Source: Lytechinus pictus
Taxonomy: Eukaryota
NCBI RefSeq assembly: GCF_037042905.1
Contig: NC_087245.1
Span: 29,824,001-29,888,000 of the forward strand
Direction of reading: 5' to 3'
DNA: 64,000 nucleotides
Position 1 is the stretch's first letter; every line of letters begins with the position of its first letter. The position numbers were made by a program, and so were the translations under genes. The notes below the pieces were generated by a model that did no database searches, was not told the origin of the DNA, and worked only from the letters and a program-made list of their open reading frames with translations. This document shows positions 1-64,000 of this stretch, one piece after another.

Positions 1-399
1 AAATCGATGTCGCAGAGATCAGTCCTTCATGTTTATAATTCCATGGAGCTCAATAAATGGCTCTCCTTATGCCTCCGAATTTGCTTTCCTAGACACACTC
101 AATTTTATAAAATGCTCAATTGTTGTAGATTGTTATTAAAATTGTAAATGCAACAGCTGTGTAGCTATTAATTAATCTGTGGTGAAACTAGGCTTGGGTC
201 ATGTACAAAAATATCGCGCTCCTCAAAAAAAAATTATAAGTAGGGTGTCCGAACTCATATTAGGCCTAAAAAAAGTGCTAGAATTTCATATTTTACATCT
301 TTAAAACCATTAAATCACCATCTCTTTTCAATAATTCTCATAATAGAAGATACACAAAGACCCCAAAAGAAAACTTGACATCTGAATTACCTAACTTAC

Positions 400-577
400 A
401 GCCTCCTCATATGGAGGGCAGCAACGAAGTATTCGGATCTCCACTCCTGAGTCCTGGCGGTTCTGAGCTGGGCCTTCTTCTGGAAACTACCGCCCGGTAC
501 CCCAGGTCATGTTCACTGACTTCATCTCCTCCTCGAGGCTCAGTATGACTCCAGGTGGTTTTGGGTCTCCCTCTCTC
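400..577 (-). mobile_element. 3'-end fragment of an RTE-clade LINE, bounded by splice sites (probable exonised exon)
   Basis: The minus strand encodes, across frameshifts, GRPKTTW...EEEMKSVNMTWG...KKAQ.NRQD..W...FVAALH, typical of the RTE ORF C-terminus. It is flanked by acceptor tttcag (583-578) and donor gtaagt (399-394). Confidence 0.6.
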
Positions 578-1140
578 CTGAAATACACAGTCAAAAAGTG
601 ATAAACAGCTATTCATGAAAAAATCAGACTCTTAAAATGGTGGAAAAAATAATGAATTTCGATTTTCGGCATTTCAAAATCTCATCAAAATCCTCAAATC
701 GTGTGTAAAGTGATTGGTGCGCAGACACGAGGCGCTGGCCACTATCATAATGTTAAATCTGAAATTGAAAATCATAACTGGCCGAGTCTCAGATTTTTTC
801 CAAGACCAAGAAAATCAGTTTCACATTCGATCACATATCTCTCTCATTTACTTATAACAATATATGGAACAATATCAACTGAAAGATTTTGTGAAATAAA
901 AAGAAATTCATGTTAAATCTTAACACAAATCGTAAGGTCAATATGATGTATGTGCGCAGACTTGCACCGGCATGGCAGCCACACATCCACGCCCGGCTAG
1001 TCGCGGCCGGCAGGCAGCGCTGAGGGGCAGTAACAGGATGTCCTGACGAACTCTAACGTTACAGCTAGCCCCGCAGCTAGCTGCGAGCCGCGCCATTTAA
1101 CAAACTACGAAAAGAAAATCATAGAAAATTGTTAACTTAC

Positions 1141-1430
1141 CTGTAGAGCCTACTGCGAATGTCTTAGCTTTCAAGTCATTGTCCAAATCTGGTCCGTGTG
1201 ATTTCAGTGGTTGAATTATTATTAAAACGGCCTTCTTTACCCTTCTTTATCGCACTAGCACTCGATAAAAGTGCGGTGCAAATTAACGGCGCGGCGAAGA
1301 TGGCTCTTTCAAATTCAAATTAGATTGGCGGTTTGCGTTTGGCGGCGCTGGTTAATTTGCATAATTATACGGACGATATCGATCAGTGGCACTCAGTGCG
1401 CATGCGCAGGCCCGCCCGCGCCCGGTGATT
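1141..1430 (-). promoter_or_regulatory. CpG-rich promoter and probable first non-coding exon of a minus-strand transcript running off the left edge
   Basis: CAG|GTAAGT donor at 1140; YY1-like AAGATGGC ~1297; two TTTGAA (CHR-like) on - strand ~1308-1319; CCAAT (attgg ~1324); E2F-like TTGGCGG twice; octamer ATTTGCAT; NRF1 palindrome TGCGCATGCGCA 1397-1408; GC box. Confidence 0.6.
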
Positions 1431-2717
1431 GAAGGAAGATCTGCTGAGTCAGGAATAACGAAATACGAACTTCTTAACATACAAATTTCTTCTTGTTTGG
1501 TTTTGGTTGGCAACCAGTCAAGAAATGACGATTTTTGCCTCTGCTTTTGGAGCTTTTTTTTTTCTTTGAAAGTTTAAGAATGAATTAGCTTAATATTTGT
1601 TCTTTATTTCTATTTTATTTATTTTCTTTTTATTTGAAAGATAAAGATAGCCTTGCTTAACATGGCAAGGTTGTAAACTAGCAATAAATATGCGCGTTAT
1701 AAATAGAAAAAAATAGCTATTATATTCACCTTCAAAAATATTTTTAAAATATCAGTGAGTTAAAAAAAGAAAAATACATTAATTTTTATGTGATTTGTAA
1801 AAATAGTGTAAAATAGTCCTCTTTAACTTAAATTAGAAAAAAGGGATTAAATAGGAAGAAATTTTTTTCTCGCAACAAATATCTAGGATAACAATTTTTT
1901 TAATGTAAACTAGAAAATTTCACTGAGAATAACATGTTTCGATTTAAGTTATATGGTAATATCGAACCACATACTTTAATGAAACTTTTCAAGGTGGAAA
2001 TATTAAAATTAACATAAAGAATAATTAAGTTAGTTATTATGTAGATATTTTTTTCCTCTTATCCTCAATCGAGCTGTGTATAGGATGGATAAATGCATGG
2101 CATTTATTGTGGTAAAAGGCTGAATTACATGAATTTGTACAGAGCAAAATTTCAGTAAACAAATAAGCAACAAAAAAATAACAAAGTATACTAATGTATA
2201 ATATTGGAAAGGGGATACAAAAAGAAAAGTATACAGGGGGGGGGGGGAGTAATGTCAAAAGCAGGAACGGGCAAAGGTTGGGAGTAGGCTAAATGTATAT
2301 ACCTTTAACATAATGAACATTTTCACATAAATATATATTTAACCAATATTGAATGAATAACAATACATGTAGATTAAAGAGTGGATTGTATGAAATAATA
2401 CTTGCTTTTTTTTAAGAAAAGTAACGCTTTGTTGATGGTAACAATAATAATAGTTATAGGAAACACATTCATGAATGATAATCATAAAGAATTATCTCAA
2501 AAGGAATTAAAAACAAAGATAAGAGGACTTTGAAGTAATATGATCTGTACAAAAAATATAAATATTAATGTAAAGTGGGTTACAGCTATATTGAGCCAGT
2601 GACTTGTCGGATAAGAAATTTGAATGATTACTGCAGATATCAACAATTACAAAAATATTTCAAAAGTCAGTTTAAGAGAAGCGACAAATAAAACAACAAA
2701 GGTATGAAAACATAGTT

Positions 2718-2719
2718 AT

Positions 2720-2750
<31 letters not shown>

Positions 2751-2826
2751 AACTCTGTTGGAAATAAATACAATGCATTACCACTATGCCTCTAATATAC
2801 ATATATATATATGTATATATTATATA
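2718..2826. repeat. (TA)n microsatellites
   Basis: Two runs of tatatata visible directly. Confidence 0.9.
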
Positions 2827-2829
2827 CGG

Positions 2830-4072
2830 GTTCTTACTAGAATCAACTGGTAAGTCCTATTGGTTCTAACTGGTATCATTTGGTTTGATATTCCAGTATG
2901 GTTAATGGGTTTCAAGTGGGTTATGGGTGGCCTATGGGTTCCAACTGGTATAATCTGTTCCAGTTTGGTTTATGGGTTTTAACTGAAATCAGCTGGTAGA
3001 TATATACTGGTAATGCCTATTGGTTCTAACTGGTATCAATTGGTTTGATATTCCAGTATGGTAAATGGGTTTCAAGTGGGTTATGGGAGGTCTATGGGTT
3101 CCAACTGGTAAAATATGTCCCAGTTTAATTGATTTATGGGTTTTAACTGGAATCAACTGGTAGTATACCAGTAATGTATGTTGAATTTTAACTGGTATCA
3201 ATTGGTTTGATATTCCAGTATGGTTAATGGGTTTCAAGTGGGTTATGGGAGGTCTATGGGTTCCAACTGGTAAAATATGTTCCAGTTTGGTTTATGGGTT
3301 TTAACTGGAATCAACTGGTAGTATACCAGTAATGTATGCTGGTTTAACTGGTATCAATTGGTTTGAAATTCCAGTATGGTTAATGGGTTTCAAGTGGGTT
3401 ATGGGAGGTCTATGGGTTCCAACTGGTATAATCTGCTCCAGTATGGTTTATGGCTTTTAACTGGAATCAGCTGGTAGATATGCCAGTAATGCCTATATTG
3501 GTTCTAACTGGTATCCATTTGTTTGATATTCCAGTATGGTTAATGGGTTTCAAGTGGGGTTATGGGAGGTCTATGGGTTCCAACTGGAACACTCTGATCC
3601 AGTTTGGTTTATGGGTTTTAACTGGAATCAACTGGTAGGTATACCAGTAATGCATGTTGGTTCTAACTGGTATCAATTGGTTTAATGATATACCAGTATG
3701 GTTTATGGGTTTAAGGTGGCATTAACTGGTATATACACCCATTGGGTTTCTATGGGTTCCAACTGGCATCAAATGGTCCAGTTTGGCTAATGGGTTTTAA
3801 ACTGGAATCTATTGGTAGATAAACCAGAAAGGCCTATTGGTTTTAACTGGTATTAACTGGTGTACTAATTTATACCAGTATAGTTAATTGGTTTCAACTG
3901 GAATAAACTTGTATGTTTTCAGCATGTCCAGTTGAGACAATGGGTTTCAACTGGAATATACTGGCATGGTGGGAGTTTACCAGTTGTGCCAATTGGTTTC
4001 AACTGGTACCAGTTGACTCCAGTTGAAACCAGTTAAAATTTCAACTGGTTTCAACTGGTTTTTTTACCTGGG
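2830..4072. repeat. Tandem satellite, ~160-bp unit built from AACTGG/CCAGTT sub-motifs, about 6-7 copies, decaying rightwards
   Basis: ttccagtatggttaatgggtttcaagtgggttatggg recurs at ~2890, 3050, 3212, 3369 and 3528. Confidence 0.9.
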
Positions 4073-4074
4073 TT

Positions 4075-4287
4075 GTGACACAGAATTTCAGAAACCTAGC
4101 TGACATCGAGGCACAAACTGGACCCTCAAAAAAAGGAAAAGTTAGACCTCCATGTCGCGTTTGATCTCTGTATCGATCGGCCATTTTATTTTCAATTTTG
4201 AAAGAAGGAGAACGAACGAGACAGAACTTTTCCTTTTTTGACTGGGTCCAGTTAATTTGTGCCTCGATGTCAAGATTCTGTGTCACG
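4075..4287. mobile_element. Small MITE-like inverted-repeat element
   Basis: gtgacacagaat...gacatcgaggcacaaactggaccc mirrored by gggtccagttaatttgtgcctcgatgtc...attctgtgtcac. Confidence 0.6.
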
Positions 4288-4689
4288 ATAGACCTTCATC
4301 CATATAATCGAGGTAAGTGCACAATTTATATTTACCCCTTTTATTTGGAGTGCTATTGCGACCCCATTGGCCATTCTACCCCATTTTGGAGAGTACCTGC
4401 TGCCTAATAATATTACACGGACGAGTCCTGGCCGGGCTCCGGCCCGCTTCACTGGTCGGAGCTCCCTGGGTTAGCTTAGGAATACATGTCCTACTCCTAC
4501 TTACTTTATTTCTAAAATTACAAATACAAGTTAATTACAAACACAAGCTGACACAGTCAAGATCAACTCCCAAGTGAATAAGAAACTTCAAGTGGTCATC
4601 CATGCATCCATCCTTTACTTGTTTAGGCCATCCCAGATCTCATCTCTCACTCAGTCTCAGTGGTAATACTGCAATGTAATTGTAAACAA

Positions 4690-4831
4690 GTACACGTGGG
4701 TTTTGTCACGTGGGTGATAGCATGTCACGTGATGTGTGATGCTTCTGACGTCATTGAATCATTACACAATTTGCTAAATCGACCGGCGATCGAGGCAGCG
4801 ACTCTTTTGTCTCCAAATTTGTGATGTGAGT
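4690..4831 (+). promoter_or_regulatory. Candidate TSPO promoter and first non-coding exon: three CACGTG E-boxes, a CRE and a splice donor
   Basis: CACGTG at 4693, 4707 and 4726; TGACGTCA at 4746-4753; donor GTGAGT at 4826-4831; CpG-rich tract downstream. The TSPO ATG exon begins with an acceptor, so an upstream exon is required. Confidence 0.5.
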
Positions 4832-5359
4832 CGTATTTATTCATTATTTATTTATTGTATAAAGCTTATTTAAAAATATACATTCTATTAACCATCTCGG
4901 GCTTGCACTTTGTAAGCCTTTTTGGGACTTATACTTATAGTTATATAGGCATTATTTCGCATCGCCCGGTACTGCACTGTCTCGGGTCCGTCCGGGCCTG
5001 GGCGCGGCGCCCGACAAAATTACGGGAGCTACCGGTACGGTAGTGTCCCAGGGACGTGTGCTCCGCCCCGGCTGAAAGCGACAGTCCCACAGCACAACCC
5101 GCCCGCCAGCATGGCATCTGTTCTCTGTTGCGCATGGTCGGGGGGGGGGGGGGGGGTAGCCAGGAGGCTCCTACTCCCAAGTCCTAGACTAGAGAGTAAA
5201 ATCATTCACTTAAGTAAAGTCTAAAGACAACGTGTGCTTACTCTATCATAATCATGGAGCCAGGGATTGCGTCCCATACCTGTGTGGCTGTGCCTGTGGC
5301 ACTGTGCGTGTACTGAAATTTTGCCCCCGAGATCTTGTAGAAATGTCGAAATTGATGTT

Positions 5360-5768
5360 GAACTCCGTTGGCTCCACTCACCAATTACAGAGGCGAAGTT
5401 CTAACTCGATCTGTACAGGGACTAAATGGCCATATGTTTATGTATTAAGTTTGGATAAACCAGGGAAGTGGGAGCTGCGCGACAGCCGAAGTAAGTCACT
5501 GTTTTTCCCCTTTTAAGTTAATTTTTTCCCCGTTTTGGTGCATTTCAGGCCAAAATGGAATAATAATTTTTGTTTTGGCCCAGTTTTTATATATTTTAAT
5601 GAAATAAAGACAAATATCGATGAGCCCCGTCGGGGGGGGGGGGGGGGATTTTGCATTGTTTACCCCCTAATGGCGGCTGCACAATCGCGAGTCTTCTGTA
5701 TACGAGGAGATATAAAAAAAATTAACATGTTAAAAAACTCCTCGAAAGAGACGGCTGCCAGCTGTCTA
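5360..5768 (-). mobile_element. Internally deleted copy of the interspersed element at 23212-24115
   Basis: The reverse complement aligns with 23212-23553 and 24040-24115 (tagacagctggcagccgtct..., gacggggctcatcgat, ggtgagtggagccaacg). Confidence 0.7.
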
Positions 5769-6971
5769 ACAGTAGACTATGCCTGCATTCTCCACTTATC
5801 TGGGTTTTTTGGTGCTGTTCCCTTGGAAACTTAAAAAAGTGGCAATTTTGCCTTAGAATGCCTTAGAATGTGTGCTTATTTGGCATGAATTATCAAATCA
5901 ATGTAATTTTTTCACAGTAGGGGAGACCGGGGTTAGTTGGAACGTGGGGTAAGTTGAAACATTGTTATTTTCTTTAACGTCTTAAAATAAATTTCTGCAA
6001 TACTGCCCTCAATTTATTGTCATTATCAACAGCCATCCACCATATTACAGACAACACATGTGCAACAAGCCTGGCGACGTTAGAAAGGAATTTTTGTTTT
6101 TTTACCTTCTGAGTAATTTTTTTCTCTTTCAGAAATGTTTGATTATCTCAGAGAAGTTTATAGATCAAGTTGGCCAGTTTGGGGTTATAATAGACACTTA
6201 TTTCAAGCTACAAAATGAGGTTATTAATATGCCATGGTGAAGTCCCTTAATTTTTTGTGCTGTAAGCTTATAAACGTCAAATGGGCCTCCGGGGTTAGTT
6301 GGAACAAATTTTAAGGGGCTAGTTGGAACATGTTCCAACTTACCCCAAACATAATTATCAATAAAAACATTGGATATGAGAAAAAAATATATAAATTATT
6401 TCACACTCTTCTGAACATGTATTGTATACCATGCTTGTTTTGTTTATCAGTTAGGTCTGAGTGTGCATTTAAGGCCTATTGTAGGCCCCTAATGCAATAT
6501 TAACCCTTATCAAACTGGGGGGGGGGGTCAATTTGAGCCCTCCCCCCCCCCCCCGCCTCGAGAAATTTCGTCACTCCCCCCTCGCGCGAATTTTTTTTTA
6601 CTACACTGCTCGCTGACTTTTGCGATGCCTGTGTGCGCGGTTTCGAAATTACGCAACATTTTGTACATGCATGTTCGGATCCAAAATTGCTCAAAAACGT
6701 GATTCCATGTACAAGGTCAATGCAAATTGTGTTTTTCAACCAAAAGTCATAAATGTATGATTATTTTTTACTTTTGTTGGTTCAAATAGATTTATTTTAT
6801 GCTACATGTATTTATGATTGCAAAAGAGTCCCGACAAAGTTCATCGGAAAAAAACAAAGGTTTGAAAAAAAAAGAAAAAAAAAAGAAAAAAGATACATAA
6901 ATTATATTTTATGCAATTTTTGGTGGATATTTGTTATAAATGTGAAAATTGATAATCTCACCAAAAATTAG

Positions 6972-7545
6972 TGTAGAGTGGCCAAATGTTCAATGATACA
7001 CCTCACATAACCATTCGTAAAACAAGCAAACTCAAATCATATCAAACAGCCAGAAGCACCAAATAAGAAGAACCTAAAATATAATGAAGCTGAACTAAAC
7101 TCAAAATAAAGATGTTGACAAAATGAAGTCCAGTGATGCTCTAATTTATTGGTCTGCAATCTAGACCTCACAAGGCATTGCCTTCACAAATTATATATTC
7201 AAATGTATTCAAAATAATGTCACATGATAAATTCAACCAATGGAGAAACAGAGAATGGGAGAACCCAGAAAAGTGGAGGAACCAAGGGTGAAAGGTGAAC
7301 CAATGAGGATGAGGTAAGATGATATGAATGAAGAAGAATGTTCTGAATGTAAATGAGAAAATAACAATAGAAACATGTGAAGCTGTATGGAGTTGGAATG
7401 GCAATGGAATGATGTGATGTAGAAACTAAGGAATGAGAGAAACAGGTGTGTGACAATGGTATGGAAATAGAAAGTGAAGAGAAGTATGGAAAGCAAATGG
7501 TGAAATAAACAATAAGATTAAATAAGGCAAAATTCAACTCTTACA
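6972..7545 (-). repeat. 3' LTR
   Basis: Direct repeat of 11010-11583 at constant offset 4038; AATAAA on - strand at 7145-7150. Confidence 0.95.
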
Positions 7546-7548
7546 TAA

Positions 7549-7563
7549 GCTTCCTTCTTCACT
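7549..7563 (-). other. Polypurine tract of the LTR element
   Basis: Minus strand reads ...agtgaagaaggaagctta|TGTAAG immediately before the 3' LTR. Confidence 0.7.
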
Positions 7564-8844
7564 AAAAATGTCCTCATTTTTATAAGTTTCAAATTGATAC
7601 CAAAAAAAAAAAATCGTCAAAAGTAATTTTCTGAAAACTTTTGGATTTACAAAATGAGGATGAGTACTTTCTTTGAGGAAGGAAATCTATACATTATTTT
7701 TGTACATATAAATATCTGCATTTTTAGTTGTTGCATCTGTCAGTAGAACAGTTAAAACTGGTTATCAATGATGATTAACCAAAATCAGAATATCTAGAAT
7801 TAAACATTCAAATCGGGGCCTTTTTTTTTGCCTCTTACAAATAAAAACAATATTCTTATCAATTCGAAGTGAATAAAAGAACTTACAATAGATGCTGTTC
7901 TTCTGCCATTTGCAATATAAGTTCATGAACATTCAAATAATCCGTTTGTCTTTCATGTCAATAAATATATACATGGCATCAGATTTGTTTTGTCACTTTT
8001 CAATATACATGTTGCCGACAGAAAGAAATATAACAACTTTTAAAAATGGATTTTGATACAAATTTAAGTTTGTGTCCATTTGAACTGACACATGGAAATC
8101 TTTTTTTTTTTTCTTCTTTCAGTTGTTAAAATAAATTCTGTAACAAATTTGGAACTAAGTGCATTTTGGTAAACATGGAAAAAAAATTGTATTCCATTTG
8201 AATAAGGGAAAGTATAATATATTTCTCTCCGTGCAAACAGAATATTGTTTGATGATACTAGATTGTCTTGCAGAAATTAGTCTTTTCTCTTTTATTTCCA
8301 AGGTATAACATAACTATAAAACATAATTCCTTTTGAATTTGGAATACTTATACATCCATTTTCCATATTTCTTTTTAGATATAAAAACAATTCCAGTTTT
8401 TTAAGTATAACTTTTGGAAAAGTTAAAAAAGTTGAAAAATACATACTTATCAAATATTTGAAAATGTGAAACATTTCAGTCAAAACTTTTTCTTGTTTTA
8501 AATCTTTTGAATTTTATTTGTTTTAAATCAGTATTATGTAATATTGTTGCTTTTCCAGTTTTCACTTTTGATTTGTTTAGTCTGCTAAAAGTTATTAAAA
8601 TAGTATTTTATCACATAAGAAAATAATTTGGACTATTTTCTTTCTTTTCACAAAAAAAATCATTCTGACTTTTGGTCTTAAAATGTGAGACTGAAAAGTT
8701 TCAATATTTTCTTACAAAACATTGCCATCTTCTTTTTTTCTCGTCTAGTCTTCTGCCCATCATTTGAGAATATAGTGATTGGTAGTTGACATCTGTGGCC
8801 ATACTTCAGATCTTGAAGCAAGTCCATGTAGTTCGTAATGACTG

Positions 8845-10554
8845 TCAGCTTGGGTTGGTACCGAGTGTGTATGAAGACGTACAGGTTTGGAGGTGAGCGC
8901 CAGGGTTGATGGTACCCTGACCTCCCTTCCAAGAAGAAGGATGATACTCTGCTTTGGAGATCTCAGAGAGAATGAAAGAATCAGAGTTAAAGGTACTCCG
9001 ATCATTCATCCACGAAGGAGGGTGAATGCTAGAATGGGGAGAAAAATGTGGAGTCTTGAAGTTAGGGTGATTACTGTAGGTGAAAGGAGACTGGTGAAGG
9101 ATGAAGTTGGAGGCATCATCTTCTATAGGAGACTCAACGATGCTGAAGTCATCTCCAGAGGTAGACTTGATATTGCGAGAGTCAGCTTCTGTGGAAATCA
9201 TGCAGACATTTGAGTCGATATCTTTCGAGGAAGACCTGGGTTTCTTCTGGTAGTTGGATTGTTTCTTCCCAGTCTTGGACTTTTTCTTACTTGGTCCATC
9301 TTTGAATTTTTTCCTTGGTTGGCAAGATGTTGGGTGTAATAACTTGGTTCGGCAGTCTTTGAAGTCTTCCTGTGGTTGGTATGATGAATGGCTGATCCGG
9401 GAAGAAGGCTGGTTACCATTGCTTGCGTATTGGTTGGGATGACAAAGATTGCAAGTCTTGCAAAAGTTCAAGATGTCTTGGTGCATGAATGGCCAGAATA
9501 GTTCAGACTTGGCTTTCTCCAGGGTCTGATCAATGTCAAGGTGCTCTGCTGACTGATGATCATGGAGAAGTGGCAACATCTCTGGAATGAGATTCCTTGG
9601 GATGACCGCTTGGAAGATCTGTTTCACTTTCTTTCTGTCCATCTTGGATCGATAGAGGATGTCATCTTTAACGCAGAAACGAGGTAGTTGCCATAAGTAA
9701 CGTCTAACTCGTGGGTGGTATTGACGAATCTCTTTTGGCGAAAATCTTTGTCCATCAGTTACAGTCTCTCTCAGTTTCCTTATTTCTCTGTCTTTCATCT
9801 GATGTTCGAGAATTTTCAGTTCGAGGCTGGTGAAGGACTTAGCTGGATGAGGACTTCGTTGGTTGATTGAGATAGGTCTGCTGTCAGTGGTTTTCTCCAG
9901 ATCGGTTTGGGTACCTGCAGAGACTGATGAAGGAAGCATGGGTGTGATGACTGAAACTATTGCTGGAGGAGGCTGAAAATTGGTAGGTGTATGTTGCCCG
10001 AGTTGGTGCTCTTGTCTGTTAGAGGGGGCATTCCTCTTGGCTTGGTGTCTTAGAGGGCTCGATAAACTGAGCTGAGGTTGTTGATGTGAGTGCTGGAGTC
10101 TCTCTAGCTTTTCTTCTAGTTTCTCTAGACGAAGGAGGACTTGCTGGAGCACTTCACCTACATTCCTTAAGGCAGCAACCCGAGACTCTTCATCTGGTGA
10201 TGATTGCGATGAAAGGGAGTGGTCTGGTTCGATGAAGGTTGCTTCACTCTTGGAATGCGCATCAAAATGTTTCTGGTTGGTAGAGTTGCTGGATGTCTGG
10301 AAGTTGTTCGGGTTGCCTCTTCCAAAAATCGCAGATAGGACAGTCTTAGCTTCATGGAAGTCTTTCTGTCTAGATTCTGAAAAGCTCTCCCAAACTTGCA
10401 AGGCGGAACCTGCTAGACACGAGGGAAGGAGGACATGTATACGGCTAGGCGCATCAGGTACCATCTCTACGGCGACTTCAAACCGTCTGACCCATTGTCG
10501 AAAATCTTGCCCATCATCTCCTGTGAACGCCTCTGGTAATTCAATGTCAAACAT
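8845..10554 (-). CDS. Retrotransposon ORF (569 aa from the ATG): Gag capsid-like N-terminus, coiled coil, integrase HHCC zinc-binding domain, basic/Ser-rich tail
   Basis: N-terminus PEAFTGDDGQDFRQWVRRFE...LAGSALQVWESFSE...DFHEAKTVLSAIFG is Gypsy Gag-like; LLRLEKLEEKLERLQ is a coiled coil; VIPRNLIPEMLPLLHDHQSAEHLDIDQTLEKAKSELFWPFMHQDILNFCKTCNLC is integrase H2C2; PPSWMND resembles the Gypsy pol C-terminal motif. First ATG is at 10554. Confidence 0.88.
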   Translation of the reverse strand: MFDIELPEAFTGDDGQDFRQWVRRFEVAVEMVPDAPSRIHVLLPSCLAGSALQVWESFSESRQKDFHEAKTVLSAIFGRGNPNNFQTSSNSTNQKHFDAHSKSEATFIEPDHSLSSQSSPDEESRVAALRNVGEVLQQVLLRLEKLEEKLERLQHSHQQPQLSLSSPLRHQAKRNAPSNRQEHQLGQHTPTNFQPPPAIVSVITPMLPSSVSAGTQTDLEKTTDSRPISINQRSPHPAKSFTSLELKILEHQMKDREIRKLRETVTDGQRFSPKEIRQYHPRVRRYLWQLPRFCVKDDILYRSKMDRKKVKQIFQAVIPRNLIPEMLPLLHDHQSAEHLDIDQTLEKAKSELFWPFMHQDILNFCKTCNLCHPNQYASNGNQPSSRISHSSYQPQEDFKDCRTKLLHPTSCQPRKKFKDGPSKKKSKTGKKQSNYQKKPRSSSKDIDSNVCMISTEADSRNIKSTSGDDFSIVESPIEDDASNFILHQSPFTYSNHPNFKTPHFSPHSSIHPPSWMNDRSTFNSDSFILSEISKAEYHPSSWKGGQGTINPGAHLQTCTSSYTLGTNPS

Positions 10555-10992
10555 GGTTAAACCTATGTCATCAAATAACTTGACACTGCTGAAAAGGGTA
10601 GGCAATTAAGACTAGAAAATCCCAGAATAATTTCAGAGTGCTGGAGAGGGTTGAGCATATACACATGAAGGAGGATGTGACGTAGTTCTAAACAGCTACA
10701 AACATTTCAGAAAGGACTTCAAAGTTATGGTAGCACAGCTTAAATGGAAGCAAGGCTGAAAATAACTGTTTCATCAAGCAGCAGTTTACAAAACCAACAT
10801 GAAGAAGGGTGACTAGTAAAGGCTATCTATGATGAGAATAACAGGATTATACAGGCAAAAGGCTTACCACAGAAATAAGAGCTGGAACTAGCTGAATAGA
10901 TTGAGTATTGAACTTGACGAAGGATGCTAGGGTGTAAAAATCTTGAAGAAAGGGCGTGGCAGGCTCGGAGTTTCCTGGGTAAGACAACAGGA

Positions 10993-11007
10993 CCACCGCT
11001 GCTACCA
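10993..11007 (-). other. Primer binding site
   Basis: TGGTAGCAGCGGTGG two nt after the 5' LTR; resembles the complement of tRNA-Leu (one mismatch) or tRNA-iMet (first 9 nt) 3' ends. Confidence 0.8.
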
Positions 11008-11009
11008 GT

Positions 11010-11583
11010 TGTAGAGTGGCCAAATGTTCAATGATACACCTCACATAACCATTCGTAAAACAAGCAAACTCAAATCATATCAAACAGCCAGAAGCACCAA
11101 ATAAGAAGAACCTAAAATATAATGAAGCTGAACTAAACTCAAAATAAAGATGTTGACAAAATGAAGTCCAGTGATGCTCTAATTTATTGGTCTGCAATCT
11201 AGACCTCACAAGGCATTGCCTTCACAAATTATATATTCAAATGTATTCAAAATAATGTCACATGATAAATTCAACCAATGGAGAAACAGAGAATGGGAGA
11301 ACCCAGAAAAGTGGAGGAACCAAGGGTGAAAGGTGAACCAATGAGGATGAGGTAAGATGATATGAATGAAGAAGAATGTTCTGAATGTAAATGAGAAAAT
11401 AACAATAGAAACATGTGAAGCTGTATGGAGTTGGAATGGCAATGGAATGATGTGATGTAGAAACTAAGGAATGAGAGAAACAGGTGTGTGACAATGGTAT
11501 GGAAATAGAAAGTGAAGAGAAGTATGGAAAGCAAATGGTGAAATAAACAATAAGATTAAATAAGGCAAAATTCAACTCTTACA
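11010..11583 (-). repeat. 5' LTR
   Basis: Direct repeat of 6972-7545; the ORF track gives identical translations in both copies. Confidence 0.95.
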
Positions 11584-12549
11584 TTAGCATTCTACTAGCT
11601 TAATAAATAGAGTTAAAGGCAAAAACATACAAAAAACAACAAATTAGGGCAAATTTCATATGCTTATTTGCATAATTAATTAATGAAAAAAATATAAACA
11701 ATTAATTTTTGTCTTATAAATTTGATGCAGAAGTACATGAAATTGCTGATAGTACACTTAATCGCATGTAAAATCAAACGCACCCAAATATGCGGAATTC
11801 TACTAATCAGTCTGCTTGCGTGAGTGGCTGTATAATAGAAAACATTAAGTTCAACGAATCCACACTTTAATATTTTGAACTTGAATAAAATAAAGCAAAT
11901 TGGCTAAAACCATGTAATATTACAGTTTTAAGTAGTTTTAGTATAATTCTTAATTGACCATGCAGTGTTCCAACTTACCCCTCACCATGTTCCAACTTAC
12001 CCCGTATTGGGGTAAGTTGGAACGTTTGCGATGGTCTTGTTCAAGGTGGGTTTTTTCAGTAACCATAATAGAGTTAAAAATCTTATGGGGTACATATGAA
12101 GCCCTTAGATATATGCTTCAAGCTGATATATAGATTGTTTCTCGAATAAAATCTATTTGGATTTTACAGCCATTTTTGTCAAAAATGTTCCAACTAACCC
12201 CGGTCTCCCCTATATGTAATTTAAGTAAAGACTAAATTTCAACACTGTCAACTGCCAAGTCATTTTGTTGAAAAAGTAAGACCAATTTCATTTAGGGGAA
12301 ACTTCTTTCGTGTCTTGTCTTTCTGTTGATGCCCACAATCAAATTGTTGATTATCATGGCAAAGTTGAAAAAGTTATCTTGACATTTCTGTGCTTATGAT
12401 TTTTTGTTGGTTTTCTTTTAAGATGAAAAAAGAGAAGACTTTGCTGGGGATGCCATTTATTTGCTGACCCTTGTCAACGGTTGCAGCACACACTACCTCA
12501 GCTGGTAGACAATTCAGTCCTTGAAAATATGAGGCAGGAATCAAGATCC

Positions 12550-13503
12550 TTTTTGTCTCACCTGCATAGCAGAGTGAGACTATAGGCGCCGCTTTTCCGA
12601 CGGCGACGGCGGCGGCGGCGGCGTCAACACCAAATCTTAACCTGAGGTTAAGTTTTTGAAATGACAGCATAACTTAGAAAGTATATGGACCTAGTTCATG
12701 AAACTTGGCCATAAGGTTAATCAAGTATTACTGAACATCCTGCCTGAGTTTCATGTCACATGACCAAGGTCAAAGGTCATTTAGGGTCAATGAACTTAGA
12801 CCATGTTGGGGGAATCAACATCAAAATCTTAACCTAAGGTTAAGTTTTTGAAATGTCATCATAACTTAGAAAATATATGGACCTAGTTCATGAAACTTAT
12901 ACATAAGGTTAATCAAGTATCACTGAACATCCTGCATGAGTTTCACATCACATGACCAAGGTCAAAGGTCATTTAGGGTCAATGAACTTTGGCCGAATGG
13001 GGGTATCTGTTGAATTACCATCATAACTTTGAAAGTTTATGGATCTGATTCATGAAACTTGGACATAATAGTAATCAAGTATTACTGAATATCCTGTGCA
13101 AGTTTCAGGTCACATGATCAAGGTCATTTAGGGTCAATGAACTTTGGCCAAATTGGGGTATTTGTTGAATTACAGCCATAAATTTGAAAGTGTGTTGGTC
13201 TAGTTCATAAAACTTGGACATAATAGTAATCAAGTATCACTGAACATCCTGTGCGAGTTTCAGGTCACATGATGAAGGTCAAGGGTCATGTAAGGTCAAA
13301 TAACTTTGGCCACGTTGGGGGTATTTGTTGAATTGCCATCATATCTCTATAAGTGTATTGGTCTAGTTCATAAAACGTGGAAATAAGAGTAACCAAGTAT
13401 CACTGAACATCTTGTGCGAGTTATAGTAGTTTTCAAAATCAGCACTGCTGCTATATTGAATCGCGTGATGCAGGTGAGACGGCCAGAGGCATTCCACTTG
13501 TTT
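12550..13503 (+). mobile_element. Helentron-associated (HINE/DINE-1-like) element, copy 1
   Basis: T-run ends; subterminal IR gtctcacctgca / tgcaggtgagac; 5' hairpin; (GGC)n microsatellite; about 5 tandem 160-190-bp units; no TSD. Confidence 0.8.
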
Positions 13504-13569
13504 ATATTTATAATTATATTGATTCAAATTTCTAACTAGTTATTCATTTCACTGAAACAGCTAACCTCC

Positions 13570-13783
13570 ATGATGTCCGACTACATGAGGATAGCTGGGG
13601 CTATCTTCCTGCCCAACCTTGGGGGATTTGCATCGAGCTTGGTCCAGAAACCTGATAAGATGGCATGGTATGACACCCTGAAGAAACCCTGGTGGACCCC
13701 ACCTAAGAAGGCCTTCGCACCTGTCTGGATATCCCTCTACGCGGCCATGGGGTATTCTTCGTACCTTGTCTGGAAAGATGGAG
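13570..13783 (+). CDS. TSPO: TSPO coding exon 1
   Basis: Acceptor ...aaacag at 13560, ATG 13570, donor gtaacg. Confidence 0.93.
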
Positions 13784-16700
13784 GTAACGGAACTTTAATC
13801 ATTGACTGATTTTGTTTCATGAGGGGGGGGGGGCTATAGTTAGGGATACATGACCATGGACAGGGGTGGGGCTAGAGTTAGGAATACATGACCATGGACG
13901 GGGGGACAAGTGGGGCTGGTAGTTGCTTATAAATGCCTCACAATTTTTCCTTGAGCCCACTTTTTAATTGTAAAATTTTGCAATGATCCATTTGAAATTT
14001 GCATCAGTATTTTGACTTTTTACTTAAAATTCAATCCATTTGAAATCTGCATTATTATTTTGACTTTTTATTTCAAAAATTTTGCATGATCTATACAGCC
14101 ACAGTACAAGTACATGTAGGACAAAAGGGCATGTAATTTGTCAGTTTGCTCTTTTAAAGTTGTTATCTTGTCATTGATTGCTACATGGAGTTACAAAGCT
14201 CATATATCTTGACTTTCAGAATGAATGACGGTATTAATTACTATTTTTTCTATACACGTTTTATGTAAGTGATAAAATTATGCTTGTAGTTATGCTTGTA
14301 TTAGCTTGTAGTTCTTTTGGTTTATTTCTCATATCTACCATGACAGTGGTTGCGTAATTTGTTTTAGTGACGTTTGAGGGGCCTTGTGTTACAACCGTCG
14401 TTATTCGAACTGGTGGTGTATTGAATCCCACAGGAATTTATATGAATATAGGGTATGAAAACAAAACACTTATTATTTACATTATTGTCAAACACTTCTA
14501 TTTGCAGGTGGTTTTCAAGGCGATGCCTTGGTCCCACTTTGTAGCTATGGAGCATCGCTAGCCCTCAACTGGATTTGGACCCCAGTATTCTTTGGAATGC
14601 GCAAGATGGGATTGGTAAGTGCAATTTTTATTACTTACCGGAGAAACAAAAAAACCAAAGATGAGGATACATGTGTGCATAACCTATTGGCACATCATTT
14701 GTTCACTGAAATAGATATTTCCAACATTCATAATGGCATCCGCTGGTGTATTTTTTTATCAGGTGAATTGTAATGAAGTGATTAATGTATTATGAAATTA
14801 TTAATCAAATGAAATTGAAAAAAAATAATGAAAATGAACTATGACCTACTTAAAATAAACACTTAATGGAAAACAGTTCAAATTTTTTTTGACTTGTAAT
14901 GGAAATAAACAAAATTACAATTTCCATTTATAGAGTATTTCATCATCTAACTTATGTTAATTAATCTACATTTATAAGTGAAAACTCTTAAATAACAACC
15001 CTTATTTGCATGACATTATTGCAGGTGGTTTTAAAGGCGATGCCTTGGTCCCACTTTGGTCCCACTTTGGTCCTACTTTTTTCCCCTCCAAATGACAAGT
15101 TCTCCCAACTTGAATTATTTCCATTTCATTGCTAAATCAATTTTCTTGATGTGTTTAAATGCAGCCAGGGAGAAATTATCAAAGTTCATATTGTCTACCC
15201 TGGAAGGGGAATGTGTCTATTTCTTTTGTTTTTCATATATATCCCGATTCATTGGATTTTGCAAGAGGAATGTGAAATATATTTCATAGTAACAATATAT
15301 TTTTTTTAATGCAATAATATAATTGGTTTACAGTGCTGAACTGGTAGCTGTGTTGCAAAGCTTTGTCGTGCCATCTGTGAACGAGCCCTTATTACATATA
15401 TGAGATGGTTAGCGTACATGTAGCTAGAGAAATTTGATAGGTGATGGATATATTATAGGGTTATCACCTAGCCTTCAGTTTAATTATAGAATGGCATGTG
15501 AATATGAGGTCATTGAAAGAGATATGATACAGGTTATCTACCCACAGGACAATTACCCCTCCGAGTGATTGACTTTTGAGAATACATAATACTCTGAGAA
15601 CAGTTCTAATAGCTTGTTGCTGTATTTTAATGCTGTATAATATCATGCATATTTCTTTGCAAAAGTCATATGCCTAAAAATTTTTGAAATAGTTTTGATG
15701 CCACATGTGTGCGAATTAAGTAATACATTAGAAGTAAAAGTGGATGTTTTGTTGTGTGTGTTTGTGGGGGGGGGGGGGGGGGGTAAATCCGTAATATGAC
15801 TTTTTCTCAGCAGAACATGGCTAATATACAGAGTCAATAGACCTAGACCAATGTTTTTATGCTCTTCTTTCTTTTTTCTTTTCTCCACTTTTCTTCCTCT
15901 TGCTTTTTTCCACCTTACTAAAAAAGAAAATCATAGGGGGTTGTCCTCTGTCCCTTCTTTAGCGCTGTCCCTGATTTCCTGAGGGGGGGGGGGGTGCCCG
16001 GTGGGGGTGGAGCAAAGGGCTAGTCATCTCTGTCAGAGGTGGTAATTATTAAAGTGATAAACAATCTCTACCAGTGTTGTTTGACTATACAAGATCAATT
16101 CAAAATGACTCAAGTCAAGTGGGGTGTAAACTGTTGTTGATTTGATGACGTGGGTCATTTTCGGCTCAGGTATGACTACTTTTGTCCTTTAGATGAGATA
16201 AAGAAAAGCCTGTCCCTATTCAATTGTCTTTTGCACTTACACATCCATTTGCTTATGAGTTATGATATAATGAGCTGGTATTATTGTTTAGAAACCTATA
16301 GTTGCACATTACAATTTTTTCTTCTTTGTGTTTTACACTACATGTAGCATTAAAATTTAACTTGGAGTAGTTCTGTGTGAACACTGCGGTGTTAATCTGG
16401 AATAATTCTTTTTGTTTATTGATTTGAAATGAATGTCCTTTGTAGAAAATTCCTTTCACATCAGGTTTACAAAATTACGAATACATATGTACACACAGAG
16501 TGAGATAGACTTACAGTATTGTTGGTAACAAAAAATGCTGGATACTTTATTTTAAATAGAATATGTACAATTGAAAATTTAGAAATTAATTATTCAAGTA
16601 TTAATTGTTCTGTGAATCCATCTCCTGCTCCAATAAGCCTGTTCACGGTTGTAAACTGCGCACGAGCAGAAAAAGGTCATTGGAGACAACCATGAAGGTG

Positions 16701-17729
16701 GCTTTCAAATTCACTGACATAGGCATTTGTGATTTGATGATTATTCATGTATTCCTTTCAAAACATTTATCACGTCCAAGCTGAAGAGTAATAGATAGAG
16801 CCTTCATAATCACTGGTATTTGACAGTAGCCTAAACAATAGTCAAATGTGCCAAAGGCAGACAATAAAACAGATTTCCAAACTTTATCCCTGATGTACTA
16901 TTCTAGTCACCTGGTCTATACAATGCCTTTTGTTCTTAGAATTCGAATACTCTACCGGTAAAGCTTACGCAACATCTACATTTGAAAATGATAGTGCTTA
17001 TAATCCTAATGAAAAATCACAAAGGTCATTGGAGAAAAGTTGATCATGAGCTAACCGTGAACTGGCTTATACAGAATAGGTCTGTACTGAGGCTGGGGGT
17101 GGAAGGAGTATTGCGATGAAAGTAAATTAAGTGTGAAGAAGTATTATGAAAAGGGAAGTTTAATACCATTTCATTGTAAGAAAAATGCCCCCCCCCCCCT
17201 TTCCCCAGCCTATTTGATTACTGTACTATTAAACACATTATATTATTTTCAGCTTTAAGTATGTTTTTCTTCAGACGGCTGATACTCTTTAAATTGAAGG
17301 AAATTATACTTATCATCATCATCAGCATTTCAAATCTGTTTCCCTACTTTGGGGGGTTGGACTGTTCATTCCCTTGATGGCCCTGTTCCGTACTGTCCTG
17401 TTATTTGGGTCAATGTGGGTGATGTTTGACACTGATTTGTCTTCTTTAATGGATCCCCCCATTGTCTTGTGAGGTCAAGGGGGGCGAAACTATCAAAGAA
17501 GACAAAAATATTTTTGAGTTTGACAAGCGACCTTTGTTTTGTATTTTTCCTGCAGTCTGTAGCCATCATCCTAGCTTACTCTGGCCTGAGCTGTGTGAAT
17601 GTAGCTCTGTTCTACCCCATCAATCGGACCGCTTCCATGCTCCTCATACCCCTCCTTGGCTGGCTCTCCATTGCATCTAGCGTCAACATCTACACTTGGC
17701 TAAACAACAGAGAAACCAAGACAGAATAA
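13570..17729 (+). CDS. TSPO: Translocator protein (TspO/MBR family), 3 coding exons, 164 aa
   Basis: join(13570-13783,14508-14614,17556-17729), GT-AG introns with consistent phases. Motifs [65 protein letters not shown]. Confidence 0.95.
14508..14614 (+). CDS. TSPO: TSPO coding exon 2
   Basis: tttgcag|...[19 protein letters not shown]|gtaagt. Confidence 0.93.
16633..17070. mobile_element. MITE
   Basis: 18-bp TIR ataagcctgttcacggtt / aaccgtgaactggcttat with one mismatch. Confidence 0.6.
17556..17729 (+). CDS. TSPO: TSPO coding exon 3
   Basis: cctgcag|[10 protein letters not shown]...[14 protein letters not shown]...TE*. Confidence 0.93.
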   Translation, partial: SVAIILAYSGLSCVNVALFYPINRTASMLLIPLLGWLSIASSVNIYTWLNNRETKTE

Positions 17730-19567
17730 TATCAATTATTATTTAGTGTAATGTAAACTTGGACATTTTTGTGTGATGAATCTGTGAGTTATAAAGAGGG
17801 TGTGTTCACATCAGTCTGACTTCTCCTGGGGCCGGTTGCATGAAATGGTCTTTTCAAGGACCGTCTTTCGCGTTCTTGATTTATTTTGATGTGCCATATA
17901 AAATACCTTTTTAACAAATTATTTGCCAACATTTGTTTATTTACCCATTAAAATGAATGAACCCATTGTTAATAAATATGATATATTATTTCATAATTTA
18001 ATTTCAAAAGTTTGCGAAACAATTTTGATATTTGGCAATAAATTTACAAATGGCGTCATATGGTACATCAAAATAAATGGGTGACACAAAAGACCTTCCT
18101 TTTGAAGAGTAAGACCCTTTTATGCCATCAGCCTGGAAGTTGTTTTAAATTAAAAATCAAACTTGTATCAGGTCTTAGGGTGTATGTTTCACAAGATGCT
18201 AAAAATATCACATTTATGCCATGTACAGTTAATCCTTTTTAGCACTGCCAGGTATTATAACTTGATTGATTATACATTCAACTGGACAGATTATCTTTTG
18301 TTGGATTACTACATATTCACATAATCAATTAATCATCTCAACTTTTCTCAAGCATACTTTTAACTTCCATGATATTTTGATTGACAGTTTCTTTTCAAAG
18401 TGTTTATATCTATCAATCATTTCACAAAAAATTTGATTTTTCTTTAATAGCTAAGATACATGCCCATTGTCTCCCAAAATGAATACATTTATGCCCCCGT
18501 AAATGAAATATATATGAAAAGGGAAGGGTGACGGGTTTTCATAATTAATGCCCGAGGTACAAATAATATTGCTACATGAACTTATCCATGTTAACAGAAA
18601 AGTACCATTTACATGTGTTTAAAGGTATTTGATGAAGTACTGTGTGAAATTACTTTAGTATACTGTATATATCTTGAATGTAACGACATAGGAGTGTTGT
18701 TGTAAAGTTTTAAATATCTATCTGAAGTAAATGCAGTGCAATTCCTAAGATGATTTTTAAAGATTGTTTTACTGCATGATAATAAAAAAATTTCTTGTTG
18801 ATATAAAATCTTCTTTGAGAATGGGAATTAAATAATTCAATTCAATTATATTCAAAGTTTATTTCAATCAAACAATCAGTCAATTAATCAATCAATCATA
18901 GAATACAAATATATACAGATTTAGATAAAAACAAGTGTTGCTAAATACATACATGAATTATTGAATTGATTTAAAACTGAATGAATAGTAAATTTTGAAG
19001 CATTAACTTGAAAAGCACATGAAGATATCTTTGAAGTTGAAAGAACACTGATAAATTACTATCCATATTTGGCTTTGAGAAAGAAAGATTCAGTTCAAAC
19101 CATATTGCACAAGCCAAAGACAAATGTAATAGAGTCTCAGCAGAGTGCTATTCATTTTTACTTCTTTATCCCTTCTTATGCAGATATTTTGTAATGTTGA
19201 AAAAAAAATCCAAGTATGTTTCTTGCCAGATGATCAGTTGGAAGAACTCTAAAACTTCATCATAAATTTATTTGTGTTAATTTTCTTGTGTTAAACAGGA
19301 TTTGATATGTCTGACTTGTATAATTATGTAGATCTCTCTTTTATAAACTATTTACATTTATGTATGCATTTTCAGTTTATATACCAACTAAGATGTAATT
19401 AATTATGTAAAGTAATCTTTGTGAAAATGTTCAATTTTTGTTGGATTTTTTTCTTCAGAAATACATTTATCCCTCGTTTAAAGTTATTGTTCGATGAGCC
19501 AAAGATTGTTTGCATTGCATGTGTGTGATATTGTCCAGTCATGTTGTTTTAGTGGGAGAAGGCTTGA

Positions 19568-20036
19568 AGGGGAAGTTCACCCTGAAGAAAAGTTTGTTGT
19601 AAAAATAGCAGAACAAAATAATGAAAAATATTGGTGAAAGTTTGAGGAAAAAGATCAAGAAAGTTATTAGAATCTTAAATTTTGGATTTGTGACGTCATA
19701 AACAAGCAGCTGCCCCATATGTCATGTAAATATAAAATACAATATTTTCATTTTTTTAATGGTTCGCTTTGACTTATTCTTGTTTCCTTTTTAGGAATGG
19801 GTGTGAAATGATACTGAAGGTTCAGTAAAACCATTTTTCATTTTCTGAGAAAATTACATTTCATTGATTTTGTTACCATAAAATATGTAGGAAAGATGCT
19901 TGCATATTACATCACAAATCAAATAAGTTAAATTTTTTATTCAATGATGGATTTTTCTCAAACCTTCAGCAATATTTTTATTATTATTTTTTTTTTGTAT
20001 TTTACAATAAACTTTTTTTCAGGGTGAACTTCCCCT
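19568..20036. mobile_element. TTAA-type (Kolobok-like) MITE family A, copy 1
   Basis: TIR aggggaagttcaccctgaa / ttcagggtgaacttcccct; flanks ttga and ttaa. Confidence 0.8.
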
Positions 20037-21561
20037 TTAAAAGCCGGCTTAAAAGTTATGTAAAGAAGGAAGAGAGCACAAACATATTATTTTGTTATAT
20101 GATTTATATGAAAGTGATTAAAAATGATTCTTGACATTATTTGCTTGTTGAAGATGGAACAAGCATGACAACTGTTCCATACTGATAACAACTTATATGG
20201 CCACTTGCTGCCAATATAATGGTTTGCATAATTTTTCTTTATTTCAAAGTCCAATATGCAGAAATTTCATAAGTTTGAATGCTATGGCCCCTGGCTGCCA
20301 ATATAATGGTTTGCATAATTTTTCTTATTTCAAAGTCCAATATGCAAACATTTCATAGGTTTGAATGTTAATCATAAAAGCTTTTATCTCACTCTGAGTG
20401 CAGTTATGAACCAAAGATTTATTTGTTTCGGGGGTTGTTGTAAACTTTCAGAATAATTAGTTACAGAATGTCAACATTTACAGCAAATTTATGCATTTAT
20501 GCACCTTCTAGTATTGTCATGTATTGGAAGAACTTTCGTGTAATGAACCTTCAGATGAACTGTCAATTTAATGAGTAAATAACTTGAATAACCTGAGGAT
20601 AAACATATTCAGTATGCTTTGCTCCTTCTTAATGTTCATATTACTCTTCAAGACAATCTACCAACTGCAAATTGACAAAATCACAACATGTAGACGAAGA
20701 GGGAAGGGGGATTCTCAAATGAATCATATTAATTTGGTACTGATTGGCAATTGCTTAACTTATGATTATTCTTGTGCACCCTGTTTTGTGTGTAGTCATA
20801 ATGAATATTTTATGATTAAGTATTTGGAAGCATACCCTTTTCTGTAAAGTGATTTTCATGAAAGTGATGAAATATATATATAAATAGTATTAACGTCAGT
20901 TCAATTTCATTTGTCATAATTATTTCCAACTGGAAATGGACTGTCAAATATCTACTACAATCTCATGAAATTTAAGTCTGTACTAACTCAATTCCTTAGA
21001 TATTTTACCACATTATACTGGTCAATCACATGGTATTAGCCCTCCAAAATCGCCTTTGAACAAGTTTTCTGCCAACTGAAATCATCATGAGACAGTTCAT
21101 AAAGGAGAAATTCAATTCACCCTGATGATAATTCAGTTTTAACCCCCCCCAAAAAAAAGTATTGTTGCAGGTTTGATGAAAATCTGTCTAAGAATATGAA
21201 CTTATAAGGTTATGGATGCTTAAAGTTTTATTTTGTGACGGAACAGAAAAGTGGCCCCTCAATATGTTTGGTGATATAAATTCCCCAAATTGCCATTTTT
21301 TTGTCAAAAAAATTGAACTCATATTTTATTTGTGCAGGGGATGTATCAGAGGTATCATTTCATTCCTTCTATAAAGGGGTTTGAAAAATATTTTTATTCC
21401 CATTAAAAAATTTGAATTGTGGGATTATATCACATTAAGGGGGAGCTGCTCGCATTATATGACACGTACAAATGAAAATTATATTTATGGCTCTCTTATC
21501 CTCTGAAGGATTTTCATTAACCCTTACCAATATTTTTCTCTATTATTTCTGCTTTTATTAA

Positions 21562-22077
21562 AGAGGAAATTCACCCTGAAGAAAAGTTTGTTTCAAAAGT
21601 AGCAGAAAAAACAATAAAAAATATCGAAGGTTTATTAAATATTAGGAAAGTTATTAGAATTTAAAGTTTTGAATTTGTGATGTCATAAATGAGAAGATGC
21701 AGCATATGCAATATAAAATGCATAAATTTCATTTTTTATTGGTTCATGATAACTCTTTTTTCTTTTTAGGAACAGGTGTGAATGGTTTGTGTATTGTTAT
21801 ACAGGAGGTACATTAAAATCCATTTTTAATTTTTCTCAGAAAATGGAAAAATTGAAAATGGATTTTATTGTACCTCTGGTATAACAATACACAAACCATT
21901 CACACCTGTTCCTAAAATATGTAGGAACGCTGCTCACATATGATCACAAATCAAATAATTAAAATTCTAATAATTTTTATAATGCTTTGATGGCTTTTTT
22001 TCAAACCTTCGGCAATATTTTTAAAAATTATTTCTTCTATTTTTACCATCAACTTTTTGTCAGGGTGAACTTCCCCT
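21562..22077. mobile_element. TTAA-type (Kolobok-like) MITE family A, copy 2 (a more degenerate relative lies at ~21100-21560)
   Basis: Same TIR and body as 19568-20036. Confidence 0.8.
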
Positions 22078-22837
22078 TTGAAACATTCTAAATGCATTTA
22101 CTGTAGGTTAATTAGATCTTTGAAAGTATTACATTCAAACACATTTAAAAAAAGATCAAGTGGAGGTCAACAATATGTGCTCCTTGGTTGAAATTCAAGT
22201 TATGCTCCATTCCAAATGTTTATCCAACATGCTCTTGCTCAGGGATTTTTTTTTTTCGGGGGGGGGGGGGGGGGGTAATAACCCAAAGCTAATGCCATTT
22301 TGTCCATATCATTTAAACAATAGAGGTATTATATTATAGAGTTAGTCAACCCAGAAATACTCTTACACTCTTACTTTCTCATTTCTTACTGTTTCCCCTT
22401 CCCTTTTTTTCACTACTTTGAAAATCATAATGGGCTGGCACCAGAACCTCTTGATAGGATAGAAGATAACTTGATATTATAATTTTGGCAGTGACAAGAT
22501 AAGGGAAAGCAGCACCATAATCTTCACTTCCGGGTGGTCTTAGCATATAAAATGTAACTATTGCTACTAGTGGAGAGAAACGAAGACAAGAGGAAGAAGG
22601 GATGAGGTCGGGGGAAAGGTCAAGAGACGAGGGATGGAGAGGAAGAATGAAAGAGGGGGAGAGAAGGAATGAGAAAAAAGGAAGTGAGAGAAAAGTGAGA
22701 AGCTAGCTAGCTAGAGAGGGCGCTACATCTGATTGCGCAACGGGGTGACATCTAACCATTTCTGGAAAGCGAGACAGCTACATTCGGGCTTTATTTTCTG
22801 GTTTTCAAAATAATTGAATAGGCATCAGTGACAAAAT

Positions 22838-22878
22838 ATGGAGTACATAGAGACCCAAGATTCAACACAGTGTATGAT
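22838..22878 (+). CDS. NMD3: NMD3 exon 1 (MEYIETQDSTQCMI)
   Basis: ATG GAG TAC...AT|gtaagt; phase 2 matches exon 2; the MEY start resembles vertebrate NMD3. Confidence 0.85.
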
Positions 22879-25800
22879 GTAAGTATTCACTCTAATTTAT
22901 GAGATTTTTTAAAAAACTTTTCTGTGATATTTCTTACGAGAGCATGCCAGTTGCCACATGTCGCTTCTTTTAAAATAATTTATCTTGTCTTCAGTCCCAC
23001 GTGCTATAAATTGTGTCTTTAACCATGTTAACTTTCACTTGATTGTGGCTGGCTCGTGGTTTGTGCAGAAAGTTTAAAGAAGAACTGGAAGTAGAACAGT
23101 GGAATTTTTTTCCATGCCCATTTATTATTCAAACGTTGGTGAGACCAATCCTGGAATACGCCACTGGTTCACCCCGACCATTCGCCATACAGAAAAATGT
23201 ACGGGGTGGGATAGACAGCTGGCAGCCGTCTGTTTCGAGGAGTTTTTCAACATTTTTTTATTTTTTTAATTTCTCCTCATACACAGACGGCTCGCTAGCG
23301 TGTCGCCACCATTAGGGGAGGTACAATGCAAATTCCCCCCGACGGGGCTCATCGATTTTTGTCTTTATTTCATAAATATATATGAAAATAAATCAAATGG
23401 ACAAATATGCGAATTAATATTCCCTCTTGGCATTAATTGCCAAAAACCAGGGAAAAATAAAGTTAAAAGGAAAAAAAACAGCGACTTACCGTGGCTGTCG
23501 TGTAGTTCCTAGTTCACTCGTTCATCCGAAGTCGATATAACACACAAACATATGCCGTTGGAAGAACTTCCGGGTCAACTGCGTATCAAAACCATTGGCC
23601 AATCAGATCATCTCTTTTACGTCGGGTTTATGAATACTAAAATTCTAGACGTTTTTTTCCATTTTCCTTTATCTCTTTCTCTTTCGTTTTCTCTCTTTTT
23701 TGTTTTACTTTTCTTTTTATTTTTTATTTCCCCTTTTTTCTATTGTTTCTTTAACTGCTCCTTTCTTTTCCCCTTCTGTAATGTTGACGTAAAGGTCATG
23801 GGGCGGAGTCTGACTTTCGTCGGCCACTTTTTCATGAATTATTCATTACCAAGATGGCTGCCCACTAGTCCGAGTCGCAAGTGTCAACTTTCAGAGTTAA
23901 TCCCCTGATTGCCAATTTTAAAGCGGGAATTTAGGGTAAGAAACTGTCGTTACTTATACATTTTCAGCTATAGGTGCATATGTATGAACTTTTGGTGGAA
24001 AATATCGCGGTATCGAGGAGAAAAACAAGAAATTAGCTGTGGCCATTGAGCCCCTGTACAGACGACTGTTTAACTTCGGTCTATGTATTTGGTGAGTGGA
24101 GCCAACGTAGTTCAGCGGAACAACCAACATAACAGAGACCGAAGCTTTTGGTCTAGGGGTGGGACTGATCTGAGACCAGTGCCGCTAACACTGTCATTTC
24201 TATGTAGGAACGCGCGAAGTAAAAGAGTCTGACTTACCAATTCTTGTGTTGACCCAAATGCAGATTTTGGTTCTACTTTAACAGGATTCCAATGCCCAAT
24301 GAGTCAAATATCGTCCTTCAATTGAAGATTTCTTTCTAAATCGGGTAAAATCATAAGGAAATTTTTCCTTATTCTCGTCTGGTCCATAGTCTCCTACGCA
24401 AGGCTCGACATTAGCGGTGGCCCGGTGGCCCAGGGCCACCAGAAATTCACCTCGGGCAACCATTATTGATAAAATGTTAAGTTTTGGTGGCCCGAATCGG
24501 GCAACCAATAATTTTCAAAGTAGCGCAATTTTTCTCCCGATTTTGCACGCATTTATCAACTTTCTACAGTTCAAATTGCAACCCAGTTCGTCATGCGCCC
24601 TTTGTGTTGATCTACACACAAAGTTTGCATATTAGTAGAGTTACCAAAAGGTCGGCCGATCCACTGAGCAAAATTGCTATGGGCAAATGAAAAGCCAATT
24701 GCAAGTGCGTAAACAGTGTGCATTGCCACCATCGTCTGTTCTCGACGGCAAAAATGAGCATTGAAATGCTTTTCCTCAGCAAATTAGTTCATCTTAGTTA
24801 CAAATGTTATTCCCTGTGCTTTCTATATTAAAATTGACTTATGTGGGATGAAGTGTCTTACCTTCATGTGGTATCGAAAGTGACGTTTGGAGGTTAAATC
24901 CACAAGAAATCCACAGAGTAACGTCGCGTGTATTAGCTATGGAGAAAAATGCGTGCGATCGCATGCGTTGTTGCAAGCTCGAGATGGCGCTGTTGAACTT
25001 GGTCTGGAAATTCATAAAAAATAAACAAAAATCCTTTGAGTAGGCTCACAATAAAATCATAAAAAATATACTTTATGGCTTAAACGGCAGATCTCGTGCC
25101 CACACATATCATACTGACTGTTGCGTAAGAAACCCTTTTTTCATGATAAAAATATAGCAATAAATGTTTTAAAAATAATGTTTTTCACATGGAATATGTT
25201 TGAAACATCTATATTAGAAGAAAAATGTGTTTTTGGAATGAATTCACACTAAAATGATGTTTATACATGCCTGTACTTTTTCATACTACTCAAAAAACTA
25301 AATGGGCCGTCAATCAACGTTGGTTACCTCGGCAAGTAGGCGTGGTCTATCGTGAAGTTCGTTGGTGACTTGTCTCTCTCGCTAGACTTTACTCAGCCGC
25401 CGAATTTAATTCATTCTCCGCGCACGTGCAACTGCAACTTGTGCACTTATCATCACTTCTGGTGTTTGCCGCATTGAGGACAGATGAAACAATTCTGATA
25501 TAGTCGCGCGTGTCCAATGAGTGGAAAAGCGCGATCGTTTCATGATCGAATGAAACAGTGTGCCTGTCGAGATAAAATTCATCTGCCATGTTTTTTCTAT
25601 CATGTTTTATGCAACTGCAAGTTGATTTTTTATTTTATTTTCTTTGATATTTTTCTGTATGAATTTTATTTGAAGTGAATGAATTATGCTGGTGTCCTTG
25701 CCATTGAGGACAGATGAAGATGAAACAATACTGATAGAGTTGTGCGTGTACAAGGAGTGAAACAGCGCGATTGTTTTATGATCGAATGAACAGTGTGCCT

Positions 25801-28800
25801 ATCGACATAAAATTTATCTGTCATGTTATTTTCTATGATGTTTTATACAACTGCAATTAATTTGTTACATTATTTTCTGTGATATTTTCCTGTTTATGTA
25901 TGAATTTTATTTGAAGTGAATTAATAATATTATAAAGATTAATCCAATTAAAACAAAGCAAATAATTGTCGGCTTCATTGTATTCGTGATGAACAAGTTA
26001 AGGTATAAAAAAATGATGCTTATTTTTTTATTTGAATGACTGAGTAAATTTGGAATTGAAAAGAACATTTAGTGTTTCCTGTTCTGTGCATTTTTTTTTT
26101 CATTTCACATTTCTCGGGATGCGAACCTCCACTATATAATTAATGAATACCATTATAAACAAAAATATTAAAAAAATAAAGACTCGCAAAATTTTTAGTA
26201 CTAGTGCAACGGTGATTTGTTGATTTTGTTGTTTCATTTACTGGGAGGCATAGGCGGCGGAAATTTGCAGTGGGGGGGGGGGGGGACGGCCCCCCCCTAA
26301 AATTGGGGTTGATAACCTTTTTTTTTTTTTTTGCTTGTCAAATTATTTTTTACCTGTGTCCATCACAAAATTTCAGGTAGACCCCCCCCCCTTGGCTTCC
26401 GCCGCCAATGCTGGGAGGTACGACAGACAAATACCCGGTGTAGATCAATTTTTTTCCAATGGGGGGGGGACAACAATTTTTTTCCCTGATCGGCGCCGTT
26501 AAAAGCCGATTTTTTTTTCTTTAACAAAACGGCACGATCTAACTTTTCTTTTTAATTTTCGCACCGCCAGTAAGAGGGGGTGCCGCCGCCCATAATTGGG
26601 TCCGGCACCTGGATCTGCCTATGGAATGGATGAGGAATAAGGAAAGGGGAGAAAGATAAAGGTGTCCCCTCCCGTAATATATCAAATATTTGTTAGTGGA
26701 TTTTGTCGTTCATTCTCAGATGAGGACTTATTTTTCAACTTTTCCCAGGAATTTTGTGTATGGAATGATTTTTTTCCTAGCAAAATTTCTAGTATACTAG
26801 GTCTTGTTTATTTTTTGTATTGAATGCCCCACTTTGGAAAATCCTGGATCAGCCCCTGTCGAAGGTGTATATAGATTAAACTAAACTAAACTTGAATAGG
26901 GCTCCACATTGATGATTTTCAAAATTTAGCCATTTCCTATTTTCCCAGTTTAACACTGTGAGGTGAATAATTCAAATGCTTTCACCATCGCTACCATAGA
27001 AGGATCCAGAGGGGCCGGTCACCCCCCCCCCCTCTGTTGGCGGATTAAAGACAAAAAAATGGAGAAGGAAGAAGAAACAGAAGGAAAAGAGAGGGGAAAA
27101 GGAAGAGGGGGGAAGGGAGGGAGAAAAGTGAATAAAACTAGGGAGGGGAGACTTTGATGATTAAAAAAAAACATCACATTGCTCATTTTCGATGAGCTAT
27201 ACATATTGCTCAATAGGCTGATATATATGAGCTTGACATTTCAAGCTTTGCAGTCAAAATACAAAACATATACTGTACGGTCAGCTAGGATATTTCATTA
27301 TTCTTTTTTATTTATACCTCGGTCACATTTGCTCTACGGCGGCCGTACGGAGAGTCGAAAGCAGCCGTTTTATTCATTTTTATTCAAACCACCTATATTA
27401 AGCTGGTACAAAAAAAATGTTAAAACGACTGTTTTCGACTCGCCGTACGGCCGCCATAGAAAAAATGTGACTGAGGTATAACGAATCAATAAAAAGTGCT
27501 TTGTAAAATATTTGTTTTATGATCCGAGTATCAACATTTTTAGCTCACGCTGTGCCCTATAGCATTATTTGATTTGTGGAGTACCTCCTCTTCGTGTAGG
27601 CCCTATTCCATAAATTTCTCAAAATATAACTTTTAAGGTCTGATTGTCATATCTTATCAGCTATATTGCGCGCACGTGCTAGAATTGGTGAGTCATGTAT
27701 ACCTAATATATATAAATCAAAGTACTCACATTCCCCTTTTCATTACAATTTTTTTAGTTAATAATAAGTTTATTAAATTAAAAATTTGCTCGCAATTGCC
27801 GTTCGCATTAATTTCGTTAAGTACGTTAATTAATGCATCCTATTCATAATGACAAAAGTGCTTATAATCTCCGAGGTTAACACTTTAAAATTGACAAATT
27901 TAGCGCTCTCATTAGGCTTATTAGATTAGTAAATAAGATATTGATAACATTTCATTAATTCCTAATACCGTAATTAAGTTGTCACTTTTTTCAGAATGGA
28001 AGATCGACATGTCTTTTTGCGCTTGGGAAGAGGAATCGGAAGACAGTCATTCATAATGATGAAAAAATGTCCTTAGAATGTCCCGGTCCTACGGTCCAGA
28101 ATAACTTCAGCTCGACATGCTTTGCATTCGCCTCATTTTTAAGAGCAATCCATGTCCACTTCACGATTATTTTCCTACACAGTGCAGTGCTTAATTTGAC
28201 CTTTTCACATCGGAATATCCAATATTTTCAGTTCGCGCTTCGCGCTCGCATTATTGATTTCCGTGATAAAAAGTGTATTAAGAATGCGCAAATTCTAGAA
28301 CATGCATGTTTATTGAGACGGGCTGCTTATCCTGTATTGAAAACAGCATGCTTAAATTATCTCGCTTCAGATTAGAATATCAAAAATTTTCTTCTCGCGC
28401 TTGCATTATACAAGTAAAGGTGTAACCAAGTACCCATCCTTTTCACGATTTAGAAAACATGAATATAAAATAGTGTTCCTTTTTTAGGTCTATATATCTC
28501 AATTTTTATCCGCTCACGCTTCGTGCTCCCACTTTGTACCTAAAATATTACTTAGGCCCTATTCTGTTCTGTTCATACACAAAGTGCTTGGAATGTCCAT
28601 TTTTATGGTCAGAATTTCAAACATTTTTAGCTCGCTTTGCGCTCGCATTATTTTGATTGAACTGTAAACCGCCATTAGCAAGTCCCTCTTCGATCAGACC
28701 AGAATGTATATTTCTCTCTTTTCTTTCTTTTTTTGCTCCTCCTTCGCGCTCGCAGAAATTTTATTAAAATACGCATATTGTTCAAGTTCACAAACATTGC

Positions 28801-31800
28801 CCAGAATGTTCAATTTTGAGGATAAAAAACATGAAATTTCAAAGATATTTTAGCTCGCGCTTCTCACTCGCACTATAGGGGCTATGAGATTATTATATAT
28901 TGTGTTTTGTGTATGCTGTTTAATGAGAATAAAGAAGTGACTGTTAGGACTACCCCTATTAACTTTGAGCAGAGCAAATATTTTTCGGCCCCTTCCCCGG
29001 TTTATTTCTAATTTGTTTAATTGCCAACTCGTCTACTATCGTTTGGTCCATCAGTTCGTCAACTCACCACATAGTCTTTTTTTCATTTAGTATAATGCCA
29101 TTTCGTCTAATGACCAGTGGACCCAAAAGCCATTTGGTCCATATACCATTTCATCTAATTGGACTATAAATGTTATGAAAATAAAATGGCTATTAGACCA
29201 ACCGGTTATGTGACTAAATGGTCATAGACGAGATGGTTATTAGATGAAGTGATGATTGGACCAAATGGTTAATGGACCAATGGCTGTTAGACGAAATGTT
29301 GATGGACAGATTGGCATTAGACTTATTGAAAATAGACCATGTAGTGAGTGGACGAGTTTGCCGTAGACGAATTGGCACCCCCCCCCCTATTGGCGATACC
29401 GCCCATGCACTACTACTTCTTTCTTATCTCATCCTTTTCATGATATATAAAACATGAATAGAGTGTCCCATTTTTAGGTCTAAATCTCGATTTTTTTTCC
29501 GCTCGCTCTTCGCGCTCGCATTAATTGTTTTATAGCGACGATCCTGTTCATGGTTACAATTGATTTAAATTTTCCATTCTTTATGTAGAAGTGTCCCCCC
29601 AAAAAAATCGGCTCGCGCTTGCATGATTTTATTGTTGAAATATGTAACGTCTCCCCATGGCTAAGTGAAATAAGCAGTCCTTAACAGGTACCTTTTTGAT
29701 CAGTTGAAAACGTAAACAAAAATCTTACGCTCGCGCTTTAACAAAGATCGGAAATTTGATATCCTTTCCATGCATGATTTAAAATACATGAATAGACATG
29801 TCTTGTTTTTAGGTCTAAATCTTCCAATTTTGTGCTCGCACTTCGCATCAATTGCTAAGTTATATACCTATCCTGTTTAAGTTACAAAAAGTGCCTATTA
29901 TTTCAATTCTGCTCGCGCTTCGCGTTCTTAGTAATTATTTAGTTGCATACACATCTTTTTCATGATAAACATTGCCCAGAAATTTCAAACTTTGGGGAAA
30001 AAACACATATTTTTTAATGATAAATTAGCTCGCGCTTTGCGCTCGCATTATATAAAAAAGAGTTATGATATTATATATTTATGTTGATTTATAAGACAAA
30101 AGCTAAGAAGTGACATTTTATTCAAAGAAACAAACATAAATCATCTTCGCGCGGCCGATTGGGGAAAAATATGGGTGAAAGAAACCCCCCCCCCCCCTTG
30201 GCGAAAGCTGGATCCACCCTTCATCCTATTTATTTCTCTCCTTCCATCCATCTCTCCATTCTTCCAGGAACCGAGGAATAGTTTTGAAAGTGGGGTTAAA
30301 CATGAAAAATTGATTTTTTTTTTTTTTTTTTTTTTTTTTGGGTATTTTTACCAATAAAATCATTAATGAAAATAATTCGGTACAAAAATCTATGTAATTC
30401 TTCTTCCTGTTTTAAACTACTTGAAAAAAAAAACTGGGAGGGGGGGGGGGGTTGGCCATACCGCCACTGCTAGTAATATGATTATACCATCCGTCACTAT
30501 AAAGATGCTTTGAAGAAAAAATGTTCAAATTTTTGAGATAATCATGAGGATTGCCCGAAAAGAAATCTTTTAAAGAGGGGTTGCTGGCTTTGAAAAAAAA
30601 GCCAAAAGAAAGAGATTATCTCTCTAAAGATAAGTTGATTTTGGTCGAATATCATACTAAACTGATTTCCAGGGGGTGCTGCCTCTGGTGCAGGGGCGGC
30701 GATCCAGGGGATAGGCGCGGGCTCAATGCCCCGCTTCTAAAAGCACTAAAAAGTGCCCCTTTTCTGTTCCCCCAACTTCGCTCCACTCCCCCTGCCGTAC
30801 GTGTACAAAAAACGCACCACCAGCCAAAAAAAAATAAATCTTGGGGGTAACTACCCGAGCACCCCACTTCTTAGGGCCATATACAAGGATTCTAATTCAT
30901 TAATTTTAAAGAAAGCATGAGACATCATATGTTGAAAAAAAATTAAAGAGACCTATTAATGACTGCATGTGGTCCCACCGTTACGCTAGATCTGTGCACA
31001 AAATTGCTTTTATATGACACGCAAAAGGGATAGATCTTAGTGGAAAAGTGGGATAAAGCAAACAAGTTTTAGAGACTGCCTTTATTGGCGTTCAATAATA
31101 TGGGTGATATGATACAAATTCTGCTAGTTTATTCGTACTATTATTTCTGGCCATTGTACTTAGATCTATATTTTATTGTGGAAACATTAAAAAAAAATTA
31201 TGATACAAATCGAGCGAGGCAAGTACAATGATATGGGGCAGAGTTCCAAGTCTTCATGCCCCAGACTGAATATATTTTGACATCAACTTTCTCTAAAAAC
31301 AAGTGTTATGTTTTATTTTGTATTATTCATTTTTAAGTATAAGGTTAAATTATAAGTCTCGGAGTGTCAGTTAATGCTGCAAAAGATGTATAAGGCCTAC
31401 TCTTTTGCAGCACTATCCAGCTACCGCGGCGAGGACGCCCTCCGAGAAGGTAGCCATATCAAAACTAAAAACAAAAAATTCCCCTTAGATTACTGGTGGA
31501 TCCAAGGGGCATAATTATCGAGAGCCAAAATTGTAATTTGTAACATTAGCATGCCCTTTTTACCCAAGCATGCCCCCTTGAAAGTGAGGATATATATATA
31601 TATATATATATAGGCCCAATTTTTTTGCTTGTAAATTTTTAGGGACGAAATGACTTTGAATTTTTTGTAAAAACATTTTGTAATGCTTATCAAATTTGCA
31701 TCGGGAAAATATGCCCTCCATAGGCCCCCCACCAAAAAAAAAGTTTATCAACCCAAATTTTAGGGGAGACCACATGAAATTTTTAGGGGGGGGGGTCCAC

Positions 31801-34800
31801 TGGAATTTAGGGGGCACGCAGGAAAAAAAATTGTCAAGCAAAAAATAAGGTTATCAACAAAAAAATTAGGGGGGGGGCGATTGTCCCCCCACCTCAAATT
31901 CAGGGGGGACACGACCCCCCCCCCCCGCTGCCTATGGGGGGACGTTGTTACCCTTTTTTTGCTAATTTTTTTTTCGGTCCCCCCCCCCTTTGATAACCTT
32001 TTTTTGTCAAAGATTTTGGTGCCCCCCTAAATTTTTTGACTGCCGCCGCTAATAGTGCCCCCCCCCCCCTTTGGAAAATCCTGGACCCTCCCTTGCCTAG
32101 ATATAGATGTTTAAAGAATTAATTATTTTGAAAGTCAGAGTGCCCCCGCCCCCCATGCTTTAGTTATCATGGCATAAAACTTGTCATATCTAATCCTTAT
32201 ATCAGCAAGAGGTCACAGCATACTATCCGTCACCAAACGACTGCATTTGAGCCATTTATTTTCTCTTTTCTCTTCTTTCTATTTTTTGTTGTTATTTAAT
32301 CATTGTTTATTTGGATAAGCTCGGATCCGAGACTAACTGGGACGGTGAACGCACTTTCGTTCGAGTTGTGTATTTACGTAACAATACGCCGAGGCGAGAA
32401 AGGACACGCCCACAATCCCTCGTTCAGTGCCGAGCTCTGTGAATACGTGTCGACGAAATTTCAAAATTAAATTTGTACACAAATCTGTCACAATTCGGAC
32501 CAACTTTAGCCTCAGATTAACAGATATTTAGATCTCTTTGGAACACTAAAAGTCATTCACTTGGGGTTTTTGAATATGCTGATTCAGGTGAGGTACTTTT
32601 CAATACTTTTAAACATAGATTTAAAAAAATAGATTTTCGTTTGGGGATCCCTAATATTAGGCCTACAGCTATAGCATACAGTAGCTATTATCTAGCCAGC
32701 CGCGCCGGCCGGCTGGTGTGAGCTTTGCATGAAGCCACTGCATACAGCTGTGCTCTAGATCTAGCTCAGCCTGTTCAGACTCCGGGAGCCGCGATAAAAA
32801 ATGTTGCTGCTAAGAAATCTTCCACAGAACTTTGAAAATCTGAGTCAAAGTCACATTTTACACCAATGAAATGACATTCTACAGTCTATATTACAAAAAA
32901 TTGGTGTACCCTGATTATTTGCAAGCATTAAGAAGAGGAATTATGACCTCTCTTTTGACTACAAAAGACCGATTTCCAAATGCATTAATACACATAAAAC
33001 ACATCGGTGAGTAAATCACAGTCCCACGTGTGCATTTGTATGTATGCTGATACTTGGCTTCTTTCGAAGCTGTGTCTTTTCTAGCCAAAAATAAACAGAC
33101 AGTTTCTTTCTTTCTTGTTTATAAATGACTTCTTAAACCACTCTTGAGAAAGTAAATACTTTGGGAAGGCATTTCATTGATATGAAATGTGAATTTTTCC
33201 AACATTTTGGCAAATATAGGGAAGGACTTTTCTCACACTTTTTTTCCAGATATAGTTTTCTTCTTATTTTTTTTCTTTCATTTTTTTACAGTGGTTAAAC
33301 CATTTATACCCCTTCCCATTGAATATGCTTGATAAAAAATGTTTCTACTGAAAATAAAGTAATGCAAACTAAAGGATATGAAAATAGAAATGTGCCATTC
33401 CCAGAAGGTAAGTGAAAATTATTTGCTTGGCTTTTAATTATATTCCAGTCAGAATAGACTGTTGCCACAGCTGTTAAAAAATATTCGTAATGGCTTCTTA
33501 ATTTTCCCCTTTTCCCCATGTTTATATTAATTTGTTTTTATTCATTTTTCTTTCACTTTTCTTTTTTTCTCTCTAAATTTTTTCTTTTCTTTTTTTCCCT
33601 GTTCTTTGTTTTTTCTTTCTTCCTTTTCTTTCTTTTGTTTTATTTCACTTATTTCTTTTATTATTTTTGTTTTCTTTTTGTAATATACTTTTTGAAAATT
33701 ATTTTCATTTGTTTCCCCCTTTTATGCATTGTTCTAATTTTGCAGCATATTTTTCTGTGATTTTCTCCTGCTATAATATGCTGCAAAAGAGAAAACAGAA
33801 ATAAACTGGATTTGGGGCCTGCATAATCTAGGTTTTAGGATTCAAAGAGGAAGAAATGAAAAACCATTGTTTTGTACATCTATCTGAGTTTGCTATGCAC
33901 TATTTATTTACTTTACCATTATGAGTGTGTGTCTATACGGAGATAAAAAAAAAGTCCACACAACCTGCGAGCAATAAAATTCATTTATTCTCTTTCAATC
34001 ATTTCATTTTTACAACGATAGAAACAATTTATATTTTACCACAAGCCAATTAGCAAAGTAAAATAACAGCAAACAAGGTTTACATACAAGATGATAAAGT
34101 GAAAGTAACTTAATGGTAGTGGCTGCAGAATTAATATTTCAGAAGTTTGTTTTATTAATTTTTAATGTGTTTCTCTATATTTTTCGGGCCACCAAACTTT
34201 AATATCGGGCCACCAAAAAAAATTATTTGATGGTTTTGGTGGCCCGAACGGGCCACCACCAAAAAAAGTTAATGTGGAGCCTTGTCCTACGTAAGTCTTT
34301 CAGCACGCCCTCTTGTGCTGAATAAAAGAAAGCTAGCCACTGAACAGTGGCGACCACAGAGCTGGTTACAATAGGCTCCTACCCGTTTCCGGTGAAGCAT
34401 AATAATACTAATAGGAAGCTCCGTGATCCGGGGACTGTAGTCTTTTTCTCACCTGACACCACTAACGTACCTAAGGGGCAGGGAGGGCAGACTGCACCCC
34501 CTGACGAGTCACAACTCATGCAAGGGACGTACCCCTGCCCCCCTGACGAGTCACAACTGATCCCTGTGACGAGCCACAAGTGGCCCCCTCTTTTGAACTT
34601 GAAGACTTTTTTTTTTTCTTTTTTTTTTCAAATTTTTAGGCGTACGAATTTGCCCCCCCTTTGGAAAATCCTGGGTACGCCACTGCCTGACACTCAATAT
34701 TTTGTTCACTATTTTTTTTTTACAGAAGAATTATTGTTGTCACAGGCGGCGGAGGGGGGGGGGGGTACACATTCAATACCCCTTAAATTTCAGGAGGAGG

Positions 34801-37800
34801 GCAGAGTTCCCCTTAAGAAATAATTAATAAAGAAGAAAAAAAACAAAGAACAAAGACTGAGAAAAAAGTAAGAAATAAAAAATCAAAAGAATTAATTTAC
34901 GCTCAAAAGAAAAAAGAAAGAAGGGGTAAGGGAAGAGGAAAACAGACAAATGATGCTCTGGATACAGTATACCCAGTTGTTGTGTGTCCGGACAGGTTGT
35001 GTGTCCGGACGATCAATTTTAGAAAGTCATTTGGAAAAAATTACAAGCGAAGTTTCATCAAATTTTAGTACAAAATTTTTGAAAATATTATAGAGAACAA
35101 AATAGAAGATGATTACAACTATTGAATTAATATTTTTAGTGTAATCTTAAGACAAAAAAGAAGGCTTCAAAAATATAAAGTGTCCGGACACCCGATCCCC
35201 CATCCTACTAAGTTAGAAATATTATAGATAAGCCCCCCAAAATAGCCATTTGGAGTTTTTGGACTTTTTTATTCTTTAAACATGTTTATCTAGACGAAAC
35301 AAAATTGCCAATCTGTCGAGGCTATCGAGACATGTTTACCAGAATGCATCACGAGTAGTGTTTCATCCATCCGGGTGGATGAACCTCTATGGCTTCGTGA
35401 TATTTTTTTCTTTTTCGATTTGTCACGATCAAACACCATTGAACGAACCAAGAGTAGTGACGGTCACCGGAGGTGGAAAAATCAGTGAGTTTTTAGTCAT
35501 TTTTCATATTATTTTCAGCAATTAGATCATTATTTGTTATATAAATTTATGTCAAGTATCACACTTGATCTAGTTCGATAAGGTCATGATGTTTGGGTGA
35601 GGGAAGGGGAGGAAAATAGTCGATGCTTTTTTTGGCCATGCTAGTGTATACACACGAGAACGAGGTTATATTATAACCTCGTTCGTAGGATGAGTGGAAT
35701 ACGCCTCCCCTGCATGGGATCCCCATTACAAGAAGGATACCCAGAAAATAGAAGCCATTCAGAGAAAGGCAGCTCGTTTCTGTATGGGGAACTACAGACA
35801 AACCAGTAGCGTCACAACCATGTTACGGGCCTTAGAATGGGACTCATTGGAAGACAGACGGAAATACAGTAGACTGAGCCTAATGTTCCAAATAATCAAA
35901 GGTCTTGTTGCCATCAACCCCAAAAACTTCATCCAGCAAAACACCCGGCAGACTAGAGGAAATAGTATCAAGCTCCAGCGTCTACTAGTCAAAAGGGATG
36001 TTCATAGATACAGCTTCTTCCCTCGAACTACCAAAGATTGGAACGAGTTAAACATGGACACAACATTGATAAACTCATTAGACTCTTTCAAATCCAAAGT
36101 CAATCAAAAACCTAGCAAGTGACCTGCTTACTTGGTGATTTCACACACATCAATAAAGTTGGCGGAGTACAGCAAGTCTGCATATGCCGACTTAACCCAA
36201 GACAAGACAAGATGAGAATTGTTATAAGGTGAAATGTATGTTATACTGAGGTGTGTATCACTCACACAACCACCTACGGCCACGGGTACATTACCGTCGC
36301 CGTGCACAGGATAACCACTGGCACGGCACTTGCAATACGTTTATTCGTCTATTTCAAAAATTAGAAATAGATACCTATTAAATGTGAGATAAGCTTTGGA
36401 TATGAAACTTACCAAACGATATGAAGCCAATTTCAATTCCTCTCTGTCTTTCTGGTACTTTATATCGATGATTTTTCTTGATGTCGAAGCAGGCATGGGC
36501 CGATTCGCTGGTTCTCTCTATACGCACAGAGAGGGCGCGCGATATTATTTAATAAACTTGCTCGTTTGCGTCGTTGATGTCAGATCAGCTGTACTGCTGG
36601 TTGCGTTCTAGGCGCTCTGCATTTTTTTCGCTGTTCACCGTTATTTTATGATGTAGCGCCATCAGCGATTATACGTGACATGCAACCTGTTGATTTTTTT
36701 GGTACGATTTCCTATTATGCGCCGGCGACTTGAATCTAGACTGTTCGATAGGAAAAATTCGCATTTCGATTGTTGTTTGCGTAATTTCCACCGCAGTATT
36801 AAGGATCGGACGGAGTAACTGGCTGAGATTTGGAGGTAAGCGTTTAAAATCCATTTTTATAGATACGTTCGTACTGATTTTTAAATTAGATTACATTAGA
36901 AGAATAAGAACAAAAAAGAAGATTAAGAACAAAATAGCCATAAACTTATTGTAAGTGCCGTGCCAGTGGTTATCCTGTAATGTACTCGTGGGTGGTATAA
37001 ACGTAAACTCATAAAAAGATGTTGAATATCTGATATTGTGAAAAATATTAATGTCGAACTCTGAAAAAAGTCTAAAAGAGGAATGAAAAAATATTGAATT
37101 ATGATTATTCAAATATTTTCTTCAACTCAATTTTTTCCAATTCAATTTCATACATTTTCAAAGCAAAGGCTAAGCATTATACAATACATTGTAAGCAATA
37201 GCCTTAGCTACCTTAGCCTTAGCTACCTAAGCCTTAGGCGTAAGATATTTATAAAAATAACAATATATTGGAGGTGACAACTCTGAAAACATGGCTTGTA
37301 ACCATATATACTTGTATACTAATACTAACTTGTATACTAATACTAACCTCGCAATACGTGTGAGTGGGCTTGTAACGAGTACATCGTCTGACCGTAGAAA
37401 CATAAGGTCATCGGGCCTACTTGGGAAGTAATAAAAATCTGAAGCCGTGCGAGCCTAAAAGCAACAAGTGAAATATCACCAATTTTCAGGTCCGCTCTGG
37501 CTTGTTTCCAGTCCAAAGAGACTCTCAGTATATACATCGGTGTGTTCTTTCCAAAGTCCAAAATCACTAGTGTCAGGGGATGAAGATGCCATATTTGACC
37601 TTGGGGTCGCAGGTCAGGAAATCCCTCAGATGCCGGCCTCTTCCGAAGATACATGAAGTCACGCCCCCAGGACAGTTGCTACTAAAAATCCGTACAAACT
37701 GACAAAGGAAAAAGACAACAGCAACGTAACAACAACTTGTACAAGTACTACATCTCAAATGAAACAGTTTGAATTCATCGTCAAGACGTCAACCAATCAT

Positions 37801-40800
37801 CCCTTACTGAAACTTGGCAAATCCTTTTTAATCTAGAGCCTAATGTATGAAGTTTTTTTAGTCTTGTCTTAAAACAAAATTTAAAAGATCTTAAATAATT
37901 GCTTGATTGTTGAAACAACTTTTTTCTGCTGTGCAAATGCCAACTTTGATCAATAAATTTGATATAAAATGTTTTAAGGATATTCCACAGTTATGTTTGT
38001 GAGCATCATGATCTGCGCATATTTTACACTCTGCGCGCTGACTTCACAATGGATGAACAGGTGATTAATCAGCTGTAGGTATGAGCTGATTTATCTCCTT
38101 ATATGCACTGACTGCAGATCCGATGTGTTATTTTATGAAGCTAATAAACTGGAATTATTCCGAAAAACATGGACCATTTTTGTTAAATTCCTCTACAATT
38201 TAAAAAATACTTTACTCCTTAGCGCTGCAAAGCATGACGAATATTACCCCAAGTTTGAATAAAATGGTAGAGTGGTCTGGAACTTTTCCTCACATAGATA
38301 CAAAGCTTTTTGGGCATTTTTGGGTGTTTTAAAAAGCGCATTTGCTCTAATAAAAGTGCTGATAGTTTATGATAGTTTAAAAACAAGCACATGAACCCAT
38401 ATTATAATGTTTGCACCTCTTAGGTATACCTTCCTCTACAACCTTGCAAAGTTTGGTGAAAATTACATTGGTTTGGAATAAAGTGCAGCATTTCTCATTT
38501 TCTTGTACCTCCCAAGTTTGTTATTGAAATTTCACATTATTGAGGTTGAGTGTTATCTTTCGTGCAATTTCTAAGAACTGAGAGTGCTGTTAGACTTGAA
38601 AGAGCAAATAGATTATCCATTTTAACGATACAATTATTGATTATATTGCAAAATTTGATGACATTTTCATGGATTTTGACTTAGTAATAGAGCTTTAAAC
38701 TACTGCTGTTATCTCGTGAAGTCTAAAAATGCCAAATTCTTTTGAATGCGCAATTCTTAAGATCCATTTACGTGAATTTTGAAGCTCTATAGGGCAATTC
38801 CAGAAAATTATCAACCTTTTTGTACGTCCGACCCCCATTTTTCTCAAGTTTTACTTCACTTCATAAACTGACCCAGTCATGGTCCTTTGAGAATATAACA
38901 GACTGTCAAAAGAACAAGAAATCCGAGACAGAAATTTTCATGAAGGTCCCACGTATAGGGGGTCGGACCCGGGGGGGGGGGGGGTCACTCTCCACATGGA
39001 CTGCTACCCACCCGTGTCCGACAACCTCAGAAATGCACCCTAAACGGCGTAATGACATTATATAAATTTGCAACCCTAAACGGCGTAACCCATGAGAAAA
39101 GCCACCCTAAGTGGCGTGAACAGGGAAATCTCCTTATTTGATACCCTAAGTGGCGTAAAACATCAAAATCGATTAATGTGATACCTGTGGACCATGTGGG
39201 TAACGCATGCTGCCTAGTATAGAGCCAGGTGTAAGAGACTAGCTAGAACTGTACAGGGGTAACTCTCATCATGGACCTTATACATGTAGGTCCATGCTCT
39301 CATAAGTGCTGTGGTGGCCGCACCGGCGTGTGGGAGGATTGTTTTGTAAATCGCCTTTCATAGTGTTTAATATAGCTTAGGTCTGCTCCCGGGTCTCCTC
39401 AAATTTGCACCCCTAAATGGCGTAATTTTCATAACCAAATTAGCAACCCTAAACGGCGTGAAGAGAGAAAGAAAAGGCTACCCTTATCGGCGATTTACGA
39501 GCGAATGGTGCTGAAATGCAACCCTTTTTGCCAAAGACGTCGACGCCGCCCGAGTGCCTGAAACGGGACCCTTTTCGACGCTTTTTCCTGACGCGGGTGC
39601 GTAGCAGGCCATGTGGAGAGTGACCCCCCCGGGGGTCGGACGTACATATTTTATGGAATTGCCCTATAGCAAAAAATCAAGCACATGGGACCCATGTTAA
39701 TTTTTTGCATATTTGAAATATTCAGGTGTTAAAGTATCTATGTGCACAGTATGATGAAAATGACATGGATTTTCAATGTTTTGGAGCAAGACTGCGGAAC
39801 CATTTGCATTTTAGATGGTATATTCACTTTTGCTTGTTTTCGGCGCATTGCGAGCCAACTCGCAATACTTTGGACACTGATAATTTGACAAATGAGCACA
39901 TGGACCCCATATTTTAACGTCTTCAGAATAAATTCCTCTACAAATCTAGAGAGTAGGATGAAAATGACATGGATTTTGAGTGTATGGGAGCAGAATTACG
40001 GAACCATTCGCATTTTAGACTGTATTTTTAGAATTTTGCATGTTTTTGGCGCATTTTAGGCGATTTTCAAGCCAACTCACAACACTTTGGACACTGATAG
40101 TTTAAAAACGAGCACATGAACCCCATATTTTTAACTTCCCTACACCTTCGCAATGCATTCCTCTACAATTTTGGTGAATTTGATGAAATGACATGGATTT
40201 TGAATAAAGTGCAGCTTAAACTATACTTTTTTTCTTTTTCGAGTAGATTCACGTCTTTTGAAGATTCGTTCTATTAAAGAAAGGCTTTTTCCTTTTTTAT
40301 AAGATGCCATGCTGCAGATAAAGGAAGGTACAAAGTATAAGGATTCTTGAACAAAAATTTGTATTTAAATATAACCACTGTAGTCTGACATTGATGAGAA
40401 ACTATGAATCCTGCCTTTTTCAAATGTTGGATATAACTTTTTTTTCTCTTTATCTGTATCCTTTTCTATATATTTATACAAAGATTGTGTTGCCAGTGTG
40501 GAACTCCTATTCAGCCCAACCCTGCTAACACGTGTGTGGCTTGTCTTCGGACCCAAGTTGACATCACAGAAGGAATTCCCAAGCAGTCGGCCATCCACTT
40601 CTGCAAAGGTTGTGAGAGGTGAATGCTCTACTTACTCTACACAATTTTAATGGGGTAACCACGTGTGAAATGGGTTGTTTTTGTCAAGTAGAGATGAATG
40701 AAAATTTTGGTATATTTGTAAACTTGCAACCAGGCAATTTTTTTTATTTTTTTCATTTTCAGCAGCTACTTTCCACAAGTAATTGCGTGAATCTGCAACA

Positions 40801-43800
40801 TTTGATAAGCTTTATCATTTCAATAAACAGGTATTTTCCAGGGCTCCTTTATAATTTTCAATGGCTCTGTTAATTATTTTGGGAGTGAAATCTCCCAAGC
40901 CCCCATGTAATTTTCACCCAGATTGCCACAACATGAATACACAATAGTGTCGTATTGTAATTCAATGCTCATCTCATATCAGTTATACATTCTAAGTGTT
41001 GATTATTTTATATGACAAATGTATTCTGAAATATCTGCATTTGTTTGATTGCTATCCATTTCATAGCTTAGCTACTTCAGTATCAAGAATTCATCTTTCC
41101 ATTCATATATACATGTATTTAAGAGAGAAAAATCTAAAATATTCTTGATTTTAATTGCAGAAGTCATTGGTTTCCAACAAATAATGACATGCCACAACAA
41201 GTTTTATATTTACCAAAGAGCTGTTGCCTTTGTTTGCTCAATAAACGAGCTGATATGACCTTCTCTTTCAGGTATCTACAGCCTCCAGCCCAGTGGGTTC
41301 CCTGTGCATTAGAATCAAGAGAGCTACTTAGTCTCTGTCTCAAGAAACTCAAAGGACTTGCCAAGGTAAGGGATGAGGTCTCACTTTCAGCAGATTTCTT
41401 TGTCCTGTTTCATAAAGAATTGTTGTAATGTTATAACAAGTGAACAATTTTTATAACAATTTTACAATCAGCCCGTCAGATTGAATGATTTTAGAAGCTT
41501 GCTACATTTATTGCAAATTTGTTATTAAAGTTTAATCAAACTGTTCTCTTTTTGTATTAATAATCAGTAGACCCATTTCTATCAGCCCCAGTTTTTGTCT
41601 CACCTGCATAGCAGAGTGAGACTATAGGCGCCGCTTTTCCGACGGCGGCGGCGACGGCGGCGGCGGCGGCGACGGCGACGGCGGCGGCGGCGTCAACACC
41701 AAATCTTAACCTGAGGTTAAGTTTTTGAAATGACAGCATAACTTAGAAAGTATATGGACCTAGTTCATGAAACTTGGCCATGAGGTTAATCAAGTATTAC
41801 TGAACATCCTGCCTGAGTTTCATGTCACATGACCAAGGTCAAAGGTCATTTAGGGTCAATGAACTTAGACCATGTTGGGGGAATCAACATCAAAATCTTA
41901 ACCTAAGGTTAAGTTTTTGAAATGTCATCATAACTTAGAAAATATATGGACCTAGTTCATGAAACTTATACATAAGGTTAATCAAGTATCACTGAACATC
42001 CTGCATGAGTTTCACGTCACATGACCAAGGTCAAAGGTCATTTAGGGTCAATGAACTTTGGCCGAAATGGGGGTATCTGTTGAATTACCATCATAACTTT
42101 GAACGTTTATGGATCTGCTTCATGAAACTTGGACATAATAGTAATCAAGTATTACTGAACATCCTGTGCAAGTTTCAGGTCACATGATCAAGGTCAAAGG
42201 TCATTTAGGGTCAATGAACTTTGGCCAAATTGGGGTATTTGTTGAATTACAGCCATAAATTTGAAAGTGTGTTGGTCTAGTTCATAAAACTTGGACATAA
42301 TAGTAATCAAGTATCACTGAACATCCTGTGCGAGTTTCAGGTCACATGATCAAGGTCAAAGGTCATGTAAGGTCAAAGAACTTTGGCCACGTGGGGGGGT
42401 ATTTGTTGAATTGCCATCATATCTCTATAAGTGTATTGGTCTAGTTCATAAAACGTGGAAATAAGAGTAACCAAGTATCACTGAACATCTTGTGCGAGTT
42501 ATAGTAGTTTTCAAAATCAGCACTGCTGCTATATTGAATCGCGTGATGCAGGTGAGACGGCCAGAGGCATTCCACTTGTTCAAATTAATCATCATTTCTA
42601 TTCTGATAAGCCAAATTATCTTGTCGAGGTAGCAGGGGCACATTGGCATTGACATTTCTCAATAATAGTCAGTTCTTGTATAGCGCATAACACATTATGA
42701 ATAACATCTCTATGCGCTTCCAAAGGACTTGGATATTATTACCCCGGCTGTAGCTCAAGCAGCTTTTACGCGCTGGGCATTTCAAAGAATAAATTCCTGC
42801 CAGGTACACATTCACCTCTCCTGGGTTGAGTGCAGCACGATGTGGATTAATTTCTTGCTGAAGGAAGCTATGCCATGGCTTGTGATAAATCCGTAACAGA
42901 GAGGCTCGTGCTGTGTTGTTTCAGGACTGTTTTCTTTCAAGTCTTATACAACTTGTAGACCAATTTTGTACTTGTGATCAGAATCCCACAAAGACTAGAG
43001 TCTCCAAACAAAACTTAAGCAGTTCAAGGACGTTAGTGCCAAGTTTTAAATTCATACGTAAATTAGCGTGACTAATTCATGTACACTTATGCATGTAATA
43101 ACCGGATACTGCCAAGACTTAAAATACCGGGGAACTATGAGGATAAATCCTTATTCATTTGTATTCTAATGTATGAATTTGTTGAAAAAATATGTTTAAA
43201 AAGGATTGTGTACATTATTTCTCCTTATGATCTTTGTGATCGATATTCATAGTAAGTTGAATGATTCTTCTTATTTGTGTGTGGGTACTTAGGTGAGACT
43301 GATAGACGCAGGCTTTGTGTGGACCGAGCCCCATTCCAAAAGGTTAAAGGTCAAATTGACCATACAGAAAGAGGTCCAGAGCGGGGCTATCCTGCAGCAG
43401 GTTTTCATCGTTGAGTATGTCGTCCAGGGTCAGATGTGTAATGATTGCCATCGGGTGGAAGCTAAGGATTTCTGGAGAGCCGTTGTTCAGGTCCGACAGA
43501 AGGTAAGATTTTATCACATTTGAATATATGCCAGATTAATGCTACAGCTACATTTTGGATTTTAGGTTTGCATATCATTGCATTCTTCTTAAACATTAAT
43601 TTCAAAGTTAGATTTTAATTACATGTTTATAATTATGAATATATTAGTTTATTCCATATATGCATCAGCCAATTTACAGAAACTCCACAGAATTTTCAAA
43701 TCTTGGAGATTGTAAAATTATGTAATATTTAATTACTTTTTATATGCGCGTCTAGATGGGACGTATTATGGTATCACGCTCGGTGTCCGTCCGTTAACTT

Positions 43801-46800
43801 TTCCTTGTTAACGCGATAACTTCAGTTTGACTTAACCCAAGCTCATATAATTTAATGTGTATGATACTAACATGGATCCCAGGAAGCCTATTGATTTTTA
43901 GGTCAAAAGGTCAAAGGTCAAGGTCACAGTTACCTATTTTCATCTTACCTTTCTGCAGTCCTTGTAAACGCGATTACTTCAGTTGAACTTATCCTAGGCT
44001 CATACAATTTGGTGTGTATGATACTAGCATGGATCCCAGCAATTCTATTGATTTTGAGGTCAGAAGGTCAAAGGTGAAGTCGCCTCCTTCCACTTTTCTT
44101 GTTTGACCAATAACTCCATTTGACGCGTTACAGGCGGGCGTATTATGTGCTCGCCTTAGCGACACTCTTGTTGTTATTATTTACTGTACTCTGCAGACTA
44201 CATGTATTTATAATCTTGCAAGGTACAATCCTAATTTCTGTTGTCTTCATCTCAAATCTTTTTTACAGACGAACCACAAGAAGACGTTTTTCTACCTGGA
44301 GCAGTTGATCCTGAAGCACAATCTCCATGTGAACTGTCTGAACGTCAAGCAGCATGACGAAGGCATTGATTTCTACTACGCCTCCAAGGATCAGTCCAAT
44401 GGAGCCAGGAAGATGGTGGACTTTCTTATCTCAGTCGTCCCCTGCAAGTCAGTTTTAGATATGAATACTAAACTCTTGTTGTATCAATTGAGTATATGAA
44501 AATGTTTCATCAACATTTTTGTTCTACTGGTTGTTGGACCTGGCAAATTTAGTTGAGTTTGTTCGGCTGAGTAGCACTGTTAACCAGGTAACTGGCTCAA
44601 TAAACGGACTTGTCGGTTAAATGTCTGACAAGTCCTTTCGTGAAACGCTCCCCAGGCCAACCCAATTCCATCTCTTTGCCGAATTGGGTTAAACATAGGA
44701 TATTGTTACTCATTCCTGAGCCCATCTTGTGTGTAATTCATATCCCAGAATTTCACCCCAAAGTGCCCAAAATGGATGAAAAACAGACCGAAATCCTCAT
44801 TGGACCTACAGTACAACAAAAAACCATTATGGCTTTCTTGCTATACTCAAGATTAATTACTGTTTCATGGACTTGGGCCATTCTTTATACTCGATTGCAG
44901 GGTGGTTTTACATGTAGGCATCTGTGTATACATTCTTGAGTTGATGTTACTGTATAGTTGTGTGGAATTAAGGACTTGAAGTGATCCAAGGCCATAGGAC
45001 ACATATTGACTGGCCTTAATGCCCCTCTCACCGACCTCAGATAATTTTTAGGCCCTATTTTGTTTTTCCCATATGCGTGGTAGTATGAAAATGTGTCGTA
45101 TATAGATAAGTTTGCCTTGCTATCAAAATATCAAAACTTATGGTTTGAGAAATGTTTTTGTAGACTGATCAGAGTTCCAATTTTACAGCTTTTTTTTACC
45201 TTGCTGTAATGTTACAAAAAGGTCATTTCATCTGCATTCTAAAGCCTTTTCACCATATATTTTGCTTTTATCCATGACATGAGTTGATTTGAAATTGATG
45301 ACGATTATTAAAAAGTAGGATCCAATTAATGCAGATTTAATCAATTTGTAGGGGGATCCTTAATTGTCAGCCTTGCCAAACCTCTTTCTTGCTGCTCTTT
45401 GCTTTATTCATATTGTTTTTGTAAATGTCTTTAGGAGGTCCATTTCCAAGTAATAACATTACAATGACCCTCATGTGCTTATCTGTGTTTGTGATCTCTC
45501 TCTTTTTTTCATTTTTCAGCTTGGATGTCATGATTTTACAAAGTTTAATAGGTCTATGTATTAAATAAACCAGATCTAGATCTGCCACAATATGTTGATT
45601 TGAAAGACTTTCTCATGAAATCATCGTTTGCTGCAACTGCATTCTTGTAGCTTTAATTATCATATGTTCTTTTTTGCAGGTACAAGTTATCCCAACAGCT
45701 GATCTCACATGACATCCATAATAACACCTACAACTACAAATACACATTCTCTGTTGAGATAGTTCCTATTTGTAAGGTGAGACCATTTCTTGTATTTTGA
45801 AAAAAAAATTCCTACCAGGTTTTTATCATTTGTTTCTGTTTCCGTTTCTGTTTATGGTAACTCCCGTAGGAACTCGGCAGGACAGCATGTTTGCTGGTAA
45901 ACGCCAAGCTGGTATATAACCAATTACCTAGGAAACATTTTACGTCTAGGTTAATCAGTCCTAGTGGCTGACGTTATAGACGACAGATATCACTCTCAGG
46001 CCTTTTTATCAAAGTGGAGACAATGGCAGAGTTGGGATTTGAACTCACAACCTTGCGATTATGAGTCCAATGCTCTAACCACTGGACCACACGACCCGAT
46101 GTGTGCATTGTTTTTTGTTTTTTTATATTCCCCATGAACAAAGAAGTTGACTTTCTGTGAATTCTTTCCTGTGCCATGTTTCACAAACTTTATACCTCTC
46201 AGTGGCAATATCAATTAAATCAATCAGCTTTCGGAAATGATCTCCAAATATGTTGATGACTCTCCTTCATGCATCCCAATGATTTATAATAAGTAATTGA
46301 CATTGTTTGTTTTTTAGGACAATGTTGTATGTCTGCCTAAGAAACTGGCTGCCTCTCTGGGAAACATTGGACAGATCTGCGTGTGTAACAGAGTGTGTAG
46401 CACAGTCCAGTTGATTGATCCTAATACACTGCAAAGTAAGCACAAGATCTTATTAATGTACTTTGGTAAAATACTTTTTCAATCATGATTAATATCTTTA
46501 TGCCCTGATATATCCAGGGGTTAAATTAATCCAAGACCATAATGGCTATGGCCTCATATTGAAAGGTCAAATGCTCCTCTTATTTGCCTGTGATATGATT
46601 TGTGGCCTTTTTAATTTTTTTTTATACTTAATTTTAGAAAGCATTTTCTTAATTGAAGAGATGTGTTTTAATTTAGATTTTAAGACAGTTATTGATTGTT
46701 TTTTTTAAACCAATTTGCAGGCTATTCCATAGATTTGGGGCAGCAAGGGCCAATGCCCAATCGCCAACTGCTACTTTTGTTGAGCTAAACGGGATCTAGA

Positions 46801-49800
46801 ACAGTAATTTATTTGTGGAAGTGTGCATGCTTCGACTGTGTGATGATGAAAATTGTTACATTACATGGTATTATTCCTTTTTATAGTTGTGGAGCTGAAT
46901 GCTACAACGTTTTGGCGTAATCCCTTCAGCACGTTGTGTGACCCTCATCAGCTGACAGAGTATATGGTCCTGCAGGTGGAGAGGATAGCTGAAGGAGACA
47001 TTAAACATGTCAAAGGAGGGGGAGCGAAGTCAAAGAAGGTAAATGATGATGGTGTTTGTAGTAGTGGTGGTGGTGGTGGTTGTGGTGGTGATAGTGGTGG
47101 TGGTGGTGGTGGTGGTTGTGATGGTGGTGTCGATGAGAGATTAAGCATTTTCACAGGAGGAAGAGCAAATTCAAAGATTGTAAAAGAAGGTGTTTGTGGT
47201 AGTGGTGGTGGTGGTGTGGTAGTAGTTGTGGTAATGATGGTGGTGGTGATGGTAGTAGTGATTGTGGTGGTTGTGATGATGGTGTTGGTAGTAGTGAATT
47301 TGATGGTGGTAGTGTTGATGGGGTGGCGGTGGTTATGGTGATGATGGTGGCGATGGTGGTGGCGACCCTGATGATGGTGGAGTGGTGATTATGTGTGCGA
47401 GGGGGGGAAGTGATGCTTGTAATGGTGGAAGTGGGAATGGTGGTGGTGATGACAATCATAATGGTAACGGGTGTTATTTTGAGAATGTTGGTTGCATTGA
47501 TAATAGTGGCTGTGGTGGTGGTTGTCATTATAGTAGTGATGGGGATGGTAAGAACAGTAATTATAATGGTGATGATTGTGATGATTATTGTAGCTAGGGG
47601 TGGTGACAGCGAATGTTGTGAGGGTTATGGTAGTGGTGGTGATGACATTGGCAACTTTGTAGTGAATGTGGCAATAATAGTTGTTTGTGATTATTGTTGT
47701 GATGTGATTATTACAATGATTAGTATTGTTATTAGGGGGTGGAGAGAGAGGACAAGGAGGATAGCTATCCATATGTTGGTGAATAGTGATCATAAAGATA
47801 ATGATTAAGCTTATTGTAAATTTGTACTTATTCAAGAGTTTTTCTGTAAATGATCAATGCCCCCTCCCACATCACAAAAAAAATCTTCAATAGAATTATG
47901 AAATCGGGGAAATCATCTTTAACTACTTGATTTTTCAAAACACACGTCCTTGATATAATCTAAGTAATATGACTGTCTTCATCATCGCCTTTGTTTAACA
48001 ATATTATCCCTCCATTTGTGCATCTCTTAGCATCTGTTGGCCGATGTCTGGTTGATGAGGACGCAGGACATGGGTGTGGTCGACACACAGTATCACTGCC
48101 GGACTCACCTAGGGCACCTTCTCTCTGCAGGAGACACTGTCAAAGGTCTTGATCTGGTCAATTCAAACGTCAACAACAAACATCTGGAACAGGTAGCAGC
48201 ATTGTCCATTCCTTGATATGATGATTGTAGTAGCAATCAGCGATTTTGCAGAGTAGTAATTTGTTGTGCAAGGTTTAAACAATGAATTACATGTAAGAGA
48301 ATGCATTTCAGAAAACAACTCTACTTGTAAATAAACTATTTTATTTAGATGTATTGTAGAAAACGATGGGAAGGAACTTAACCACTAAGAACATACCTGT
48401 ACTGTTACTTCTAGTAGATTAAAATTAATTTCTTAGATTATTTTACTTGAAATGATATTCATATTTATTCCGGGAACCAATGATTCATCTGAAACTGTTT
48501 GGGATGTGCCTGGAGAAATGTCTTGGAATAAACCTCACTATGGTTTCAAGGAAGCTCCAGGTCAGCTTCTCTGCTGATTGATATAGTTGCTAATCATCCA
48601 TTCTTGACCTGTTGATGTCGGGTACTGTTCTTTGTATCAATATTGTCGACGATTGCTATGAAGCTATTCTGCATTTACTTGCAAACAGTTCTGGGAACAA
48701 ATCTCTCAAAGGTATTTAGGCTGCTCCAGTTCAGCTTCACTACTACTTGATATAGTTGTCGGTCACAAGTCAATATTTTCAATCCCCGACCCATTAGTGA
48801 TGTCAGGTACTGTTCTTTTATCAATGTTGTCTCAGCTGTGTCAGGTTTAGCTGGAGCATTGTCCAAAATGATGTGTATACTGCTCCTGTCTTAGCCTTTA
48901 GTTGCTTTCCACTGCCACATTTATGCTTAGTCGGTTATTGAAACTTCAATCTTTTGATAGTTCCTGCGATCTGTAACTGATTGAAGTAGGGATATTGCTT
49001 GCTTGACCTTTCTTCTGATCTTTGATACTTCCATACTGGTTAGAAATCACTCCTCTTTATGCCAACCCTGGTCCCATCTCATTATTTTTTGTTCATTTAT
49101 GGCTGAGCTGCATTTAGACTTTTCCAGCAACATAGTTTGCTGCTTTTGTCAGGTCCAACTTCTTCCAAGCGATAGAGTATGTGTGTCCTTTGTTCCTTGG
49201 GTTGTTACCATGGCAACATTATGCATTTGATTTCTCACCATTTTGGAAGAGATTGGGCATCAAAATTGTTGAGAACCACATATACTGTACTTGCCTGTTT
49301 CTGCTATCAAAGCCTGCTAATTCTCATTTTTCCCCTTTGCCATTGCCAAGTCCTGCAGTAGAGAACCTTTAGACAAAAGATGCAAAGCTGTGGTCCTTTA
49401 ATAATGCTCCGTTTGTTACTCAGAACTGTACTTGATTAAAAAACGTGATATTATATTTCTTCCTCTTCAACATGAAAATTATTACGATAAGAATGTAAAA
49501 TTGTACATGGATGCCCTTTCCATGAATATACAATAAAAGTTTTGAATTTGAATTGCAGATTTATACCATAGCAAATTAAATATTTAGTGGCCATTTAACA
49601 CTGAATATATCCCCAAACAAGGCAAGATTCCCTTTGTTTATGGGGCGCAGCCTGGACCTTTACACATCGTCTTCCACTCAGAAGTCGAACTTTCATGAGA
49701 ATTATTGTTTCTAATCTTTCAGATGAAAGCAGAGAATGTTCCGGATGTCGTGTTGGTCAAGAAGCACTTTGGTGACCGAAGTCGTCGACATCGCAAGCGC

Positions 49801-50672
49801 AACTGGAAGCTGAAGACGATGACCAAAGAGATAGCTCTTCATGAGAATGCTGCTGAGAGGGACTACATGGGCTTCTTGGAAGATTTGGAGGAAGATGATG
49901 ATTACAGGAAGAACGTCAATATTTATCTTGGTGAGAAATAAGTGTAGATTCACTCTTCTCCCTATTTTGTACATATGAGGTTTTGTCAATAATGGTGCAG
50001 TCGCATCCACAAAACCGACTCTCACCTTTTGTTGCATAATTATTCATCGTCATAATTATCATCAATATCATTATCATCATCATCATCAATATCATTATCA
50101 TGAACATCAATATCATCAACATCATTATCATCATCATTATCACAATTATCATTTATCTTTGTTATCATCATAATCATCAACATCACTATTGACATCGTCA
50201 CCACCATCATCATTGTCATCATCATCATCATCCCCCATCATCATCACCATCACTATTGTCATCATCACCATTATCTTCATCATCATCATCGTCATCATTC
50301 TTATCATAGCCATCATTCTTAGAATCCCTATCATCACTATTCTTATCAACACCATAGTGTCAGTGATATTACAATTATTATTGTTACTATCATCTTATTT
50401 CGTATTGGTATCGTATAGGAGATTCTGCCCAGGTATGGTAAAAATACTTGAAAATTTAGGGAAAAGAAAGTCATTAAGAAAAATTCCCATTTGCATTTGA
50501 TTAATTGACATCCATGTCTACTGTTACAGATCGCAGCAAGAACATTGCAGTGGAGAGCAGCGATGATGAGCCGACACCCCAGATTAGTCTTCAGGAAATG
50601 CTGGAAGACTTTCACATCGGAGACAATGAGGATGCTGCGCAAGCTGGAGATGAAGCAACAGGAATGGAGTGA
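22838..50672 (+). CDS. NMD3: 60S ribosomal export protein NMD3, 11 coding exons, 512 aa
   Basis: join(22838-22878,40484-40618,41272-41365,43293-43502,44269-44447,45680-45776,46318-46435,46887-47038,48031-48192,49723-49930,50530-50672) = 1539 nt in frame. Motifs ILCCQCGTPIQPNPANTCVACLR, VRLIDAGFVWTEPHSKRLKVKLTIQKEV, NLS RRHRKRNWKLK, NES ISLQEMLEDFHI. Confidence 0.96.
23212..24398. mobile_element. Interspersed element with a TAGAC terminus carrying a bidirectional promoter-like core; interrupted by the 9.9-kb element
   Basis: Homologous to 5360-5768, with homology ending at the same tagacagctggcagcc end. Superfamily and right boundary are uncertain. Confidence 0.55.
23484..23940. promoter_or_regulatory. 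Bidirectional promoter-like segment with divergent splice donors
   Basis: Minus donor (acttac 23484-89), ETS ACTTCCGG 23566, ATTGG/CCAAT 23594-23603, GC box GGGGCGGAG 23800, YY1-like AAGATGGC 23851, plus donor gtaag 23936. Confidence 0.55.
25470..25925. repeat. Tandem duplication, ~230 bp x2
   Basis: cattgaggacagatgaa...gaattttatttgaagtgaat occurs twice. Confidence 0.8.
27000..30220. repeat. Degenerate array punctuated by GCTCGCGCTTCGCGCTCGCA motifs, bounded by ggatcc-containing ends (probable non-autonomous DNA transposon)
   Basis: The motif recurs about every 100-130 bp (e.g. 28233, 28511, 28630, 28853, 29501, 29911, 30028). Nested MITEs at 27313-27480 (tatacctcggtcacattt TIR) and 29021-29376 (tgccaactcgtctac TIR). 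Confidence 0.65.
35695..36210 (+). mobile_element. 5'-truncated CR1/L2-group LINE (ORF2 C-terminus, 3' UTR, short-repeat tail)
   Basis: EYASPAWDPH...IEAIQRKAARF...SVTTMLRALEWDSLEDRR...YSFFPRTTKDWNEL; (caaga)3 tail; gatgag TSD at 35689-94 and 36211-16. Confidence 0.88.
36307..36977. mobile_element. MITE with ~31-bp TIR
   Basis: caggataaccactggcacggcacttgcaata / tattgtaagtgccgtgccagtggttatcctg. Confidence 0.75.
38791..39665. mobile_element. MITE (agggcaattcca TIR) hosting a nested element
   Basis: tatagggcaattcca / tggaattgccctata; 2-bp AT or TA TSD (ambiguous). Confidence 0.7.
38969..39632. mobile_element. MULE/MuDR-type non-autonomous element with 9-bp TSD
   Basis: TIR ccgggg..gtcactctccacatgg / ccatgtggagagtgacccccccgg; TSD gggtcggac on both sides; internal ccctaaacggcgt repeats. 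Confidence 0.8.
40484..40618 (+). CDS. NMD3: NMD3 exon 2
   Basis: LCCQCGTPIQPNPANTCVACLRTQVDITEGIPKQ...FCKGCER. Confidence 0.95.
41272..41365 (+). CDS. NMD3: NMD3 exon 3
   Basis: YLQPPAQWVPCALESRELLSLCLKKLKGLAK. Confidence 0.95.
41592..42580 (+). mobile_element. HINE-like element, copy 2 (NMD3 intron 3)
   Basis: Near-identical to 12550-13503, with a longer (GGC)n. Confidence 0.85.
42665..42880 (-). mobile_element. 5'-truncated SINE
   Basis: caggtacacattcacctctcctgggttgag core-like motif and tatagcgc...atgcgctt tail typical of invertebrate tRNA SINEs in reverse orientation. Confidence 0.5.
43293..43502 (+). CDS. NMD3: NMD3 exon 4
   Basis: VRLIDAGFVWTEPHSKR...CNDCHRVEAKDFWRAVVQVRQK. Confidence 0.95.
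43737..44172 (+). mobile_element. Second HINE-like family (GTCC microsatellite, two ~150-bp units)
   Basis: T-rich ends, gtccgtccgt, aggtcaaaggtca units, 3' hairpin followed by cttgtt. Confidence 0.65.
44269..44447 (+). CDS. NMD3: NMD3 exon 5
   Basis: TNHKKTFFYLEQLILKH...ARKMVDFLISVVPC; donor gtcagt. Confidence 0.93.
45680..45776 (+). CDS. NMD3: NMD3 exon 6
   Basis: YKLSQQLISHDIHNNTYNYKYTFSVEIVPICK. Confidence 0.95.
45831..46097 (-). mobile_element. tRNA-derived SINE
   Basis: The minus-strand head has an A box (tggtccagtgg), a ctcataa loop and a B box (gttcaaatc), followed by a non-tRNA body and a short-repeat tail. Confidence 0.75.
46318..46435 (+). CDS. NMD3: NMD3 exon 7
   Basis: DNVVCLPKKLAASLGNIGQICVC...LIDPNTLQ. 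Confidence 0.95.
46887..47038 (+). CDS. NMD3: NMD3 exon 8
   Basis: VELNATTFWRNPFSTLCDPHQLTEYMV...AKSKK. Confidence 0.93.
47040..47810. repeat. (GGT/GAT)n low-complexity microsatellite
   Basis: Directly visible. Confidence 0.9.
48031..48192 (+). CDS. NMD3: NMD3 exon 9
   Basis: HLLADVW...YHCRTHLGHLLSAGDTVKGLDLVNSNVN. Confidence 0.95.
48470..49370 (-). mobile_element. Possible old, degenerate LINE fragment
   Basis: Coding-like composition, with fragments loosely resembling the RTE endonuclease-linker region; no open frame. Confidence 0.3.
49723..49930 (+). CDS. NMD3: NMD3 exon 10
   Basis: VPDVVLVKK...RNWKLK...FLEDLEEDDDYRKNVNIY. Confidence 0.95.
50040..50350. repeat. (CAT)n microsatellite
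   Basis: Directly visible. Confidence 0.9.
50530..50672 (+). CDS. NMD3: NMD3 exon 11 (terminal)
   Basis: PQISLQEMLEDFHI NES, then TGA. Confidence 0.93.
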
Positions 50673-51151
50673 TACATTAGAGACGCATCAGTTGCAGAAT
50701 TTCTTCTCTTAAATGAAAATTATGAAATCTTTCGTTAAAAACTGATTCATTTAAAGTTAGAGAACTGGGTATTGATGACATTTAAAAATGCTCATAATTT
50801 CAACCCACTGTTACATGCTAGTAGGTCTGTGGGACTGTGAGTACTTGATGATTGCAGATTGTCAGCAAATTTAGGAGAATACCAAAATAGCAGAAAGAAA
50901 GAACGAAAAGATCAAATTTGTATAAGGGGAAAATACACACAATAGCACCTAAATTACATTTTCTGGCTCTAAAACAGGTTCCGTGACATTTCCTCTAGTG
51001 ACAGTTGCTCCGATGGGAAATCTGCATGTTAAGCCAAACTTAATGATTGACCTCCAAAACTAAATAAACCCTAGTCCTTATCCTTACATCATTCTGAATC
51101 AATAACTTTATTACAATCGTAACTCTAACCCTATGCCCTCTGAGATATTAA

Positions 51152-51748
51152 AGGACAAGTCCACCCCAACAAAATGTCGATTTGAATAAAAGGAGGAAAA
51201 TCCAACGAGCATAACACTGAAAATTTCATCAAAATCGGATGTAAAATAAGAAAGTTATGACATTTTTAAGTTTCGCTTAATTTCACATAATAGTTATATG
51301 CACATCCCAGTCGGTATGCAAATGAGGGAACTGATGACATCACTCACTCACTTTTTCTTTTGTATTTTATTATATGAAATATGATATATTCTAAGTTTCT
51401 CCTCATTGTCCTGTGATACAAAGTTTTATTTCTCCCTGAACATATGGAATTACCATTGTTTAACATTATATGGTTCAGTCAACTAGGTCCTTATTGTCAA
51501 TTCTGTAAAAATTGAAATATTGTATAATTCAAACAATAAAAAACAAAAGAAATAGTGAGGGACATCATCGATTCTCTCATTTGCATGTGACTAAATTGTG
51601 CATATAACTCTTGAGAAAAATAAGCGAAACTTTAAAATGTTATAACTTTCTTATTTTACATCCGACTCTGATGAAATTTTCAGCATTATGCTTGTCTGAT
51701 TTTTCTCTGTTGATTCAAATCAACATTTTTATGAGGTGGACTTGACCT
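51152..51748 (+). mobile_element. TTAA-type (Kolobok-like) MITE family B, copy 1
   Basis: ttaa|aggacaagtccacc...ggtggacttgacct|ttaa with long imperfect TIRs. Confidence 0.85.
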
Positions 51749-52156
51749 TTAAGACCGGAGCACATGTCTTGTCACCTTATAACATACAAGATGAGGTAAA
51801 CAAATTGATGACAAGATGTCTGTTTAAGGTGTGAAAGATGGTTGTGAAACATCAGTGGAAACGGTTGCTAGTTCATTGTAGGGTCCATCCTGAACACCTT
51901 CGTTGAGAGGATTTATTTGATTGGAATGGGTGAAATCCCCATTTGATGAAAAGTATTTTTAAAGTGATTTTCCTTTTCTTTTTTTGATAGAGCCACAAAG
52001 TAATGAAGAAAAGTTGTAAAAAGTGAGATCTCTTGGGTACTTCAATCTCATATAGTTCATAGAAAACCACAATTTATCAAAACAACAATCCTCTGTATCT
52101 AGATGTATGTGTATTGATATTAAGGACAACCTCTATTCCTCATGTCCTAAATTAAC

Positions 52157-53043
52157 AACAAGTGGAATGCCTCTGGCCGTCTCACCTGCATCACGCGATT
52201 CAATATAGCAGCAGTGCTGATTTTGAAAACTACTATAACTCGCACAAGATGTTCAGTGATACTTGGTTACTCTTATTTCCACGTTTTATGAACTAGACCA
52301 ATACACTTATAGAGATATGATGGCAATTCAACAAATACCCCCAACGTGGCCAAAGTTCTTTGACCTTACATGACCTTTGACCTTGATCATGTGACCTGAA
52401 ACTCGCACAGGATGTTCAGTGATACTTGATTACTATTATGTCCAAGTTTTATGAACTAGACCAACACACTTTCAAATTTATGGCTGTAATTCAACAAATA
52501 CCCCAATTTGGCCAAAGTTCATTGACCCTAAATGACCTTTGACCTTGATCATGTGACCTGAAACTTGCACAGGATGTTCAGTAATACTTGATTACTATTA
52601 TGTCCAAGTTTCATGAATCAGATCCATAAACTTTCAAAGTTATGATGGTAATTCAACAGATACCCCCAATTCGGCCAAAGTTCATTGACCCTAAATGACC
52701 TTTGACCTTGGTCATGTGACGTGAAACTCATGCAGGATGTTCAGTGATACTTGATTAACCTTATGTATAAGTTTCATGAACTAGGTCCATATATTTTCTA
52801 AGTTATGATGACATTTCAAAAACTTAACCTTAGGTTAAGATTTTGATGTTGATTCCCCCAACATGGTCTAAGTTCATTGACCCTAAATGACCTTTGACCT
52901 TGGTCATGTGACATGAAACTCAGGCAGGATGTTCAGTAATACTTGATTAATCTTATGGCCAAGTTTCATGAACTAGGTCCATATATTTTCTAAGTTATGC
53001 TGTCATTTCAAAAACTTAACCTTAGGTTAAGATTTGGTGTTGA

Positions 53044-53082
<39 letters not shown>

Positions 53083-53138
53083 CGCCGTCGGAAAAGCGGC
53101 GCCTATAGTCTCACTCTGCTATGCAGGTGAGACAAAAA
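52157..53138 (-). mobile_element. HINE-like element, copy 3
   Basis: Reverse complement of 41592-42580, near-identical. Confidence 0.85.
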
Positions 53139-54599
53139 CTAGTTTGTTGATTTCTTCTTTATCCAACACTAAATGTATAGGACGGACATGAATATGTAAT
53201 ATTTCCAGTAATAATATGAGCATGCATTAATATTTTTCTTAGGCCTATTTTATAGGATTGTATGCTCATCACTGTAATAGTATTAATGCTTCTGTAATTT
53301 GATCTCATTTGACAAAACAAAATATTAAGGAATGTTCCTATTATATTAGTTTATTTTGAAATCTATTAAATCAAATCGGTTATTTCATTTTAGCTTGTAT
53401 ATTCTATCAAGGTGTTTTAGTTTTGAAGAATCAAGACTTGTGAAGCATGTATGTTTTAGTTGTAGAGAATCAAAAGTTGAATGTTAGGGGCAAAGAGAAT
53501 TTGTTTGGAGAAAGATACAAAGTTGAGAGAAAGGAAGAAATGGCTAGAACTGGAGAGAAAACAGGAAAAATAAGAGAGGGGGAGGGGATGAGAAACAGGA
53601 GGAAAGGAAGAAAGTATGAGATGAATAGAAATGATGATTGAAAGAGGGAGAGATGGAAAAGGAGAGATTAAGTAAAACTTAAATTGGCTGGACAGACTGG
53701 AACTTGTCATCAAAATCAGAATCTTTATCATCAGCACAACCACCACCACCGTTATCGTTGTCTTTAAAATCTTTATCATCATCATCATCACTAATACCTC
53801 CATCACCATGATCATGATCATCATCCCCATAAAACAGAGAAATAATACAATGTGATCACAAGTTTTTGATCCTCAGCATATTTGAAAACTTTTATTCTCA
53901 TTTCTTTGGCAGGAAAAGTGGTAAAATACAACAAAAAACAAAAGAACATGGAGAGAATGATAAAGTCTGGCATTGTATTGTCCACACAAATCAATGTTTG
54001 GATAAAAACACGCTGAAAAAAAATCTTAAAAATCAATGACCAAGATGATAGTCTAATGGATAATGGGAAAAAGTTCATGCATGAATTACTGGATGCATTT
54101 ACACACTTCAAAATATATTCTCTGAAAAACATTTAATACATTTTATTTATTTTCAGGAAAAATGAAAAAAAAAATCCTATCTTGGACAGAATGTTCAACA
54201 GTACAATGGGGCATATTTAAAAAAAATAAGTTTCTTCATGCCCCCAAATCGAATGACCCTCTGGACTAAATACTGATATATGTAGACACTCTTACATATT
54301 GCTTTATTGTGGACTTGGGGTGAATTTCCATGTGTTAATTTGAATTTTTAATATAAATATATGAAGACTGGATAAAAAAAAATAACATTGAATGCAAGAA
54401 GGCGGCATCTTGCAGCACATGTTTTCTCACCCATAATCCCTAATACTTCATATGATAGTAATAGCTTATATTTCCTTCAATACATAAATGATGCATGGTG
54501 TATGAAAATATAAATTTGGGTAGGATCTTTAATATTCAAGGGGGAAACGATTATCATTAATTGAATAACTTTGTTCTCAAATTTTTGGTAAATCTAACC

Positions 54600-54873
54600 G
54601 CCCTTTCACACAGGAAAAAAAATTGTAATTTGACTGATGATTCCAGTGAAAAATAAGGCTAATGACAAATTTTTAGCACATGTGAAACCAAACTAGAATC
54701 ATGAATGCTAATCACAATCATGAATTCAAATTCTACTACGGAGGTGAACTGAATTCCAGTTAAGGTTTCACTAAAATTACGGTACAAATTTTCCGTGTGA
54801 AAGGTCCGATGATTCTAAAGATGAATTGCAATCACCATTACAATGATGATTCAATATTCATGTGTGAAAAGGC
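54600..54873. mobile_element. MITE
   Basis: gccctttcacaca / tgtgtgaaaaggcc. Confidence 0.5.
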
Positions 54874-55721
54874 CCTTTGTCGGTAACGACCAATATAGAC
54901 AGATTTCATATTTACATAGCCTATATTAATCACAATGAAACATGCATCAAATGCACCTAAATATGACAACTATGTATCTAATCCTCCGAATATCAAACAG
55001 AAGTAGATAGCTCCCCCATATTTTTATACTGCCTCCTTTCATTTCAAAATGACTTTCACTTGTTATTTACATTTCTGAATATTTTATCTTTAATAGATAC
55101 ATGCAGTACATGAAAATTATTTCTCTTGATGAAATCATGAACATTTCCTGTACAATATACATCAATTACAATTAAATAGTGCAAATGTTTTATGTTGCTG
55201 ATACACACATGTTATTTACTTATTTCTATGGGGGACAAATCCTAAATATTCCCTGAATATTTCCCTTGGGTCGGTTGTAAATATGGCTTAAATATGGCTA
55301 CCATCTCAGTAGAAATATATAATTCTAATGTTAGTGTACTCGCGTTTAATGTTTTTACTGTATTTTTTTATATATTGTATATTTTAAGCTAAGAATAAGG
55401 AATACATTGTCGATTTTGTATTGCAAATAAAGAGTCAAAATTATATTTTGTTAATTCTATTTGTTAAGAGGGGAAAGGCAAGTCATAATTTTGATATGAG
55501 ATTATTAGTAACTCTCAAGATAACAATACTGAATCAATTAATCACTGGCAGTATCATTGGTCAAAATCCCTGATCCGTGATTCTCTCGGAAGATAATACT
55601 ATTATGTTATTCACATATAACAAAATTTATGTTAAAAAAGCTCTAAAACATGGTTAGTTTCAAATGAAAATATGAAAACTTGATCTCTGAGAATGATAAA
55701 TGTCATGATAGGCACTATTAA

Positions 55722-56305
55722 AGGTCAAGTCCACCTCAGAAAAATGTTGATATAAATCAATAGAGAAAAATTAAACAAGCATAATGCTGAAAATTTCATC
55801 AAAATTGGATGTAAAATAAGGTTATGACAATTTAAAGTTCCACTTATGTCTTTACAAAATAGTTATATGCACAATTTAGTTGCATGCAAATGAGAAAATC
55901 AATGATGTCCCTCACTATTTCTTATGTTTTTGATTTTTTGAATTATACAATATTTCCATTTTTACAGATGTGACATTAAGGACCAACTTGACTGAACCAT
56001 AACATATTAAACAATGGTAATTCCACATGTTCTGGCACAAATAAAACTTTGTTTCACAGGATGATGAGGAGAAAAATAGAATATTTCATATCATAAAATA
56101 CAAAAGAAATAGTGAGTGATGTCATCAGTTCCCTTATTTTGCATACCGACCAGGATGTACATATTTTATAACTATTTTGTGAAATTAAGCGAAACTTAAA
56201 ATGTTACAACTTTCTTATCCAATTTTGATGAAATTTTCAGTGTTATGCTTGTTAGATTTTTCTCTTTTAATTCTAATAAACTTTTTGTTGGGGTGGACTT
56301 GTCCT
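55722..56305 (-). mobile_element. TTAA-type MITE family B, copy 2 (inverted)
   Basis: Reverse complement of 51152-51748. Confidence 0.85.
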
Positions 56306-56794
56306 TTAGCATCTATAACATGAGGTACTACTCTAGTATACCCCAAAATAAAATAGATAAACTATTATAATGATTATGTCATCGGCTTTATGGTACAAAA
56401 GATATTACAATTGGGTTTCAACCCATGTATATTTTTCAAAAAATAGAATCATTTTACATCGTATATATATTTCACCTCACCTAGAACATTGAACGTTTTC
56501 AAATAAAACTCTAAAATATTGTGCAACAAGTATTTTATTCCATGATTTTCTCAACACAAGTCTTCTTATTGTTAAATGGTGATTCATTATTAAACAAAGT
56601 TCTCATAATTATATGTACAAAATACTGTTTTTATCCACAATTTGGATTTCTTGCATCTCCATATCAAAGATGATATATCTGGCTTTGAAATAAATAGACT
56701 CTATGAATTTGATTCACATCCAAATTTCTTTTTATAAAAATACTGATTAGCAATATAACTAGCTCTATTTCTTTAAGTAAAACTAGTACATGCA

Positions 56795-56958
56795 GGTGTT
56801 TCATAAAGCTGTTCATAAGTTAAGAGCGACTTCACGAACGACTGGTGATCCTTTCTTAAGCACTAAATCAATATCAATGGATGGTGTATATCATTCAACA
56901 CAAGAAAGGATCACCAGTCAGTCGCTCGTAAATTACCAACATCTTTATGAATTGCCCA
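56795..56958. mobile_element. Short palindromic MITE
   Basis: gactggtgatcctttctt / aagaaaggatcaccagtc, with ttcataaag / ctttatgaa near the ends. Confidence 0.6.
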
Positions 56959-58554
56959 TCCGGTTGCCAATTTGAAACCCCAATCCCATCAAAACAGAGA
57001 TTTGGGTCAGCTTAAATGATCCTCTGGCTTGTCAAAACCTGTTCAACCCAAGTCTTTCACTCGGCCAAGATGGCAGGCCAAAGCTTTTTTGGAGCAGGCA
57101 AAAGCACCAGGCGTAACCACGAACACAGGCAAGCGTACAAGCTTTAGATTTGAGCTGGCTTCCTCGCCGGAACCAACACTGCCTGGCACAAATATTTAGA
57201 CAACCTAAGTGGTTTCACATCAACATTTTGGCAAACCAGAAAGATATTTTAGGAAAGGGGCAGGGATGTGCTGCTGGAGGCCGGAATTTCTGAATCACGT
57301 ACTGGAGGAAACCTCCCATAGACTTTTTACATGTGACTCGGCCTAAAGCTAGGGCCAAGGCCGGCAAAATGTGACCTTGAGACATGCCTCAACTACATCC
57401 CTAGAAAGAGGTACTTGCTTTCCAGGGCAATTGCTATAGATCACTTTAATATACCCACTATTTTTTTACTGAACACGGCCCCAAAACACCTTTTGCACCT
57501 TCAGAAAAGTTTCATTTGAACATAGTTTCACAAAATTGGTCTCTGAATATACAGTACTTCAGCAACATCTTGATAAATTAATGGTTCGCACAACCATGTG
57601 GAATGCAGAATGTTCAATCTTTGGATAACTACCCACATGATCTGTTTGATAATACATCAATATCACATCGCTTTTAAAAGAACTACAAACAAATACGAGC
57701 AATCTATTCACAATCACATGACATGTTTTCATATACATGCATATACAATTTCCAATTTTTTTACTCAATATCATAAAAGAGAAAAACTTTCTATAGAAAA
57801 CAGAAAGATATTAGAAACATAATTTCCACAAGTCTTCTTTAGAGCCCATACTCTGACATCCTTTTTTCTTAATTTTTTATAGGAGAATGTGTAAATAAGA
57901 TTACACACCTTATATATGTTTTAAATCTATGATAATAATAATAAAGTAATATTTTACCCCATTTTGTTGTTGTTCTGCAAAAAGACAGATCAGGAAGTAA
58001 GGCACTACAGTCCATGTTTATTCCAAGTTTAAAGAACTAAAATAATTGCAAAATCATCTGCTGAAGCTCTTATTTGTCCAAAAGCCAACTTGTGGTAGAG
58101 CATGCCCTCTACTGCCAACACTTTCTGTGAGGTAACTCAAATAATAGGGTCACTCAGATCGGGCAAAGAAAATCTTTGGGTGGTATATCTGCCACAAATA
58201 GTTCAAAAATCTATGGGGCCCTCATAGCAATCAATAGCACAATGATAGAAAAAGAATGTTACTGTTTAAAGTGAAAATCAACTCTATAACTGCCATTAAA
58301 AAACATATATTCACTATATTTTACACAGACAACACACACACACACACACAAATCAATGCCCCAATAGGGGTCTGCACTAAAGCACCATACAGTGCACAAC
58401 ATGGCATTTCTACAAGTATATCTTTAGCATATATGATATTGCAACAAAACACAGGTTCCTTTTCCAGTTTCACTCGGAGAAAGAGCTCTGTGGGTATGTT
58501 GGGTCGTGCCTGGCAGCGCGACGACGTCTTGGTTGGGTTTTATGTATGGTTAAT

Positions 58555-58883
58555 CTACGTCATGGAGGTGATGGAGGAGGTGTGGTGTGACGCCTCCAGG
58601 CTCTGGGTGTGGCCGCTCGCTGACCCTCCGACCGATGTCTCCTGGTGATGCATGATGGGAGAAAGGTTGGAATGGGATGCATCTAATCCTGGGCTGGTAG
58701 GACTCATAGGAGGGGACGTCGCATCGCTCTCGTGGGACATGGAGCGATGGTGAAGGAGCTGGGAGAATTTGGAATGGGATGCCCCTTGGCGGGGGCTACC
58801 AGGAGCCCCTATCTCCCCTTCCTGGGGCATGGAGCGGGGGTGGATCAGCTGGTAGAGCTTGGCAAATGTGTTAACACCAGACT
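58555..58883 (-). CDS. Terminal coding exon of an unidentified minus-strand gene (Ser/His/Pro-rich C-terminus)
   Basis: Strong polypyrimidine tract and cag acceptor (58884-58915); GC-rich open frame SGVNTFAKLYQLIHPRSMPQEGE...SSITSMT*; long AT-rich UTR-like sequence downstream. Confidence 0.7.
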
Positions 58884-60213
58884 CTGTATAAAGAGAAAAA
58901 AAAGAAAGAAAGGGTAAACATCAACTTCAAAGAATAACTGTACACAGTACACTGCATTAAATGATTATAGGGTACATAATAACAATGAAGAGAAAAAGAA
59001 TTGTGAAACACAGGAAAACTTGATGTAAAAAGAGAGCATCAAAACTAAGGAACAAAATATGAAACCAAACCTCTTGTAAAAAGATCAAAGGTGGAAACAA
59101 ATGTAAGCAGAGGAGTTATAGAAAATAGAAGAAATATCAAAGTACAAGTAATAGAGAAGAAATAAGAAAGGGGAAAGAGAAAGAGAGAGTGATATAGGAG
59201 ATCTATGTAGATAAAGTAGGATATTTTTTCTAATGCTAAATTAAAACCATGTAATGTAATTTCTCAATTTCATTACAATGAATTTAAGATTGAATTATTT
59301 CCATCAAATTCAATTTACAACATACTATACAAATCAATGCCAATAGCCATCTATCCGCACCCTGAACTTTGGATGCTATGGTTTCTATCCCTATTCCTTT
59401 AATGTGCATCACTTCAAAATTATCATGAATGCATTTTAATTTCAAAGCAGTTATGATGACATAAATCTTTGAAAACTGTTACCTTTGTAAATATTGCAAC
59501 CCAAATTCATGCCTACAATGTACATGTATATGTTCAATGTTCTTGTTCACATCAAATGTCAGTTTCACATCAAATGTCAGTTTCACATAGATTATTAGTT
59601 ACTGTCACTTTACCTGTTCACATTAGAAAATGTACACAAATACACAGACACTCTAATATCAAATAATGTATCTTAAATCTGGAAAATTGACAATATATTT
59701 TTGTAAAGATTATACACTACATGTATGCATATAGCCTGAAGAAAAATGTGTAATCTAGGTGTTGTAATTGAAGGATGGTTCATGCAGATATTGAGAAAAT
59801 GTAAATAAAATTTTCCAAAAACTACCTATATCAAACATGTTAAATAATTTCAACAATTTTTTCTATCAATTCAACAATAAGAGAGCATTCTAAAAACTTC
59901 TTCACAGTATAAATTTGGTACAGGTTCAATAATGTAAATTTTAAAGTATTACTCTTTGTTCTTCGTTCTAATGATCAATCTTGCCAAACAATTGTATCAA
60001 CTCTAATGTAACTTTATACTAATATCTATAGTCTTTATTTTAGAAAATCACTCTCACTTTTGTATCAGCCTTTTTCAATAATTGTTTTCACTTTTCTAAT
60101 ATACATGTACATGAACATGTACACCGTAGGCCAACTGAACACTAATCTTAAACATCAAAAGTTTTAGTGATATATCAAGACTGACCTTGAAATCATAGGG
60201 ATATTAATATATA

Positions 60214-61032
60214 CAGTGCGTCCCAGAAAAAACGAAACCGAGATTTAGCGATGATTTATCATAACTTAATCACAAATACAATAGACAAATGACCTACCAA
60301 TGTAAAGCTTAGAATCTCCTCTTTCATCTGATATTACTTAAATTATTCCTCATTCACGCATGAGCGAGCAAAAACAATTTGAAGAAAGGATACCAAAAAC
60401 TCATTTGGCGGGGGGTATCTGAATTTCAAAAAGAAAATCACATTTCTTAAAAGTTCAATATCTGCTCTTAAATTTGATACCTCAATTACAGAAAATGGTC
60501 AAGAAATAACAAAGTTCTGGTTATTTGAAATAAGGCTTGAATTTCCATAATTTCATTAAATAAACTGTTTTCACCAGTTTCCCACAGAAGCTATCGCATG
60601 GTTAACAAAAAACTTAATGCATGGCTGATCGTAAACAAAACGGAGTGTCGAGTGAGTTTGAACGCTAGCCTGTAAAACCGCTTAATTTTATGAAATTATT
60701 GAAATTCAAGCCTTTTTTCAAATAACCAGAACTTTGTTATTTCTTGACCATTTTCTGTAATTGAGGTATCAAATTAAAGAGCAGATATTGAACTTTTTAA
60801 AAATGTGGTTTTCATTTAGAAAGCCAGATACAACCCGCCAAATGACTTTTTGGTATCCCCTCTTCAAATTGTTTTTGCTCACTCAAGCGTGAAGGAGAAA
60901 TAATCTAAGTAATATCAAATGAAAGAGGAGATTCTTAGCTTTCCATTGGTAGGTCATTTGTCTATTTTATTTGTGATTAAAATATGATAAATCATCGCTA
61001 AATCTCGGTTTCTTTTTTTCTGGGACGCACTG
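60214..61032. mobile_element. Tc1/mariner-type fold-back MITE with ~340-bp TIRs
   Basis: TA|cagtgcgtcccagaaaaaa...ttttttctgggacgcactg|TA; the arms are complementary for most of their length. Confidence 0.9.
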
Positions 61033-61758
61033 TATAGTGTATCTTAATGCTGAAATTCTACTTCATATTTCATACAGGGACCTAACTCCTTTTTAATTCA
61101 CAATTTTATACATACTGTATAATGTTAGATTTTATATTGTATATTTCACACAACAAATGTTTCATGATAAGAAAGAATATATTCTTTTACTTTATAATCT
61201 TTCATTTTACCTGTCAACAAATTTAAATTGTGAAATCTAATCATCTTTTAAAGTCAGAAATTGAGGACTTTAAAAGTTATCCTCACATACAATGAAGTTT
61301 GTATAGTGTGAATGAAGCAAATACTACGTGCAGGGTTGCACACATATCTGACTCAATCAACTTCGTAATGGGATATTGCGCAAATATGCTAGACAGAGTT
61401 TGAATACTTCCATTTCATAACAAGCAAAACTTAACTTTTTCCATTTGGGACCTGGACTGAACAATAGAATGAGTCATATTTAGATTTCTATAATGGTGCC
61501 TAACTGCCCATTAATATGTCCATGATTAATAGATCAATGGTTTGATGATACTTAGATCTTGAAAAATCTGTTTCCAGCACAATCCATGTAATCATAAAAT
61601 AAGGGCTTTGATGGGGTAGGATTTGGATTGGAACACAAAAGTACCACCTTTACTCTTAAAATGGTATTCTTTTCTTTTCCCGGCAGAAAGGACAAACTAC
61701 TGTGACAGTTTTGCACAGATGCACAGATGCAAGAGAAAAAAAAATGATCTCACAAATT

Positions 61759-62233
61759 AGGTGGTTTCAAACCGCCTCGATCACAAGAATCCCCGTTAAA
61801 TTACGAGAACATTTTTAGGCTAAAAAATACCCATTAATTATTCCTGCATTCAGACCGCCCCGAAACATACACTTCGGGATAAATTCCTGAAGTTAGGAGC
61901 ATGCGCAGTATGGTCTAATAAGCAGGCAAGGCGCGAGATTCAAAACTACTAGCCCAGCAGCCACCCACGGCGCCGCACCCAACGACACGCTGGGCAAAAA
62001 GTTCCCGTAATTTGCTTTCACATCGCCAAAATACCTGCGACCTTGGAAAAATCCCCGCGAAAGTTCTCGTAATTTCGCCAAGTACCTACTATTTAGCGGG
62101 TATTTTCTTTCGGGGAAATTACGCGTAGTTTGCTTTCACATTACCAAAATACCTGGTATTTTCTGATCGGGGTAAATTTCCCGATCAGAGAATACCTGGA
62201 ACGGACGAACTTCGAGGCGGTCTGAAACCACCT
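61759..62233 (+). mobile_element. PIF/Harbinger-type MITE, copy 1
   Basis: TIR aggtggtttcaaaccgcctcga; 3-bp TSD att. Confidence 0.85.
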
Positions 62234-63204
62234 ATTGTGTAACCATATCCTTTTCAGGGGGAAAAAATCACATGGCGGCTGAAGGCGATTTGACCCCTGC
62301 AAAGCTCAGAACAAAAAAAATGAGCCCTGGAAATCCCCATTCATACATGTAGCAACGCTAAAGCTTAACCAATGTTGCAGATTTAGGCAGTAAGTTGTGC
62401 ATTTTTTTAGCCTGATCCTTTCCCCACACTTTTGTTATCTACAGAATCAAGCTAATTACTTGTTTGATTTTTAGAAAAATCATTCATCAATTTTGTTGTA
62501 ATTCATTTATAAACCTAAAGTTTACAATTATAAACAAATTACAGGTGCAGTATGTATGCCAACACAGTCTAAAGATAGTACAAGTATATATCACAACATT
62601 TCCTGTTACCGTTCTTTGCTTTTACAGTTTCATATTGTTTCGCTTCATTCAATGCAGGCTAGGATGCATTAGTGCATGTACAGTGTAAAAAAAAAGGCTT
62701 AATAGAGCGAACCGGCTGAAATAATATGCATTGTGGTATAAAGTGGTGAAGTCAACAAATCAGAAAATATTTCATACATATGCATTCAATTCTATTAAAT
62801 TTGCAAATTGAATTATTGGAGAATGTAATTTGATGGTGTACAGACTGTCTCTTTTGTAATTTGGTCATGCATACTGGAGTTTCTAACACTCGTACTTTTC
62901 AATTCGATAGGCCAGAATTAATGAAAACAGGGTGAGATGCCGTACCTATATCACAACATACTGTTCACCAGCAGCACAATCCATTTTGTAATTTTGTCAT
63001 GCGTAAATTATTTTCCCCATCTGATTGTACTTTTCAATTTCATAGATGCCTTAATATCTCAGATACAGTATATTGAACCTACATTAAGATGGTGCAATTG
63101 GAAATTTTGCCACACTCTTCCCCCAAACAGATATGGACTTTGTTTATGAGCCAAATTGAAGGATTTCAATTGCAAAAGGTATTACATGCATACTTTTACA
63201 ATAA

Positions 63205-63645
63205 AGGTGGTTTCAGACCGCCTCGAAGTTCGTCAGTTCCAGGTATTCTCTGATCGGGAAATTTACCCCGATCAGAAAATACCAGGTATTTTGGTAATGT
63301 GAAAGCAAACTACGCGTAAAAATGGCAAAATTACGAGAACTTTCGCGGGGATTTTTCCAAGGTCACAGGTATTTTGGCAATGTGAAAGCAATTTACGGGA
63401 ACTTTTAGCCCAGCGTGTCGTTGGGCGCGGGCGCCGTGGGTGGCTGCTGGGCTAGTGGTTTTGAATCTCGCGCCTTGCCTGCTTATTAGACCATACTGCG
63501 CATGCTCCTAACTTCAGGAATTTATCCCGAAGGGTATGTTTTGGGGCGGTGTGAATGCAGGAATAATTAATGGGTATTTTTTAGCCTAAAAATGTTCTCG
63601 TAATTTAACGGGGATTCTTGTGGTCGAGGCGGTTTGAAACCACCT
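63205..63645 (-). mobile_element. PIF/Harbinger-type MITE, copy 2 (inverted)
   Basis: Same TIR; TSD taa; reverse complement of copy 1 with a small deletion. Confidence 0.85.
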
Positions 63646-63731
63646 TAAGAGAATAGTTTAAAAGAAAGACGGGTGAGATGGCGTATTTGCTGGTGTTTAT
63701 TATTAAGTAATTCTTATTTGGCATGCATCTC

Positions 63732-64000
63732 TCCCGGAGGGGGGCTAGTCAAATATATTGCTGTACGCACGCGTGACAAAAAAAAACACGTTTAAAGGGG
63801 TGTTTTTTTTCAGTTTTGGACGCGGGCCACGTGGCACTCGTTAAGGGTATAAAAAACACAAATTTTTAAAAAAAGGGGTAGTTTTGAAAGACTGGTCAAT
63901 GGTCAATCGCAGGGTCAAACGTATTAAAGGTATGTTTTTTTCCAAAGCTTTTTATTAAAGATTAGCCTATCGTGTTTAGGGCATGTTTTTTTTCCCTCAA
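63732..64000. mobile_element. Left end of a CCCGG-G(n) element cut by the window edge
   Basis: cccggaggggggc start and repeated aaggggtgtttttt motifs, similar in style to 38969-39632. Confidence 0.45.

Follow-up and report, generated by a model that had tools for sequence, protein, structure and literature searches.

The 4,612-bp element at positions 6972..11583 of the Lytechinus pictus NC_087245.1 window (the whole 64,000-nt stretch that was analysed) lies on the minus strand and is a Ty3/Gypsy derivative, and its single ORF very probably encodes a selected protein of a helper-dependent parasite. The preferred reading, to which a probability of roughly 0.4 is given as a whole, is that the element comes from a long-established lineage of non-autonomous Ty3/Gypsy elements that depend on a helper and encode an adaptor or decoy protein. 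Outside the ORF the element contains the following features.

6968..6971, no strand: left target-site duplication (TSD) TTAG, 4 bp, matching the right copy
6972..7545, minus: 3' LTR, 574 bp, identical to the 5' LTR
7546..8034, minus: 3' untranslated stretch that, taken with the LTR start, is ~81% identical to the helper family; it may serve in packaging or priming
7550..7560, minus: polypurine tract (PPT) of 11 purines, the same in the helper family
8313..8314, minus: site of 572-582 extra non-coding bases in three sister copies, from sister comparison
10993..11007, minus: PBS for tRNA-Leu, 14/15 bases matching
11010..11583, minus: 5' LTR, 574 bp
11254..11483, minus (also 7216-7445): helper-type LTR patch, LTR bases 101-330
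11584..11587, no strand: right TSD TTAG, 4 bp, matching the left copy

The two LTRs (6972-7545 and 11010-11583) have TGT...ACA ends and are identical at 574/574 bases. The PBS, read from 11007 to 10993, matches at 14/15 bases the complement of host tRNA-Leu ends that were located as pattern matches in the host genome; eight of the nine tRNA genes called at two pattern-match loci were tRNA-Leu. TG...CA LTR ends, a short TSD, a PBS and a PPT are all present as in Ty3/Gypsy elements, and the coding parts nest among Ty3/Gypsy elements with the pol order PR-RT-RH-IN, according to an integrase-region tree and to how domains are ordered in the autonomous relatives. The element encodes none of the four parts that define an autonomous Ty3/Gypsy element (protease, RT, RNase H, integrase core), and the selected 569-codon ORF sets the element apart from TRIM and LARD elements with their non-coding internal region. 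No tRNA gene was found in the 64,000-nt window or in the short flanks of 26 loci, and thus there was no sign of Ty3-like tRNA targeting. A sequence-only reading had described identical LTRs, an intact PBS, PPT and TSD and an uninterrupted frame, all of which was borne out; its term "young" fits the copy, with its identical LTRs, but not the protein, which is old and selected.

The ORF and the parts of its product are positioned as follows.

8845..10554, minus: single ORF, 569 codons plus stop, 1,710 bp, no internal stop
10315..10554, minus: first half of the folded Gag region, residues 1-80; second half absent
10087..10179, minus: Gag-derived coiled coil, residues 126-156 (hhalign)
9901..9933, minus: TQT (215-217) within residues 208-218, candidate LC8 motif (sequence)
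9442..9828, minus: integrase N-terminal extension (NED) and HHCC zinc finger, residues 243-371 (Pfam, model)
9223..9315, minus: lysine-rich basic segment, residues 414-444 (sequence)
8902..9087, minus: tail with a duplicated HPxSW...GGQGTIN-type motif, residues 490-551, common to P0005

A Pfam scan recovered Integrase_H2C2 above the cut-off (E 1.2e-13), as the sequence-only reading had proposed, and gave no match to protease, RT, RNase H or rve in the 569-codon ORF, that reading having likewise seen no protease, RT or integrase core; autonomous pol proteins gave RT, RNase H and rve under the same scan. The zinc ligands are H331, H338, C368 and C371; their conservation within the A type, to which this ORF belongs, is incomplete (H338Y in L033; last cysteine altered in P0001 and P0005). 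Residues 243-371 were modelled with a pLDDT of 92, and comparison of the front-end model with solved integrases yielded Z scores of 9.2 for prototype foamy virus (PFV), 8.0 for Ty3 and 5.3 for MLV. In a Foldseek search no match reached E <= 0.001, and the eleven best-ranked entries were integrases of Ty3 and PFV. Over residues 235-378 the predicted fold is that of the NED and NTD of these three integrases (PDB 7q5b, 4bac, 3nnq for Ty3, PFV and MLV); unlike them, the ORF front end lacks the catalytic core and the C-terminal domain and is fused to a Gag coil and TQT. The single-sequence fold of residues 1-400 (pLDDT 41) was used for helix positions only, and an ESM Atlas search with the protein returned no usable match.

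A basic segment follows the zinc finger at the same place in family B, a second family in the genome, and in P0005. Two further candidates found no profile support in hhalign: derivation of the A tail from a pol tail, and an integrase-core remnant in the conserved helix after the zinc finger of family B. The earlier description of PPSWM as resembling a pol C terminus likewise gained no support from profile comparison (hhalign E 0.23). As a separate observation, PSW/PPW words occur in 3/4 pol proteins checked, and the PPSWM motif is conserved in P0005.

The Gag capsid-like N terminus proposed earlier holds in part. Residues 1-79 are 59% identical to ORF1 of the autonomous helper family and 67/80 residues (1-80) are identical to the relative P0001, but the Gag part of the ORF is not recognised by Pfam, and a purpose-built profile found no second half of the folded region in the ORF. 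A full capsid protein is therefore impossible. Since a search of the Gag alignment against solved structures found no capsid and its Pfam matches were weak (DUF7083 9/25, PNMA 4, Retrotrans_gag 3, Ty3_capsid 1), "capsid N-terminal domain" is a designation by position. By profile comparison the coil at residues 126-156 matches Gag (E 1.1e-5) and shares homology with the coil at the N terminus of the family B protein (E 6.3e-6). Large losses were correctly recognised before; their number is at least three rather than two. Both the Gag and the Integrase_H2C2 domain, whose recovery had been put forward as a check, were recovered, through the identity to ORF1, Pfam and the fold comparison.

The protein has diverged unevenly. 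Between the ORF and P0001, 173/238 domain positions are identical compared with 42/127 in linkers (73% vs 33%, Fisher p 3e-13). In 1000 neutral simulations, 60% identity with no stop was never attained, and the largest simulated domain-linker contrast was 0.18, against ~0.40 observed. Because the domains are conserved far above the linkers, the copy is young whereas the protein is old and selected; the substitution pattern shows purifying selection concentrated on the Gag N-terminal half, the coiled coil, TQT and the integrase front end. At this depth divergence is strongly non-neutral, which upholds the earlier proposal of a selected parasite protein rather than decay. Within the genome the dN/dS signal is weak, at 0.5-0.6 (p 0.08 and 0.07 per family allowing for transition bias; pooled over families 0.017 at kappa 2.2 and 0.077 at kappa 5). 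RNA sequencing, also suggested as a check, gave no support: in ~6% of each of two raw runs of the species (tissue unspecified) 0 reads fell on the ORF, and the 11 and 1 reads obtained lay in LTR or UTR only. A search across sequencing runs listed no RNA run containing the ORF, which counts neither for nor against expression.

Four copies of ORF family A occupy four loci, each with its own TSD, and the three sisters keep the frame open, so the architecture extends to sister copies as anticipated. The four copies have 0 indels in the 1,710-bp ORF, and the three sisters contain 10, 18 and 20 elsewhere. Family B retains coil, TQT and integrase front end without the Gag domain, which is thus dispensable. 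Its ORF is open in 10/10 fetched loci, with in-ORF indels of only 6, 3, 33 and 33 bases (eight loci aligned to L060). Relatives in other data sets are 40-76% identical and lack RNase H or integrase core; P0001, P0004 and P0005 are of A type, P0003, P0011, P0013, P0014, P0021 and P0034 of B type, and P0040 is a further related protein. Coil, TQT and integrase front end are common to all relatives. A JGI metagenome scan contained no relative, while contigs of a related genome, organism B, cover the ORF at ~92%. In the integrase-region tree, which omits L033 and L084 (near-duplicates), L070 and P0019 (partial) and P0010 (domain twice), the A clade has support of 99/95 and the B clade 100/98. P0040 has a separate origin (p-AU 1.8e-6), and a single A + B clade was neither demonstrated nor rejected (p-AU 0.37). 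A tree of the Gag part grouped the four A proteins (94/91) and singled out no donor.

An autonomous partner with the same LTR ends and PBS, for which a search had been suggested, was found as the 8.7-kb family L036-L045. Helper and parasite have the same PBS, PPT and LTR ends, and in 50-base bins across LTR bases 1-450 their LTRs agree at 86-100%. LTR bases 101-330 are identical to eight helper copies at 226-228/230 positions but to five other copies with the parasite LTR at only 212-215/230. Two events of segment exchange with the helper were recognised as reciprocal mosaics, which indicates that both RNAs have met during reverse transcription. In both groups LTR pairs are 99.1-100% identical, as expected of elements active at the same time; these partner criteria (PBS and LTR termini, LTR regulatory sequence, co-activity) follow portions of PMC11302176 and PMC9744471. 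The ORF lineage differs from that of the helper: the integrase parts are ~40% identical, and an origin from the helper is rejected (AU test p = 0.00017). On this sequence comparison the deletions are ancient and not derived from the present helper. The shared PPT-LTR junction has 17 exact matches in the genome, and helper and parasite copy numbers are low. Among the part of the candidates that was scored, none was identified as an intact autonomous element of the parent lineage, and no helper with family B LTR ends was found. Elements without an ORF exist with A LTRs (L034, L035) and B LTRs (L090-L093), in perfect or near-perfect pairs; since they moved, the protein is not needed in cis.

LC8 (DYNLL) clients are defined by a TQT in a disordered region adjoining a coiled coil, and the ORF protein has all three: TQT, disorder and a neighbouring coil. 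The three-residue motif is kept within otherwise unalignable linkers in 11/11 non-autonomous proteins covering the site, compared with 7/74 autonomous linkers; these counts are not independent, because the proteins are related and three of the seven autonomous cases belong to the parent clade. To judge from these sequences, the parent lineage already carried TQT between RNase H and integrase, and the motif was inherited from there; the present helper pol has none in this linker. In a model TQT docked in the host LC8 groove with a score of 0.76, the best control scoring 0.05, for peptides that lie outside the calibration of the tool. Runs shared >=69% of contacts with a partner pLDDT >=57, and the docking mark is reached by 51/78 solved pairs and 2/108 mismatched pairs. 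Solved LC8-TQT complexes exist, and the pass may therefore stem from model memory. The motif is regarded as a candidate LC8 dynein-light-chain site.

Of the possible roles the likeliest, although unproven, is that a dimer of the protein works as an adaptor or decoy on the particles or intasomes of the helper; the sequence-only reading had suggested co-assembly with a helper capsid, binding of helper integrase or RNA, or dominant-negative action, each of which may apply. An adaptor function as such is put at somewhat below even odds. Capsid, RT and integrase would come from the helper. The parasite protein may dimerise through its coil, aided by host LC8 at TQT, and would thereby display the integrase front end twice, along with a basic tail. 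Gag-derived contacts could let it enter or coat helper particles, where, as a non-catalytic adaptor or decoy, it might engage the ends of the cDNA, the integrase of the helper or a tethering factor of the host, so that a larger share of parasite genomes would be packaged, carried or integrated. In part of PMC8632968 the Ty3 NED is described as stabilising LTR contacts and binding TFIIIC, and in part of PMC6101501 the DGLT-A NED as binding Tfc4.

Other explanations were weighed against the adaptor or decoy. An unlikely alternative is trans-dominant inhibition: the protein would poison assembly of the helper's capsid or intasome and hold copy number down, and it would persist by sparing the host or suppressing competitors. 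Half a capsid region with a catalytically empty integrase front end has the expected dominant-negative look, the 17 junction matches agree with limited copy number, and Ty1 p22/p18, in excerpts of PMC4599808 and PMC8458377, is a precedent for a truncated LTR-element structural protein that could act in trans on particles. Yet a helper-dependent mobile element would damage itself, no capsid domain exists in family B, and the distance of the ORF lineage from the helper (40% identity, integrase part) weakens specific poisoning. Rather unlikely, too, is a transport or condensate factor, in which LC8 binding and the basic low-complexity tail would carry or concentrate parasite RNA at helper particle sites such as oocytes, the front end being a nucleic-acid-binding module. 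The universal TQT, the docking model and the basic segment after the zinc finger in both A and B types favour it, and the Gag of foamy virus is targeted to the centrosome through its binding to LC8 (excerpt of PMC3705265). The present helper pol moves well without TQT in its linker, however, and conservation is strongest in the integrase module. Moreover, LC8 is often a dimerisation hub rather than a cargo adaptor.

If the frame were kept only for RNA translation or stability (NMD escape, ribosome loading) and the protein were inert, a dN/dS only mildly below 1 and an absence of frame breaks would fit, but divergence should be uniform; the domain-linker difference largely refutes this very unlikely explanation, as do the retained fold and TQT and the movement of ORF-less elements with the same LTRs. 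Host domestication under way, with LTR copies as by-products, would accord with deep conservation despite low copy number (4 and 10 copies). Its probability is nevertheless very low, because 14/14 coding copies examined, at different loci, lie inside elements whose LTRs are near-identical, and no older LTR-less copy was present among 77 scored matches; a domesticated gene should occupy a single immobile syntenic locus without working LTRs, whereas family A has four LTR-bounded copies with distinct TSDs. Finally, a recent deletion derivative left in frame by luck could be imagined from the parent-lineage deletion derivatives L068, L069 and L072 in the genome, but was judged refuted by the simulations and by the closest autonomous pol in the genome being ~40% identical compared with 56-57% for same-architecture proteins in other data sets.

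The adaptor or decoy lineage resembles described pairs in several respects. As portions of PMC11302176 relate, RLG_Quinta of wheat is non-autonomous, has kept an intact ORF for tens of millions of years, and shares the PBS, the LTR termini and a portion of the LTR with its helper RLG_Cereba, the coding part having diverged; it encodes a whole Gag and an unknown domain without integrase, whereas the present proteins have half of Gag or none and keep the integrase front end and TQT. TR-GAG and semi-autonomous elements (RLG_Sabrina, sugar-beet families) are also coding non-autonomous LTR elements, and RLC_Angela is a described case of LTRs co-evolving and helpers being switched, but according to parts of PMC9744471 and PMC13570524 Gag or Gag and protease are retained there and pol remnants are partly decayed, while the selected core here is a pol-derived non-catalytic module. 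Neither the intact full Gag ORF of the TR-GAG or Quinta type (family B has the coil only) nor its lack of pol-derived coding domains (NED and zinc finger are present) applies. A layout of capsid pieces, TQT and only the front end of integrase had no match in the literature searched. Tentatively, these proteins could form a recurrent, undescribed class of satellite retroelements with an LC8-dimerised empty integrase front end, of at least two and perhaps three origins, surviving helper switches by LTR swapping and actively redirecting the helper particle or intasome to the parasite genome, in analogy to satellite phages that exploit helper capsids.

Non-autonomous LTR elements are usually viewed as passive RNA passengers or Gag donors. 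Here, a non-catalytic integrase module and a candidate host-binding motif are kept across lineages 25-57% identical, and this conservation sets the N-terminal extension plus zinc finger apart as a functional unit that can be separated. It also suggests that some Gypsy pol proteins carry a putative LC8 site between RNase H and integrase. Helper, coding parasite and non-coding parasite form a natural three-part system, which bears on whether retrotransposon parasites actively manipulate their helpers, a question that is addressable with proteins alone.

The element at 6972-11583 on the minus strand is a real non-autonomous Ty3/Gypsy element (family A), and its protein is selected. The LTRs are identical at 574 of 574 bases, TTAG stands on both flanks, the tRNA-Leu primer-binding site (PBS) matches the host tRNA-Leu ends at 14 of 15 bases, and the 3' LTR is preceded by a run of 11 purines. 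The following features of the window were recorded.

6972-11583, minus strand: family A element
10554-8845, minus strand: its single ORF, 569 residues
10085-10609, plus strand: antisense 174-codon frame across the ORF start, open also in sister copies L032 and L033
12550-13509, 41592-42580 and 52150-53090: dispersed repeat of about 1 kb, three copies 98-99% identical, with internal 160-190-bp units
60210-61036 and 61759-63645: paired long inverted repeats, 365 bp (91%) and 216 bp (98%), likely from non-autonomous DNA transposons

Integrase_H2C2 was the sole Pfam domain above cut-off in the ORF. Residues 1-79 share 59% identity with ORF1 of an autonomous family. Of the folded Gag region the second half is absent, and residues 126-156 match the coiled coil of Gag (hhalign E 1.1e-5). 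The TQT at residues 215-217 stems from the linker between RNase H and integrase in some autonomous pol proteins (P0006, P0007, P0025, L069, L078). C-terminal to the zinc finger follow a basic segment and a tail matching no identified source. The sequence-only reading had proposed at least two large losses; the losses stand but their number does not, as at least three are needed (second Gag half; Gag tail through RNase H; integrase core onwards). A model of residues 235-378, based on a 40-sequence alignment (pLDDT 92), was compared with 48,161 chains. PFV integrase (Z 9.2, rmsd 2.0, 92 aligned) was followed by Ty3 integrase (Z 8.0, rmsd 4.8, 111 aligned) and the MLV integrase N-terminal domain (Z 5.3, rmsd 4.0, 89 aligned), the fourth-ranked chain dropping to Z 3.1. 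With these top matches, the module kept is, by its predicted fold, the integrase N-terminal extension domain (NED) plus zinc finger.

A search of the 812-Mb genome yielded three sister copies (on C5, C13 and C15), 97-98% identical across the first 3.3 kb; their target-site duplications differ from one locus to the next, and their LTR pairs are 99.7-99.8% identical. The frame is open in all three, stopping 8 codons early in two, and against them there are no indels in the ORF and 10, 18 and 20 outside it, so that the architecture first read from the window copy recurs in its sisters. In two loci with the same LTR (L034, L035), the element strand lacks any ORF of 150 codons; among elements with both junctions, the diverged remnant L095 not counted, family A has 4 coding versus 2 non-coding members.

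A protein search of the genome returned ORFs of 374-393 codons with about 30% identity to window residues 185-447, which define a second family (B). The 10 loci fetched, chosen from matches listed as open-frame, are all LTR elements, roughly 4.0-4.7 kb long, whose frame is open and whose PBS fits tRNA-Leu; no other coding element occurs among those with both junctions (10 coding versus 5 non-coding), five unpaired PBS matches, including the broken remnant L076, lying outside the count. The protein comprises, in order, coil, TQT, integrase front end (Pfam E 2.1e-10), conserved helix, basic segment and low-complexity tail. It contains no Gag domain, and families A and B have no similarity at the DNA level. 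Four elements with B LTRs (L090-L093), each about 3.3 kb long and non-coding, have LTR pairs 99.5-100% identical.

Relatives in other data sets were read as protein records. They are A-type (P0001, 57%; P0004, 56%, a fragment; P0005, 40%) or B-type (P0003, 76%; P0011, P0013, P0014, P0021, P0034; fragments P0008, P0111), and in P0040 a Gag N-half is fused to this module, TQT being absent. Of 157 proteins screened, the module was present in 128 and neither RNase H nor core in 41, most of the latter beyond the named set being short fragments or frame-broken pol. In P0032 and P0054 the front-end profile matches three or four times in tandem and the core is missing, which may be a further reuse of the module. 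In a second organism, the ORF is covered by a 2,040-base contig (161 differences, 18 gap letters) and by another with 64 differences over 632 gap-free aligned bases.

In an integrase-region tree (47 rows), the A (99/95) and B (100/98) clades are nested in a 100/99 clade with autonomous pol P0006, P0007, P0009, P0025, L068 and L069. AU tests rejected grouping A with the helper integrase (p-AU 0.00017) and adding P0040 to A and B (p-AU 1.8e-6), but not A and B as one group (p-AU 0.37). Tree and tests indicate that the architecture arose two or three times and that the present helper is not the source. All parent-lineage members retrieved from this genome carry deletions; L068, L069 and L072 are such members of the TQT-bearing lineage, and L069 has its PBS directly joined to the RNase H end and whole integrase.

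The autonomous 8.7-kb helper (L036-L045) encodes a Gag of 372 residues and a Pol of about 1,440 with RT, RNase H and rve. It has in common with the window element the PBS, PPT, LTR ends and first 450 LTR bases, of which bases 331-450 are family-specific. In the window copy, bases 101-330 agree with 8 helper copies at 226-228 of 230 positions and with the 5 other copies that carry its LTR at 212-215, and bases 1-100 of L033 match helpers at 97-99 of 100 and the window copy at 89. The element is shown to depend on a helper and to exchange sequence with it. Template switching in shared particles would be the simplest reading of the mosaic LTRs, gene conversion being the alternative. No helper with family B LTR ends was found in the genome. 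L034 (G000:C7:49185888-49190414) is a non-coding chimera of A LTRs and an interior 91% identical to L090, which hints at one helper common to A and B; part of the A 3' region is also present in it, in inverted orientation. Helper-family copies at L046-L047 (G000:C2:747500-765000) are heavily rearranged with inverted LTR pieces, and similar short structures, also inverted, occur on C26 and C61. An autonomous Gypsy of a different family with identical LTRs (L073, G000:C1:29986500-29996400) lies about 150 kb from the window. In L036-L045, L073, L075 and L078, Gag ends in an Arg/Ser/Pro-rich tail similar in composition to SR splicing factors, and Pfam reported no zinc knuckle family.

Between the window ORF and P0001, domains are identical at 173 of 238 positions and linkers at 42 of 127 (p 3e-13). 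Neutral simulation gave an open frame at 60% identity in 0 of 1000 runs and never reached so large a domain-linker contrast; chance is an extremely improbable explanation. Sequence comparison shows a modular protein under long selection, in agreement with the earlier proposal of a selected protein rather than decay. Within the genome, 13.5 synonymous and 23.5 non-synonymous changes in family A and 18 and 31 in family B correspond to a dN/dS of about 0.5, rising to 0.6 once the measured transition bias is allowed for (p 0.08, 0.07; pooled 0.017). This is a weak signal and not strong support, as expected of young copies, in which unselected changes are present. All four zinc ligands are retained in 8 of 8 aligned B-type proteins, and one is changed in each of L033, P0001 and P0005.

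TQT is the LC8 (dynein light chain) motif. Of the non-autonomous proteins covering the place, 11 of 11 have it upstream of the module, in linkers otherwise poorly alignable, as do 7 of 74 autonomous linkers, a contrast inflated by kinship. Host LC8 (L097) was modelled together with residues 200-232, using two copies of each, and the complex scored 0.76 (best control 0.05), with contact agreement of at least 69%, partner pLDDT of at least 57 and residues 208-218 at the interface. Among solved pairs, 51 of 78 attained the pass mark, as did 2 of 108 mismatched ones; peptides lie beyond the calibration, and the pass may reflect memory of solved LC8-peptide complexes. In another autonomous family (L075, L079, L082), TQT at pol residue 25, directly after the gag-pol overlap, is a possible second LC8 site position. 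The genome also has 18 intronless dynein-light-chain-like ORFs, many clustered (L097-L104; more on C2, C6 and C11).

Coding non-autonomous LTR elements (Quinta, Sabrina, TR-GAG), LTR co-evolution and helper switching have been described (PMC11302176, PMC9744471, PMC13570524; further related papers PMC8149907, PMC3705265, PMC4599808, PMC8458377). Those elements retain Gag and their pol remnants are described as decayed, whereas here the integrase front end is selected. No paper on such an element or on TQT in Gypsy pol was found in a search with Repbase, Dfam, supplements and most subscription journals outside its scope, where families of this sort may be catalogued.

The leading reading is that the protein may serve as a dimeric adaptor or decoy. 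In Ty3 the NED binds TFIIIC and stabilises contacts of the LTR (PMC8632968), and that of DGLT-A binds Tfc4 (PMC6101501); by analogy, a free pair of front-end modules could engage helper integrase, hold the ends of the cDNA or act as a chromatin tether. That the protein is an inhibitor is unlikely, and a role as transport or condensate factor, the reading touched by the modelled LC8 contact, slightly more so. Translation for its own sake is improbable beside the domain-linker contrast, and host use of the protein is a slender prospect. Two raw RNA runs (tissue unspecified) gave 0 reads on the ORF. Because ORF-less elements are also mobile, the protein must give the element an advantage without being required for its movement.
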